A DNA stretch of 63,635 bases, counting the filler, from Octopus bimaculoides (lineage: Eukaryota): assembly GCF_001194135.2 (NCBI RefSeq). It is 6 parts of 5 records of this genome, joined end to end, with 100 filler letters (N's around TTAATTAATTAA, not from the genome) between each part and the next. Parts side by side here need not be neighbours in the genome. Positions count along the whole stretch, not along the records: positions 17,991 to 38,543 come from NC_069000.1; 5 more parts are not named here. One strand, given 5' to 3'. Positions 1 through 63,635 of the stretch are shown in pieces (position 1 is the stretch's first letter; every line of letters starts with the position of its first letter). The position numbers and the translations under genes are program-made. The notes beneath the pieces are model-generated. The model had not been told where the DNA came from. It ran no database searches and was given only the letters and a program-made list of their open reading frames with translations.

Positions 1-45
<45 letters not shown>

Positions 46-530
46 ACGGAGCCGGGCGTAAGTCCGTTAATCCGTTAATCGTTAATTAACGAAGTTGACA
101 TTTTCGTTAAGGATTTAACTTTTAAATTAACCTTGTAAACCATTATCGGACTAATTAACTTCCGTTACATTTAGCTTCCGTTAACTCAAGTCCATTGACG
201 CAAAACTCTTCTACTGCAGCCTCTTGGTCGACACAGTTTTGGCAGGCATCGACAAAAGATTTGCAGCCCTCCTGGACGATGAGGAATACCAACTGGCTGC
301 TGTTTTCCACCCCAGGTTTCGACTCATCTGGTTGGGTAGGTATGACAGCATCAAGTTCACCAAGCTGAGGAGAAGCATGGAAGGTAAGGTCAAGGAAGCC
401 ATGAGGCAGCATTCTGAGGAAGTGAGCAGCAACAGTGGAGGCAACAACAACGAAGAGGTGGACGATGACTTCTGCAGTTGTGTCACCCAACAAAAAAAGA
501 GTGGAAGCTACAGGTCAATCAAGGACAAGG
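46..530 (+). mobile_element. hAT-family DNA transposon remnant (sub-terminal CGTTAA repeats plus a transposase fragment)
   Basis: ORF 224-772 begins MVDTVLAGIDKRFAALLDDEEYQLAAVFHPRFR, which resembles the hAT motif A..LDPRFK. Reiterated (C)CGTTAA motifs at 60-185 resemble hAT sub-terminal repeats. The ORF runs into unrelated sequence after about 530. Confidence 0.7.
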
Positions 531-1098
531 CCCAGAATTTAGTAAAGACGAAAAAACTTTCAAAATTTTTTTTTTTTTTACGTGAAAAGATACCTCCCAT
601 CATTCTGAAGACTTTGGTGAAAACATTGGAAAAAAATGCCCATCAAAACGGAGAAATTCCAACTTATGTGGGCCGTCTGATCCAAAACTCCGTTTTCCAG
701 AAACTTCCCCGCCCGCCCTCTTCCAAAAATTTTGCCTACAAATTTCTTTGTAATCGTTTCAACTCTGTGTGAGTATGTGTTTGCGTATATAAAAGGGAGT
801 CATGTGAATGTGTGTGTGTGTGTATGTGTGTGTGTGTGTGTGTATGTGTGTGTGTGTGTATGTGTATGTGTGCCTGTGTGTGTGTGTGCGCAATGGAAGT
901 GGGATGGTGAACAGTCAACATTGAAAAGAAAAATCAAACAGCGTTTCAACTCTGTGTAAGTATATGTGTAAATGTGTGTGCCTGTACTAGAGAAGTATGT
1001 GAATGTTTGTATCTGTACCTTATTTTGTACTTTATTTATATATAAGATACTACAATTAGCCGTCATTTTTGATGGCATGGGGTCAGCTAGTGTGTGTG

Positions 1099-1138
<40 letters not shown>

Positions 1139-1985
1139 CATGTATTTTATTTGACTTACCGCTTCAGTTTTGATTTTTAGAATATTTAAAGAAATTATGC
1201 TTTCAAATATGTTCGCTTAGACCAACGTGAAGTCGAAAAAGACGCAACGCGAAACAACGCACATTGAGTTATACCAGTATTTATATATACGTATACAAAA
1301 ATATATATACGCATACGCAAATAGTGGGGGATAATCAATCTAGGTAAAATACTTCGTAAGCTCTCTGTTGTCACACCAGGCTAACAGTATTACTTAGATT
1401 AGGGAAGAGCTCCAAGTAATCTTTTTGTTAGGGTCTCAAGTTCATTACAATTCTATATTGTAAATCCATATCAAAATCTATTTTACAATCTATTAATTTG
1501 TTTCTTAAACATACACATTATATACATATACACATTATACACACATATTACTTTTTTTTTCACTGCACTCTCACTCTCCCGTCTCTATCACTCTTCTTCT
1601 ACCTTTTTCTCCCATTCCCCACCCCAGTCCATCTCACATTCTTTACGAACCTGAATATTCTACGAGAGCTTTTGTGACGTCATTTGTTGCCATGGGTAAC
1701 TAAGGTATTGATGACGACAGAGATGTAAGAGAAAATCGTGGGTACAGAGATTATTATGTTACCATGGTGACTACATATCATAAAAGGCTGATGACGTTAG
1801 TTTGTCCAAATCTGAACTACATGCGACAATCTCATGTAGAAACGCGCTTTCGCTGGTTTATGTGTGTGTGTGCGCGCGCGCGTATGTGTGAGTGTTAATG
1901 CGTTTGTGTATAAAAATGTATGTATCTATGTATATATGCGTGTGCATGTATGATTCAGTTGAAGCGAAGTAACCACACACCCGCA

Positions 1986-2022
<37 letters not shown>

Positions 2023-2049
2023 TATAATCTTTTATTTTTTGTTTTTATT

Positions 2050-2235
2050 ACGTGTTTCAGTCATTTGACTGTGGCCATGCTGGGGCACCACTTGAAGAAG
2101 TCTTAGTCAAGTGAATTGCCCCAGTACTCTTTTTTTGTTTTTTTAAAGACTGCTACCTATTCTATCGATATCTTTTGCCGAAACTCTAGTTATGGCGAAA
2201 CTCTAGTAACACCGGTTGTCAATCGGCGGTGGGGA

Positions 2236-2272
<37 letters not shown>

Positions 2273-2273
2273 T

Positions 2274-2304
<31 letters not shown>

Positions 2305-2449
2305 GATTTTCCGTCTACCAAATCCGTTCACAACGCTTTGGTCAGCCCGAAAATATAGTAGAATACACTTCCCCAAGGTGTCACGCAGTGGCACTGAACC
2401 CAGAGCCATGTGGTTAGGAAGCTAGCTTCTTACCACATAGCCATGCCTG
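2050..2449 (-). mobile_element. tRNA-derived SINE, family A, near full length with internal (GACA)n/(CA)n
   Basis: The reverse strand gives the head GCAGGCATGGCTATGTGGTAAGAAGCTAGCTTCC...GGGTTCAGTGCC with A/B boxes and the tail CCAGCATGGCCACAGTCAAATGACTGAAACA. The same head and tail recur many times in the window. Confidence 0.85.
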
Positions 2450-2796
2450 CATATGTATGTTTGTATGTATGTATGTATGTATTATGTATGTGTGTGTATG
2501 TGTGTGCGTGTGTTTCATCGCTGTTTATGTGTGTCCGCATGTATATGTGTATTGCTAATGAACCTGTGCTTGTCTTTGTCTTCATCGTTTAGCCATCGTT
2601 GGTTTGTTTATGTCACCGTAACTTCTTGCGACTCGGAAAAAAGAGCCCCGACAGAATAAGTAATGGGATCGATTTTGGACGACTAAAATTTTCATGTATT
2701 GGACTGTGGCTATGCTGGAACAATTTGAAGGTGCTCCAGCATGGCCGCAGTTCACGAACTGAAACAATTTGAAAGTATTTTTTAAAACTTATTACT

Positions 2797-2955
2797 GTTT
2801 GGTAAGAAGTTCGCTTCCCAACCAAATGGTTCCAGGGTTCATAGGTTCAGTACCACTGTATGTCACCTGGGACGATTATCTTCTTCTATAGACCCGGGTC
2901 GACCTAACCTTATGGGTGGATTTGGTAGATGGAAACTGAAAGAAGCTCACCGTGT
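2797..2955 (+). mobile_element. SINE family A, 5' half
   Basis: GTTTGGTAAGAAGTTCGCTTCCCAACCAAATGGTTCC...GGATTTGGTAGATGGAAACTGAAAGAAGC matches the head of the other family A copies. Confidence 0.8.
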
Positions 2956-3027
2956 ATACATATATATATAGTCAGTGAATCATATATCCGAAAATGATGC
3001 ACACTCTAAAAGTTAGAGCAGTAATAT

Positions 3028-3092
<65 letters not shown>

Positions 3093-3595
3093 CACACGCA
3101 CACACACACATGCACACACATGCACACGCACACACATGCACACGCACACACACGCACGCACGCACGCACACACACATACTCATATTCATGTGTATTTTCG
3201 TGCTATTGTTCTTCCCCCTCCACTACTTGACAACCGATAACGGTTTGTTTACGTTTTATTTTGGAAGTAGTTCGATAAAAGGTGCCGATAGATTAAATAC
3301 CATGCTTGGATAAAAATGGTGCTGGAGGTAAATTCATTCGATTAAAAACGTCACAAAGCGGTGCTTCTCTATAACCACAGTCCAATGACTGAAGCAAATT
3401 AAAAAAATTGATAATTTTAATTACAAATTTTATCACATATACAACACGTATGTATATGATAATATGATACATATATAGTACAAAAGAAAGAAAATAATTG
3501 GAAGTGGAGAGACAAGTTTCTGAAGAGATTGCAAGAGTGCAATGAAATGATTTAACAAAAAAAAACAAACAAAAAAAAAAACAAAACTAAATACT

Positions 3596-4010
3596 TTATT
3601 TACATTATTTACATTTGACGGATATTTGTCCTCATCTTGTTTGTTGTTAACACAACGTTTCGGCTGATTTACCCTCCAGCCTTCGTCAGGTGTCTTGGGG
3701 AAATTTCGAACCTGGGTTCTCATTCCCACAGGCATATGGCATAGTGGTTAAGAGCGCGGGCTACTAACCCCAAGGTTCCGAGTTCGATTCACGGCAGCGA
3801 CCTGATTAATAATAGTAATAATAATAATAATGTAACATCGTTAGGAATGAGAACCCAGGTTCAAAATTTCCCCAAGACACCTGACGAAGGCTAGAGGGTA
3901 TATCAGCCGAAACGTTGTGTTAACAACAAACAAGATGAGGACAAATATCCGTCAAATGTAAATAATGTAAATAATGTAAATAATTCCTCATCTCTTAAAT
4001 ATAGAACTGT
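3596..4010 (+). mobile_element. tRNA-headed non-autonomous retroelement with hammerhead-ribozyme 3' end and inverted 5' duplication (candidate Penelope-dependent SINE)
   Basis: tRNA-like head at 3731-3802 (A box TGGCATAGTGG, B box GTTCGATTC), a (TAA)n linker, and a 3' region 3844-3972 that is duplicated in inverted orientation at 3597-3726. The unit is flanked by the direct repeat AAAACTAAATACT (3583-3595 and 4011-4023). Confidence 0.85.
3876..3921 (+). ncRNA. Minimal type I hammerhead ribozyme motif (Penelope type); a second copy lies on the minus strand at about 3648-3694
   Basis: GACAC-CTGACGA-A-GGCT..AGCC-GAAA-CGT-T-GTGTT: stem I GACAC/GTGTT, conserved core, stem II, palindromic ACGT stem III and a GUU cleavage triplet. 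The minus-strand copy has a 5-bp stem II (GGCTG/CAGCC). Confidence 0.7.
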
Positions 4011-4269
4011 AAAACTAAATACTGTTTATAAATTAATAAAGGGCTGAACCAGTGCGTGTGTTTATTACCGGCATAATGCCTCTCCCAAAGTTTAATTGTA
4101 TTTCTTTCAACACACGTATCCACATCAAGAATCTTGCACACCAAATACACATACGAAAAAAGACAAAGAAAAAAAAAGCAAAAAAAAACGGGAGAAAGAA
4201 AAGAAAGAAAGAAAATATCAATGCAGTACCAAGTGCTTCAATTGGTCGCACTACTGAAGCAAGCCCGCA

Positions 4270-5040
4270 CGCACGCGGTATTACCACAAGCGATGGCGAG
4301 GGTAAAGCGTTGGAAAGATCAAGCACCCTCACGAGAGCATCACCTGTTACCTCGGTGAGGTGAGCTGCCAACAATCACAAAAACTTCGCCGTTAGGGGCC
4401 CAGTCCTTCCAAACGTCTCAAACGTCACAAGCTGGAAGTGGTGGTTCACTGCCAGGTCCCGATACTTCAGGGTTTTCTTCTATTCGGCTAGGGAAGCAGT
4501 GACCCTCCCATTTACCGCAGCATCCATGATGTGGGAATGATCAAAAGAGTCACAGGCCGTGACGTCCCAGATGGGACACCTACCTCTTACCCAGGGACAG
4601 AGAGTAAGACCATCTGGTCTCTTCTCATCACTTTTGGATAATCCCGCCGGCTCCAGAACTGAGGGGATATCAATCCGAACCAGGGGCCGGCTTGAGATTG
4701 ATTAAGTTCAGCTCGTTGTGATGAGCGAAGCGACCGGCGTTTAGGTGGCAAGACAGACCGTGAAAACCTGTAGGATCGAGAGGCCTATCATAGCGACATC
4801 TCAATCCCTTAGTAGAGCTCTAATGTTGGCCATAGACAGGGCATCAATCCAGTCCCCACGAGAATTTCGCACTAGCAGAAAGTAGGCGACACCTTGAAAA
4901 CTGATCAGATTGATATCAAGGAGAAAGTTGAAAGTGGCAACTGAAAGTAGATTGTCCCGTACTCTCTGCTTCCGACTATCCTCAACTGCAACAGAAACTG
5001 AAAAACCCAGCTCTCTCCACTGTAGAATAAATTCTCTCCC
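4270..5040 (-). mobile_element. CRE-like non-LTR retrotransposon 3' remnant (Zn-knuckle plus restriction-like endonuclease), pseudogenised
   Basis: Manual minus-strand translation: DPTGFHGLSCHLNAGRFAHHNELN...PSVLEPAGLSKSDEKRPDGLTLCPWVRGRCPIWDVTACD...AE*KKTLKYRDLAVNHHFQLVTFETFGRTGP. These are the RPDG, WDVT, KY and ET.G motifs of CRE-type RLE, with stops and a frameshift. Confidence 0.85.
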
Positions 5041-5933
5041 CTTTGATCAACATTAATTACACGTGGCGTTTATTTGTAACTTGATAGGAGAAATTGAATG
5101 TACTTGCGAACCTGCCTTATCTAACTTTATTTATTTATATACTGTTCGAGAGTGTGCTTCTCTTTTCGGATTTGTGTTTTACAGACGATATATATACATA
5201 CATACATACATACATNNNNNNNNNNNNNNNNNNNNNNNNNNNNNNNNNNNNNNNNNNNNNNNNNNNNNNNNNNNNNNNNNNNNNNNNNNNNNNNNNNNNN
5301 NNNNNNNNNNNNNNNNNNNNNNNNNNNNNNNNNNNNNNNNNNNNNNNNNNNNNNNNNNNNNNNNNNNNNNNNNNNNNNNNNNNNNNNNNNNNNNNNNNNN
5401 NNNNNNNNNNNNNNNNNNNNNNNNNNNNNNNNNNNNNNNNNNNNNNNNNNNNNNNNNNNNNNNNNNNNNNNNNNNNNNNNNNNNNNNNNNNNNNNNNNNN
5501 NNNNNNNNNNNNNNNNNNNNNNNNNNNNNNNNNNNNNNNNNNNNNNNNNNNNNNNNNNNNNNNNNNNNNNNNNNNNNNNNNNNNNNNNNNNNNNNNNNNN
5601 NNNNNNNNNNNNNNNNNNNNNNNNNNNNNNNNNNNNNNNNNNNNNNNNNNNNNNNNNNNNNNNNNNNNNNNNNNNNNNNNNNNNNNNNNNNNNNNNNNNN
5701 NNNNNNNNNNNNNNNNNNNNNNNNNNNNNNNNNNNNNNNGAGAGAGAGAACTAGAGATAGAGAGACAGACAGAAACGTTTATACACAGGTACAAGTATAA
5801 AGAAATATATAAATACACGCTGACTTAAATACGTAAATACACGCGTGTGTGTGTGTGTGCGTATGTGTGGGTGTGCGTATATGTGCGTGTGTATGTGTGT
5901 GTGTGTGTGCCCGCACGCACGTGTAAGAGTAAA

Positions 5934-6066
5934 GAGGTAGTCAGACTTTTGGGAAATTATTTAGGGCACCAGGTAAAGCTGGTTAATAAACAGCAGCGTA
6001 TGTAGGGCGGCAGTCATTCCAGATGTTCCCCAAAGTGTCATAAATTCCCCAAATCCTGACTACCTC
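5934..6066. mobile_element. Short MITE with about 30-bp terminal inverted repeats
   Basis: The left end GAGGTAGTCAGACTTTTGGGAAATTATT pairs with the right end ATAAATTCCCCAAATCCTGACTACCTC. Confidence 0.7.
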
Positions 6067-6353
6067 CTTTTCCTTATAATATTAAATCTGTACACTACTT
6101 CAAACAATCTGTATATAGAAGGTTGTTTCTTATGGCCGGTCAGTGAGTGACCATTGGGCTCGCACCTATAAGATCAGCCGTGATGGATATCTAATACTAT
6201 ACATTTTGGATAATATATATATATTTATAAATGAAAGAATAGAGTCAAAATTAAGATGGAGTACGATTCGGCAGCTTTTTAATCTAAGGGTGAACAAGTT
6301 CTATTTTGTACTCTAATACGTTCTTAACGGAGTACACCTCAACTATATATGTA

Positions 6354-6398
<45 letters not shown>

Positions 6399-7124
6399 GC
6401 TTCATGTAGGTATAGTGGATTCGATCCTCGATAGCCAAATTTCCCTTAACAGTTCAATACCACTTTTCTTATGGTAAAACAATAGTTTTTCTGTGAGTTA
6501 CAGCTGTTACATATGCCAGCTGTCTTCGCTAAGTAGAATAATGTCTTTGCCATTTGACACTTCTAACCTCTTCTAGGTCACCAAAAGCTAGAATAGAGAT
6601 AACAGACCGCTAACGAATTTCATTGTCCTCAACAATATGTCTTTCCTTCTAACTAGTTTGGATAACTATAAATACTAAAACACCGTAGGGAAAAGTGAGG
6701 TTGGCAAAAAGGAGATGACGTAGAGGTGGTCACAGGCAGAATCCAGTTAAAGAGATAATTCAGCTGAGTGAATGTTTACAGTGAGAATGCCAACTATGGT
6801 ACAGTGTCTTATCACAACACCACTGCTGTTTAAATGTCAGGCATAATGAAGGTATCATTTTATCTACTTCCTACACCTAATATTTACTCCATTTTCCTCT
6901 AATTCCTAGTTACCAGTTGACCAAACATAACAGCAACAACATACAAGAAAAGATAACTCTATTGTTTTTATATGATACACACACCTGCTCGTCGAGGCAT
7001 GGCATTATACAAAGTAACAGTAAATGAATATTTCTTTACAACTTCGATCACTGTTCTTCGTTCATCTTTCACATCTTACAACATGCCGTTACAACTATAA
7101 CAATCGTTACACACACACACGCAA

Positions 7125-7980
7125 ACTCTGGTCACCACGGCTGCGCTACCCTCGACGCCGTTCAGCATAGAAAACTGCTTTCGGGAGTCAGCTGCCTTCT
7201 ATCCTGAAAACATGTCCCTCCCAGCGTAGCTGCGATGAGGTAATGAGAGCCTCCATACTAACTGCGCCAGTGCGACACAGGCTCTCTACATCTAGAATGC
7301 GGTCCCGCTATCTGATGGAGCACAGACGACGAAGCTGGACTTGCGCCAGGACCTTAATGTGCCTGCGGTAGAGGGCCATGCATCCTATGGCATAGAAGAG
7401 GTAAGGGAGCCCTGCAGCATCGTACCTTTATCTTCGTGTTGCATGGCAGCTCCGCAGACGCTTCTCGAGAGAGCCAAAGGCCTTTGTGGCACACTGTATT
7501 TGCCTCTCAACTTTGAGAACAGAAGAGTTAGTACAAGTCATTGCGCTGTCGGGATACGTAAAGACCTCAGCGTACATTAAGGGCTCTCCGAGTAGTGTCA
7601 CTGGCTCGGGATCTTTCAATCTATCAAGACATCTTAGTGGAAGCTGATTGAACAGCTCAGATTTCGAAGTGTTGAGCTCAAAACTCAACATGTCTCCTGC
7701 ACAAGAAAACCGGTCCACAATGTGTTGCATATCCTGAATGTTGCTGGCCAGGAGAGCTGAGTCGTCTGCGTAAAGTAGCTTCCTGACACACATTTCCCTG
7801 ATTTTGGCGGGCCAAGCTGAAAATCTTCCAATCAGTTCTGGTGCGCATGAAAACTCCTTTGTGTAGATTGATTCTAATGGTGTCAAGCACAGCTGCGAAG
7901 TAAAGACAGAAGAGTGCAGGGGCAAGCACGTACCACTACTTCACATAATTTGTCTAGGAACGGAGAGGAGATCCGGCTAG
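7125..7980 (-). mobile_element. RTE-clade LINE reverse transcriptase remnant
   Basis: ORFs 7678-7929 (LAPALFCLYFAAVL...GVFMRTRTD) and 7428-7925 (KLLYADDSALLA...ATKAFGSLEKRL) are frameshifted parts of an RTE/BovB-type RT. Confidence 0.9.
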
Positions 7981-7994
7981 TCTGTAGCAAGCTT

Positions 7995-8110
7995 ACCCAT
8001 TTACAGCTTAATGGACTGGAGAAACGTGAAATGAGTCTTGCTCAAGAACACAGCACACAGCCCGGTCCGGGAATCGAACCCACGATTTAGCAATCGTGAG
8101 TGCAACATTA
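7995..8110 (-). mobile_element. tRNA-derived SINE, family D, fragment (another copy at about 48695-48830)
   Basis: The reverse strand reads CGTGGGTTCGATTCCCGGACCGGGC...TGTGTTCTTGAGCAAGAC: a B box plus the CTTGAGCAAGAC core. Confidence 0.65.
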
Positions 8111-8119
8111 GGCCCCCTC

Positions 8120-8152
<33 letters not shown>

Positions 8153-8402
8153 GCACGCACGCACACATACATACACACACACACGCACATGCATATGATA
8201 GGGTGTCATTGCATATTTCAGGTACTTTGGTTACCATTTCTAGCGAATCATGAGACGGCGCAACGCACGTGTATGGAATGTTTTTAGAATGCTCGGATAA
8301 TTACAAGTGCATAAGAACCTGTGAAAGTAGTTGTCTGCTAAAACAAACAAATACGAAACAAAAAGCAAAATCTCATTTTATTAATTGTTTAGTATATTAC
8401 AT

Positions 8403-8689
8403 GGATCTATTTCAAAACGGGGGCACCAGTATTTTCTTAACGAAACACTAACGAAACACTTTGAAACTTGGGACACTGGTAGAATGTGTCATATAAAACA
8501 TCTTTTACTCTTAGTCTTCTTAACAAAAAAACGTACATCGCAAGTTATTCCATGTTAAAGTTGTCGTATTTCTGTCATTTCAACCAATCACTGACGTCTA
8601 TTCAGCTGAATAGAGTTACTGCTGGGCGGTCATAAAAATGTTATTCCCTGTGACATATTTCATCCGGTTTAATCGTAATTTATACGCAT
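8403..8689 (+). mobile_element. Left arm of the foldback family also found at 20484-21270; truncated by an N-gap
   Basis: GGATCT...GGCACCA...TTTTCTTAACGAAACACT...TTTCAACCAATCACTGACGTCTATTCAGCTGAATA is nearly colinear with 20484-20695. Confidence 0.85.
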
Positions 8690-10007
8690 NNNNNNNNNNN
8701 NNNNNNNNNNNNNNNNNNNNNNNNNNNNNNNNNNNNNNNNNNNNNNNNNNNNNNNNNNNNNNNNNNNNNNNNNNNNNNNNNNNNNNNNNNNNNNNNNNNN
8801 NNNNNNNNNNNNNNNNNNNNNNNNNNNNNNNNNNNNNNNNNNNNNNNNNNNNNNNNNNNNNNNNNNNNNNNNNNNNNNNNNNNNNNNNNNNNNNNNNNNN
8901 NNNNNNNNNNNNNNNNNNNNNNNNNNNNNNNNNNNNNNNNNNNNNNNNNNNNNNNNNNNNNNNNNNNNNNNNNNNNNNNNNNNNNNNNNNNNNNNNNNNN
9001 NNNNNNNNNNNNNNNNNNNNNNNNNNNNNNNNNNNNNNNNNNNNNNNNNNNNNNNNNNNNNNNNNNNNNNNNNNNNNNNNNNNNNNNNNNNNNNNNNNNN
9101 NNNNNNNNNNNNNNNNNNNNNNNNNNNNNNNNNNNNNNNNNNNNNNNNNNNNNNNNNNNNNNNNNNNNNNNNNNNNNNNNNNNNNNNNNNNNNNNNNNNN
9201 NNNNNNNNNNNNNNNNNNNNNNNNNNNNNNNNNNNNNNNNNNNNNNNNNNNNNNNNNNNNNNNNNNNNNNNNNNNNNNNNNNNNNNNNNNNNNNNNNNNN
9301 NNNNNNNNNNNNNNNNNNNNNNNNNNNNNNNNNNNNNNNNNNNNNNNNNNNNNNNNNNNNNNNNNNNNNNNNNNNNNNNNNNNNNNNNNNNNNNNNNNNN
9401 NNNNNNNNNNNNNNNNNNNNNNNNNNNNNNNNNNNNNNNNNNNNNNNNNNNNNNNNNNNNNNNNNNNNNNNNNNNNNNNNNNNNNNNNNNNNNNNNNNNN
9501 NNNNNNNNNNNNNNNNNNNNNNNNNNNNNNNNNNNNNNNNNNNNNNNNNNNNNNNNNNNNNNGACTCGTAACTTTCCTCGTAACTTTCAGAAAAACGGAT
9601 ATCTGTTAATGAAATTTTACACAAATATCTTTCAAACGGTGTAGATTACGGTTATAAAGGAATTTGTTGGAGGAAAATTCATTTCGAGGGAGTGGGAAGA
9701 GGAGTTTCGGAAAATTCGCATATCAGCTTTGTTTCCTCACAACCTGCTGAAAATTGGGTATCTTTAATTACATTTTCTGCAAATTTTCCACTTTCAGATG
9801 GTGGCGATTAGAATTAGAAAGGAATTTGTGGTGAAAAAATTGGGGGAGGGTGGGTATTTCATGCATCTTGACCTTGTTTCTTCATACGTGTTTGCTTTCC
9901 ATCCACATGATTCTGGGTTCAGGTTCACTACATGATACTTGATCAAATGTCTCTTATATAGCCACCACAGATTGACAACCGGTGTTGATTAGTTTATGTC
10001 CCTTTAC

Positions 10008-10497
10008 TTTAGCGGTTTGATAAATACAATCTCCCCTCAGACCCCTCTCCAGAAATCCTATGGGAACAACTGAAAACCGCTATCCTACAGACCTCTGCAG
10101 AAATCCGTGGGCTTACGAAGAAAAAGGACAAGGATTGGTTTGATGAAAACGATGTGCTGATCCAGAAATTTTTAAAGAAGAGGTCTGTCCACCAAGTACA
10201 CCTGGCCCAACCCACCTGCCTAGAGAAGAAAGCGGCCTTTCGCCAAGCCTGCAGCTTACTGCAGCGCAAACTCCGAGAAGTTCAGAATGAGTGGTGGACT
10301 AGTCTCGCACGGAGAACCCAGCTGTGCACTGACTCTGGCGACTACAGGGGGTTCTATGAATCTCTCAAAGCAGTCTACGGCCCTGCACATCAAGTCCGGA
10401 GTCCCCTGCGAAGCTCAGATGGCTAGGCGCTTCTCACAGATACAGCATCCATCCTCAACCGCTGGTCTGAATATATTCAGGCCCTCTTCAGTGCAAA
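10008..10497 (+). mobile_element. RTE-clade LINE fragment (region between endonuclease and RT)
   Basis: WEQLKTAILQTSAEIRGLTKKKDKDWFDEND...WWTSLARRTQLCTDSGDYRGFYESLKAVYGP...ILNRWSEY is typical of RTE/BovB ORF2. One in-frame stop. Confidence 0.9.
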
Positions 10498-11257
10498 CCT
10501 CGGCGGAATTTGAACTCGGAACGTAGCGGCAGACGAAATACCGTTAAGCATTTCGCCCGGCGTGCTAACGTTTATGCCAGCTCGCTACCTTAGAATATTA
10601 ATAATAATACTGATATACGTGTATAGTTTTAATGAGTGCTGCAAAGGGCTATGGTGATTTAAAAAGTGATGATCAGATATCCGGAAAATTCAGTTATCCG
10701 GAAAATTCAGTTATCCGGCAATCCTTCAGTCCCAGTGGTGTCAGATTGGAGGGAATTTACTACCAAGTTTCACTCGCTCGTGAGTGACAGCTGGTTGTTG
10801 CATTTTAGTCGTTTCATTGTTTCAAATAAATTAATCCGATCTAGAATGAAATTATCCTGTTGTATAAATAATTTCAAATTATTTTATGCAGACACTATAC
10901 TAAGCATTCTTGTTAAAATAATTAAGAAAATTTACTAAAATGGAAAAAGCACGTGTGTTCTAAAATTGTGCATTTTGTGTCTGCATAAGATATTATTTTT
11001 TATCAGCTTATGCCAGACTAAATTAGCTACGGTGTGAATGGCCTCAAGTTATTAAAATAATTATTAACTCACACGTAGCAGCAACCTTTAAAGAATACTT
11101 ATATCAAAGTAATTTTTTATATGTTCAAAAAAATAATTTCCTTGCGGAATGAAAATTNNNNNNNNNNNNNNNNNNNNNNNNNNNNNNNNNNNNNNNNNNN
11201 NTTAATTAATTAANNNNNNNNNNNNNNNNNNNNNNNNNNNNNNNNNNNNNNNNNNNN

Positions 11258-11365
<108 letters not shown>

Positions 11366-13984
11366 ATTTGAGTTTTCTAGTTTTTAATTGAGTTTTTTTT
11401 TAATTTCCTAAAACTTATGCAATTTTTTTCATTGGCTTATTCGTTCCTTAAAGTAATGCAATAAATTTGTTCAATAAAAAAATACTTAATAAGCATTTAT
11501 ATATGTACATACACCTTTTATTAAAAATGTTTATGGAATATATGTATCATAATAAATATATTATATATGCTGTATTATATTTAAATACGTATATATATAT
11601 ATATACGCAATACATGAATTAGTTTAAAGTTTATATATATTTGTTTGTGTGAATTAGTTAGACTGCGAAAATATAAGCTTTATTTCTCTGGCTATAAGAA
11701 TATATATGTGATTTCTTAGAAGTCATTACTGATATATAGTTTCTCGTCAGTATTACCATCATGACGGTGATGATAGTGGTTCATGGCGGTGGTGTGTTGG
11801 TAATGGTTGCTTGCAGTTGTTGGCCCGTGCTCCATTTTATATATACAAGCCAGCCTGTCTTTACTCTTCGTTCATACATACACCAAGCACTGCTTGGGAA
11901 GCAGTTATGGTGGTTGGCCAAGGCAGGCAGCAAAACAGCACACACACACACATACGCACGGACTTGTATGTTGTTTGTCTGGCTTGGCAATGGCTGGGCT
12001 TAGTCTTGCTAGCTAGGTTGCTTTGCTAGAATACTATTTCTGGTCGTCGTCGTCGTCATCGACGTCGCTGGTGGAAAGCAGGCAGCGCAGACATTGTTAT
12101 ATACACCCCCATCCTTCCTTAAAAAAATACCAAAAACAGACACTGACTAAACTAACAATAATAATAAACAATTTCTTCCTCGATTTTATTAATTTTCCTT
12201 TTTATTTCGCTTCCGTAATTCTTAAAATCAAATAAGAACAGCAACTTGCATATAGTAATTATGATCGGTTTAATTTTCTCACATCACCGTAGTGTCGTCT
12301 GTTTGTTCTCTCTCTCTCACTGTGTGTGTTGTAGTTAGGTTTTTACTTTGTTTTCTTGTATTTTTACAAGAATCTGGTTTCCCCTGGTGTTTCTTCATCA
12401 GAAATATACGTTCCGCTTTTTGTAGTCGATCGCAGCCGACTACCGCCATTATTATTGTCAATTGTACGCTGGCTATGAGGAGTTCACTTTCATTAAATCA
12501 TTATTGAAATATAAAATCTTAGAAATATCGTTATATTTGCAATGTTTTAAAAACTAATGCAGTGGTATATATAATTTATGCTAGTTGTGGCTAACTATAA
12601 CGCATGTAGTTTATAACATATTGTCTTCTCGCAAATTATCTTTTAATATCTAGTATATATATATATATGTGTGTGTGACATATACACTTATATATGAAGA
12701 TATATATATATATGACATATATGCGTTTGTGTGTACATAATGCAACCTTTGCTTGCTGTATTATTTGTACTCGCCATTATCATTGCTGTTAGTGCAATTT
12801 ATATAACCATTCAACTCTTGTTTTCAATGATAAGAGCAACTACAACAGTACCATAAGTAATCATGCTACCGTGAACATCACCATCAATCACAGAGTTTTT
12901 GTAACATATAATTAACTATCAGTTACTTTGACTCCTGTTCCTTTCTTATCCCCTGCACTCAAACATTTAAAGCTAATGGTAGTGGTGGTGGTAGTGTTCT
13001 TTGCCTACGACTAATTACTACTGCTACTACTCCTAATACTTATCTTCTCCTTCGTCCTCACTCTCAACTCTGCTCGGTTTCATTCTTACAGCGCGCTTTC
13101 TTTCTCACTCCCCTGCTCCTCCTTTTGCTTTTATTAAATCTGTTTCTTTTTAAAACAAGGACTACTAGTAGTCATCAATTATTCACCATCGCCATTACTG
13201 AAGCGTACACACACGCGCTACATTTTAGACACAGACACTTATGCAATGTGTACCGTACTCTCATATATACATTAGAACATATATACACACGTATATATAT
13301 CTATATAGATATAGATATATATACACACACACACTCACTTATCCTACGACCTCCAGTTACTATCATTATAATCCTCTCATCTCTTTATTCTTCTCTATTA
13401 TTTCACTCCACTAATCCGCTCTCTAGTTCGTTTTCCCTCCTCCTCCTCTCTCTGAATTGTCTTATTCCCTCACCTCTTTTTTTCCTCCCCTCCAGCTGCT
13501 ACTCTCTCTCTGAGATATTCTGCCGAAGGCCTACCACCATCCATGGCTGATTTCAACATAGTAACTATGTCTTATGTATGAATCTCTATGAACTGCCTGC
13601 TTTCTGTTAGTTGCGGTGGTGGTCGAGCTTTTCTAATATTAGGAGCAGACATAAAAATAAATAAATATTCTCCTTACGTTGCTCGCTTGTGTGCTTTTGT
13701 TTTTTTAGCTTTATATTGCTTTTGGCAGAAGAAAATAGAATAATTATTGTTGCTAGATTTTTTTTATAGACCTATGTCATCGAGAAGTTTCCTCCTCCTC
13801 CATCTAATTTTCCTGAAAACAAAACAAATATGGTCTTGAATGTGAATTTTCTTCATTATTTTAAAATGAAATTAATAATATTGAAAGTTAAGTAATACCC
13901 CTAAGCTTCCTGACTAGCAACGAAGCAATTTCAATGCAACACACACACATACACACGTATATATATTACAGATTATTGAAATAT

Positions 13985-14150
13985 ATTTATTTCTTTATTG
14001 CCCACAGGGGGCTAAACATAGAGGGGTCAAACAAGGACAGACAAAGGGATTATTAAGTCGATTACATCGACCCCAGTGCGTAACTGGTACTTATTTCGTC
14101 GACCTCGGCGGAATTTGAACTCAGAATTTCGCCCAGCGTGCTAACGCTTC
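13985..14150 (-). mobile_element. tRNA-derived SINE, family B, partial
   Basis: GTCGACCTCGGCGGAATTTGAACTCAGAA and GTCGATTACATCGACCCCAGTGCGTAACTGGTAC are shared with the full copy at 47696. Confidence 0.85.
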
Positions 14151-15499
14151 TGTGTGTAGTATATATATATGTAATTTTTGTGTGCGTATATGTACATATA
14201 TATGTTACTGTTCTTGAGAGATTACAACCTCGATATTGGATTAAAAAGTGTGTATTTATGACGAGAAAGATATCGACTTTAAAGCTTCCGCGCAGTTGCC
14301 TTCGTCAGTCTGAAGTACATTTTGTTTTCCAGGCCTTATATTTATTTTGCTTCATCGTGTTGGTTTAGCATTGTTGCTGCAAAGTAGTTGTGATGCTAAA
14401 GTCTTGTCATTGTAATGATAAATTTCCCATGTCTTCATATATATATATAAATATAAAGAGAGAGAGAGAGAAATGTATTTCGGGGAGTGACAAGTTTTAA
14501 AAAAAAAACTAATTCTATACGGCAACTTAGAATAAAATACTCAAAGATTAGCTTGCAAGTGAATAAAATATGTAATTCATAATTGTTAGTTTGATTAAAT
14601 ATTTTGTGCATAAATGTGTGTGTGTGTGTGTGTGTGTACAGTTATATATATCATCATTATTTTAACACCCATTATTTCATACCTGCATCGGTCAGACAAA
14701 ATCTATTGAGACAGGATGCTCTTCTTGTGACTATTATTTTACATACAGGCATGTAAAATGGTATTTTACCTTGTTGCTCCAACTACAAAGCATAATATGC
14801 TTTTAGGAAAAATTGCAAGCGAACAGCACTGCGTGCATGATGTGATATTTGTTTATAGTTTGCATGTGATATCCAACAAGATGAGGCACACATAAACATG
14901 CATATGCATACTTACATAAATGTGTGTGTAGTGAGAAAGAGAGAGAGAGAGAGATGGTTGGTTTCTTTCAGTTTCCATTTGTTAAATCCACACAAGGCCA
15001 AAGGCTTTAGTAGATGACCCAGGTGGCCTTGGTGCTATGCTGTGGAACTAGGCAAGAAACCGCATGGCTGTGAAGCTAATTCTTATTCTTACAGCCACAC
15101 CTACTCGCGTGTGCGTGTATGTGTATAAATATATGTATGTGTACAAATGCGTGTACATGTACCTATATGTGTATACATATATAGCCATAAGAAATGCACC
15201 CATTACACTCTAAAGACAAATCTTGAGTAGAGCCTTTATTCTTATCAAGGACATGACTCCTTCCTAGTGATGGTATCATGAGTAGAATGGTTAGCATTAG
15301 AATGTGTGTCCAATACAAAAATGAAACTGACAAGTAAGATGCAGTCTTCCAATGTGTCAATAATATCGGCATCATTGAATATGTGGTGACTTGCCCAACT
15401 GGTGAATAGTAAAACAATGATGTGTGTATTTATAATATATTTGTCCGTCCCTTAAATTGTAAGCTGAAACTGTGTGTATATAGACATGTATATGTACAC

Positions 15500-15732
15500 A
15501 TATGTATGTTTGTGTCAAGTGGTAGTTGTAAATGAGTTTCACTATCATACAAGCAGCAGTATTCTTTTCCATTATTCTGTGAAAACATGTTTAGCCTTGG
15601 AGAAATATTACCTTGCTTGGAAACAGGTAAGGGTTGGCAGTAGGAAAGACATCCTGACATGGAAAATCCGCTTTTATAGACTCCATCCAATCCATACAAA
15701 CATGGAAAAGTGGACATTAAAACGATGATGAT
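15500..15732 (+). mobile_element. Repeat with an RTE-like 3' tail ending in (GAT)n; a related minus-strand piece lies at about 16260-16560
   Basis: GGGTTGGCAGTAGGAAAGACATCC...CATGGAAAAGTGGACATTAAAACGATGATGA; the tail structure is recalled as typical of RTE-partnered SINEs. Confidence 0.5.
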
Positions 15733-15890
15733 ATAATACCTACATGAAGTTCTACAGTCTACTCAGTTTCATCCAAGGCTATAGATTGTTCGCAACCATT
15801 ATCCACTCCGCCCCAACATATTAAGTCATGCATCAGATATTTGCACTGCATAAAATAAATTTTTTAATATGATTTACAACTTTTACATCA

Positions 15891-16015
<125 letters not shown>

Positions 16016-16909
16016 TTAGAATAGAATAAGGGGAAATAAGAGACAGCTGGACAATGTAAGAGTGAGGCAAAAATTCAAAAGGTAGTGGACAAAATGTAGA
16101 CACCCTCAAAAATTAACTTAAACAGCTGTTCACAGTGAACTGTATGCAGAAAAGAAGGGAAAAGGATAAGAAATAGGCTAACGTTTCAGGTGAACCCTTT
16201 AAGAAAGAAGTTAGTGAGAAGAATCAAAACGATACCTGTTTAAAGCACATTTGTACCTTTCAATTGTATCATCATCATTTAACATTTTTTCCTTGTTGGA
16301 ATGGATTGGACTGTTCAACAGGAACTGATGAGCCAGAGGGCTCTGCTGAGCTCCAGTGTTTGCTTTGGCATGGTTTCTACAGCTGGATACCCTTCCTAAC
16401 ACAAACGACTTTACAAAGTGTACTGGGTACTTTTTTTTGGTGGCACCAACACTGGTGATGTCACCAAGTACTTGCAAGACAAAATCCCTCAACAAAATGG
16501 GGTGTAGTATTGAACAATGCGAAAGTATGGTAGAAGGACAGAGGTAGATGTCTTGATGAAGAGGTGAATACCTGGCTTCCTTTTCTGAAATGAGAGAGAT
16601 GGGGTGGTGGGGAGAGGGGAAAGGTCAAGGTACAAGGAGAAAGAATAGAAAAGATGGGTGAGTAGGTAAGTGCACTAAAGTGAAAAGAGTGTGACTTCAT
16701 TAGAGATGGGGATTGAGGTGGATTTCATTTGTGTGTGTGATTAATATAATATCTAAAAACAATCTGTATATGATAAATTACCATATCTATGCAGAACAGC
16801 AAGGATCAGATGTGGCTGTGTGGTAAGAAGCTTGCTTCCCAACAACATGGTTCCGGGTTCAGCCCCACTGTGTAACATTTTGGGCAGGTGTCTTCTACTA
16901 TAGCCTCAG

Positions 16910-17816
16910 ACTGATGTTGGAGGACTTTGAGACACTAGCGTTTTAACCAGGTTATGTTTGTTCAGTCAAAGCTACTCCCAGATCAGTGAAACAAGCAAGA
17001 ATGTTGGCTCTTGTTTATTGAGTTCAGCATACAAACTGTTTAGTGCCACAAAAAGATCTAGAACAAATTTACTCTGAAATCTTCAATGAAGTTCATTACT
17101 GGGTCAGCACATGTTTGCTTATTTTGAGAAACACATATCTCTCATTTTTCATATTTCTTTAGTGCTAACAGTATCAATAAAAATTTAACTTTCGCACTCC
17201 AGATGTTGGTAGTGTGTAGGTAAATGGCTGGATGGATTCTGAGAACCTTCAGAACAAGAAACTATGCTGGTCCTATGGAGGACATTTGTCCTCAGCTGTC
17301 TGGGCTACTGCTTCTCAACTGTGGTCACCTTACACTGTAGGATTAATAGCAGAACTTGAGATGGTTCAGCGATATTACATGAGGAAGATTGCATCAATGA
17401 AACAGCCGAGCTACCGGGAGAGACTGAAAGAGCTACGACTCTACTCCTTGGAGTGAAGATGGGAGAGGTATGCAGTGCTATATGTGTGGAAGATGCTGGA
17501 GGGGCTGGCACCAAACTTTGGAATTGAGAGTTATACCAGACATTGAAATAGACATCACTGCACTGTTCCAAAAGTCGCAGCTGTCTCATCTAAGGTGAGG
17601 ACCATGTACTGCAATAACTTGGAATTCAAAGGCCCACAGCTATTTAACTCCTTGCCAAAACATCTGAGGTATCTCTATGGAGTGGGAGTAGATGTTTTCA
17701 AGAAACAACTTGACCTCTTGCTATTTAAGATCCCAGATGAACCAATATCAAGGCAGGAAACTCAAAAGAAGGCAGCAGTATCGAACTCCCTCCTTCACCA
17801 AAAGCCAATCCCATAG
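16910..17816 (+). mobile_element. CR1/L2-group LINE 3' end (post-RT region), degenerate
   Basis: WSPYTVGLIAELEMVQRYYMRKI...SYRERLKELRLYSLE*RWERY...YVWKMLEGLAPN and GPQLFNSLPKHLR...VFKKQLDLLLFKIPDEP match the CR1/L2 C-terminal pattern. Confidence 0.85.
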
Positions 17817-17990
17817 AATTGGCCAATTAAAAGGTGATTACACTGGTGGTGCCCCAGCATGGTTGCAGCCTCAAAACTGAAACGTATAATNNNNNNNNNN
17901 NNNNNNNNNNNNNNNNNNNNNNNNNNNNNNNNNNTTAATTAATTAANNNNNNNNNNNNNNNNNNNNNNNNNNNNNNNNNNNNNNNNNNNN

Positions 17991-18033
<43 letters not shown>

Positions 18034-18056
18034 ATATATATATACATACACACATA

Positions 18057-18179
18057 CAGGGTGACCCAAAATGTTTTCGAAGAAGAGTATTTATTGTTCA
18101 TAAAAGAATAAAATTTGAAAATTTAACAAGTAGAAAGGTTAATCTATTTTAAAATGGTCTAGTGACATTTTGGCCACCG
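18057..18179. mobile_element. Tc1/mariner-type MITE of about 123 bp with TA TSD
   Basis: TA|CAGGGTGACCCAAAATGT ... ACATTTTGGCCACCG|TA. Confidence 0.75.
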
Positions 18180-18333
18180 TATGTGTGTATATATGTATAT
18201 ATATATATATTTATCAATTCGTTTTGTAAAATTCTTGATGTGAAATCGTGTGTTGTAACAGATATTGTTGTTTTTCGGGTCGGTCACTTTCTTTGCCAAA
18301 TAAACACACGCACTATATATTTTTCTTCACTCG

Positions 18334-18455
18334 TTTATTACTGTTCTTATTTTATTGTTTTAGCTCATATCTATTGTCCGAAATCTTTCGTCACACATCT
18401 GTGACCTCCAGACAATGGACATGAGTTAAAATAATAAAATAAGAACAATAATAAA
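18334..18455. repeat. 45-bp imperfect inverted repeat with a 32-bp spacer
   Basis: 18334-18378 TTTATTACTGTTCTTATTTTATTGTTTTAGCTCATATCTATTGTC is complementary to 18411-18455, with 5 differences, most of them G-U compatible. Confidence 0.9.
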
Positions 18456-19631
18456 CCCCACTAAGTCCGTTCGATAGCTGCAAAGCTCTTTCTGTTGTAT
18501 TTGAGATATACGGATAATTATTATTATTATTATTCTGCTGTATATAGCCGTGAGGCTTCGTGCTGTTATATATGCATAATTCTTTGTCTGTTGTATTCAT
18601 ATAAAATCTTGTTTGTTTCAGTCTTAGTATACATTCGCTAGCTATTTCCCAATAGCTTAATAACAGTATTAGCGCCTCCAAATTGAGTGGTCTCAGTGGT
18701 AATGGTGCGAAATCAATATGGTATTTTGGGTCATTGACTGACGGGGAAAACTCAGGTGGGAATTTTCCGTGTATCGCGTCTTTGTCTAAATTTCCCGTCT
18801 GTTAAGTTTTCGTTTTGTTTCCCGTTTGCTCGTTCTGCGCTTTCATCTAATTTTTTCTCCTTGTTGTATTCTGTATGTTCAACCCTTAATATATATAAAT
18901 NNNNNNNNNNNNNNNNNNNNNNNNNNNNNNNNNNNNNNNNNNNNNNNNNNNNNNNNNNNNNNNNNNNNNNNNNNNNNNNNNNNNNNNNNNNNNNNNNNNN
19001 NNNNNNNNNNNNNNNNNNNNNNNNNNNNNNNNNNNNNNNNNNNNNNNNNNNNNNNNNNNNNNNNNNNNNNNNNNNNNNNNNNNNNNNNNNNNNNNNNNNN
19101 NNNNNNNNNNNNNNNNNNNNNNNNNNNNNNNNNNNNNNNNNNNNNNNNNNNNNNNNNNNNNNNNNNNNNNNNNNNNNNNNNNNNNNNNNNNNNNNNNNNN
19201 NNNNNNNNNNNNNNNNNNNNNNNNNNNNNNNNNNNNNNNNNNNNNNNNNNNNNNNNNNNNNNNNNNNNNNNNNNNNNNNNNNNNNNNNNNNNNNNNNNNN
19301 NNNNNNNNNNNNNNNNNNNNNNNNNNNNNNNNNNNNNNNNNNNNNNNNNNNNNNNNNNNNNNNNNNNNNNNNNNNNNNNNNNNNNNNNNNNNNNNNNNNN
19401 NNNNNNNNNNNNNNNNNNNNNNNNNNNNNNNNNNNNNTATATATATATATATATGTGTGTATATATATATATATATATGTGTGTATATATATATATATAT
19501 ATGTGTGTATATATGTATATATATATATATATGTATATATATGTATGTATATGCATGTATGTATATGTATGTATATATGCATGTATGTATATGTATATAT
19601 ATATATATGTATGTATGCATGTATGTACTTT

Positions 19632-20039
19632 ATAAGAAAATGAAGGAAATGAAAAAAAGTTTCATACAGATATTTTTATCAAAAGCATTCAAATTGTACA
19701 TAGAAATTCTTATCTACAGCTGTTTCCATACATAATTATTGAATTTCAGAAATAAAATAAAATATTAGCAATATGGGCTAAGATAACATGGGTCTCAAAA
19801 ATATGGATAACAACTTCTGAGTTTGTCGTAGGTTAGCCTACACGTTGTTAAATTTCCTTTAGAAATTCTCCCTAAGGATATACACAATTTCACTGTTTAC
19901 GTATATGGAAATTTATTTCTGAAATTCAAGAATTGTGTATGGAAAACAGATGTAGGTAGGAATTTCTACGATTAATTTAAATGTCTTTAGATAAAAGACG
20001 TTTGTATGAAAATTTTTTCCATTTCCTTCATTTTCTTAT
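19632..20039. mobile_element. Foldback/MITE with TIRs of about 130 bp
   Basis: ATAAGAAAATGAAGGAAATG...TGAATTTCAGAAATAAA (19632-19756) is mirrored by TTTATTTCTGAAATTCA...CATTTCCTTCATTTTCTTAT (19912-20039). Confidence 0.85.
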
Positions 20040-20217
20040 TTTAAATACTTATACGTTTCGGTGATAAAGTAATACACTTGATTTTCTCTGAACGCTAGTG
20101 TAAACCGGTGAACTAGGATGCTCGCATCCCTTAAGGGACTTTAGTTCCTCGATTGATTAATATATATATATATATCGTTAGTGGATCATATATCCGAAAA
20201 AGAAGCACATTCTTAAA

Positions 20218-20315
20218 GTTAGAGCAGTAATATATTTACATGAAGTTAAATATATGTTCAGGTTTCGCGTCCATAAAGCGCTTAACTTTATAGACGACTC
20301 GTCAGACTCCAATGG
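20218..20315 (-). ncRNA. Candidate type I hammerhead ribozyme with long stems II and III
   Basis: Minus strand: TTGGAGT-CTGACGA-[12-bp stem II with one bulge]-GAAA-CCTGAA..TTCATG-TA. Stem I can pair only after an 11-nt insertion. A flank fragment of the same element occurs at about 2978-3031. Confidence 0.5.
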
Positions 20316-20483
20316 CTGCGGGTATATAACCTCTATTCAAACTGGCGGTAGAAAACCGTTACGGTTAGTTAATATATAAACAAAAGAATATAGTCTGATC
20401 CTTAAACGCGAGTTATCTCCCTTAGACCGGTCCGGTTGGCAAATCTTATGAATCTAAAAGGCAAAGAGTGAAACCGTGTTATT

Positions 20484-21270
20484 GGATCTTTCTGAATTGA
20501 CGGGCACCACTTGTTTTCTTAACGAAACACTTTCAAACTTAGGATACTGGTAGAATGTGTCATATAAAACATCTTTTTCTCTTAGCCTTCTTAACAAAAA
20601 TTTCAATATTGCAAGTTATTTCATGTTAAAGTTGTCGTATTTCTGTAATTTCAACCAATCACTGACGTCTATTCAGCTGAATACAGTTACTGCTGTTTTT
20701 GTAAACAATAATTTTTGCCGGTGTGAAGATCGTTATTCCCTAGTAAGGGTTTAGGGTTTTAGGGTTAGGGTTAGGGTTTTAGGGTTAGGTTTAGGGTTAT
20801 GAGTTAGGTTATGGCAAAAATAATCATAACCCTAACCTTAACCCTAACCCTAACCCTAACTCTAAAACCCGAATCCTAACCCTAACCCTAAATCTAAAAC
20901 CCGAACCCTAATCCTAAAATTAAAACCAGTACAAACGCACGAACGATGTTATAAATAACAGTACCGCTGATAATTGTTGTTGACAAACAACGGCACTAAT
21001 TTTATCCAAGGGAAAAGATCCCATTACACCGCACAACGTGTGGTGTTCACAATTTACAGCAGTAATTGTTTTCACCTCAATCGACGTCAGTGATTGGTTG
21101 AAATTACCGAAATACGACAAATTTTTACATGAAATAACTTCGAATACAAAAATTTTTATCTGTTCTATAACACAAAATATACAAGTATACGAAGTTTGAA
21201 AGTGTTTCGGTACCAAAAACACTACATACAACATAAATGAAAAGTGGTGCCCGTCAATTCAGAAAGATCC
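20484..21270. mobile_element. Foldback DNA transposon with long TIRs and an internal inverted telomeric-repeat core
   Basis: Ends are GGATCTTTCTGAATTGACGGGCACCACTT / AAGTGGTGCCCGTCAATTCAGAAAGATCC, with imperfect arm similarity over about 210 bp. Flanks GTGTTATT / GTCTTATA form an imperfect 8-bp TSD. Confidence 0.9.
20744..20919. repeat. Degenerate (TTAGGG)n followed by (CCCTAA)n
   Basis: G-rich repeats at about 20744-20812, a short A-rich spacer, then C-rich repeats at about 20825-20919. Confidence 0.95.
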
Positions 21271-24200
21271 GTCTTATACAACATCCTGTGACTTGGAATA
21301 CCATAAGCATAGACATAATGACAGGAAACCGAGCGAAGTAATTGCAAATATTAGCAATATGGGGTAAGATAGCATGGGTCTCACAAGTATGGATAACAAT
21401 AATTGTAGAAGACATAATGAAAGAAGTCCAAAGAATTCTAATGTAATTAATAAGATCCACGTTAGAAGAAATAACGTAAATGACGACGCAAGTGTTGTAA
21501 ACTCTAATGATAATGACATTGGGGATAGTCATGTCTTTGAGGACAACAACGTTAGCAATGAAAGTAACAAAAAAATAATGACATGATTATGGCAGTCCGA
21601 CTAAGAAGAAAGCTTAACACACATAAGACGAGCCAAGTTGAAAATGGTATGCTAAATAATGTAATTGTAAAATTTCAGAGCAGTATCCCAGCATACCTGC
21701 AGTCCAATGACTGAAATAAGTAGATGATAAAAGACAAGGTACACATACATACATACATACATACATACATACATACATACATACATACATACATACACAC
21801 GTACATACATACTACACACTTTTATTGTTTTTTTTTAGTTGTTTTAATTATTGAACTATGGCCATACATGGGCACCGCCTCGAAGGGTTTTTGTCGAATA
21901 AATCGATTACAGCATTTATTTTAAACTTTGGTACTTATTCTATTGTCTCTTTTTGCCGAAACAGTAGGTTACGGGGACATAAACAAATTAAGGTTGTGTG
22001 TCAAACAATGTGGGAAAATATAAACACAAAGAAGAGCGCGCACACCTACACATACATACATAACATATATAACACGTTGAAACTGTGTGGACTGACTTCC
22101 CAATTGGCAGGCTGCTGGGGTGAAGAATCCTTGTTTGTGAGGATAAAATGTTTAATTTGGGCAGCTCAAGTTGTGATGTCGCTCTGACGCGGTAATTATT
22201 ATGACTATATAGTTCACAGTAGTCATGAGGTTGGGTTTTTGTAGCTGAAGTTTCAACTTGATGGCGACAGTCACCGACCAAGAAATAAAACTAGTAAAAG
22301 ATTGCGCGCGTGCGATTATATATATGCTTGTCTTTATGCTATTAACACATGAACTTTTCAATGACAATTGAATAAATATATGTACACGTACTTATTGATC
22401 TGCGTATACACTTACCGCGTAAGATTTTTAAAGTAGTATTTTAACATTCTTCATTGCAGTGCCGACACACCATGCACTCAGCTAAACGATTTAGATTTTC
22501 AACAAATGGGATTTTAATGCAAACAGATGTTCATAGCGCAATGGAGGTCATATAACAAAATTACAGGAGTACCTCGCGTAGAATGTTAAAAGCAAAATCA
22601 AAAACTAAATCAGTTACACTAAAAGAAGGAAAAAGAAATATATAAAAAAATATACAGATCACTTTGTTTTATTAATGATGATCCGTGTATAACATTTTGA
22701 ACGCTCAAACACCGGTATAGGGCTAAGCCTTTAACATTTCTAAAGGCTTCAATTGTACTTTTAAATATCTGAGGCGTACTTAACCTTGATACTCCCTTGC
22801 GGGAAACCTTTTCAAAAGGACTGAGGTACTTGGTTGCTTCTACCTAGCAGAATTGTGTCATAACTCAGATACAAGCACGTGAGCGGGCATATATGTACCA
22901 TGATGCACACACAAAACATATGCACAGACACTCAGGCTTAGACGCGCAAAGTGCATACTCACACATGCACATGTGCAGATAAGCAGCACAAACATTCAGA
23001 TGCGTGCTTATGAATTAAAAGTGTAATTTCAAATTATGATTACCAGAGCACACATACACATACTTGTAATATGCGTCTATCTATCTATCTATCTATGCAT
23101 ATGTGTGTGTGTGTGTGTGTGTGTGCGTGAGTATATATAGTCACACACAATGTATATAGATAGTTTATTTATGGGTCTCATATACGCAAAGAAAGACTTC
23201 ATTCGACTCACAGAAAATCAAACTTCCATACGCACAGACGCACGCAAGCATACGCGTATTTGAGTGTGGTATGTAGTGACTAGACGTGCACGAATGTAAC
23301 AAAGTACATCTTAATTCTTTCACTGAAAGCATTTATCTAATGAAAGTGTTGAAGAATTGATCTGGATTCACGTAGGGCAATGAGCAATATGTATGTGAAC
23401 TAAAAGAATGAATCTTGAATATATTCATACAAAGGCAATATATATATTTATCATTTGCTAATCTTTCGGGACATTTAAATATTTGTGGGCTACGATATTT
23501 TGTAGAAACTTGAAACAAATGTTGTTTTCCATAAATAGTTTTGGATGAAAAACAAAATAAAATTGTGTTTACCGTATTTCTTTTCCGTTTACAAACATAA
23601 CTGTCGACTAAATTTTTACTAATAATAATAGTGTTGGCTTCCAATTTTGGCGTCAGGCCAGCAATTTTAGGATGTGGTAAGTCGATTACTTCAATACCAG
23701 TGCTCGACTAATATCTATTTTATTCACCTCGAAAGGATGAAAGACAAAGTTAACGTTGCCGGGATTTGAACCCAGAATGTAAAGAGCTGGAACAATATGA
23801 TAATGATGATATTGATGATGATGGTGGTGATGATGATGATGATAATAATTTCTAATATTATATCGAAGATGATTTCTAATATTATATCCAGACTTCAGTA
23901 CTTGATTAATTCTTATTTTATAACCCGAAAATTGGGTGGGTGAGAGTTTGTATAGTCGATGTATTCGAACCCGAGATCTGGAGTAATACGTATATTCTAG
24001 CGACTCCCGAAGCATGAACGGCAGAGCTGACTTCAGGTAGCAATTGAGGTGTAAGGAACTGAAATTTTGCAAAGTGTTTAGTGAGATGCTCCTCCAATTC
24101 TACCAATTCATCGCTCTGATGATAATGTTAATGATTTCTAACATAAGTACATAATAAAACATTTTAGGAAATGTAGGTAGTCAAGTAAATGGTCGCCAAC

Positions 24201-24344
24201 ACTCAATAATTCGAACTTAATTTTATCGAAGTCCGAAGGATTAACAGCAAAGTCAACCATGGTGGTATTTCAATTCGATATTTAAATTATATTACTGTTT
24301 AAAATGTTACAATTTATAAGTAAGACTAGTCATCGAACGATTGT

Positions 24345-24600
24345 CCAAGTCGACCACGCACTTCTGACGAAAATGTGCGAAGAATTCAACAGGCGTTCGA
24401 GCGAAGCCCGCGTAAGTCGACTCACCGAACTAATAGAGTACTTGCATTACCCCACACAGCTGTGTGACATGTGTTTGGCAAAATTAGACCATGAAGCCGT
24501 ACAGTTTACAAATTGTACAAGCTCTTCGTATTGGTGACAGAAGGAAATGTGTTGAATTTAGCAATGCTCTCTTAGAGGACATAGAAGATGACAGTTTTTT
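24345..24600 (+). mobile_element. Tc1/mariner-superfamily transposase fragment
   Basis: Manual translation: TSDENVRRIQQAFERSPRKSTHRTNRVLALPHTAV*HV...KPYSLQIVQALRIGDRRKCVEFSNALLEDIEDDSF, with a stop and a frameshift. Confidence 0.75.
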
Positions 24601-24723
24601 TTGTTTTTTTTTTGCTGCGGTTGATGTTTAGTTTAAGAAGCTACTTTTTATCTAAGCGGTAAATTTAACCGCCACAACGTGCACATATGAGGATTCTTCC
24701 TTGGATGCGTGGAGTCGGTGTCA

Positions 24724-24958
24724 TGCTTACTGTTGCTGTTGTTGTTGCTGCTGCCGCTGCTGCTGTTGGTGCCGTTGTTTTTGCTGTCGTTGTTGCTGTT
24801 GTTGTTGTTGCTGCTGCCGTTGCAGTTATAGTTGTCGATGTTGTTACTGCCGTCGGTGCCGCAGTAGTTGCTTCTGCTGCTGCTGTCAACGCTGCTGTTG
24901 CTGTTGCTGTTGCCGCTGTCGACGATGTTGCTGCTGCTGTTGTTGTTGTTGCTGCTGG
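24724..24958. repeat. Compound (GTT/GCT/GCC)n trinucleotide tract
   Basis: Read directly. It generates the poly-Ala/Val, poly-Cys and poly-Asn ORFs in the track. Confidence 0.95.
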
Positions 24959-25329
24959 TCCAAAGAAATATATTAGATGCGCAGGAACTTCCTTTAAGCA
25001 ACGTCTTTCCAACCACAGATCCTCCTTCAGGGTCCCGGAAAGGAAAAATGTAACATCGCTGGCCAGCTATATCTGGCAACAGAGGGAAGATGGAATTCCA
25101 TACTTGATATGGAAAATTCTACATAAACGGAACGAATCGTGGCAAGCTTTGCGTAGCCGAACACATGGAAATCCTGAAAAGCTCGCGCTTACCAGAGACC
25201 ATACTGAACTTCAGAACGGAGATTTTCGGGCTGTGCTTGCATTTCAGGGGATTCCTGTTAGCGTTTTGGAAACCGTATAATAACGATAATATCGGTATTG
25301 ACGATAATTACACCACTGCTGGAAATTAA
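24955..25329 (+). mobile_element. Penelope-like element GIY-YIG endonuclease C-terminus, Naiad-like, frameshifted
   Basis: KYIRCAGTSFKQRLSNHRSSFR...TSLASYIWQQREDGIPYLIWKILH, then after a frameshift RGKLCVAEHMEIL...ILNFRTEIFGLCLHF, i.e. the C..C...LN.R.E...C.H Zn-finger pattern. Stop at 25327-25329. Confidence 0.8.
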
Positions 25330-26176
25330 TTGCTGATGAGAGTAGGGGATAATCCCTTACATTTTACCCTCATAACTGACAAGTAGCGTGACTGAAAGAG
25401 GACGACACAGCCAAAGCCGATGACCAGCACCAAAGGGAGATAATTCCCATTGTTTATATCCGTATTCTTTCCCCCTCCATATTTTAAAGAGGCCATTGAC
25501 CAACAGGTCTTAGGGTCTGGAGAATAAGTCTCTCTTATCGTAAAAAGGTGTAAGAACACCATATCTGTCCAGTGCTGCTCCCTGTCGGATTCCAAGGCAT
25601 ATTACTAACTATTTAGCCGTTATAAATGGGAAATTCCGAAGGGAGGCAACGCTGGACAGACTTAATTAAAGCCGTAGCTTTAACTAAAGCACACTCAAAA
25701 ACATTGACTGTGTTGCACCATTTGCACCATTTGCACCGTTTGCACCAAGGTAGTGTTTACAGCAGTATCAGCAGTTGAAATATGTCATAAACATATTTTA
25801 ACAAACCTAAATTTAGCTTATGTTAACAACCAGCACTGCTTTGCTAATTTGTATGTCAGAGCATTTATTGAAGCTGCGTAATACTTTACGAAAGTGATGA
25901 GCATGTTTGTGAAAAACTTCATCGATAAATTTATACAGGATCTATTTGTACAACAGGATTAATGATTTGTTTGTTACCAGCAATCATGTACATTTATCGG
26001 CAGTGTCGGTAATGTAGTTATTCATTCCTCAAACCAATGAATGAATCGAGATTCTCAGGGTCTCTGTAGATCGAATGTCAACTTGATAATAAACTCACAA
26101 ACTAGTTGTACTAATTATTTTACTACTTATTTTATTTGTACTAATTACTTTTTTTTGTTGTTTCGTTTCTTTGCAG

Positions 26177-26501
26177 TGCTCAAGACTACTGTATATACAT
26201 CCACAATTTGAATTTGTGTCCATGGAAATCCACAGCCGGTGTTCAATGGTCTGCGTGGAATGAACTTTGTTTTAATGGTGTGCGTATAAGAATGAGACAC
26301 TGTTTAACTTCAGATCAAGCAGCATGTGCATGCAGTGGCGTACCTATAGAAATTGATGCATGTCCATCAGGAAATAGGGTAGCATCTATCCGTGAAGATA
26401 TTGTAAAACGAGTCAAGGATTTAGTGTTGGAGTATTACATAAATGGTGTATACAAGGGCTCTCAGTCACTGAAAGAAATAATAGAAATAGCTTTGCAATA
26501 A
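26177..26501 (+). CDS. Exon encoding a thrombospondin type 1 (TSP1) repeat; probably a terminal coding exon
   Basis: Strong acceptor TTTCGTTTCTTTGCAG|T. The phase-2 frame reads AQDYCIYIHNLNLCPWKSTAGVQWSAWNELCFNGVRIRMRHCLTSDQAACACSGVPIEIDACPSGNR...ALQ*, with the WSxW..C..G.R.R.R.C TSP1 signature. No good donor lies before the stop. Confidence 0.8.
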
Positions 26502-26869
26502 CCAGTTTTGTTAAAGAAGCAAAAAGTAGAAGTATTTTCATTGGTAAAGCGGTCAAAAATTGAGTCATGTATTTAGCATATTATTTTGAATACTACACAT
26601 ATGCATAATTATGCAGACATATGCACGCACGCACACACATCGCACACACACACACACATCGCACACACACACACTTGTACACATATTTATCCTCCCCCTC
26701 CCCCTCTCTCTCTATATATATACACCTATTGATTCAAATACATACATTTTTACTTATATGTATAGTATAAATATATATGTACATATGAATATAAAGGTAT
26801 GTACGTATGTATATGTATCTATCCATCCATCCATCCACCCATCCATCCATCCATCCATCCATCCATCCA

Positions 26870-26916
<47 letters not shown>

Positions 26917-27458
26917 NNNNNNNNNNNNNNNNNNNNNNNNNNNNNNNNNNNNNNNNNNNNNNNTATATATATATATATTAAAACAGTGGACAGAATTTAA
27001 GCATAAGTTCTACAAGTGAAGATTCTGTCATTCCAAATAGTTGTATAAGAGTTCTTTCGAAGGTTTGCTCTGCGTACGCTATTCTAATTCTCAAGTCATC
27101 TGATGTTCTGTTGTTAGAAAACATCGAAGTCAGTGATACCCAATAAAGTATTTATCCATTTCTCTTGTATTGAGTCATTTTTTAAAATTTTAACTAACCT
27201 TACTGCAACTGTATCTCATTTTTAAAACAAAGACTTCGTCTCTCTGCACTACTTATCTGTCTGTCTGTCTGTCTGTCTGTCTGTGTATCTATGTAACTAA
27301 TCTCACACTCTCTCCCATTCTCTCTATGTATTTGTGTGTGTGTATATGAATGTATCAAAACACGTGACTGGAAAATATTTTTGGTATCATTTACATACTA
27401 TGTATGTATGTACCTATATATTTAAACATATGTACACACACATACATAGATACATACG

Positions 27459-27503
<45 letters not shown>

Positions 27504-27589
27504 GCTGTTTGTCGCATTGACTCCCGTAAGTTTAAGTAATTTTTCGGTTTTATTCATGTGTATCTGTATTTATCTCTGTTAAAGAGGTA

Positions 27590-28510
27590 CCTAACAACTT
27601 TAACGTGGCCTCGAGCGAAGCTTTCACTTGAGAATTTACCCTTCAAGGGTGAATTTTCAAATTTTAAAATCTTATTTAATAATTGTCTAGAAAAATGGAT
27701 ATTCCTTCTAAGACTGCCAGCGTTCCCATCCTTGAATTAGAACTGGAATTTCCACTCTTGCTATCAACGAAAAGACAAGTGGTAAAGGAAGGCAGAAACA
27801 ATGAAAACGCTCATAAAACAATGAACAGTGCAACCACGACTATCACTTCTCTTGTCACCACCTCTATCACTTCTGTCACGAAAACTGCTACCACCAACAA
27901 CAATGTCACAGATAAACTAAATAATTTTGCTTCTGTTTTAAAGCAAATGAAATATTTAATGTCTTTCTCAACGGAAGAATTTCTACAATCTAAACAATTA
28001 TTATACAAAGAAAACAGAACCATTAAATATTTTGCAAGACATCCCCCCACCCACAATAATTTACAAAACTCTGAGCCTAAAAAATAAAAGATTAGAACAG
28101 TCCAATCAAGAAACAGTTGAGAAATGTCTACAGCCCATATAGGCTTTTAAAACATATTGCAAGAAACAAAAGATTTGCCACGATTGAGATAAGATTTGAT
28201 ACGAAAGAACGCGCTAAGGAACACTCGACAAAAAGCCTGGAATGCGGGGAATTTATAATGATTCCCACTTACTTCGGTCGACGAGTGACAAAGATAAAAA
28301 TTAAAGATGTGCTCCCTGAAATAGAAATAATATGGCTAGTGTCAGCCATCTGTTATGATTTTGTAGATCAAATCAACATAAAAATTGTCGTCTTGTTACG
28401 GCAAAACTGGATTGGATAGGGGTTGGCTTTGCTGATTCAGGCTAATCAGGAGGCAATCGAAAATTTCCCAAATTTGATTCAACTTTCAGATGGCACAACC
28501 CTACGAATGG
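27590..28510 (+). mobile_element. Non-LTR retrotransposon ORF1 (gag-like) remnant
   Basis: Broken ORFs 27683-28087 and 28117-28419 (IEIRFDTKERAKEHST...PTYFGRRVTKIKIKDVLPEIEIIWLVSA) resemble L1/Tx1-type ORF1s recalled from octopus; this is family-level recollection only. Confidence 0.5.
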
Positions 28511-29128
28511 CACAACCCTACAAAGAATAAGCTCTCGGGTCGATGTGCTCGACTAAAGGCGGTGCTCCAGCATGGCCGCAGTCAAATGACTGAGACAAGT
28601 AAAGAATATAAGTAGATCCGGCACAGGATTGGTTTAAGGTAAGGCACAAACGGAGTTTAAAATTTACGACAATTGTTTCGGCAGGATTTTATTTATGTAT
28701 TCACAGATTACACAATAGCTTGAATTTTCCTTCTTCAGGTAAAATTTTAAACAGCTATAAAGAAGTGAGGTAAAGCTTTGATGATGATATATCCAACAAC
28801 TTGGATGGATAAGTGTTATTTTAAAACAGAGCATTCGAAGTTATGAAGAAATCAAAATTATAACGCTATGCGAGAAACAAAGAGATCAAACAACTCTATT
28901 ATTTCGAAGTGATATCTAAATTAGTTTATAACCATATCTTGCTATGAAAGTAGACAAGCTGTAGCCAAGATATGTCATTAAGGTAATTGAAACCAGGAAG
29001 ATATCCTTTTAGTTGAGATAAATTAAAACAGACCCCAGGACAACAGGAACGCATAAAACTGTCATTACCTTTTCACACTTTTACACATAAACACATACAA
29101 ACATATGTATTCATATGTACACACACAT

Positions 29129-29171
<43 letters not shown>

Positions 29172-29257
29172 AATGCATACATATATATATGCACAAACGC
29201 ATACATATACGTATATGCATACACATATATATACATATATATATTTATATGTATATA

Positions 29258-29332
<75 letters not shown>

Positions 29333-29974
29333 TATATGTAAATATATATATATACATATATGTACAAAGATATATATATATATATATGTATATTCATGCT
29401 CATTCACACAGATATACACACACGCGCACATACACTGTCCTGCGTTTATATATTGATTTAAAACAGACTTACAAACCAAATAATCGCGTGTAAAAATATA
29501 TATATATAAGAAACAAGAAAATCGTATAGAAAGAATTAAGAAATCATGCACCATATCAGATATGTAACAATTTATAGAATATAGAAACAGCAAACTAATA
29601 TAATGAGAATGAGTAATCCCGAGGCCAATGACATAATGTAATGTCTCAAACAATACCTGAATGTTTAAATAATATATTCAAATATGTCAGAGAGTATGCA
29701 TGAAGGAAAATTAAGAAGTATTATTCGATGCCTGTTAGGTAATTTGTTTAAAATGGGAAAACGGGTTTCCAATATGAAGTGAGAATAATAGAGAAAAAAG
29801 GCAATGGGGGAGATTAGGTGATAAAGAAGTGAAGACAGACAAATAGATAGATGCAGACAAGGTGGCGCACCTAATACGGTGACATTAGGGGGTGGGAACA
29901 GAAACGGGGTACTTGGCATTACATTAATTAATAATGGTAACATATTTTAGGGAATGACGAACGAACGTTACACA

Positions 29975-30230
29975 CACACTTATTCTATCGATATATTCCG
30001 CCGAACCGCTAAGTTACGGGGGGCGTAAACACGCCAACATCGGTTTTTAAGCGATAGTGTGTGTGGGGGGAGGGGAATAAATACAGGTACAAATACACAC
30101 ACACATATAGGACAGGCTTCTTTAAGTTTCCATCAACCAAATCTACTGACATGGCTTTGCCCAAGGTGTTACGCAGGGGGACTGAACCCGCAACCATGTG
30201 GTTGGGAAGCAAGCTTCTTAGCACACATCC
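29975..30230 (-). mobile_element. SINE family A, partial
   Basis: CTGAACCCGCAACCATGTGGTTGGGAAGCAAGCTTCTTAGCACAC is the reverse complement of the family A head. Confidence 0.85.
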
Positions 30231-30413
30231 ACGCTATATGTATATATAGATGTACATGTATATATAAGTGTTTATATATGTGTGTATGTATATATGTGTA
30301 TATAAGTATATATGTATATGTATCTATATATATGTATATATATGTATATATACCTATATGTATGTATATATATGTATATATACCTATATATATTTGTATA
30401 TATGTATAAATAA

Positions 30414-30514
<101 letters not shown>

Positions 30515-30873
30515 CACACATATATACATATACATCTATATATATACATTTATATATATACATAAATATATACATATATACACATATATATAGATACACA
30601 TATATACATACATATATATATATGCACACACACATATATATACATATATATATACGCACATATAAGTATATATGTATATATACGTATACATATAGAAATA
30701 TTTGTTAATGCTTACGATTGTTATCAATTTGTGCGTACATTTGTTCTTTTGAATTTTCATTTGCGAGTCGTTTCCTGTAGACACATGCATTGGCCGGTCA
30801 GCGGATGACGTTGTTTGCCGTAGGTTATAATGGGGGGAATGTATTTTATATATGTATATATGGGCATACGTTT

Positions 30874-30941
<68 letters not shown>

Positions 30942-31384
30942 AATATCTTTACTTTATAAAATACAATAGTCGTTTAGGGTTTGTTTGAACGTCCTGTTGT
31001 GTGTTTTGTATTCTGTTTTCTTTTTATTCCTTAATAGGTTTAATGTTTCCATGGTTTGTTTATCATTTCGAAATAAGCGATACAAAGAATAAAGATCATT
31101 TGACGAGGCACATCTGCACCAAATGATGCACCACAACTATTTGTACAGAATCTCACGCGCGAGGGACCGATGCACGATGTGCCGAAACGGTCGTAGTGAT
31201 TAATAAAGAACCTCATGAATTTTCTTTCTTTCTATCATATGTTATAAATTCTTCGGACACGAAGGAATTCCTGAAGTAAATCCAGTGGCATTTATATTCA
31301 TACTGGTGATGACATCAGGTAGTCGAATACAGTGAACGGGCTTTAAACGGCATACTACAAGGTATACGCCCAATTTCATAATTA

Positions 31385-31430
<46 letters not shown>

Positions 31431-32158
31431 ACACATACACATTGATACACGCATGTAAATGCATTAGCTTAATTACTGCATAAATTAACAGGGCATATAC
31501 AATAATTAATTAGTCCTAAAATTACAGAAGTAAGTAGAGCATATATGTTTATTTCTTAGCTGCAAGAAGTATAATAGAGAACAATATATTTTTCAGAAAT
31601 ATACCTAATTTTATGATGGTGTGCTCAACAATCAAACCATTAGGTCATTCGATTTCATACATTCAAATACACGTTTGTTTAAGAATTTGTTTACGCATAT
31701 ACATTTATGTATATGTATGTGCATCTATGTACGTACGTACATACGTACGCACGTACGTATGTATGAATGTATGTATGTATGTATGTATGTATATATGTAT
31801 GTATGTTTATATCTATGTAAGTGTTTATGTATGTATGAATATGTACGTTTATTATATGTGTGTATATATATAATGAGTTACACTTCATCGCAGATCAGTC
31901 TTGCATAGAAAATTCAAGAGTACACACATACATGAAACAAGAGTACACACATACATGAAACATGTACGCGCGCGCGCACACACACACATATGACGCACAC
32001 ATACATAGATTCATACGCACACAGACGTACACACACACGTGTGTGGGTCTGCTCTCAAGCAGATAGACAAAAGGAGTCAAACAAAACTCACATACATTGG
32101 TGAGTTTCGCTTCGACGCTTATAAAAAGGCACTCAAATGTAAATTCAAAAGTACACAT

Positions 32159-32201
<43 letters not shown>

Positions 32202-32619
32202 CGTCACGCACACACGCAAACACACACAGAAACACGCACACAAACACGCACACACACATATACTTCGCTCACACGCGCGCACATACACATACCTATGCAA
32301 GCACGCACACATACGTATATAACCAAGTTAGAAAATAATATAAGTCGATCAATGATATGAATATAGATAAATACGTTACGGAGTGATGAATGGATGACGT
32401 AAGCCGAGAATTCACAAATTCATGAAATTTCATTCTTAGCTAGACAAAAGCAACAAAATGCTAAAGGGAATTTTCAGCAACAGTCAAATTTAATGGAAAA
32501 TAATTTCAAGAAATTGAAAATTACTTTCTCAAAATTATCTTATATTAGTGAAGATCTGAGATTATTTGCAAGCATACATAAGCTACATACTCGCACTCAC
32601 ACACAGATATATACATACG

Positions 32620-33537
32620 CATACACGTTATTCGGGTAACATAAAAATCTGGAGTTCTGGAGCTGATGAAATCTTTGAACGGACTTTCAGCATAGGTTTG
32701 ATTTTTGAACTCCTTCTCTCCCAGGAAACGAAGAAGGTGCTTGAAAAAGTGATAGTCGGCAGGAGAAAGGTGTAAGGAATAAGCTGGGAGGGGAAGAACT
32801 TCGTAGCCAAGTTCCCTCAACTTCTGAAGCATCATTAGTGAAACGTGTGGTCGAGCATTGTCATGAAGAATGACCAGCCCTCTTTTGTTGAGCAATCTGG
32901 GACGGAGGAGTTGCTGTTTTTCGTTCATTTTGGCAATTTCATGGCAGTATGTTTCTGCAGTAATAGTTTTCTGTGTTTTAAGAAGTTATAGTGGATGGGA
33001 CCTGCATTACACCACCAAACAGTCACTATAGCCTTCTTTTGGAAGAGCTTGGGTTTACGGAAGGGTTTCGGTGCTTCATTTTCGTCCAACCACTGCAGAA
33101 AACATTTTTTATTATCGTACAGAATCCAATTTTCATCGCAAGTTACAATACGGTCGAGGAATGGATCGGTTTGTTTACGGAGAAGAAGTGACGAGCAAAT
33201 TTCATATCTGTGTATTTTCTGATTTTCACTCAAATCGCGTGACACAAATTCGTCGAGCTTTTTTGATTTTCCGATCGCATGCAAATGGTCGCAGTCAGTT
33301 TTATGGTTAACTTGAAGTTCTTTTGCCAGTTCTCGAGTGGTTTTTACGTGGATCTTTCTCAATGATGGTCTTTAATTGACCGTTATTGATGACAGATGGG
33401 CGTCTACTACCCTCACGATCTTCAAAGCTCAGGTCTCCAATGCGAAATCGTTTAAACCATTTTCAAGCTGACCACTCACTGGTCATTCCTTCACCATTCA
33501 AAACTCTGGAAAAATCCGGTGCAAATTCCTCATGGTT
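32620..33537 (-). mobile_element. Mariner (DD34D, SETMAR-like) transposase pseudogene
   Basis: FLDRIVTCDENWILYDN, ILHDNARPHV and PAYSLHLSPADYHFF motifs in ORFs 32925-33362 and 32545-32928, which are frameshifted. Confidence 0.95.
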
Positions 33538-34422
33538 NNNNNNNNNNAAAATACTAAAAAATTTTAAAAGGGTTTTGTATGATTGTGTATAGAGGAATAT
33601 ATTATTTAAAAGAGCTCCAACTCTGTTTTTTATGTTTTATTTATATTCTCATAAAATTAATGTCGGATATAGAATATGGAATATATAATATAAATAGTAA
33701 AATGAAATGAAGTATTGAATGTCTTATTGAATATATGAAATATTGAGTATTAAATATAGAGTATTAAATATAACATATATATATATATAGACGACCACGG
33801 CGGAATTTGAACTCAGAACGTCAAGACGGACGAAAGACCGTAAATCATTTTGCCCGCCTTATAGTATATTGTTTTATTTTTGATATATCATGTTAAGCAG
33901 ATGCTACCTGTACTTAAAATTCTGACCCAGTTATGCACAACTCTTATAGTACCAACGATCACAACAACAACAAGAACAACATAAACTAGTATTCCTTTTT
34001 TCTTAATTTTCATACATTTTTTCTTTGTTTAGCCTGTACAAATAGGCAATGGGCTGTAACGACAAAAGGAAACAAAGCAGAAAGAGAAATAGAATGAAGA
34101 GGAGGGGGAAGAGGTGAATAAGACAAGAAAGAACTAAATAAATATATAAAGACGAAACACTGTCTGAGAAATGAAAAGAAATCATAATTATTTTGCTTTC
34201 CACGCTGTTGGCTTGTCACAATATATATGTAAGAGGGATGCACGAAGTGATTATCTTGATCATTAGTAGTTATAGCAGTCATTAATTTCAATAGTGTTCG
34301 TACATATGAAAAACAAAGCAAAACAAAAACTTGTTTTATAACTATTATTATTACTTTTAATTCCATAAGCCATCGATTAATCCGAACGTTTGCAGGATTT
34401 TCCTCCATCAAAGGGGTAAAAA

Positions 34423-34427
34423 ATGAG
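34423..34427 (+). CDS. Start-codon exon (whole exon 34396-34427) of a candidate secreted-protein gene
   Basis: TTTGCAG|GATTTTCCTCCATCAAAGGGGTAAAAAATGAG|GTAAGG. A-rich context before the ATG, and a phase-2 end that joins 36866 in frame. Confidence 0.55.
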
Positions 34428-34928
34428 GTAAGGCTGTGGCAAAATTTTTTAAAAACTGTTCATAGGTTACTGTTTTTAATCTTTATTCATAAATTTTTAT
34501 TCATACACTTCACACGTTTACTCTTTTGCTGCTTTTTATCTCTTGCACTGTGGTCATGCTGGAAGCCCGCCTTGATGGGTCTATTCCATCATATCGACAC
34601 TAATACTTATTTGAGTGTGATACGTTTTCATCACTTTCTGTATTACGGTATACAAAGGAACATAACAGAAATAACACCAGTTTTTACATCGGTATCTAAC
34701 CAAAGCACAAACACGCACGCACGAACGCACGAAGACATACACACACATAGGCACGCGCGCATCAATGTATTTATCATGAGTTTCTGTATAGTATTTATCT
34801 ACCAATTTTCATTCGCAAGAAATTAATCTGTTTCAGACTTTAGTAGGAAAATACATGCCTAAAGTATTACGTTTGGAATAGTACAGGGAATCATGTCGTC
34901 GCAAGGCAAAAATTATAATCACACATAT

Positions 34929-34967
<39 letters not shown>

Positions 34968-35151
34968 CTGCATTATAGTTTCTGATGTAGACACAAAGGA
35001 AACTGTTAGTCAAAAAACAGCGACCCCGGTGCTCAACTGGCGCTTATTTTGTAGAACCCGAAAGGATAAAAGAGAAAGTGACTCCGGCAGCGTTTGAACT
35101 CAGAACGTAAAGTAGGTAGAAATCCTACAAAGTATTTTGCCACCTTAGTAA

Positions 35152-35215
<64 letters not shown>

Positions 35216-35384
35216 GTTGTTGTTGATGATGATGATGATGATGATGATGACGATGGTGATAATGATTTCAATTTTTGGTACAAGGCCAGCAATTTCGGGG
35301 TGGGGAACAGTCGATTACATCAACCCCAGTAAACATCTGGAATTTATTTTATCGACCTCGAAAGGATAAAAGGCAAAGTCGAGA

Positions 35385-35778
35385 GTGTAATAGAGAACGA
35401 TCAGTTTAAGGTGTTATGAGACTTTATCCTATAAACAGATAATGAACTTCAAGCTAGGCGACCAGATATTATCATACTAGACAAAAGAAAAAAAAAGAGT
35501 GCATCATTTGCATAGATATGGTTATGTCTGCAGACATGGATGTAGTTTTCAAAGAACAGAAGAAAATGGAAAAATACCAGAATTTAGCCAGGGAAACACT
35601 TAGACTGTGCAACGTTTCAACAAAAGTAATCCCGTTTTTTATAGGTATCCTGGATATCGTCACCAACAAATCTGATAATTTCCTTACTGAGATTCGTGTA
35701 ATAAAGATTGGTGATTTAATTAAAAAATCTGCTCTACTGAAGACAACAAGGATTGTAAGAAAGATCCTCGATATTTAA
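35385..35778 (+). mobile_element. R4/Dong-clade LINE RLE fragment
   Basis: RRPDIIILDK...KEQKKMEKYQNLARE...VIPFFIGILD...KSALLKTTRIVRKILDI*. Confidence 0.85.
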
Positions 35779-35903
35779 GAGAACTGGTTATGATCCAGTA
35801 ATATATATGTTAAATTCCGAATGTAACACGTTCGTGCATGTCATGAATAACAATAACAACAACAACAACAACGACGACGACGACGACGATGATAATAATG
35901 ATG

Positions 35904-35961
<58 letters not shown>

Positions 35962-35965
35962 TAAT

Positions 35966-36460
35966 AAAGTCCGTTTATTGATTGACATGAGCATACCCTG
36001 TGACCATAATATGTCCGGAAAAGAATTTGATAAACTAAGAAAATATTAAGATTTGCTCATCGAAACCGAAAAGATGTGGCAATACTAATGATTGTAGGAG
36101 CAGTTGGAATGATAAAAAAAAAAGGGAACTGAAAATTATTTAAGAATGATCCCTGACTTACCATCCATACAGGAGTGCAAAAGCTTGTCTTAACTGGTAC
36201 ATCGCACGTATTGAGAAGAGCATTGTCGCTGTGAATTTTCTTCCCCTTTCCCCCTTTATTTTCTTCGATTACTTTTTAATTTTTAATTTTTCATTTTTTA
36301 TTTTCCCTCTTTGTCTTTCTTCCCCTTTTTCTCTATCACATGACTTTGTAAATGAGCAATTTGGTGCGTTTATCTTGATGGCCTACCAATGTATGCAGTG
36401 CATTTCTCTGCCCTAGGTGTCAGGGAGACACTCCGCAAGAAATGGAAATAAAATTGAAAG
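35966..36460 (+). mobile_element. R4/Dong-clade LINE 3' fragment between (TAA)n tracts
   Basis: LLIDMSIPCDHNMSGKEFDKLRKY*DLLIETEKMW...IVGAVGMIKK, with (TAA)n at about 35900-35965 and 36461-36500. Confidence 0.85.
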
Positions 36461-36501
<41 letters not shown>

Positions 36502-36865
36502 CACCACTAGGCAGTTATACAGTTATATACAGACATCTACTGGGTAATATGAGACTTCGGTGTGAAAATATACAAGAAGTGGCTGAAACATATACAAAAT
36601 GTAGTAAAAAATACTGACCACAGTCCAAGCTAGGCAAAGAGATCGAATAAACAATTCAGTCATAATATTCAAAGACTTATCAAGAAAAAAAATATGCACG
36701 TTGATATATACCTGCACCCTTTCTCACCAAAATATTTTTCTCCCCCCCCCCCCAAAGAAGGGGGGAAACTGTCAAAGTACAAGGAGCTTGAAATTGAAAT
36801 ATTCAAGAAGAGTATGGACCTAAATGCTGTATTCTGATTTCGTATGTTTACCTTTTATTCTCCAG

Positions 36866-36912
36866 ATTATTTGTTGCATTGTTATTGACTGGCATAGCTA
36901 TCGTTCTTCAAG
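36866..36912 (+). CDS. 47-nt exon encoding a signal-peptide hydrophobic core (LFVALLLTGIAIVLQ)
   Basis: Acceptor TTTACCTTTTATTCTCCAG and consensus donor AG|GTAAGT; phase 2 to phase 1. Confidence 0.7.
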
Positions 36913-37095
36913 GTAAGTAATATTTCATTCGTCAAAACTTCAATAATTTTGTTTACATTTTTATTCTAACGCCTTATTTCCGAACTACCTGCCATGTTTT
37001 CAACGGCTGCCAAAACTCCCACAAATCACAGTCTTTAATAAGGTGATTTTCGATACCCGAAAAGAGATGTCCACGGTTCGAACACCGTTTATAAT

Positions 37096-37142
<47 letters not shown>

Positions 37143-37240
37143 CAGAGAGACAGAGAGAGAGAGACAGAGAGACGACGGGGAAAGGCGAAGGAGAAAGAAA
37201 AAAAAGGAAGTAATGATAGAAGTATTAATATGAATTTCAG

Positions 37241-37462
37241 GGTGGCGAGCTAGAAGAATCGTTAGCACGCCAGGCGAAATGCTTAGCGCTTTTTCGTCAC
37301 CCGTTATGTTCTGAGTTCAAATTCCGCCGTGGTCGATTTTACCTTTCATCCTTTCGGGATCGATTAAATGAGTACCAGTTACGCACTGGTGTCGATGTAA
37401 TCGACTTAATCCCCTGTTTGTCCCCTTCATGTTTAGCCCCTTGTGGGCAATAAAGAAATAAT
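37241..37462 (+). mobile_element. SINE family B, full length
   Basis: GGTGGCGAGCTAGAAGAATCGTTAGCACGCC...GTTCTGAGTTCAAATTCC...CTTTCATCCTTTCGGGATCGAT...TAAAGAAATA. Confidence 0.9.
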
Positions 37463-37906
37463 TAATATAAATTTAGCGAGAAACTAACATGTGAAGAGAA
37501 CATAGAGCTTCTACAGTATTTTTCTTCACAACGAGATGAAGACTAAAATTTTATTATAGTTACGATATTGTACATTATGAAAATGAGTTCAAGTACAGCA
37601 TATGGAATCAATATAGTGAAATTACTTGAAATGAAAATTGACTAAGTACAGTTACTTCTTGAAGTACTATTTGTTTTCTACAGACCTTCAAACATATTTT
37701 CAGTATAATTCATCATATTGTGTTTGTCATATGTATTGATATTTCCAAAGTCGAGAAATAACCGAATAATATAAACTATTATGAAAAAAAAATTGATTTT
37801 ATAAAATCTTTTTAAGAAACTTAATTTTTATGAAATAGCACTTATAAAACGTGTATATAATAATACATTATTTTTTCTTATTCATTCATTTCAACATGTA
37901 TTGCAG

Positions 37907-37922
37907 GTTGCCTTGTAAACAG
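37907..37922 (+). CDS. 16-nt micro-exon (G-C-L-V-N-S/R)
   Basis: Acceptor TTTTTTCTTATTCATTCATTTCAACATGTATTGCAG and consensus donor AG|GTAAGT; phase 1 to phase 2, in frame with 36866-36912. Confidence 0.65.
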
Positions 37923-39179
37923 GTAAGTCGATTTATACTAATATATTCATATGCATGATTTTGCAAGCGTCATTAAGAATTTCATATAGGAGGACATCTT
38001 GACGAAATATTTTAATTTTGCGCATGAAATGTTTACTAAAGCTTCGATGTCATACTGCTATATATTCGTATAACGGCAATATATTGTGGATACTGAAATA
38101 CAAATGACTACGTCCACTGAATTAAATAATAAAGCAGGATGGTCAGGTATATGTCATCGCAATCAATGCTGAACTTGTGACTAAATACGGTAAAAAGAGT
38201 AGATGGCCTCATAACGGTTTCATTCGTATTTATTTGAAAATGTTTGATTCTTAAAAAAAAACAAAACAAAGGGAAGCAAAAAATATGATAGGCCGACCGC
38301 GAGTCCGCTGCCCTAACCACTGGGCCATTGCGCCTCCATATATATAGCGATGCGTCCTGCCCAGCTCTTCGAAACGCCGGTGTTAAAACGGGGGTAGCTG
38401 ATGAAGAAGAATGTTCTCTATGTGGCTTGTGTGTTTTCTCGTCTACGTTTTGTTTGCAATGTCCTGTACCCAGATATGCACCTATACATACAGGTGGATG
38501 TCGGTATGCACATACCTGTACGTATATATGCATATACTCATTTNNNNNNNNNNNNNNNNNNNNNNNNNNNNNNNNNNNNNNNNNNNNTTAATTAATTAAN
38601 NNNNNNNNNNNNNNNNNNNNNNNNNNNNNNNNNNNNNNNNNNNTTCATCGTTGTCCCCACTTTTGTTTTTTTTTCTGCTTTGTTTTCGACCCCCTCGAAA
38701 AGAAAAACTCTACATTTGTATTTTGTCCCCTCTGTGTTGAGCCCTGTGTGGCTAATAAAGAAACCTATCTATATCTATCTATCTAGCTATCTATCTAGTT
38801 AGCTAGCTAGCGAGCACAGACATCTATCTGTCCATCTATGTAGCAAATACACACACAATTTTGTTGCCATAACAATCCTGTTGGACAAAATGCACTGCAG
38901 TATTTTTTTCGGTTCTTCACATTCTCAATTGAAATGGTGTCGAGATCAGTGCTTACGTATCTTTCCCTCTACACACATATATTGCCACAACCTGGATGCG
39001 CCACTGCGTAAAAGATAAGAAAACCAAGGAGATATTTATGCCTGCTTGCAATTACACGGGCACCTACAAATATCCCGAAAAACTATAACACGAACTGACT
39101 GTAAACGACTGGTATTGTCGTCGTAAACAGAAAACTACAAAACTGACAACAGCCCATACATTGTCAACATCTTATGCAG

Positions 39180-39204
39180 GCAAAGCACGGGGGCTTACTG
39201 CAAG
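39180..39204 (+). CDS. Candidate 25-nt micro-exon (QSTGAYCK)
   Basis: CTTATGCAG|...CAAG|GTAAAT; phase 2 to phase 0; moderate splice sites. Confidence 0.3.
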
Positions 39205-39305
39205 GTAAATATATAAAAAAAACACACACACACACACACATACACACGAAAAAGAAAAGCAACCAAACAAAAATCAAAGCATTATGTTGAAAATAGTTTA
39301 TGCAG

Positions 39306-39318
39306 GAATATGTAAAAG
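39306..39318 (+). CDS. Candidate 13-nt micro-exon (EYVK)
   Basis: TTTATGCAG|GAATATGTAAAAG|GTAAGA; strong donor, weak pyrimidine tract. Confidence 0.3.
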
Positions 39319-39794
39319 GTAAGAAAGAATTTGCCTTTGACAGTTCATGGCAAACAGAAAAATCGATCAGGATTTGTTTCACTTCACCTGATGGATGATA
39401 CAATGGCGTTTCTAGGAGAATAATAATGGTTTGGATGTCAGTTCTTTCTTCAATTTGGTTGTAAAATCATGNNNNNNNNNNNNNNNNNNNNNNNNNNNNN
39501 NNNNNNNNNNNNNNNNNNNNNNNNNNNNNNNNNNNNNNNNNNNNNNNNNNNNNNNNNNNNNNNNNNNNNNNNNNNNNNNNNNNNNNNNNNNNNNNNNNNN
39601 NNNNNNNNNNNNNNNNNNNNNNNNNNNNNNNNNNNNNNNNNNNNNNNNNNNNNNNNNNNNNNNNNNNNNNNNNNNNNNNNNNNNNNNNNNNNNNNNNNNN
39701 NNNNNNNNNNNNNNNNNNNNNNNNGGTAAGCAGCTTGCTTACCAACCACTTGATTTCTGGGTCAGTCCCACTGCGTGGCACCTGGAGCAAGTGT

Positions 39795-39830
<36 letters not shown>

Positions 39831-40922
39831 TATATATATATATATATGTATATACACACATATATATATATGTATATGTATATATATATATATGTATATA
39901 TATATGTATGTATATGTATATATATATGCAGTTTTAGAAACATATATTTAATCTTGGTGTCATAAGATAATAGCGAGCGCGCCTCGCTGTTCCTCGGTCA
40001 TAAGTATAGAAGTTTCTGCGAGTTGTTTGCAGAATAGTTTCACATTAAAATGAAATATTTCATATACGCATTTATTCAAAACAACGGAGTGTTTCTTCGC
40101 TTTACGTAATATACATATATGTACACACGTATAATCTCACACAGACATATCATATACTTCCGCACACGTACAAACACACACAAGCACATTCGTAATTACA
40201 GTGTTGCTCTAATCTGCCCAAAGTCATTAGTCATGTTCTGAAGTCTTTCCAATCGATTGCTCCTCTTCGTTATAAATATGTGTTGCCCGATGCCAAAGAT
40301 ATAAAATTAATGATATATCTATATTAAAGCAGATAGCAATGTTACATGTCTCTAACCTCACGATCACCTGTATTGGTAATAATCCCTCTACTTCAGGAAG
40401 TCGAAACCAATATTCGATCTGTGTGAAAGTACCGGAATTGAATCTATAAAGGGAAATCAGATGACCTATTGACAATTTCGCTGACCTTGGAGATTTCATT
40501 TTCATATAAAGTACCAAGAGCAAGTTAGCTTAGAACAATCCGATCCTTTTCCAGATGGAACATTTATACGGTTGCTCTATCTGCTAGAAATAGCAGTTGA
40601 GTTTTCCTTAAAAGGTCACATTAAGTAATGTGGTCCAGGGTCTCATGCACATAAGAAATGAAATTCGAAGAATTGAAGGGTGGAATGTCTTTGATTATAA
40701 GCTTGATCTATCAGTGCTGACCAGCGCTAAATAACAATAACGATAACAAGCTATATACACACTTCACACACATATATACATAATTGTTCGTTGCTAAATC
40801 TTTGTCCTCAGTGTAACGCACAATATCACAATGATTGAATTCTGCGCTCAAGGGTTAGCGAAAACAAACGAAACACAAGTTTAAGTATCTAACTATATAT
40901 AATTTCTTACTCCTATTTTCAG

Positions 40923-40940
40923 ATCTTTCTGAAGCCGTAC
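40923..40940 (+). CDS. Candidate 18-nt symmetric micro-exon (D-LSEAV in phase 1)
   Basis: AATTTCTTACTCCTATTTTCAG|ATCTTTCTGAAGCCGTAC|GTATGT. Confidence 0.4.
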
Positions 40941-41359
40941 GTATGTTGTCTTTTTCAAATATAAATTAACTTATTATCCACAGAGTGGGAAAATACAATG
41001 AATATATACGTCTCCCACCATCAATGTGTTGCCTTGTGCCGCCAATTTGAAAAGTTAACGCAATATGTCATGAAATCTGAGTTTAATTTCGATGCATGGT
41101 TGCTATAATTTTACGCTCCGTGTATTGGTAGAAGTTTAAAGTAAGGCATTTCATCTCCCGTCCGCTCATATATACATATATATGTATATATGTTTATATC
41201 TATATGTGTATATATGTGAAGATTTATTATTAATCACGACAGTTGTTTCGACACATCTAGCATAGATACATATATATGTATGTTTATATATGAATATATT
41301 TACATACATACACGAATATATGTATATTTATATACATACATGAATATTTATTTATATTT

Positions 41360-41396
<37 letters not shown>

Positions 41397-41400
<4 letters not shown>

Positions 41401-41560
41401 GTTGAAATTTATAGAAAAGCAAAAGACGAAGACAGATGTAGGAACTACAAGCAAGTTGTATTAGTTTGACGCTCAGGTAAAATAGAAAAGTCCTTTACGT
41501 TTTGATTCTATGCTCTTCGACAGAAAGGATAAGAGAAAATAAATAGAGAGAGAATAATAA
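41397..41560 (-). mobile_element. Penelope-like pseudo-LTR fragment with a decayed hammerhead-like motif
   Basis: Reverse-complement paralogue of 63455-63610. The minus strand reads CTTTCTGTCGAAGAGCATAGAATCAAAACGTAAAG. Confidence 0.55.
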
Positions 41561-42060
41561 AAAAAAAAAGTGTTGAGTTCAGTGGTCTGAGTGTAAATAA
41601 GAAATTTGGACATTCATATTTCTCTCTAGAATAGTATTTCAGTAAGCGAAAGTAATTAACATGAAGTAGGAATCGAAACAATACACCTCCTAAGGTCTCA
41701 TATTCTGTTTTACACAGATCCCCGGTTACATCTAAAGAATCATAAACAAGAATCGAGGAAAAGAATGTTACTTACGAATCAGAAAAAGAAATCACTTAAC
41801 ATCGAAAAAAAAAAGAAAAAAAGAAAAAACTAAAAAAAAACTGTAAGGGACCGAAAAGTACTTCAGAAAGAAATTAGAAAAGACTCGATGAGAAAATGAT
41901 ATGAAACGATAAGAATCAGCAGAAAGTCGATAGCAATCGAAAAAGAATCGATACAAATTGAAAAAATGTGTTCTCTCTTGATTAATTGCGTGTAATCGTT
42001 GGCACTACGGAGCCAGAAACTGTTCGATGTGTAACTTACTATTATTAGTACATTAATTAA

Positions 42061-42278
42061 GGCGGGGAGCTGGCAGAATCATTAGCACGCTTGACGAAAT
42101 GTTTAGCGGTATTTCTCCCGTCGCTACATTCTGAGTTCAAATTACCCCGAGGTCGACTTTGTTTTTTATCCTTTCGGGGTTGATAAATTAAGTACCAGTG
42201 AAACTCTGGGGTCGATGTAATCGACTGGTCTCCTCCCACCAAATTTCAGCCCTTGTGCCAACAGTAGAAAGGATCATT
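42061..42278 (+). mobile_element. SINE family B, full length
   Basis: Colinear with 47696-47910. Confidence 0.9.
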
Positions 42279-42489
42279 AATACATAAATTTAGGCAGTGA
42301 GCTGGTAGAGTCGTTAATGCAGCGGATTTGGTAGACGGAAACTGAAAGAAGCCCGTCGTATAGACATGTATTTATATGTGTATCTTTGTGTTTGTTTGTC
42401 CCCCACTAACGCTTGACAACCGGTGTTGTTGTGTTTACGCCCCCGTTACTTAGAGGAGACCGATTGAATAAGTACTTTTCTTTTATCCT

Positions 42490-42852
42490 TGTATTTGTTC
42501 CAGTCATTTGACTGCGGCCATACTGGAGTACCGCCTTTAGTCGAACTAATTCACCCTAGGACTTATTCTTTGTAAGCCTAGTACTTATTCTATCGGTTCC
42601 TTTTGCCGAACCACTAAGTTACGGGGACGTGAACAAACCAACATCGGTTGTCAAACACTCAGACAAACACAGACACACACACACACATATATATATATGA
42701 CAAGCTTCTTTCAGTTTCCGTCTACCAAATCCACTCACAGGACTTTGGTCGGCCCGAGGCTATAGTAGAAGACACTTGCTCAAGGTGCCACGCAGTGGGA
42801 TTGAACCCGGAACCATGCGGTTGGTAAGCAAGCTACTTACCACACAGCCACT
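42490..42852 (-). mobile_element. SINE family A, near full length
   Basis: Both the head (GTGGCTGTGTGGTAAGTAGCTTGCTTACC) and the tail (CCAGTATGGCCGCAGTCAAATGACTG) are present on the minus strand. Confidence 0.9.
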
Positions 42853-43399
42853 CTTTTGCCTAGGATAAAAAAGATAATAATTAAGCCCTAGAATCGATTC
42901 ATTGGACTAGAAGTTCTCCAAGGTGGTGCTCCAGCATGGCTGCAATCAAATAACTAAAGCAAGCAAAAAGCAAAAAAATAAAAATAAGAAACAAAACGTT
43001 ACTGAATTTTATATTTTTCCTTATAACCCGGATGTGTATTTCTTCTGAATAATTGTATGTATTTCCAAAAAACCAAAACAAAAACAAAATTTTAAAAAAA
43101 GCAATAAAGAGAAAAAGAAAGCAAAAATTTCTCCGATAAAAATCCGGAGGAAAAAGATGAATAGAAATGTCAAACTGTAACTATCAGAAAAACAAATATC
43201 TGAAGACTAAGGAATGAAATGGCTGTTTGTGGCATCAGTGATAAAGTAGAGTATTAAAGTGAAGTATTGTAATGTTTGAGAGAAGTTCTTTGAGATTAGC
43301 AATCATCTGGTAATGTTAGTTGAATGTTTAATTGCGATTATGTTGGAAATAATTAGATATATCAGTGTAGGAAGAGTAAGATTTGAAGGGAGAAACAGA

Positions 43400-43426
43400 C
43401 AGTATGACTGGGTGACGAGACGGAGG

Positions 43427-43468
<42 letters not shown>

Positions 43469-43489
43469 TAAAAAAGGATAGGGAAACAG

Positions 43490-43522
<33 letters not shown>

Positions 43523-43665
43523 AATAGAGTTGGAGAGAGAGAAAAGCAAGGGGAAAGAGGCAAAGAGAGAGAGAGGGAGAGAGAGAGATGAAGATAGAAT
43601 GACATAGAAAGAGAGGTAGAGATAGAAACGTAACGAGAGAATGATAAAAATAGATAGGGAAACAG

Positions 43666-43712
<47 letters not shown>

Positions 43713-43882
43713 CAGAGAAAGAGAGAGAGAAAAGCAAGGGAAGAGAGGCAAAGAAAGAGAGAGAGAAGGAGAGAGAGAGAGAGGAAAGAGAGAAGGAGAG
43801 AGAAAGGAGGGGAGAGAGACAGAAAAAGAGATAAAGATGGATAGGTGACGAGGGAGAGACAAAGATAGAGAGACAGAGAAAG

Positions 43883-43913
<31 letters not shown>

Positions 43914-43991
43914 CACACAGAGATAGAGAGAGGCACGGAGAGAGAGAGAAGCAAGGAGAGAGAGGCAGGGAGAGAGAGAGGGAGGAGTGAG

Positions 43992-44048
<57 letters not shown>
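43400..44048. repeat. Polypurine (GA)n/(GATA)n tract with a higher-order unit of about 190-200 bp, ending in (CA)n
   Basis: The block GATAGGGAAACAGAGAAAGATAGA(TAGA)n...GAAAAGCAAGGG..AGAGGCAAAGA recurs near 43467 and 43653, with a variant near 43870. Confidence 0.85.
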
Positions 44049-44049
<1 letters not shown>

Positions 44050-44778
44050 ATGTATGGGAATAAATTGACCAATATCTTCCAGCTGTCACGAAGTATTCAT
44101 ATTGAAATTTTGTATAATTTTCCTCTCTGTGACGTCCATCTTTTTGTTTTTGTCTCCGAATTTTAGAGCAACGAAGTCTTTCTGCTGAAAGAAGCGCGAA
44201 ACTCATAAAGATTAGATTAGCTTCATCAAATACCATTCACTTAAGTGTAACAATATCGATCAAGCATCACGCACACACACACACATACAAAACAGCCACA
44301 CCGCTCTATGTCAAACACACACCGTAGCCACCAATACCACGAGTTGAAGATCTAGCAGTGTGTAAAAACAAGACATTGGCTCATACAAATATACAAAGCG
44401 TAAAGATGGCCGACCAAAACGAGTTGAATGAGGAATTCATTGTGTGTACTTTCATTTGTCGAATATGGATGAATTCCAAAATTTTATAGGTTGAACAGAA
44501 GAAAACTGGTCTCCGAAGAAAATACAACATATCTAAATTGCAACACGGTAGCGTCTGAAACAGTTAACCACTGAATGTCAGAGTGTGGCTCTCAGTGGTT
44601 TTCTATGGTCCTGTACTCTAAGAGAGTCATAGTATGTCGGGAAGAGTAGGTCTGTCGTTTGCAATACACGAACTAATTACTATTAACGCGATCGGAGCTA
44701 ACCTAGGATAAATACAACGACAGCAACATTTACCTTTGGACAGTTTCTCTACGTATTATACAAGAGTCACATGACAGG

Positions 44779-44823
<45 letters not shown>

Positions 44824-45289
44824 TTACATACATAAATGATATATATATANNNNNNNNNNNNNNNNNNNNNNNNNNNNNNNNNNNNNNNNNNNNNNNNNNN
44901 NNNNNNNNNNNNNNNNNNNNNNNNNNNNNNNNNNNNNNNNNNNNNNNNNNNNNNNNNNNNNNNNNNNNNNNNNNNNNNNNNNNNNNNNNNNNNNNNNNNN
45001 NNNNNNNNNNNNNNNNNNNNNNNNNNNNNNNNNNNNNNNNNNNNNNNNNNNNNNNNNNNNNNNNNNNNNNNNNNNNNNNNNNNNNNNNNNNNNNNNNATA
45101 ATAAAAAGATTACACGTGTTTCATAACCAATTTTCAAATAGAAAAGAAATTTAAATTTATATATATATAAATACTATAAGTATATATATATATACACATA
45201 AACACTATATATATATATATATATATATAGTCAAAATGAAGAATAAGCTCATGTGTAGAAATTGTAAATATATGCATAATATTGGATTC

Positions 45290-45497
45290 AACTTTTGGCA
45301 GAAGGCTAGCTAGTTCAGTGGAAGCGCAAAGTCGATTACATCGATCCGAGTGTTAGACTGGTTCTCATTTTATCGACTCCGATAGGATGAAAGGCAAAGT
45401 CGACTTCAGAAGAATTTGAACTCAAAACGTAAAGACGGACGAAATGCCGGTAAGCATTTTGCGCAGCGCGCTAACGATTCTGCCATCTCGCCGCCTT
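45290..45497 (-). mobile_element. SINE family B
   Basis: GGATGAAAGGCAAAGTCGAC...GAATTTGAACTCAAAACG...CTAACGATTCTGCCATCTCGCCGCC. Confidence 0.9.
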
Positions 45498-47695
45498 AAA
45501 TACGTGTATAATATTACGACCCAGTTACAACGGGCTTTCAAGAAAGCAGGCTGGAAAACAATAATGTGTACTATTGATTCTGTTTTATATGTTGTGTACT
45601 ATTAAGAAAAGTACGTTGAAGGTTGTAAAACTGTCAGCTGTTTGATTACAAACGCTCTGAGCTGTAAGTCACTGTTACTTTTGGTTGTAAAAAACTGCTG
45701 GTTTGAAAGCGCTGTCTTTGTGTAATTACTGCTTTGCATAGTCATGTGAACTGCATCACCATTGCGCTACTGGCTGGTTGTTGGAAATGGCTCTTGTACT
45801 GCTGTTGTTGTCTCAACTAATACTACTACTGTCAAGACGATAAAAGACGACGCCCATCGATCACTGATTAGTTGAGAAGATTTGACATAATTAATTCTGC
45901 TGGAAATCAAATCCGCAGGTGTAAGTTAGACTCACTGACACGCCGAGAATATGGTTCACTCTATCAAGAGTAATTCTCCATATGTATTCTTTGCAAGGTA
46001 TCTGCATCACATTATCTAGTCTTTATACTTTTCTATAAATCCAAGAACCTCAGTATTGCCAACAGAAGTAAATATGTCTTCTCAAAGTCTTTCAGATCTT
46101 AGAATAAAAATAACAAGTCTGAGTGCTGCTTTAGTTAAGGTATTGTCGCCAGGAGCAGTGCAAGCATCAAATAGCCTAGCAGAGTTTTCTCTGTGAACCG
46201 AATATGAAATCCAGTTCTGTGTCCCGTTTGCTAAACCAATGCATCTCGAAAATGCGCGAACGTTAAATTATCCGGCTTCCCATCCCTCATAAATCTGATA
46301 CCAGGTACCAATGGAAGAAATTACCAGTTATTATGTGATGGAACTCATGAAGGACTGTAATTAAAAAAAAATTGGTTTGATTTGGAGGAAGGAACTGTAC
46401 TGAATCATGGCCTTCAGAGATTGACGTGGTTAATGTTTCTATGGAGAGATGCAAGTTGACGACTACGGAAAAAAAGGGAAAAAAGGCGAGAGGAGGAGAG
46501 ATAAGTCCACCGATAAGAGTGTATGAGTAGAGGGACCAGATCCGATGTAAGAGACCATTATAGTGCTGTGGCAAAGACTGAGTGAAGAGACAACACTACG
46601 CAAGGGAACACTTGAAAGTATAAATTGAAGACCCATAAAAGGGCATTACAATGCAGACAAATTATCTCTTGTAAAAGGACATCTTTAATTAAGTTACTGC
46701 TTTTATAGAGATTTAATTCCGTGTATTTTTTCTTCTATAATTAAATCGGATAAGGAACAACTATTCATTGTTCTGTTACTATTTGATAAGACTAAGTGAA
46801 CTAGACGAATACAAAACTCGACAAACCATTCTGTGGTGTATTTGATCCCATCATTCATGTAATCTTATGATGTTTTTGTGCCGATTTGTATATATATATG
46901 TCTCCTCTTGTCACCCTCCCTAGCTAAGTCAAAACTTATACTGTCTCCAACAGCAACTGCATTGCTGAAATAATGGACAAATGCATCTCTTCTGTCTTAA
47001 TTCAACTATCAGATCAAATAGAAAGTTTAAGATGGAGAGAAAGTGAGAAAAAGCAAGAAAGAGAGTAACAGAGAAAAACTGAGCCGTTCATTGACATACA
47101 AGTTTGTTTGTATTCGTCTAGCTCATGGTCGCTCAACCAGATAGAATGTACATCCACATATTCGTCTCAAGCAAACAAATTACGTATGTCTATATGTATG
47201 TGACTTAGGAAATTGCTATAGATACAAACGGGGAAAAATACTTTATCCTACTCCTCATACCCGAAAGAACATCAATCTTTTGTAATCACATTAGTTTTCT
47301 TTCGAGATACAGATCATCGACTTAACCTACTACACTGACAAGTGAAATTATTTGTCTTGCTCAAGTAAACAAGCCCACGACTGTAGCATAACGCGAACTC
47401 ACAGATTCATGATCAATGACGCAGCATACTTGATCTTTTCATTTCACTGTGCTCATGAATTTCTGTCCGAATTGAAACGTGATTTAATGGGATTATACAA
47501 GCTTCGTTAATCTTCTTTATTCAATCTACGAAAGGAAAGTCTTTGATAAATCGCCGCTAGAGGGCAGTAATGGTTTAAACTGATGAAATTAGAATATCTG
47601 GCATTACGAATTCTGCATTTTCAAGCTCATACATTCAGTTATCATTACAATACTGTAAAAAGATTTCTTACATAGGGATGGCGAACCAGCTCAAA

Positions 47696-47910
47696 AGGCG
47701 GCGAGCTGGCAGAAACGTTAGAAGGCCGGGCGAAATGCTTAGCGGTATTTCGTCTGTCTTTACGTTCTGAGTTCAAATTCCGCCGAGGTCGACTTTGCTT
47801 TTCATCATTTCGGGGTCGATAAATTAATTACCAGTTGCGTACTGGGGTCGATCTAATCGACTGGCTCCATCCCTCAAAATTTCGGGCCTTGTGCCTAGAG
47901 TAGAAAAGAA
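47696..47910 (+). mobile_element. SINE family B, best-preserved copy
   Basis: GGCGGCGAGCTGGCAGAAACGTTAG...GTTCTGAGTTCAAATTCCGCCGAGGTCGACTTTGC...GGGGTCGATAAATTAATTACCAG. Confidence 0.9.
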
Positions 47911-48309
47911 TCAGATCAAAAGGGGAGAGAAACCCGAGAAGTTATGTTCATGTCTCTATTGTGCAAACCTACAACGAAAAGTATCTAAGCAGTCATCAGC
48001 CAATCTTTTTGTAAGGTTAATCTATAACATCAAAGTCTATGTAATTCAGGATATCTATGACTCTTTTATTTTTATGAGACCGATGTTATGTGAAGAAGAT
48101 TCAGCAATTATTTCTGACAAGATGAGCGAATAATTTCTCAATGGATTTAAAAATGGAAATAACAATTTGATGTTCATAATCACCCCTTAAGTCGTTGGGG
48201 TGCGGCTCCTGACGCTTTTGCAGTCAGTCGTCATCGCTGGTCGCTGTTCATTGCCATGCGTAGCAGAGTCGCGGTGTTGTGACTTGTCCAGTCCTGGATG
48301 TTGTTAGAC

Positions 48310-48680
48310 TAAGATTTTCTTATTTCTTTACTGTCCACAAGGGGCTAAACGTAGAGGGGACGAACAAAGACAAACAAAGAAATTAAGTCGATTACATCGA
48401 AACGCAAAGACAGACGAAATACCGCTGACGGTGTGCTAACGTTTCTTATTTCTTTACTCCCCACAAGGGGCTACACACAGAGGGGACAAACAAGGACAGA
48501 CAAACGGATTAAGTCGATTATATCGACTCCAGTGAGTAACTGGTACTTAATTTATCGACCCCGAAAGGATGAAAGGTAAAGTCGACCTCGGCGGAAATTG
48601 AACTCAGAACGTAAACACAGACGAAATACCACTAAGCATTTCACCCGGCGTGCTAACGTTTCTGCCAGCTCGCCACCTTA
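48310..48680 (-). mobile_element. Two adjacent or nested SINE family B pieces
   Basis: The tail TTTCTTTACT..CCACAAGGGGCT occurs twice (48320 and 48450), followed by a full head ending GCTCGCCACC. Confidence 0.85.
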
Positions 48681-48977
48681 GGGAAATCATTTATACCCCT
48701 GAGTGAACCGGAGCAACGTGAAATAAAGTGTCTTGCTCATGAACACAACACACAACCCGGTCCGGGAAACGAACTCACTAACTCATGATTGTGAACCCGA
48801 CGCTCTAATCACCGAGCCACTCGCCTTCAAATATTGTATTGTACTGAGATCAAATCTCCCTGTAGTCTGTTTCATTTTCCATCCCTGTCAGTGACATTAC
48901 ACATACACACACAGACACAGACACACACGCATGATGATGAATATCTATCTATCTATCTATCTATCTANNNNNNNNNN

Positions 48978-49033
<56 letters not shown>

Positions 49034-49040
49034 CTACCGA

Positions 49041-49077
<37 letters not shown>

Positions 49078-49349
49078 TCTCTAGTCATGTAAGAGAATAG
49101 ATATAATTTCCTAGCAAAATTGGCGGAAGGACATAAACTTGTGCCAAAGTTAGAAGGTAATAATTAAAGATGGAATGGCAGAGGAATGATAGAAATAATT
49201 CTATTATGCTCCTAAATCCGGTAGAGCCATCTTTATGTATGGAACCGTCTATGGTTGCACGAAAGGAGATAAGTTCAGCTAAAATAGTTATATTGACTGT
49301 ACATAGATTCAGCAGAAAATCTGAGAAAGGGAAAGAAAGAACGAGAGCA

Positions 49350-49381
<32 letters not shown>

Positions 49382-49582
49382 GGAAAGAGAGAGATAAGTC
49401 AAAGTTCATATATTTTAACATATGTCTGTTGTTCATTTACAAATATTACTTGCTTTGTATAAAAAAATGTATATATTGAGTTTTCTTTCTTTCTGTCTTT
49501 CTTCATTTCTTTCTTTCTTCCTGCCATTTTTCTTTCTTTATTTCTTTCTTTCTTTCTTTACGTATATGTGTGTGTATATATA

Positions 49583-49618
<36 letters not shown>

Positions 49619-50394
49619 CACATATATTTACACGTGTGTGTGTGTGTGTATGTGCACATATATGTTTTCTTTATTTCTTTCTTTCTATCTTTCTTTCTGT
49701 CTTTCTTTCTTTCTTTCTTTGACTTTTTTCTTTCTTTGACTTTTTTCTTTCTTTCTTTCTTTGACTTTTTCTTTCTTTCTTTGACTTTTTCTTTCTTTCT
49801 TTCTTTACGTATGTGTGCGTGTGTGTATATATGTATGTGTATGTGTGGGTGTGTATACACACATATATTTACACATATATGCGTGTGTGTACATATATAT
49901 GTGTGTACACACAAACACACACACATACGTAAAAATGTGTGTGTATGAAGCCAATATATGCGTCTATAATCCATGTATTTGTGTGTGTAAACGCGTGTAT
50001 GGAGGCATATATGTGTGTGAGAGGCTATCTGACATATGGGTGTTCTAGGAGAATGTTAAGTGTGTCGCACAGGATAGAGGGGTTGGGTGGAAATGAGATG
50101 AGGAAAGTGGTAGGTGTTGGGACGTGTGGGGTGAAAGTGTGGGTGCTTTTGTGAGTGTATGTGTGGAGTAGAGAAGTGTTGTGTCTACGTGTGAGGAGAG
50201 AAGGCGTGTGTGTCAGTGCGTGTGCATAAATATACGAGTATGAATATGCTGCCTGAATGGAAAAAGGGTGCGTGGTGCAGGGTAATAAGTTAAAGGTTGT
50301 GTGTATGGGGGTAGACGTCGAGGGAGCCGTAGGAAGGTAAGAGGTGTGTGGTGTGTGTAAATGTATGTGGAGGAGGAGTTAAAGTGAAGTGTGG

Positions 50395-50670
50395 TGGAGA
50401 ATTTAAACCGTGAGGTCCTGAAGTATGGAGAGAGAAAATGAATTTCTGCTCTAGACAGAGGCGGAAGTCCGGGTTGCCTTTGAGCGAGGTTGGTCCCAAT
50501 ACACATCGATGCTGCAAAGAATGACCAGTCGTGGGTGGGGGAATGACAAAAGACCGGGGTGTCATTGTCAAATCTGATGTTTCGAAGGTGTTCGGCAAAA
50601 CGGTCCGATAGGTACCGACCAGTTTGTCCAATGTACAGGGAGTGGCATGAGTGCAGATGATGAAGCAAAT
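50395..50670 (-). mobile_element. Penelope-like (Penelope/Neptune type) GIY-YIG endonuclease remnant
   Basis: CHSLYIGQTGRYLSDRFAEHLRNIRFDNDTPV and, after a frameshift, RLCLEQKFIFSLHTSGPHGLN. Confidence 0.9.
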
Positions 50671-51834
50671 TAAATTACTAAAAATGCAAGTGAATGAGTC
50701 GATTATGTGGTAGTCTCTTTATTTTTTTACTGGTAGTCTCTTGATTTTTTTTATGGGTGGGATTTAACTTCGTCGAAAAAATTTGTTTTGTTTTTCTACA
50801 TTAGCTGTTTGCTTCTGTACTAGAACTACGGCGGACAACTTTGCTCGTAAATGAAATCTGATACATATCATAGTTAAAATCCGTTTGTTGTAAACATTCA
50901 TTCTAGTCTTTGCTGAAGGATTATAATTTTTTAAAACTATTTATATATATCTTTAACAAATCTCCCCAAATAATACCTAAACAAATAGCTAAATGCATGA
51001 TTGATCTATTCTGGATTTTATTCAATGTTTGAATATTCCAGTTCTATACGTTCCGATATGTTTGATAAAATCGGTGGAATTTCAAAATAAAAGAAAATTA
51101 CCTTTGTATTATTCTGAAGATATAAGTTGAAAGTAGTATTCAGTTCACAGAGATCTTACTGCTAATAATAATGTAGCTTTCGCAATAAGAATATAATAGT
51201 TTATAGGAAAAAAAAAACACTAAGAATAATATACTTATTTTGGTTCTCATTCTTCTTTTTGCCCAAAAGGAGTGTCAGTTCATTACAATAGTTGTATCCT
51301 GGACGTTTTAGGAAATAGTTACAAGGAAAAAAGTATTTTAATTCATATACACAACAAAGCTTCGTTTCTCGTTAGAGCGAAAACAATCATCATCGTTCTG
51401 TAAAAGAAGTAGACTACGTATCGGGAATATACTGAACAAAGGAATGTTAATCACGGTGTGAGGCAGTTATATTTACGCGAGAAAATGCTTACAGCCATAT
51501 TAAAATGAAAGCAGGTAGTTTATGTACAAAAATGTAACAAAATTTCACCGCCGGGTTAAACCCTAATTTGTAAGATGGGAGTTTCAAATACGGATGAACT
51601 GTCATGCTTTTGAGAAGAAAGAACGGAAAGTATATTCTTCATAATTTTATTCACTCTAGATGATCTAATTTCTATTTCTATAGCTACACATGAAGTGCAA
51701 ATAATCTCTTTCTTCCACTGAACACTGCACGCAAATTATCTAATCTCGGTAACTACAGAAATATAATTATCTGGTATTAGATTTCTTCAGTGAAATTGTA
51801 TGTGTATGCAATTGCCTTTCACATACATACGTAC

Positions 51835-51865
<31 letters not shown>

Positions 51866-52893
51866 CATACATGCCTACATAAATACATTAATATATACGT
51901 ACATATATGCATACATACATACATACATGTATGCATACATACAAACGTACATACATGCATACATACATGTATTAACGCACTCACACAGACACATTATTTC
52001 AAAGTTAATCTACAGTGAGCTTCACCCTTATTTGGTCAGTTAACGACGGTCTGCTCTGGATTCGTGAGCCACCCAGTTAAGGGCGAAACTCAGATTAGAC
52101 TATCAACTTTGACGTAATAAATTGATAATAAAAAAATTCGACGAATACGACCGTAGCATCCTAAAAACAGTATCACGTCAAGGTAGGCCAAACACAAGGT
52201 GTACACAGATGCAGAAATAGCTGCAGTATCAATAACCTCACAGGCTACCAAACACTGTACTGAGATGTGCTTGACCACCAAGAGCTGCAGAGGAACTGAT
52301 CCATCATGATCCATTTTTGTTGAGGTTACCGCTACATGTGACGGCCGTCCAGTAAGAGATTGAATAGTGAAGACTGTAACACGCTCAGATTGTCACTCTG
52401 CATCCCAAAGGATACATCAAAAGATGGCGAAGCGTGAAGTATGATCCTTTGTATACGATAGATTCTTAATTAGCTAAAGTTTCGCTCGCAAACTAAGAAG
52501 TAAAAACCTAGCGAAAAAGGGAAGATAATATCGACACATTAAGAAGAAATTCAAAGTTGAATGAACATGTGAGAGAGAAATGCTGACGGAGCCAAAAATG
52601 AAGTGAAAAACATTTAACCATATCTGTTCGTCGACATTTTGAGAAAGATTGTGTTGGCCTTTTCTTAAACATCTTAATTCAATTGTAAAATTGTCTCCCT
52701 TGAATTGTCTTCACTTCTCATTCAAAGAACCAAAATCGTTGCTTAAGTGTTCTTTACCGTCTTTGATATTGAGTTAAATCAGAATAAACACTGTGTACGG
52801 CATTCCATGTAGACCCTCCTGATTCTGTTAACCAAATTTATGCGACTAGTAGTTTCGAGCTATTTCCTCTTGGCTCATTTTAGTTACATACAG

Positions 52894-52906
52894 ACATACT
52901 TTTTAG
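52894..52906 (+). CDS. Candidate micro-exon (13 nt; an alternative acceptor at 52884 gives 23 nt)
   Basis: TATTTCCTCTTGGCTCATTTTAG|TTACATACAG|ACATACTTTTTAG|GTATGT; ends in phase 2. Confidence 0.35.
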
Positions 52907-52951
52907 GTATGTGCGGTTAATGCACACGCATAGACGCCTACACACATACAC

Positions 52952-52983
<32 letters not shown>

Positions 52984-54331
52984 TCGCACACAAAGTCTTC
53001 TTCATAACTTGTCCTTTCCACCGTCTCTTTTATTACTTAACCAATAAAGAAGCCGTCTATCATACAACTTCTTTTCCTTTCTGAATNNNNNNNNNNNNNN
53101 NNNNNNNNNNNNNNNNNNNNNNNNNNNNNNNNNNNNNNNNNNNNNNNNNNNNNNNNNNNNNNNNNNNNNNNNNNNNNNNNNNNNNNNNNNNNNNNNNNNN
53201 NNNNNNNNNNNNNNNNNNNNNNNNNNNNNNNNNNNNNNNNNNNNNNNNNNNNNNNNNNNNNNNNNNNNNNNNNNNNNNNNNNNNNNNNNNNNNNNNNNNN
53301 NNNNNNNNNNNNNNNNNNNNNNNNNNNNNNNNNNNNNNNNNNNNNNNNNNNNNNNNNNNNNNNNNNNNNNNNNNNNNNNNNNNNNNNNNNNNNNNNNNNN
53401 NNNNNNNNNNNNNNNNNNNNNNNNNNNNNNNNNNNNNNNNNNNNNNNNNNNNNNNNNNNNNNNNNNNNNNNNNNNNNNNNNNNNNNNNNNNNNNNNNNNN
53501 NNNNNNNNNNNNNNNNNNNNNNNNNNNNNNNNNNNNNNNNNNNNNNNNNNNNNNNNNNNNNNNNNNNNNNNNNNNNNNNNNNNNNNNNNNNNNNNNNNNN
53601 NNNNNNNNNNNNNNNNNNNNNNNNNNNNNNNNNNNNNNNNNNNNNNNNNNNNNNNNNNNNNNNNNNNNNNNNNNNNNNNNNNNNNNNNNNNNNNNNNNNN
53701 NNNNNNNNNNNNNNNNNNNNNNNNNNNNNNNNNNNNNNNNNNNNNNNNNNNNNNNNNNNNNNNNNNNNNNNNNNNNNNNNNNNNNNNNNNNNNNNNNNNN
53801 NNNNNNNNNNNNNNNNNNNNNNNNNNNNNNNNNNNNNNNNNNNNTATATATATATATATGCATACACACACACACACACAAACACATATTATATATACAT
53901 ATATACGTCTACACACATATATACTTACACAACATATACATACATGCACATAGACTCCTGCAAATAAAATATAGTGCACACTGAACGCTTATATGACATT
54001 AGTAAAGGTCATTTATAATCATCTATATACATTAATATAGACGTGTAAATACAACTTATACATTTATAGGGAGGTTTGCTAAAAAAACAAAAAAACAAGG
54101 TGTGCGTGTACAGGTGTGTGTGTGCTTGGAGACAGACCGAATAGCTGTAGGTCTGCCAGATCAGGTAAGAAAATGGACGGATAGACAACACCCAAATTGA
54201 TGGCAATAGCAGCCAAAAGGCGGGTCTACGGTTTTGCGGCTTATGGCAAAAAACAGAATGACACGACTGGCGATTGAAGTAACTTGAAATACATACATGC
54301 ATGTGTGTGTGTGTGTGTGTGTGCGTATACA

Positions 54332-54362
<31 letters not shown>

Positions 54363-55939
54363 GTACATACATGCATACATGCATACATACATATATATAT
54401 ATNNNNNNNNNNNNNNNNNNNNNNNNNNNNNNNNNNNNNNNNNNNNNNNNNNNNNNNNNNNNNNNNNNNNNNNNNNNNNNNNNNNNNNNNNNNNNNNNNN
54501 NNNNNNNNNNNNNNNNNNNNNNNNNNNNNNNNNNNNNNNNNNNNNNNNNNNNNNNNNNNNNNNNNNNNNNNNNNNNNNNNNNNNNNNNNNNNNNNNNNNN
54601 NNNNNNNNNNNNNNNNNNNNNNNNNNNNNNNNNNNNNNNNNNNNNNNNNNNNNNNNNNNNNNNNNNNNNNNNNNNNNNNNNNNNNNNNNNNNNNNNNNNN
54701 NNNNNNNNNNNNNNNNNNNNNNNNNNNNNNNNNNNNNNNNNNNNNNNNNNNNNNNNNNNNNNNNNNNNNNNNNNNNNNNNNNNNNNNNNNNNNNNNNNNN
54801 NNNNNNNNNNNNNNNNNNNNNNNNNNNNNNNNNNNNNNNNNNNNNNNNNNNNNNNNNNNNNNNNNNNNNNNNNNNNNNNNNNNNNNNNNNNNNNNNNNNN
54901 NNNNNNNNNNNNNNNNNNNNNNNNNNNNNNNNNNNNNNNNNNNNNNNNNNNNNNNNNNNNNNNNNNNNNNNNNNNNNNNNNNNNNNNNNNNNNNNNNNNN
55001 NNNNNNNNNNNNNNNNNNNNNNNNNNNNNNNNNNNNNNNNNNNNNNNNNNNNNNNNNNNNNNNNNNNNNNNNNNNNNNNNNNNNNNNNNNNNNNNNNNNN
55101 NNNNNNNNNNNNNNNNNNNNNNNNNNNNNNNNNNNNNNNNNNNNNNNNNNNNNNNNNNNNNNNNNNNNNNNNNNNNNNNNTATATATATATAGACGCAAA
55201 CATATATATATACATATATACATATATATATATACATATATATGTATATATACATACATACATATTGTATAAAATCAAACAATGGCGCCTAAAGGACATC
55301 ATGGTCAATAAACCCCGGAAGAACCATCATACCACCCAAATCCGGCACGTGCTTCCTAAGGCTACCACACCTTGACGACATGGCCAAGAGAATGCATACA
55401 CTATATTGGTTTAAAACCTTTTGTCGTTAGCTTACGACTTTTTCTGGATAGATCGTTATCTGATGTGGGTTGCGAAACAGTACAAGTCATAGAGTTGAAT
55501 GTAATGATATACACGAACGTTAAAAATAAATATACAAATAACCAAGGCAAAAACAAACAAAAAACAGAAAAAAAAAACAATATAAAAACAGAATAAAAAA
55601 CAGAAAGAACAGATGTACTTTAATTTTTGAATATATTGTAAACCTAATCTGTATTAAGTCTGGCGCATTTTACACTTGTAAATGTAAATTCGTAAATTAA
55701 CTTTCATCTTTTAGTTTTCTTGAATATTTTTAATCCCTTTTTTTTAAATTGGTAACTCATTTATTATTTTTTATGCTTTGTTTCTCGATGCAATCAACAA
55801 ATCTATTATTTATTTAATAAGCGATGGAGTCGGCGTGGTTGTTATTTATTTCATGGGCGAAATCTCATATGGTTTTTGCCAAGACGCTTGATAATGTATT
55901 CATTGCTAATTAGATTTGTTGTAATCCGTGTTACTGCAG

Positions 55940-56021
55940 TGCTGGAGGCTATATTACGGACAGAATGCTATACATTTTGTACTTTATTATATTTATAGAA
56001 ACATTAATTTTCTGTATTTAA
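55940..56021 (+). CDS. Candidate terminal exon with a GPI-signal-like hydrophobic tail
   Basis: GTGTTACTGCAG|T GCT GGA..., giving AGGYITDRMLYILYFIIFIETLIFCI* in phase 2. The other two frames are also open for 19 or more codons. Confidence 0.35.
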
Positions 56022-56595
56022 ATACATTCTCATACTCTAGACTAACGTGGCGTTTTTATTATCTTTAAATGAGATTAACACCGAGCAATTTAATTTTAAT
56101 TTTTCTCTACTTCATTAGTGGATTCTTGTACAGAGTTGTTTACAAACTATTAATTTATTTAAATGCTTAATGCCTTTAAATGCCACTTATAAGTTAAAAC
56201 GATTCTACAATAAATATATTTAAAGTTAATGAGAGACGACTGGTAGTTTGTTATTTTATCGACAACGAAGTGGGAAAAATGGCGGGGATAGGATTTAGAA
56301 GTTGGAAACTAAACACCACTAGCTATTTTGTCTAACACTCTACTTTCTGTTCTGAATAAATTCATGAAAAATAATGACTGTGATAACTGCTTCTCTCATA
56401 AACACAAAACCATTTCTTTTATTGACACTAAGACCCAACACAGTTCAGCACTACGAATTAAAAACAGTAACTAGCAAAGATACGAAGAGCAGAGCTGCGC
56501 TTTGGGAAGAAAAAAAATAACAAAACAAAAACAAAATGGAAAATAACACAAAAAAATAAAACTGTACTGAAGAAATGATGATGATGATGATGATG

Positions 56596-56658
<63 letters not shown>

Positions 56659-56659
56659 T

Positions 56660-56870
56660 TTTCTATTAAAGGCACAAAGCTTGAAATTTTGGAGGAGGGG
56701 ACTAACCGGTTACATCGACTCCAGTGCGTAACTGGTACTTAATTTACCGACCCCGAAAGGACGAAAGGCAAACTCGACCCAGGTGGAATTCGAACTCAGA
56801 ACATAAAAACGGACGAAATACCGCTAAGGATATCGTCCGGCATGCTAACGATTCTCCCAGCTCGCCGCCT
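56660..56870 (-). mobile_element. SINE family B followed by (TAC)n
   Basis: Reverse complement of the family B consensus. Confidence 0.9.
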
Positions 56871-56902
<32 letters not shown>

Positions 56903-57149
56903 ATAATAGCGGTTCTGAGTTAGGCAAAACGTTTGCAAGTTTGAGAGGAGAGGGTACCCTCAACTGGTACCCTCAACTGGTACTCTCAACTGGTATTTTC
57001 ATTTGTCAACCTCAAGAGGTTGAAAGGCAAAGGACTTGAACTCAGATTGCAAAGAGCCGGAACGAATGCTGCAAAGCGTTTCTTCCGATACTCAAACGAT
57101 TCTGCCAATTCTTCGTCTTAAATCCTACTCATAATGATGTTATTAATAA

Positions 57150-57185
57150 TATGATGATGATGATAATGGGGATGAGACGACGAGA

Positions 57186-57272
<87 letters not shown>

Positions 57273-57312
57273 GTGATTACGATGATGGTGATGATGATGA
57301 TGATGATGGTGG

Positions 57313-57364
<52 letters not shown>

Positions 57365-57392
57365 GGTGAAGAGATGATTATGGCGATGATGA
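57150..57392. repeat. (GAT)n microsatellite with GGT variants
   Basis: Read directly; it is the source of the poly-Met ORF. Confidence 0.95.
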
Positions 57393-57753
57393 AGTGACTG
57401 AGGAACAAGGTGTGTCTTTAGAAATCAGTTTTTATCGTCACTACAATTACACCATCGAAAATGTTCTTCTTGTGTTCTACACTGATTTATCGCTTGTTTA
57501 ACAAGAACATTTTCCAAACTAGTCTAGTTTATTTCTCGTTAAACAATAACAATATANNNNNNNNNNNNNNNNNNNNNNNNNNNNNNNNNNNNNNNNNNNN
57601 NNNNNNNNNNNNNNNNNNNNNNNNNNNNNNNNNNNNNNNNNNNNNNNNNNNNNNNNNNNNNNNNNNNNNNNNNNNNTATACATTAGCAAAACCAACCAGT
57701 GATTTCTCTACACGCATCATGGCATCATGGCATTAAAAAAAGAGAGTGAGTGT

Positions 57754-57797
<44 letters not shown>

Positions 57798-58134
57798 AGG
57801 AGAAAGAGAGAGAGAGAGAGAGATGGAAAGAGAGTGAAGCCCCACTCTAAAACAACAAACCAACAAACCGTCAAGAAAACACGAATAAAAACCAAAACGC
57901 AAATCTTGTTTAACAAGACATTTTCCGCTTCTGTAGCGTAGTTAGGTCTTTCAACATACTCCTGTATAAACATAGCCAAAGCTGTCACTATACAGACAAT
58001 TCTAGTTTTAAACACGCTGTTATTTCTTCCTCCATTGAATAGATGTGAATAAATAGGTATTTACTATGCTTCTTTTTCTTCTCTTTCCTCACTAGCTCAA
58101 ACTATTACAATTTCGTTTCGTTTATTATTTTTTC

Positions 58135-58166
<32 letters not shown>

Positions 58167-58381
58167 CAGACATATACTTACAGCCTCCTCCCCACCGCTC
58201 TATGTTTTCTCTCTCTCTCCAATACAGCAATGTCTGAAATTTACGTAGCAGATCCCAGCGGGTAAATAAATAGATTCGCTTATAATTTTATAGATTTATC
58301 ACAGATATAGACGCGACAATTGTCTACATTTAAGACTGTGTAATACAAGCAAATATAAGATACAGAGATTAAAGAGTGAAG

Positions 58382-58445
<64 letters not shown>

Positions 58446-58549
58446 NNNNNNNNNNNNNNNNNNNNNNNNNNNNNNNNNNNNNNNNNNNNTTAATTAATTA
58501 ANNNNNNNNNNNNNNNNNNNNNNNNNNNNNNNNNNNNNNNNNNNNTTAT

Positions 58550-60316
58550 AAAATAGCACCTACTCTGCGAAACTTCTTATCTGTAGATATGAGATCATAG
58601 AAAAATACACTGACTTTAAATAGGGACACTGAAACTTTGAATACTGGGGATGTAAGAATTTCATGTGACATTTTACAAAGTGACTCTCTATCACCACTCC
58701 TCTTTTGTCTAGCCTTAATATCGCTTTCGAAATTGCTCGATGATGTACAATATGGTTATAAGATATTTGATGAAAATATAAATCATCTCATTTACATGGA
58801 TGATTTAAAGCTCTTTGTAAAAAGTGACCAACAACTACAGGGCTTACTTGTAGTTGTAAAACAGTTCAGTGAAGACATCAACATGGGATTTGGCCAAGAT
58901 AAATGCGCAAAAGCTCCCTTTATCAGAGGGAAAATGATAGAAACACACAATGTTAAACTTGACCAACAGAATATTATAAAAGAGTTAGAATCAGAGGAGA
59001 GCTACAAATACCTAGGGATATTTGAAAGTGATGGAATGAAACATTCAATGACAAGGGAAAAGATCAGAATGTTATCGCATGGTGAGGGCAGTACTCAGAC
59101 AGAGCTAAGCGCAAGAAACAGGATTGAAGCGATAAATACTTCAGCCATACCGTTCTTGACTTACAGTTTTTATTAACTGGTCAATTATTGAAATCTGTAA
59201 TCTTGACAGAAAAATACGAAAATTGTTGACAATAAATAGAATGCACCACCCTAAGCTAGATACAGAACGACTTTACCTGCGAAGAAAATAGGGTTGCTGT
59301 GGACTTTTACAACTGGAATTGACAATGAAGATTGCCACAATTGGCCTAAACACTTACTGAAAGGCTCTAATGACTCGATACCAAAACTTGTCTTAAAGCG
59401 TGAAAATAAGAAAACCTCGTACTCAGTAACAAAACAAGCAAAGAAATATCTAAGCGAATTCCAAATACAAATCCTAGAATTAGACGTACTGGAAACAAAC
59501 AGAAAAAGCTAATCGTACGAAAACCCTTTCTAAAACTGCTGCCTTAGATATTCTTACTGATAAATAGCAAGAAAAACTTCTCAATGGCAAATATGCAAAG
59601 GAAGCTAATAATGCTGATGTTGACAAAGCCCTTACCCATCGATGGCTAGTGTCATCTGGCTTAAAATCAAAGACAAGAGGGTTTATCATAGCAGCTAAAG
59701 ATCAATGCCAATCTACAAGCTACTAAGCCAATATCTTAAAGAACGGCGGTAGCCCAAAATGTTGCGTATATAAACAACAAAATGAAACCATCGATCATGT
59801 TGTCGCCATGTGTAGCCTTCTTGCGCGTACAGAGAATCTCAGCAGGCATGATAGAGCAGCACAGTATATTCGCTTTGCAAAGACTTTGACCTGCCTCATG
59901 ATAAAAACTGGTGGGAACACAAACAACCTCAAGTGCTTGAAAATGATCATATCTCACTCATTTGGAATTTTACTGTTCAAACTGACAGAAAGATTGATGC
60001 AAATAGGGTAGATATATTGAAGGATTTCAGACAAAAATCATGCCTCCTCATCGATATGACTGTCCCAATCGACATAAATGTATCTGACAAGACCTACCAA
60101 AAACTGGGCAAGTATAAAGATCTTGAAACAGAAATTGGCAAAATGTGGAACTGCAAGACTAAAACAATACATGTTGTCATAGGTACCCTATGAATGATAG
60201 TAAAAGGGGTTGAATGGTACCTATATCAGATACCAGGTAATCCCACAATGGAAGAAATTTTATAAATAGTGCTCATAGAAACTGTTCATATCCTACGAAA
60301 AATATCGTCTGTGTAA
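58550..60316 (+). mobile_element. R4/Dong-clade LINE, RT plus RLE, degenerate and 5'-truncated by a gap
   Basis: ILQSDSLSPLLFCLAL...INHLIYMDDLKLF...YKYLGI (RT); HETIDHVV..C and RHDRAAQYI (Zn-knuckle region); LLIDMTVPID...KYKDLETEIGKMW...VVIGTL (RLE). Confidence 0.95.
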
Positions 60317-61018
60317 TTCCCAAAACATTTTAATCTGTAAACATTGTCAAAGTACTTTTAAAGGTACATAATAGCAAACCCAAAATATGGCACCCTAGTC
60401 ATAACTTGAACATGTTGTCTCTTGAAGTCTCTGGATGAGACTTGGAGTCAACTTGTACAAATACAAAGCAAAAGCCACCAGGCAGTGGCTCTCATGGCTT
60501 CTGATCTTAACTGATTGGAAGTGTTGTCATTGTTTTGTCTTGGTATCAAAGATGAGCTACAATAAATATTCTGCTCAATACCACAGATTTGCTTGTCAGT
60601 TGTTTAACCATAACCAGTTGAGCATGACCCTTGGTGGCTGACGATATGTGCATCTCTGATCACGAGCAGAAGTACTGGGGGAGCATCATAGTCATGTGTT
60701 GAGAGAAATTTGGGGGGGGGGGGGTTGAATAAATTCACTTCTGGAAACATGGGTGTTTCGTTCATCATCTTTAAACAAACTTTATTCAGGGATCTTTTGA
60801 ACCGGATAGGCTACTCGACCTGAAGAAAATTCTAACTGGGTTCCACCTGCAAGGTCATGCGCTGTTTATTTTGACAGTAGATCACCATGTCGCGCACATA
60901 TGATTGTGATGCATGTGCTTTATGTACCCTTATCAGACGAGTAGTCATGATAGGTATATTGGGTTTCGTATAATTGTACCCCAGTGTCACTTTGATGGCG
61001 TGCACTGCTCTCTCGCTC

Positions 61019-61054
<36 letters not shown>

Positions 61055-61069
61055 GGTGATGGTTTCAAA

Positions 61070-61446
61070 TTTTGCCACAAGGGTAGCAATTTTGGGGTAA
61101 GGGATGAGTCGATTACATCAACTGGTACTTATTTTATTGACACCGAAAGAATGAAAGGCAAAGTCGACCTCGGCGGAAATTAAACTCAGAACGGAGCGAC
61201 GGGCGAGATACCTATTTCTTTACTGCCCACAAGGGGCTACACATAGAGGGGACAAACAAGAACAGACAAACGAATTAAGTCGATTATATCGACCCCAGTG
61301 CGTAACTGGTACTTAATTTATCGACCCCGAAAGGATGAAAGGCAAAGTCGACCTCGGCGGAATTTGAACTCAGAACGCAGTGGCAGACGAAATACCGCTA
61401 AGCAGTTCGCCCGGTGTGCTAACATTTCTGCCAGCTCGCCGCCTTA
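61070..61446 (-). mobile_element. SINE family B, two overlapping copies, followed by (TAA)n
   Basis: GAAAGGCAAAGTCGACCTCGGCGGAA occurs at about 61153 and 61337. Confidence 0.9.
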
Positions 61447-61448
61447 AC

Positions 61449-61502
<54 letters not shown>

Positions 61503-61619
61503 NNNNNNNNNNNNNNNNNNNNNNNNNNNNNNNNNNNNNNNNNNNNTTAATTAATTAANNNNNNNNNNNNNNNNNNNNNNNNNNNNNNNNNNNNNNNNNN
61601 NNTATATATATATATATAT

Positions 61620-61845
61620 ATTTGTGTGTGTATCTGTGTGTGTGTTTGTCTGTGTCTGTGTTTGTCCCTCCACCTCGCTTGACAACCGATGTTGGTGTGT
61701 TTACGTCCTCAAAAACTAGTGGTTCGGCGAAAGAGACCGATAGAGTAAGTACTAGTCTTACAAAGAATAAGTCCTGGGGTCTTTGTTCGACTAAATGTGG
61801 TGCTCCAGCATGGCCGCAGCCAAATTACTGAAACAAGTAAAAGAA
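61620..61845 (+). mobile_element. SINE family A, 3' half
   Basis: GACAACCGATGTTGGTGTGTTTACGTC...GGTGCTCCAGCATGGCCGCAG. Confidence 0.85.
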
Positions 61846-61929
61846 TACTCAATACAATATGGATACATGAAAACACAAAAACCTTTCAAGAGGAATAGTT
61901 GGGGAATTAATAAGAATCATTATATCGGA

Positions 61930-63400
61930 AGAGTATGTTCTTATCACTAAAGATGCTGAGTACTGTGGCAGGGGTGGTGGTAGAATGAACGTTACTAGGA
62001 GGATGGGGGACAATATTTACTATCAAATTGAGGGCTGAAGAACTTATCCAAAGTCATCTGTTGTTTATGACACATCATCTCTTTGCACAGCTCAGCATAG
62101 GAACTGAGCTCATTGTAAACTCCTCTAGTAATTTTTATGTTATGTTCATGATTAGGATCATCATCGGCAAAAACCTGCAGACCTTCCTCTATAAGTGCCA
62201 ACCCTCCAGCAATAATTTTTGTAATCAACTGTAGGTGGAACTTACGTTATCTAAATTGTATTCTCAGCTTGTTCTTTTTCTAACAACATCAGCTACTCGT
62301 TAGATAAACTTTCTCTCTGGGACATTTGCGACTCAGTCACACCACCCTCTATGACTTCTCCAAATCCTACATCCTTTGCAAGTGTCAAAATACCTTTCCA
62401 AATTTGATGTAGACTTTCTGCTTTAAGAAAACTTGTAATGTCATGGATACAGTCTGGCCATAAACTTTTCTAAGCATTATTCAAAGCTGACGGTTTCACT
62501 TCATCCTATAATATTCACAACATCCATAATGTTGAATTCCTCCTAGAAATATCTAACTGCAGGTTTATCCGCCCTTTCAGTTTCTTTTATAAGTTGTTTC
62601 AAAGTTATTCTCTGCAAAATAGCTAGTTGTACTCTTTCTTATTCTCATATAATATGCCATGAAATTAGCAATCACACCTTGATCCATTGGCTGGAGCAAA
62701 AAAGTTGTATTCTGCAGGATATGTTCTACTCTCACATTATCAGAAAGGTCATATAAGTTCGCTGGGTGGCTTGGTGCATCGACTAAAAGAAGCAATTGTT
62801 TGTTGGAAACATTATGTAAAATACTGTACCTTTCTACCGCAGGACGAAAAACATTTGTAAACCACTTTTTGAAAAAGTTTTTAGTCATCCATGTCTTCTT
62901 ATTTGAACACCAAATTAGAGGTAGATTAAACTTTTTGTAACCCTTGAAAGTCCTTCAATTTTTGAAGTTATACATGTCTAGTGGCTTTAATTTCATGTCA
63001 CCTGCATCATTCCCTCCACCCACCCAAAGAAGTGTCAGACGATTTGGTAGTACTTTAAATCCTGGTGTTGATTTTTCTTCTCAGGAAATAAAAGTTCTAG
63101 CTGGCATGCACTTCCAGAAAAGTGCAGTTTTGTCACCAGTGTACACTTGTTCTTGTGTTTAGCCTCCTTCAGCAATCATTTTTATCAACTGCTGAGGATA
63201 ATTAGTAGCCGTGTCTGTATCAGCGCTCACAATTTCACCAGTCATTTTAACGTTGTGCAAATTCAAGCGCTTCTTAAACCTTTCAAACCAGTCTTTAATG
63301 GCCAAAAAGGGTTTTCCTTAGAAGCTTCACATCCTTTTTCAATAAATTGTCATATTAATTTTTTGGCTTGTTTTTTTAATTACCATCGTGTTTATTGATA
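61930..63400 (-). mobile_element. Tigger/pogo transposase pseudogene
   Basis: CENP-B HTH (DWFERFKKRLNLHNVKMTGEIVSAD), DDE_1 domain (LLLLVDAPSHP...LLQPMDQGVIANF) and a Tigger1-like C-terminus (EEGLQVFADDDPNHE). Confidence 0.92.
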
Positions 63401-63454
63401 CATTACACTAATTCTGATTTTCGATATATGTGCGCCATGATTGACCGCCAACTC

Positions 63455-63610
63455 CAAAAGTTCTTTTTTATTCTCTCTCTGCTCATTTCCTAGTCTTCCT
63501 TTCTCGAAACGTAAAAGACTTTCTCACCTTCCTGAGCGTCAAACTAATACACCTGCTTGTTGTTTATACACCTGTCTTCGTCTTTTGTTTTTCTGTAAAT
63601 TTCAACTATT
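63455..63610 (+). mobile_element. Penelope-like pseudo-LTR fragment; paralogue of 41397-41560
   Basis: TCGAAACGTAAAAGAC...GAGCGTCAAACTAATACACCTGCTTGTTG...TCTTCGTCTTTTG...AAATTTCAACTA; the stem II region is deleted. Confidence 0.55.
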
Positions 63611-63635
63611 TATATATATATATATATATATATAT

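What the first reader, a model, noticed from the sequence alone, without database searches (positions are those of the whole stretch)
34396..37922. Signal peptide assembled from three tiny exons (5, 47 and 16 coding nt)
Seen: three + strand exons with strong splice sites (donors AG|GTAAGG, AG|GTAAGT, AG|GTAAGT) splice in frame to MRLFVALLLTGIAIVLQGCLVN(S/R), a textbook signal peptide. None is long enough to appear in the ORF track. Inference: this is the 5' end of a real secreted-protein gene with micro-exon architecture, which automated annotation would easily miss.
Basis: partly seen in the sequence, partly recalled or inferred. Interest (0 to 1): 0.7.

Follow-up and report, generated by a model that had tools for sequence, protein, structure and literature searches.

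The report
Probable gene start: split signal peptide
Three very short plus-strand segments with near-perfect splice signals join into a textbook secretion signal, which is most likely the start of an unidentified secreted-protein gene in an animal (probably cephalopod) genome, but no transcript or relative could be found to prove it.

Summary
ATGAG|GTAAGG (ATG 34423-34425), 36866-36912 and 37907-37922 join in frame to MRLFVALLLTGIAIVLQGCLVN. The three donors are the three best of 2430 GT sites in the piece. Both internal acceptors have pyrimidine tracts above the 95th percentile. A TAA lies two codons before the ATG.

In 20,000 simulated 20-kb strands, no three-exon chain arose and no chain of any length passed a strict signal-peptide test. 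The number of strong donors alone is not significant.

Context fits a gene start. A plus-strand animal haem peroxidase gene ends at 26501, 7.9 kb upstream. The segments are single copy. The gaps between them carry SINEs and microsatellites, as introns do. The second intron is phase 1, at the predicted cleavage site.

The interpretation could not be verified. The piece ends 621 nt after exon 3, so the gene's body is unseen. The source organism is absent from every searchable collection, so the empty look-ups say nothing. Competing upstream acceptors would give longer, stop-filled exons.

Verdict: probably a real 5' end of a secreted or membrane protein gene (about 0.55). It is an annotation-level result of an ordinary kind, and a wider "micro-exon architecture" is not shown. 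Interest is low to moderate.

The parts
34396..34427 (+). It has an in-frame TAA at 34417-34419 and the ATG at 34423-34425 with A at -3, so only 5 nt are coding. The donor is GAG|GTAAGG at 34428. The upstream acceptor (tttgcAG, 34394-34395) is weak, so this may instead be a first exon that begins further upstream.
   Evidence: Donor score is 11.4 (rank 3 of 2430). Acceptor matrix score is -0.4 and pyrimidine fraction is 0.58.
34428..36865 (+). Proposed intron 1 (2438 nt, phase 2, inside codon 2). It holds a CA microsatellite (34930-34963), SINE fragments on the minus strand (35017-35110, 35309-35382), AAT repeats, short ORFs that look like transposon remnants, and a poly-C/poly-G tract (36742-36765).
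36866..36912 (+). Exon 2 (47 nt). It encodes the last base of codon 2, then LFVALLLTGIAIVLQ, which holds the whole hydrophobic core (L3-L16), and the first base of G18. The acceptor is ttaccttttattctcCAG, with a CTGAT branch-point-like motif 27 nt upstream and no AG in between. The donor is AAG|GTAAGT.
   Evidence: Acceptor score is 7.0, pyrimidine fraction is 0.72 (above the 95th percentile) and donor score is 11.6 (rank 2). The segment is single copy in the piece.
36913..37906 (+). Proposed intron 2 (994 nt, phase 1, inside codon G18, which is the predicted -1 residue of the cleavage site). It holds a GA microsatellite (37098-37133) and a full SINE copy (about 37230-37470, plus strand).
   Evidence: Phase-1 introns are known to be over-represented at signal-peptide cleavage sites (PMC1626468).
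37907..37922 (+). Exon 3 (16 nt). It encodes the rest of G18, then CLVN and two bases of an S/R codon. The acceptor is ttttttcttattcattcatttcaacatgtattgCAG, with no AG in the last 30 nt. The donor CAG|GTAAGT is the perfect 9-base consensus.
   Evidence: Donor score is 12.8 (rank 1 of 2430). Pyrimidine fraction is 0.72, but the short-range matrix score is only 1.1.
37923..38543 (+). Start of proposed intron 3 (phase 2), cut off by the end of the piece. No credible fourth exon lies here. The last 250 nt are a SINE-like repeat on the minus strand followed by a microsatellite.
26177..26501 (+). Context: the terminal coding exon of an upstream plus-strand animal haem peroxidase gene. It encodes a TSP1-like cysteine domain and a C-terminal tail, with the stop at 26499-26501. 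Candidate poly(A) signals lie at 26977 and 27142. This shows that the preceding plus-strand gene ends 7.9 kb before the finding.

Best explanation
The three segments are the first coding exons of a plus-strand protein-coding gene whose body lies beyond the end of the piece.

Inferred steps:
- Transcription starts shortly upstream of, or one exon upstream of, 34396.
- Translation starts at the ATG at 34423. It has A at -3, an in-frame TAA two codons earlier, and no other ATG in the exon.
- After ATGAG, a 2.4-kb phase-2 intron is removed.
- The 47-nt exon supplies the hydrophobic core (L3-L16).
- A 1-kb phase-1 intron sits inside codon G18.
- The 16-nt exon supplies G18 and the first residues of the mature protein (CLVN, then S or R).
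- The peptide would act as a cleavable ER signal peptide. It would be bound by SRP and probably cut after Leu-Gln-Gly18.
- The near-consensus donors would be what lets the spliceosome recognise such short exons.

What is shown: the sequence elements, their rank among all candidate sites, and their improbability under null models. What is inferred: the splicing, the translation, the secretion and the identity of the protein. One guess is a tandem haem peroxidase paralogue.
For: - The elements are present exactly as described.
- The three donors rank 1-3 of 2430 GT sites.
- The acceptors of exons 2 and 3 have pyrimidine fraction 0.72 over -40..-5, above the 95th percentile of 1009 AG sites. Both have branch-point-like motifs and AG-free zones.
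- This is the only such chain on either strand and in the reversed sequence.
- Null rates are 1/800, 0/500, 1/500 and 8/20,000. The 20,000-strand run gave no three-exon chain and no strict hit.
- The peptide passes a strict n/h/c-region test that only 0.08% of random open 22-codon ORFs pass. Only 2 of 331 real ORFs in the piece pass it, and both are microsatellite translations.
- The h-region is 14 residues with mean Kyte-Doolittle hydropathy 2.98.
- There is an in-frame stop before the ATG.
- The exon regions are single copy, while the proposed introns carry SINEs and microsatellites.
- The preceding plus-strand gene ends at 26501.
- The phase-1 intron at the cleavage site matches a known bias (PMC1626468).
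- Constitutively spliced micro-exons have stronger splice sites (PMC4317164).
Against: - There is no transcript, junction or orthologue evidence of any kind.
- The rest of the gene is outside the piece.
- The architecture is rare, so its prior is low: 5 coding nt, then 47 nt, then 16 nt, and two introns inside 68 coding nt. Exons of 51 nt or less are about 6% of mammalian coding exons, and those of 6-21 nt are far rarer (PMC4317164).
- The thresholds and the strict signal-peptide test were defined after seeing the data.
- Simple null models understate the structure of real repeat-rich DNA.
- A fourth equally strong donor at 28639 has no coding exon, so strong donors do occur by chance or inside repeats.
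- Competing acceptors exist at 36758 and 37684.
- The exon 1 acceptor is weak.
Confidence: 0.55

Rival explanations
1. Chance assembly. In AT- and T-rich repeat-laden DNA, three strong GTAAG sites happen to lie near AG sites, and the T-rich codons between them happen to read as a hydrophobic peptide. No transcript exists.
For: - The donor count alone is not significant: 4 AGGTAAG against 1.7 expected, and 10 of 100 shuffles reach 4.
- In simulations, 12-14% of strands have at least 3 donors scoring 11 or more.
- A fourth strong donor at 28639 has no open exon.
- At looser thresholds, 2-7% of null strands give a lenient signal-peptide-like chain.
- 22% of real contiguous ORFs in the piece pass the lenient hydrophobicity test.
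- The real architecture is rare, so a rare chance event competes with it.
Against: - At the observed strengths, chains arise in about 0.04-0.2% of null strands, never with three exons and never passing the strict signal-peptide test.
- The peptide is not low-complexity, unlike the two strict hits among real ORFs.
- Both internal acceptors have top-5% pyrimidine tracts.
- All the segments avoid the repeats that surround them.
Confidence: 0.22
2. There is a real spliced plus-strand transcript, but not the reader's coding model. The same donors pair with the upstream acceptors 36758 and/or 37684 to give exons of 155 nt and 239 nt. The RNA is then non-coding, a 5' UTR, or encodes only a short product such as the 35-residue ORF MRLF...VLQDLQTYFQYNSSYCVCHMY*.
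For: - Acceptor 36758 sits behind a 12-C tract, with pyrimidine fraction 0.83 and matrix score 8.7.
- Acceptor 37684 scores 4.2, against 1.1 for 37907.
- Exons of 155 and 239 nt are the normal size for exon definition (PMC4317164).
Against: - Both acceptors at 36758 and 36761 are AAG, which is a disfavoured -3 base.
- If the micro-exon acceptors were not used, a strict signal peptide starting at the first ATG would be a coincidence with probability about 0.1-0.6%.
- Acceptor 37907 has the better long-range pyrimidine tract, 0.72 against 0.61.
Confidence: 0.15
3. The segments are internal exons of a longer plus-strand gene read in the other open frame (..FSSIKGVKNE|IICCIVIDWHSYRSS|RLPCKQ..). 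The ATG is then incidental.
For: That frame is open across all 95 nt. Exon 1 is preceded by a possible acceptor.
Against: - About 8% of random 31-codon stretches of this composition are open, by my calculation from the base composition.
- The only upstream plus-strand gene seen, the peroxidase, ends with a conserved tail and a stop at 26501.
- The exon 1 acceptor is weak.
- The alternative-frame peptide found nothing in the protein collection, although that collection lacks the source organism.
- The peptide has no recognisable features.
Confidence: 0.05

Closest known systems
Ordinary secreted-protein genes with a phase-1 intron at the signal-peptide cleavage site (Nielsen & Wernersson 2006, PMC1626468)
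   Same: The signal-peptide core sits on its own small exon. That exon ends in phase 1, inside the codon for the predicted -1 residue (G18).
   Different: Here the start codon is also separated from the core by an intron after only 5 coding nt, in phase 2. That is not the phase-0 'start-codon intron' the paper describes. The next exon is only 16 nt.
Constitutive and neural micro-exons of animals (51 nt or less, or 3-27 nt; Li et al. 2015, PMC4317164; PMC13174390)
   Same: The exon sizes are 47 and 16 nt. The splice sites are unusually strong, and a pyrimidine tract lies close to the 3' splice site. These are the compensating features reported for constitutive micro-exons. Exons of 6-21 nt were the under-annotated class.
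   Different: Known micro-exons mostly lie inside folded or interaction domains and often preserve the reading frame. These two are not multiples of three and lie at the very N-terminus. The flanking introns are long (1-2.4 kb), whereas those of constitutive micro-exons tend to be short. From my own knowledge, not tested here: vertebrate L1CAM has a 15-nt neuron-specific exon just after its signal peptide, which is the nearest single-gene precedent.
Micro-exon genes (MEGs) of Schistosoma (PMC10526429)
   Same: They encode secreted proteins with an N-terminal signal peptide. Very short exons are separated by introns of 0.1-5 kb, and automatic annotation had trouble with them.
   Different: MEGs have 10-20 micro-exons, mostly multiples of three and typically 15 bp. 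Here only two short internal exons are visible, and neither is a multiple of three. There is no sequence relationship, and the lineage is different.
Animal haem peroxidases with a C-terminal TSP1-like domain (the upstream neighbour; relatives P0123 and P0134)
   Same: They are secreted. The full-length relative P0134 begins MRLAVWLGVFLLARFASG, an 18-residue signal peptide that also starts MRL and ends in G. Such genes can occur in tandem, so the finding could be the 5' end of a paralogue.
   Different: The signal-peptide resemblance (7 of 18 positions, my count) is within what unrelated signal peptides show. No peroxidase exon lies downstream within the piece. In the one related genomic contig seen (L002), no second peroxidase follows within 10 kb.

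Membership tests
Eukaryotic cleavable N-terminal (Sec/SPase I) signal peptide | Short positively charged n-region with no acidic residues | tested here: met
   The n-region is Met-Arg, then the hydrophobic core.
Eukaryotic cleavable N-terminal (Sec/SPase I) signal peptide | Uninterrupted hydrophobic h-region of about 7-15 residues | tested here: met
   LFVALLLTGIAIVL is 14 residues with no charged residue and mean Kyte-Doolittle hydropathy 2.98.
Eukaryotic cleavable N-terminal (Sec/SPase I) signal peptide | c-region with small or neutral residues at -3 and -1 | tested here: met
   Leu16-Gln17-Gly18|Cys19 satisfies the simple -3/-1 rule coded. This is a hand rule, not SignalP, which was not available.
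Eukaryotic cleavable N-terminal (Sec/SPase I) signal peptide | It is the N-terminus of a protein that is really made and translocated | not testable with these tools
   No transcript or protein data exist for the source organism. The empty look-ups are uninformative, because even its transposon copies are absent from the collection. The best mariner hit is 58% identical.
Micro-exon (51 nt or less; strict sense 27 nt or less) | Internal exon of that length flanked by canonical AG...GT | tested here: met
   The exons are 47 nt (36866-36912) and 16 nt (37907-37922) with AG/GT. Only the 16-nt exon meets the strict definition.
Micro-exon (51 nt or less; strict sense 27 nt or less) | Inclusion in mature mRNA (junction reads) | not testable with these tools
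   No RNA data are reachable. The metagenome scans were empty.
Schistosoma-type micro-exon gene (MEG) | Ten to twenty very short exons make up most of the coding sequence | not testable with these tools
   The piece ends 621 nt after exon 3.
Schistosoma-type micro-exon gene (MEG) | Micro-exons are mostly multiples of three (symmetric) | tested here: not met
   Neither 47 nor 16 nt is divisible by three. The MEG description is in PMC10526429.
Animal haem peroxidase gene (tandem paralogue of the upstream neighbour) | An_peroxidase (PF03098) domain encoded downstream of the signal peptide | not testable with these tools
   Only 621 nt follow exon 3. tblastn with P0123, P0126 and P0134 finds only the terminal exon at 26190-26432.

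The most novel reading that the evidence does not exclude
The gene is built largely of micro-exons, so it would be a cephalopod counterpart of the schistosome micro-exon genes for secreted proteins. Alternatively, it belongs to a family, for example tandem haem peroxidases, whose signal peptides are routinely split over tiny exons. In that case they would be systematically missing from cephalopod annotations, and many predicted proteins would wrongly appear non-secreted.
Probability: 0.08. Interest if true: 0.5.

Novelty: new member of a known kind. Interest (0 to 1): 0.25.

Why it matters
If real, this is a gene start that exon-size-limited annotation would probably truncate, so a secreted protein would be predicted as non-secreted or missed altogether. 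That matters for secretome and venom or salivary catalogues of a poorly annotated animal genome, and as a test case for gene finders that handle micro-exons. It does not reveal a new mechanism. Signal peptides, phase-1 introns at cleavage sites and strongly flanked micro-exons are all known.

Tried and rejected
- **Signal peptide against the protein collection.** Padded with X, no protein shared three 5-residue words with it.
- **Peroxidase exon plus alternative-frame peptide.** A concatenated query of the two scored nothing.
- **Exact look-up of ten window ORFs.** None is in the collection.
- **Calibration with the mariner ORFs.** The best hit is only 58% identical. The source organism is therefore not represented, and the negative results above carry no weight.
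- **Literature.** Searches for the peptide string and for the run accession SRR27666080 found no papers.
- **Rfam and ARAGORN on the piece.** Neither found anything.
- **Metagenome collection.** An exact scan with exon 2 plus its donor found nothing. A protein-guided scan with the peroxidase exon found no relatives.
- **Walking upstream in contig L002.** The aim was to see how a related peroxidase encodes its signal peptide.
- **L002 itself.** It shares no DNA similarity with the piece and has no second peroxidase within 10 kb downstream.
- **A fourth exon in 37923-38543.** No credible candidate was found.
- **The TSP1-like exon and the finding as one gene.** Rejected. The exon ends in a conserved tail and a stop, and entering exon 1 in phase 0 hits the TAA.
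- **The chain starting at 35241 (MMMTMVIM...).** Rejected. It comes from a trinucleotide repeat and abuts a SINE.
Full report
**1. What is in the sequence**

- Exon 1 is 34396-34427. It reads GATTTTCCTCCATCAAAGGGGTAAAAAATGAG and is followed by GTAAGG. The ATG is at 34423-34425, with A at -3. An in-frame TAA lies at 34417-34419, and there is no other ATG in the exon.
- Exon 2 is 36866-36912 (47 nt). It follows ...gtttaccttttattctccAG and is followed by GTAAGT.
- Exon 3 is 37907-37922 (16 nt). It follows ...ttttttcttattcattcatttcaacatgtattgcAG and is followed by GTAAGT.
- The 68 coding bases read MRLFVALLLTGIAIVLQGCLVN, with AG left over.
- The intron phases are 2, 1 and 2.
- The other frame (FSSIKGVKNE|IICCIVIDWHSYRSS|RLPCKQ) is open through all three segments. 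The third frame is closed.

**2. Is it more than chance?**

Splice signals:
- I scored every GT and AG in the piece (17991-38543) with generic metazoan matrices written from memory. The scores are therefore approximate.
- The three donors score 11.4, 11.6 and 12.8. They are ranks 3, 2 and 1 of 2430 GT sites on both strands.
- The fourth-ranked donor (28639, also on the plus strand) has no open exon in front of it.
- The count of AGGTAAG by itself is not significant. There are 4 against 1.7 expected, and 10 of 100 shuffles reach 4.
- Both internal acceptors have pyrimidine fraction 0.72 over -40..-5. That is above the 95th percentile (0.64) of 1009 plus-strand AG sites.
- Each internal acceptor has a branch-point-like motif about 27 nt upstream and no intervening AG (read).

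Chain search:
- I listed every chain of an ATG exon plus up to two internal exons of 60 nt or less, with introns of 60-5000 nt, that gives at least 20 open codons and passes a lenient signal-peptide test.
None appears in the reversed sequence.

Null models at those thresholds:
- Markov-1 simulation: 1 of 800 strands.
- Block shuffles: 0 of 500 and 1 of 500 strands.
- A large run of 20,000 strands: 8 hits, none with three exons and none passing a stricter n/h/c-region test.
- The strict test is passed by 0.08% of random open 22-codon ORFs. It is passed by 2 of 331 real contiguous ORFs in the piece, and both are microsatellite translations.

Caveats:
- The thresholds and the strict test were chosen after seeing the data.
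- At looser thresholds, 2-7% of null strands give a lenient hit.
- These nulls are simpler than real repeat-rich DNA.

It would be expected less than about once per genome under the Markov null (my multiplication of the component rates).

**3. Surroundings**

- The piece is AT-rich (about 34% G+C) and full of microsatellites, assembly gaps and transposon remains.
- There is a mariner-type transposase in two ORFs on the minus strand at 32545-33362 (PF01359, E = 1.5e-13; best database relative 58% identical).
- There are several copies of one SINE.
- The three exon regions are single copy within the piece. The proposed introns carry the SINEs and microsatellites, which is what introns look like in such a genome.
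- From memory, the SINE resembles the abundant octopus family. This was not tested. ARAGORN and Rfam found nothing.

**4. The upstream neighbour**

- The plus-strand ORF at 26208-26501 is part of an exon that starts at a strong acceptor (26177; score 7.2, pyrimidine fraction 0.78).
- A full HMMER search of 1.84 billion representatives found eight relatives.
- P0123 (769 aa) and P0126 (430 aa) are animal haem peroxidases (PF03098, E = 3e-150 and 4e-93). P0134 (807 aa) is the full-length member of P0126's cluster, and the Logan record marks it PF03098. Their C-terminus is the same TSP1-like cysteine domain plus tail.
- The alignment to the window is 33-35% identical. It runs past the cysteine domain into the tail.
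- A genomic relative (L002) has its peroxidase exons upstream of the same exon. Its acceptor is in the same place, with FFSNAETEC there against FLCSAQDYC here.
- So a plus-strand peroxidase gene ends at 26499-26501, with ATTAAA and AATAAA at 26977 and 27142. Its other exons lie upstream of the piece.
- The finding begins 7.9 kb further on, on the same strand. That is where a next gene could start.
- P0134 begins MRLAVWLGVFLLARFASG. This is a cleavable-looking signal peptide of the same length, also starting MRL and ending in G.
- That leaves open the idea that the finding is the start of a tandem peroxidase paralogue. Seven matches in 18 residues (my count) is not evidence of homology between signal peptides, and nothing downstream could be examined.

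**5. Competing gene models**

- Donor 36913 could also pair with acceptors at 36758 or 36761, behind a 12-C tract. Both are AAG, which is a poor -3 base. This would give a 155-nt exon.
- Donor 37923 could pair with 37684, giving a 239-nt exon.
- Both longer exons have stops in every frame.
- With the long exon 3, the ORF would end after 35 codons. With the long exon 2, it would end after 12.
- Exons of that size are the norm. Exons of 51 nt or less are about 6% of mammalian coding exons, and those of 6-21 nt are much rarer (PMC4317164).
- Against these models: if the micro-exon acceptors were not used, a first-ATG ORF that passes the strict signal-peptide test would be a 0.1-0.6% coincidence.

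**6. How it most likely works**

All of this section is inferred.
- Translation starts at 34423.
- The nascent Met-Arg plus 14-residue hydrophobic core is bound by SRP and inserted into the translocon.
- Signal peptidase cuts after Leu16-Gln17-Gly18.
- The mature protein begins Cys-Leu-Val-Asn.
- The near-perfect U1-complementary donors and close pyrimidine tracts make up for the short exon length. This is reported for constitutively spliced micro-exons (PMC4317164).
- Intron 2, in phase 1 at the cleavage site, is the typical signal-peptide intron (PMC1626468).
- The unusual parts are the intron after ATGAG and the 16-nt exon.

**7. Weighing**

- The prior for this architecture is low, so a rare real architecture competes with a rare coincidence.
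- Several secondary features point to real exons. These are single-copy exons among repeats, top-5% acceptors, a good start context, an upstream stop, the phase-1 intron at the cleavage site, and the position after a finished gene.

**8. External evidence**

- None could be obtained.
- The signal peptide, the alternative-frame peptide and the peroxidase exon found no close relative in the 5.8-billion-protein collection. Ten window ORFs are not in it by exact look-up.
- These results are uninformative, because even the organism's transposons are not represented.
- The metagenome scans were empty.

**9. Comparison and novelty**

- This is an ordinary kind of thing, the 5' end of a secreted-protein gene, in an uncommon arrangement.
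- It is not a schistosome-type micro-exon gene by the one testable criterion, because the exon lengths are not multiples of three (PMC10526429).
- 'Micro-exon architecture' of the whole gene is unproven.
- The result is annotation-level and of low to moderate interest.

Noticed in passing
window 26177-26501 (+): Terminal coding exon of an animal haem peroxidase gene. It encodes a C-terminal TSP1-like cysteine domain plus a conserved tail. The relatives are 33-35% identical peroxidases with the same C-terminus, and the exon's acceptor position is shared with a genomic relative (L002 10001-10375). The rest of the gene lies upstream of the piece, so the last intron is longer than 8 kb.
   Followed up: yes
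window 32545-33362 (-): Decayed mariner-type transposase in two ORFs that overlap by 4 nt (PF01359, E = 1.5e-13). The closest of 203 database relatives is only 58% identical, which shows that the source organism is not represented in the protein collection.
   Followed up: partly
window 37230-37470 (+), 35017-35110 (-), 35309-35382 (-), 33792-33854 (-), 23678-23777 (-); SINE-like sequence also near 38270-38340 (-): Several copies (73-81% identical) of one SINE-like repeat, two of them inside proposed intron 1 and one inside intron 2. From memory it resembles the abundant octopus SINE. ARAGORN and Rfam do not recognise it, and the organism was not established.
   Followed up: partly
window 28630-28645 (+): A fourth consensus donor (AAG|GTAAGG, score 11.3) lies on the same strand with stops in all frames upstream. 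It is either a chance site or carried by a repeat. It serves as an internal reminder that strong donors alone are not evidence of exons.
   Followed up: partly
window 36742-36765 (+): A run of 12 C, then AAAGAA, then 6 G, about 100 nt upstream of exon 2. It creates a very pyrimidine-rich but AAG-type alternative acceptor at 36758/36761.
   Followed up: partly
L001 156-2579 (Logan SRR27666080 transcript; protein P0134): A full-length 807-residue peroxidase with the same TSP1-like C-terminus starts MRLAVWLGVFLLARFASG. Its first three residues and length to the terminal G match the window's putative signal peptide. This is probably coincidence. The organism of that run is unknown.
   Followed up: partly
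window 35518-36049 (+) and 27683-28419 (+): Short ORFs that look like remnants of retrotransposon proteins. One pair lies inside proposed intron 1 and the others lie in the intergenic stretch. They have no Pfam match and no exact copy in the protein collection.
   Followed up: partly
window 18901-19437, 26917-26963, 33538-33547: Runs of N (assembly gaps) inside the piece, each flanked by microsatellites. The source is a draft assembly, so small exons could also hide in gaps.
   Followed up: no
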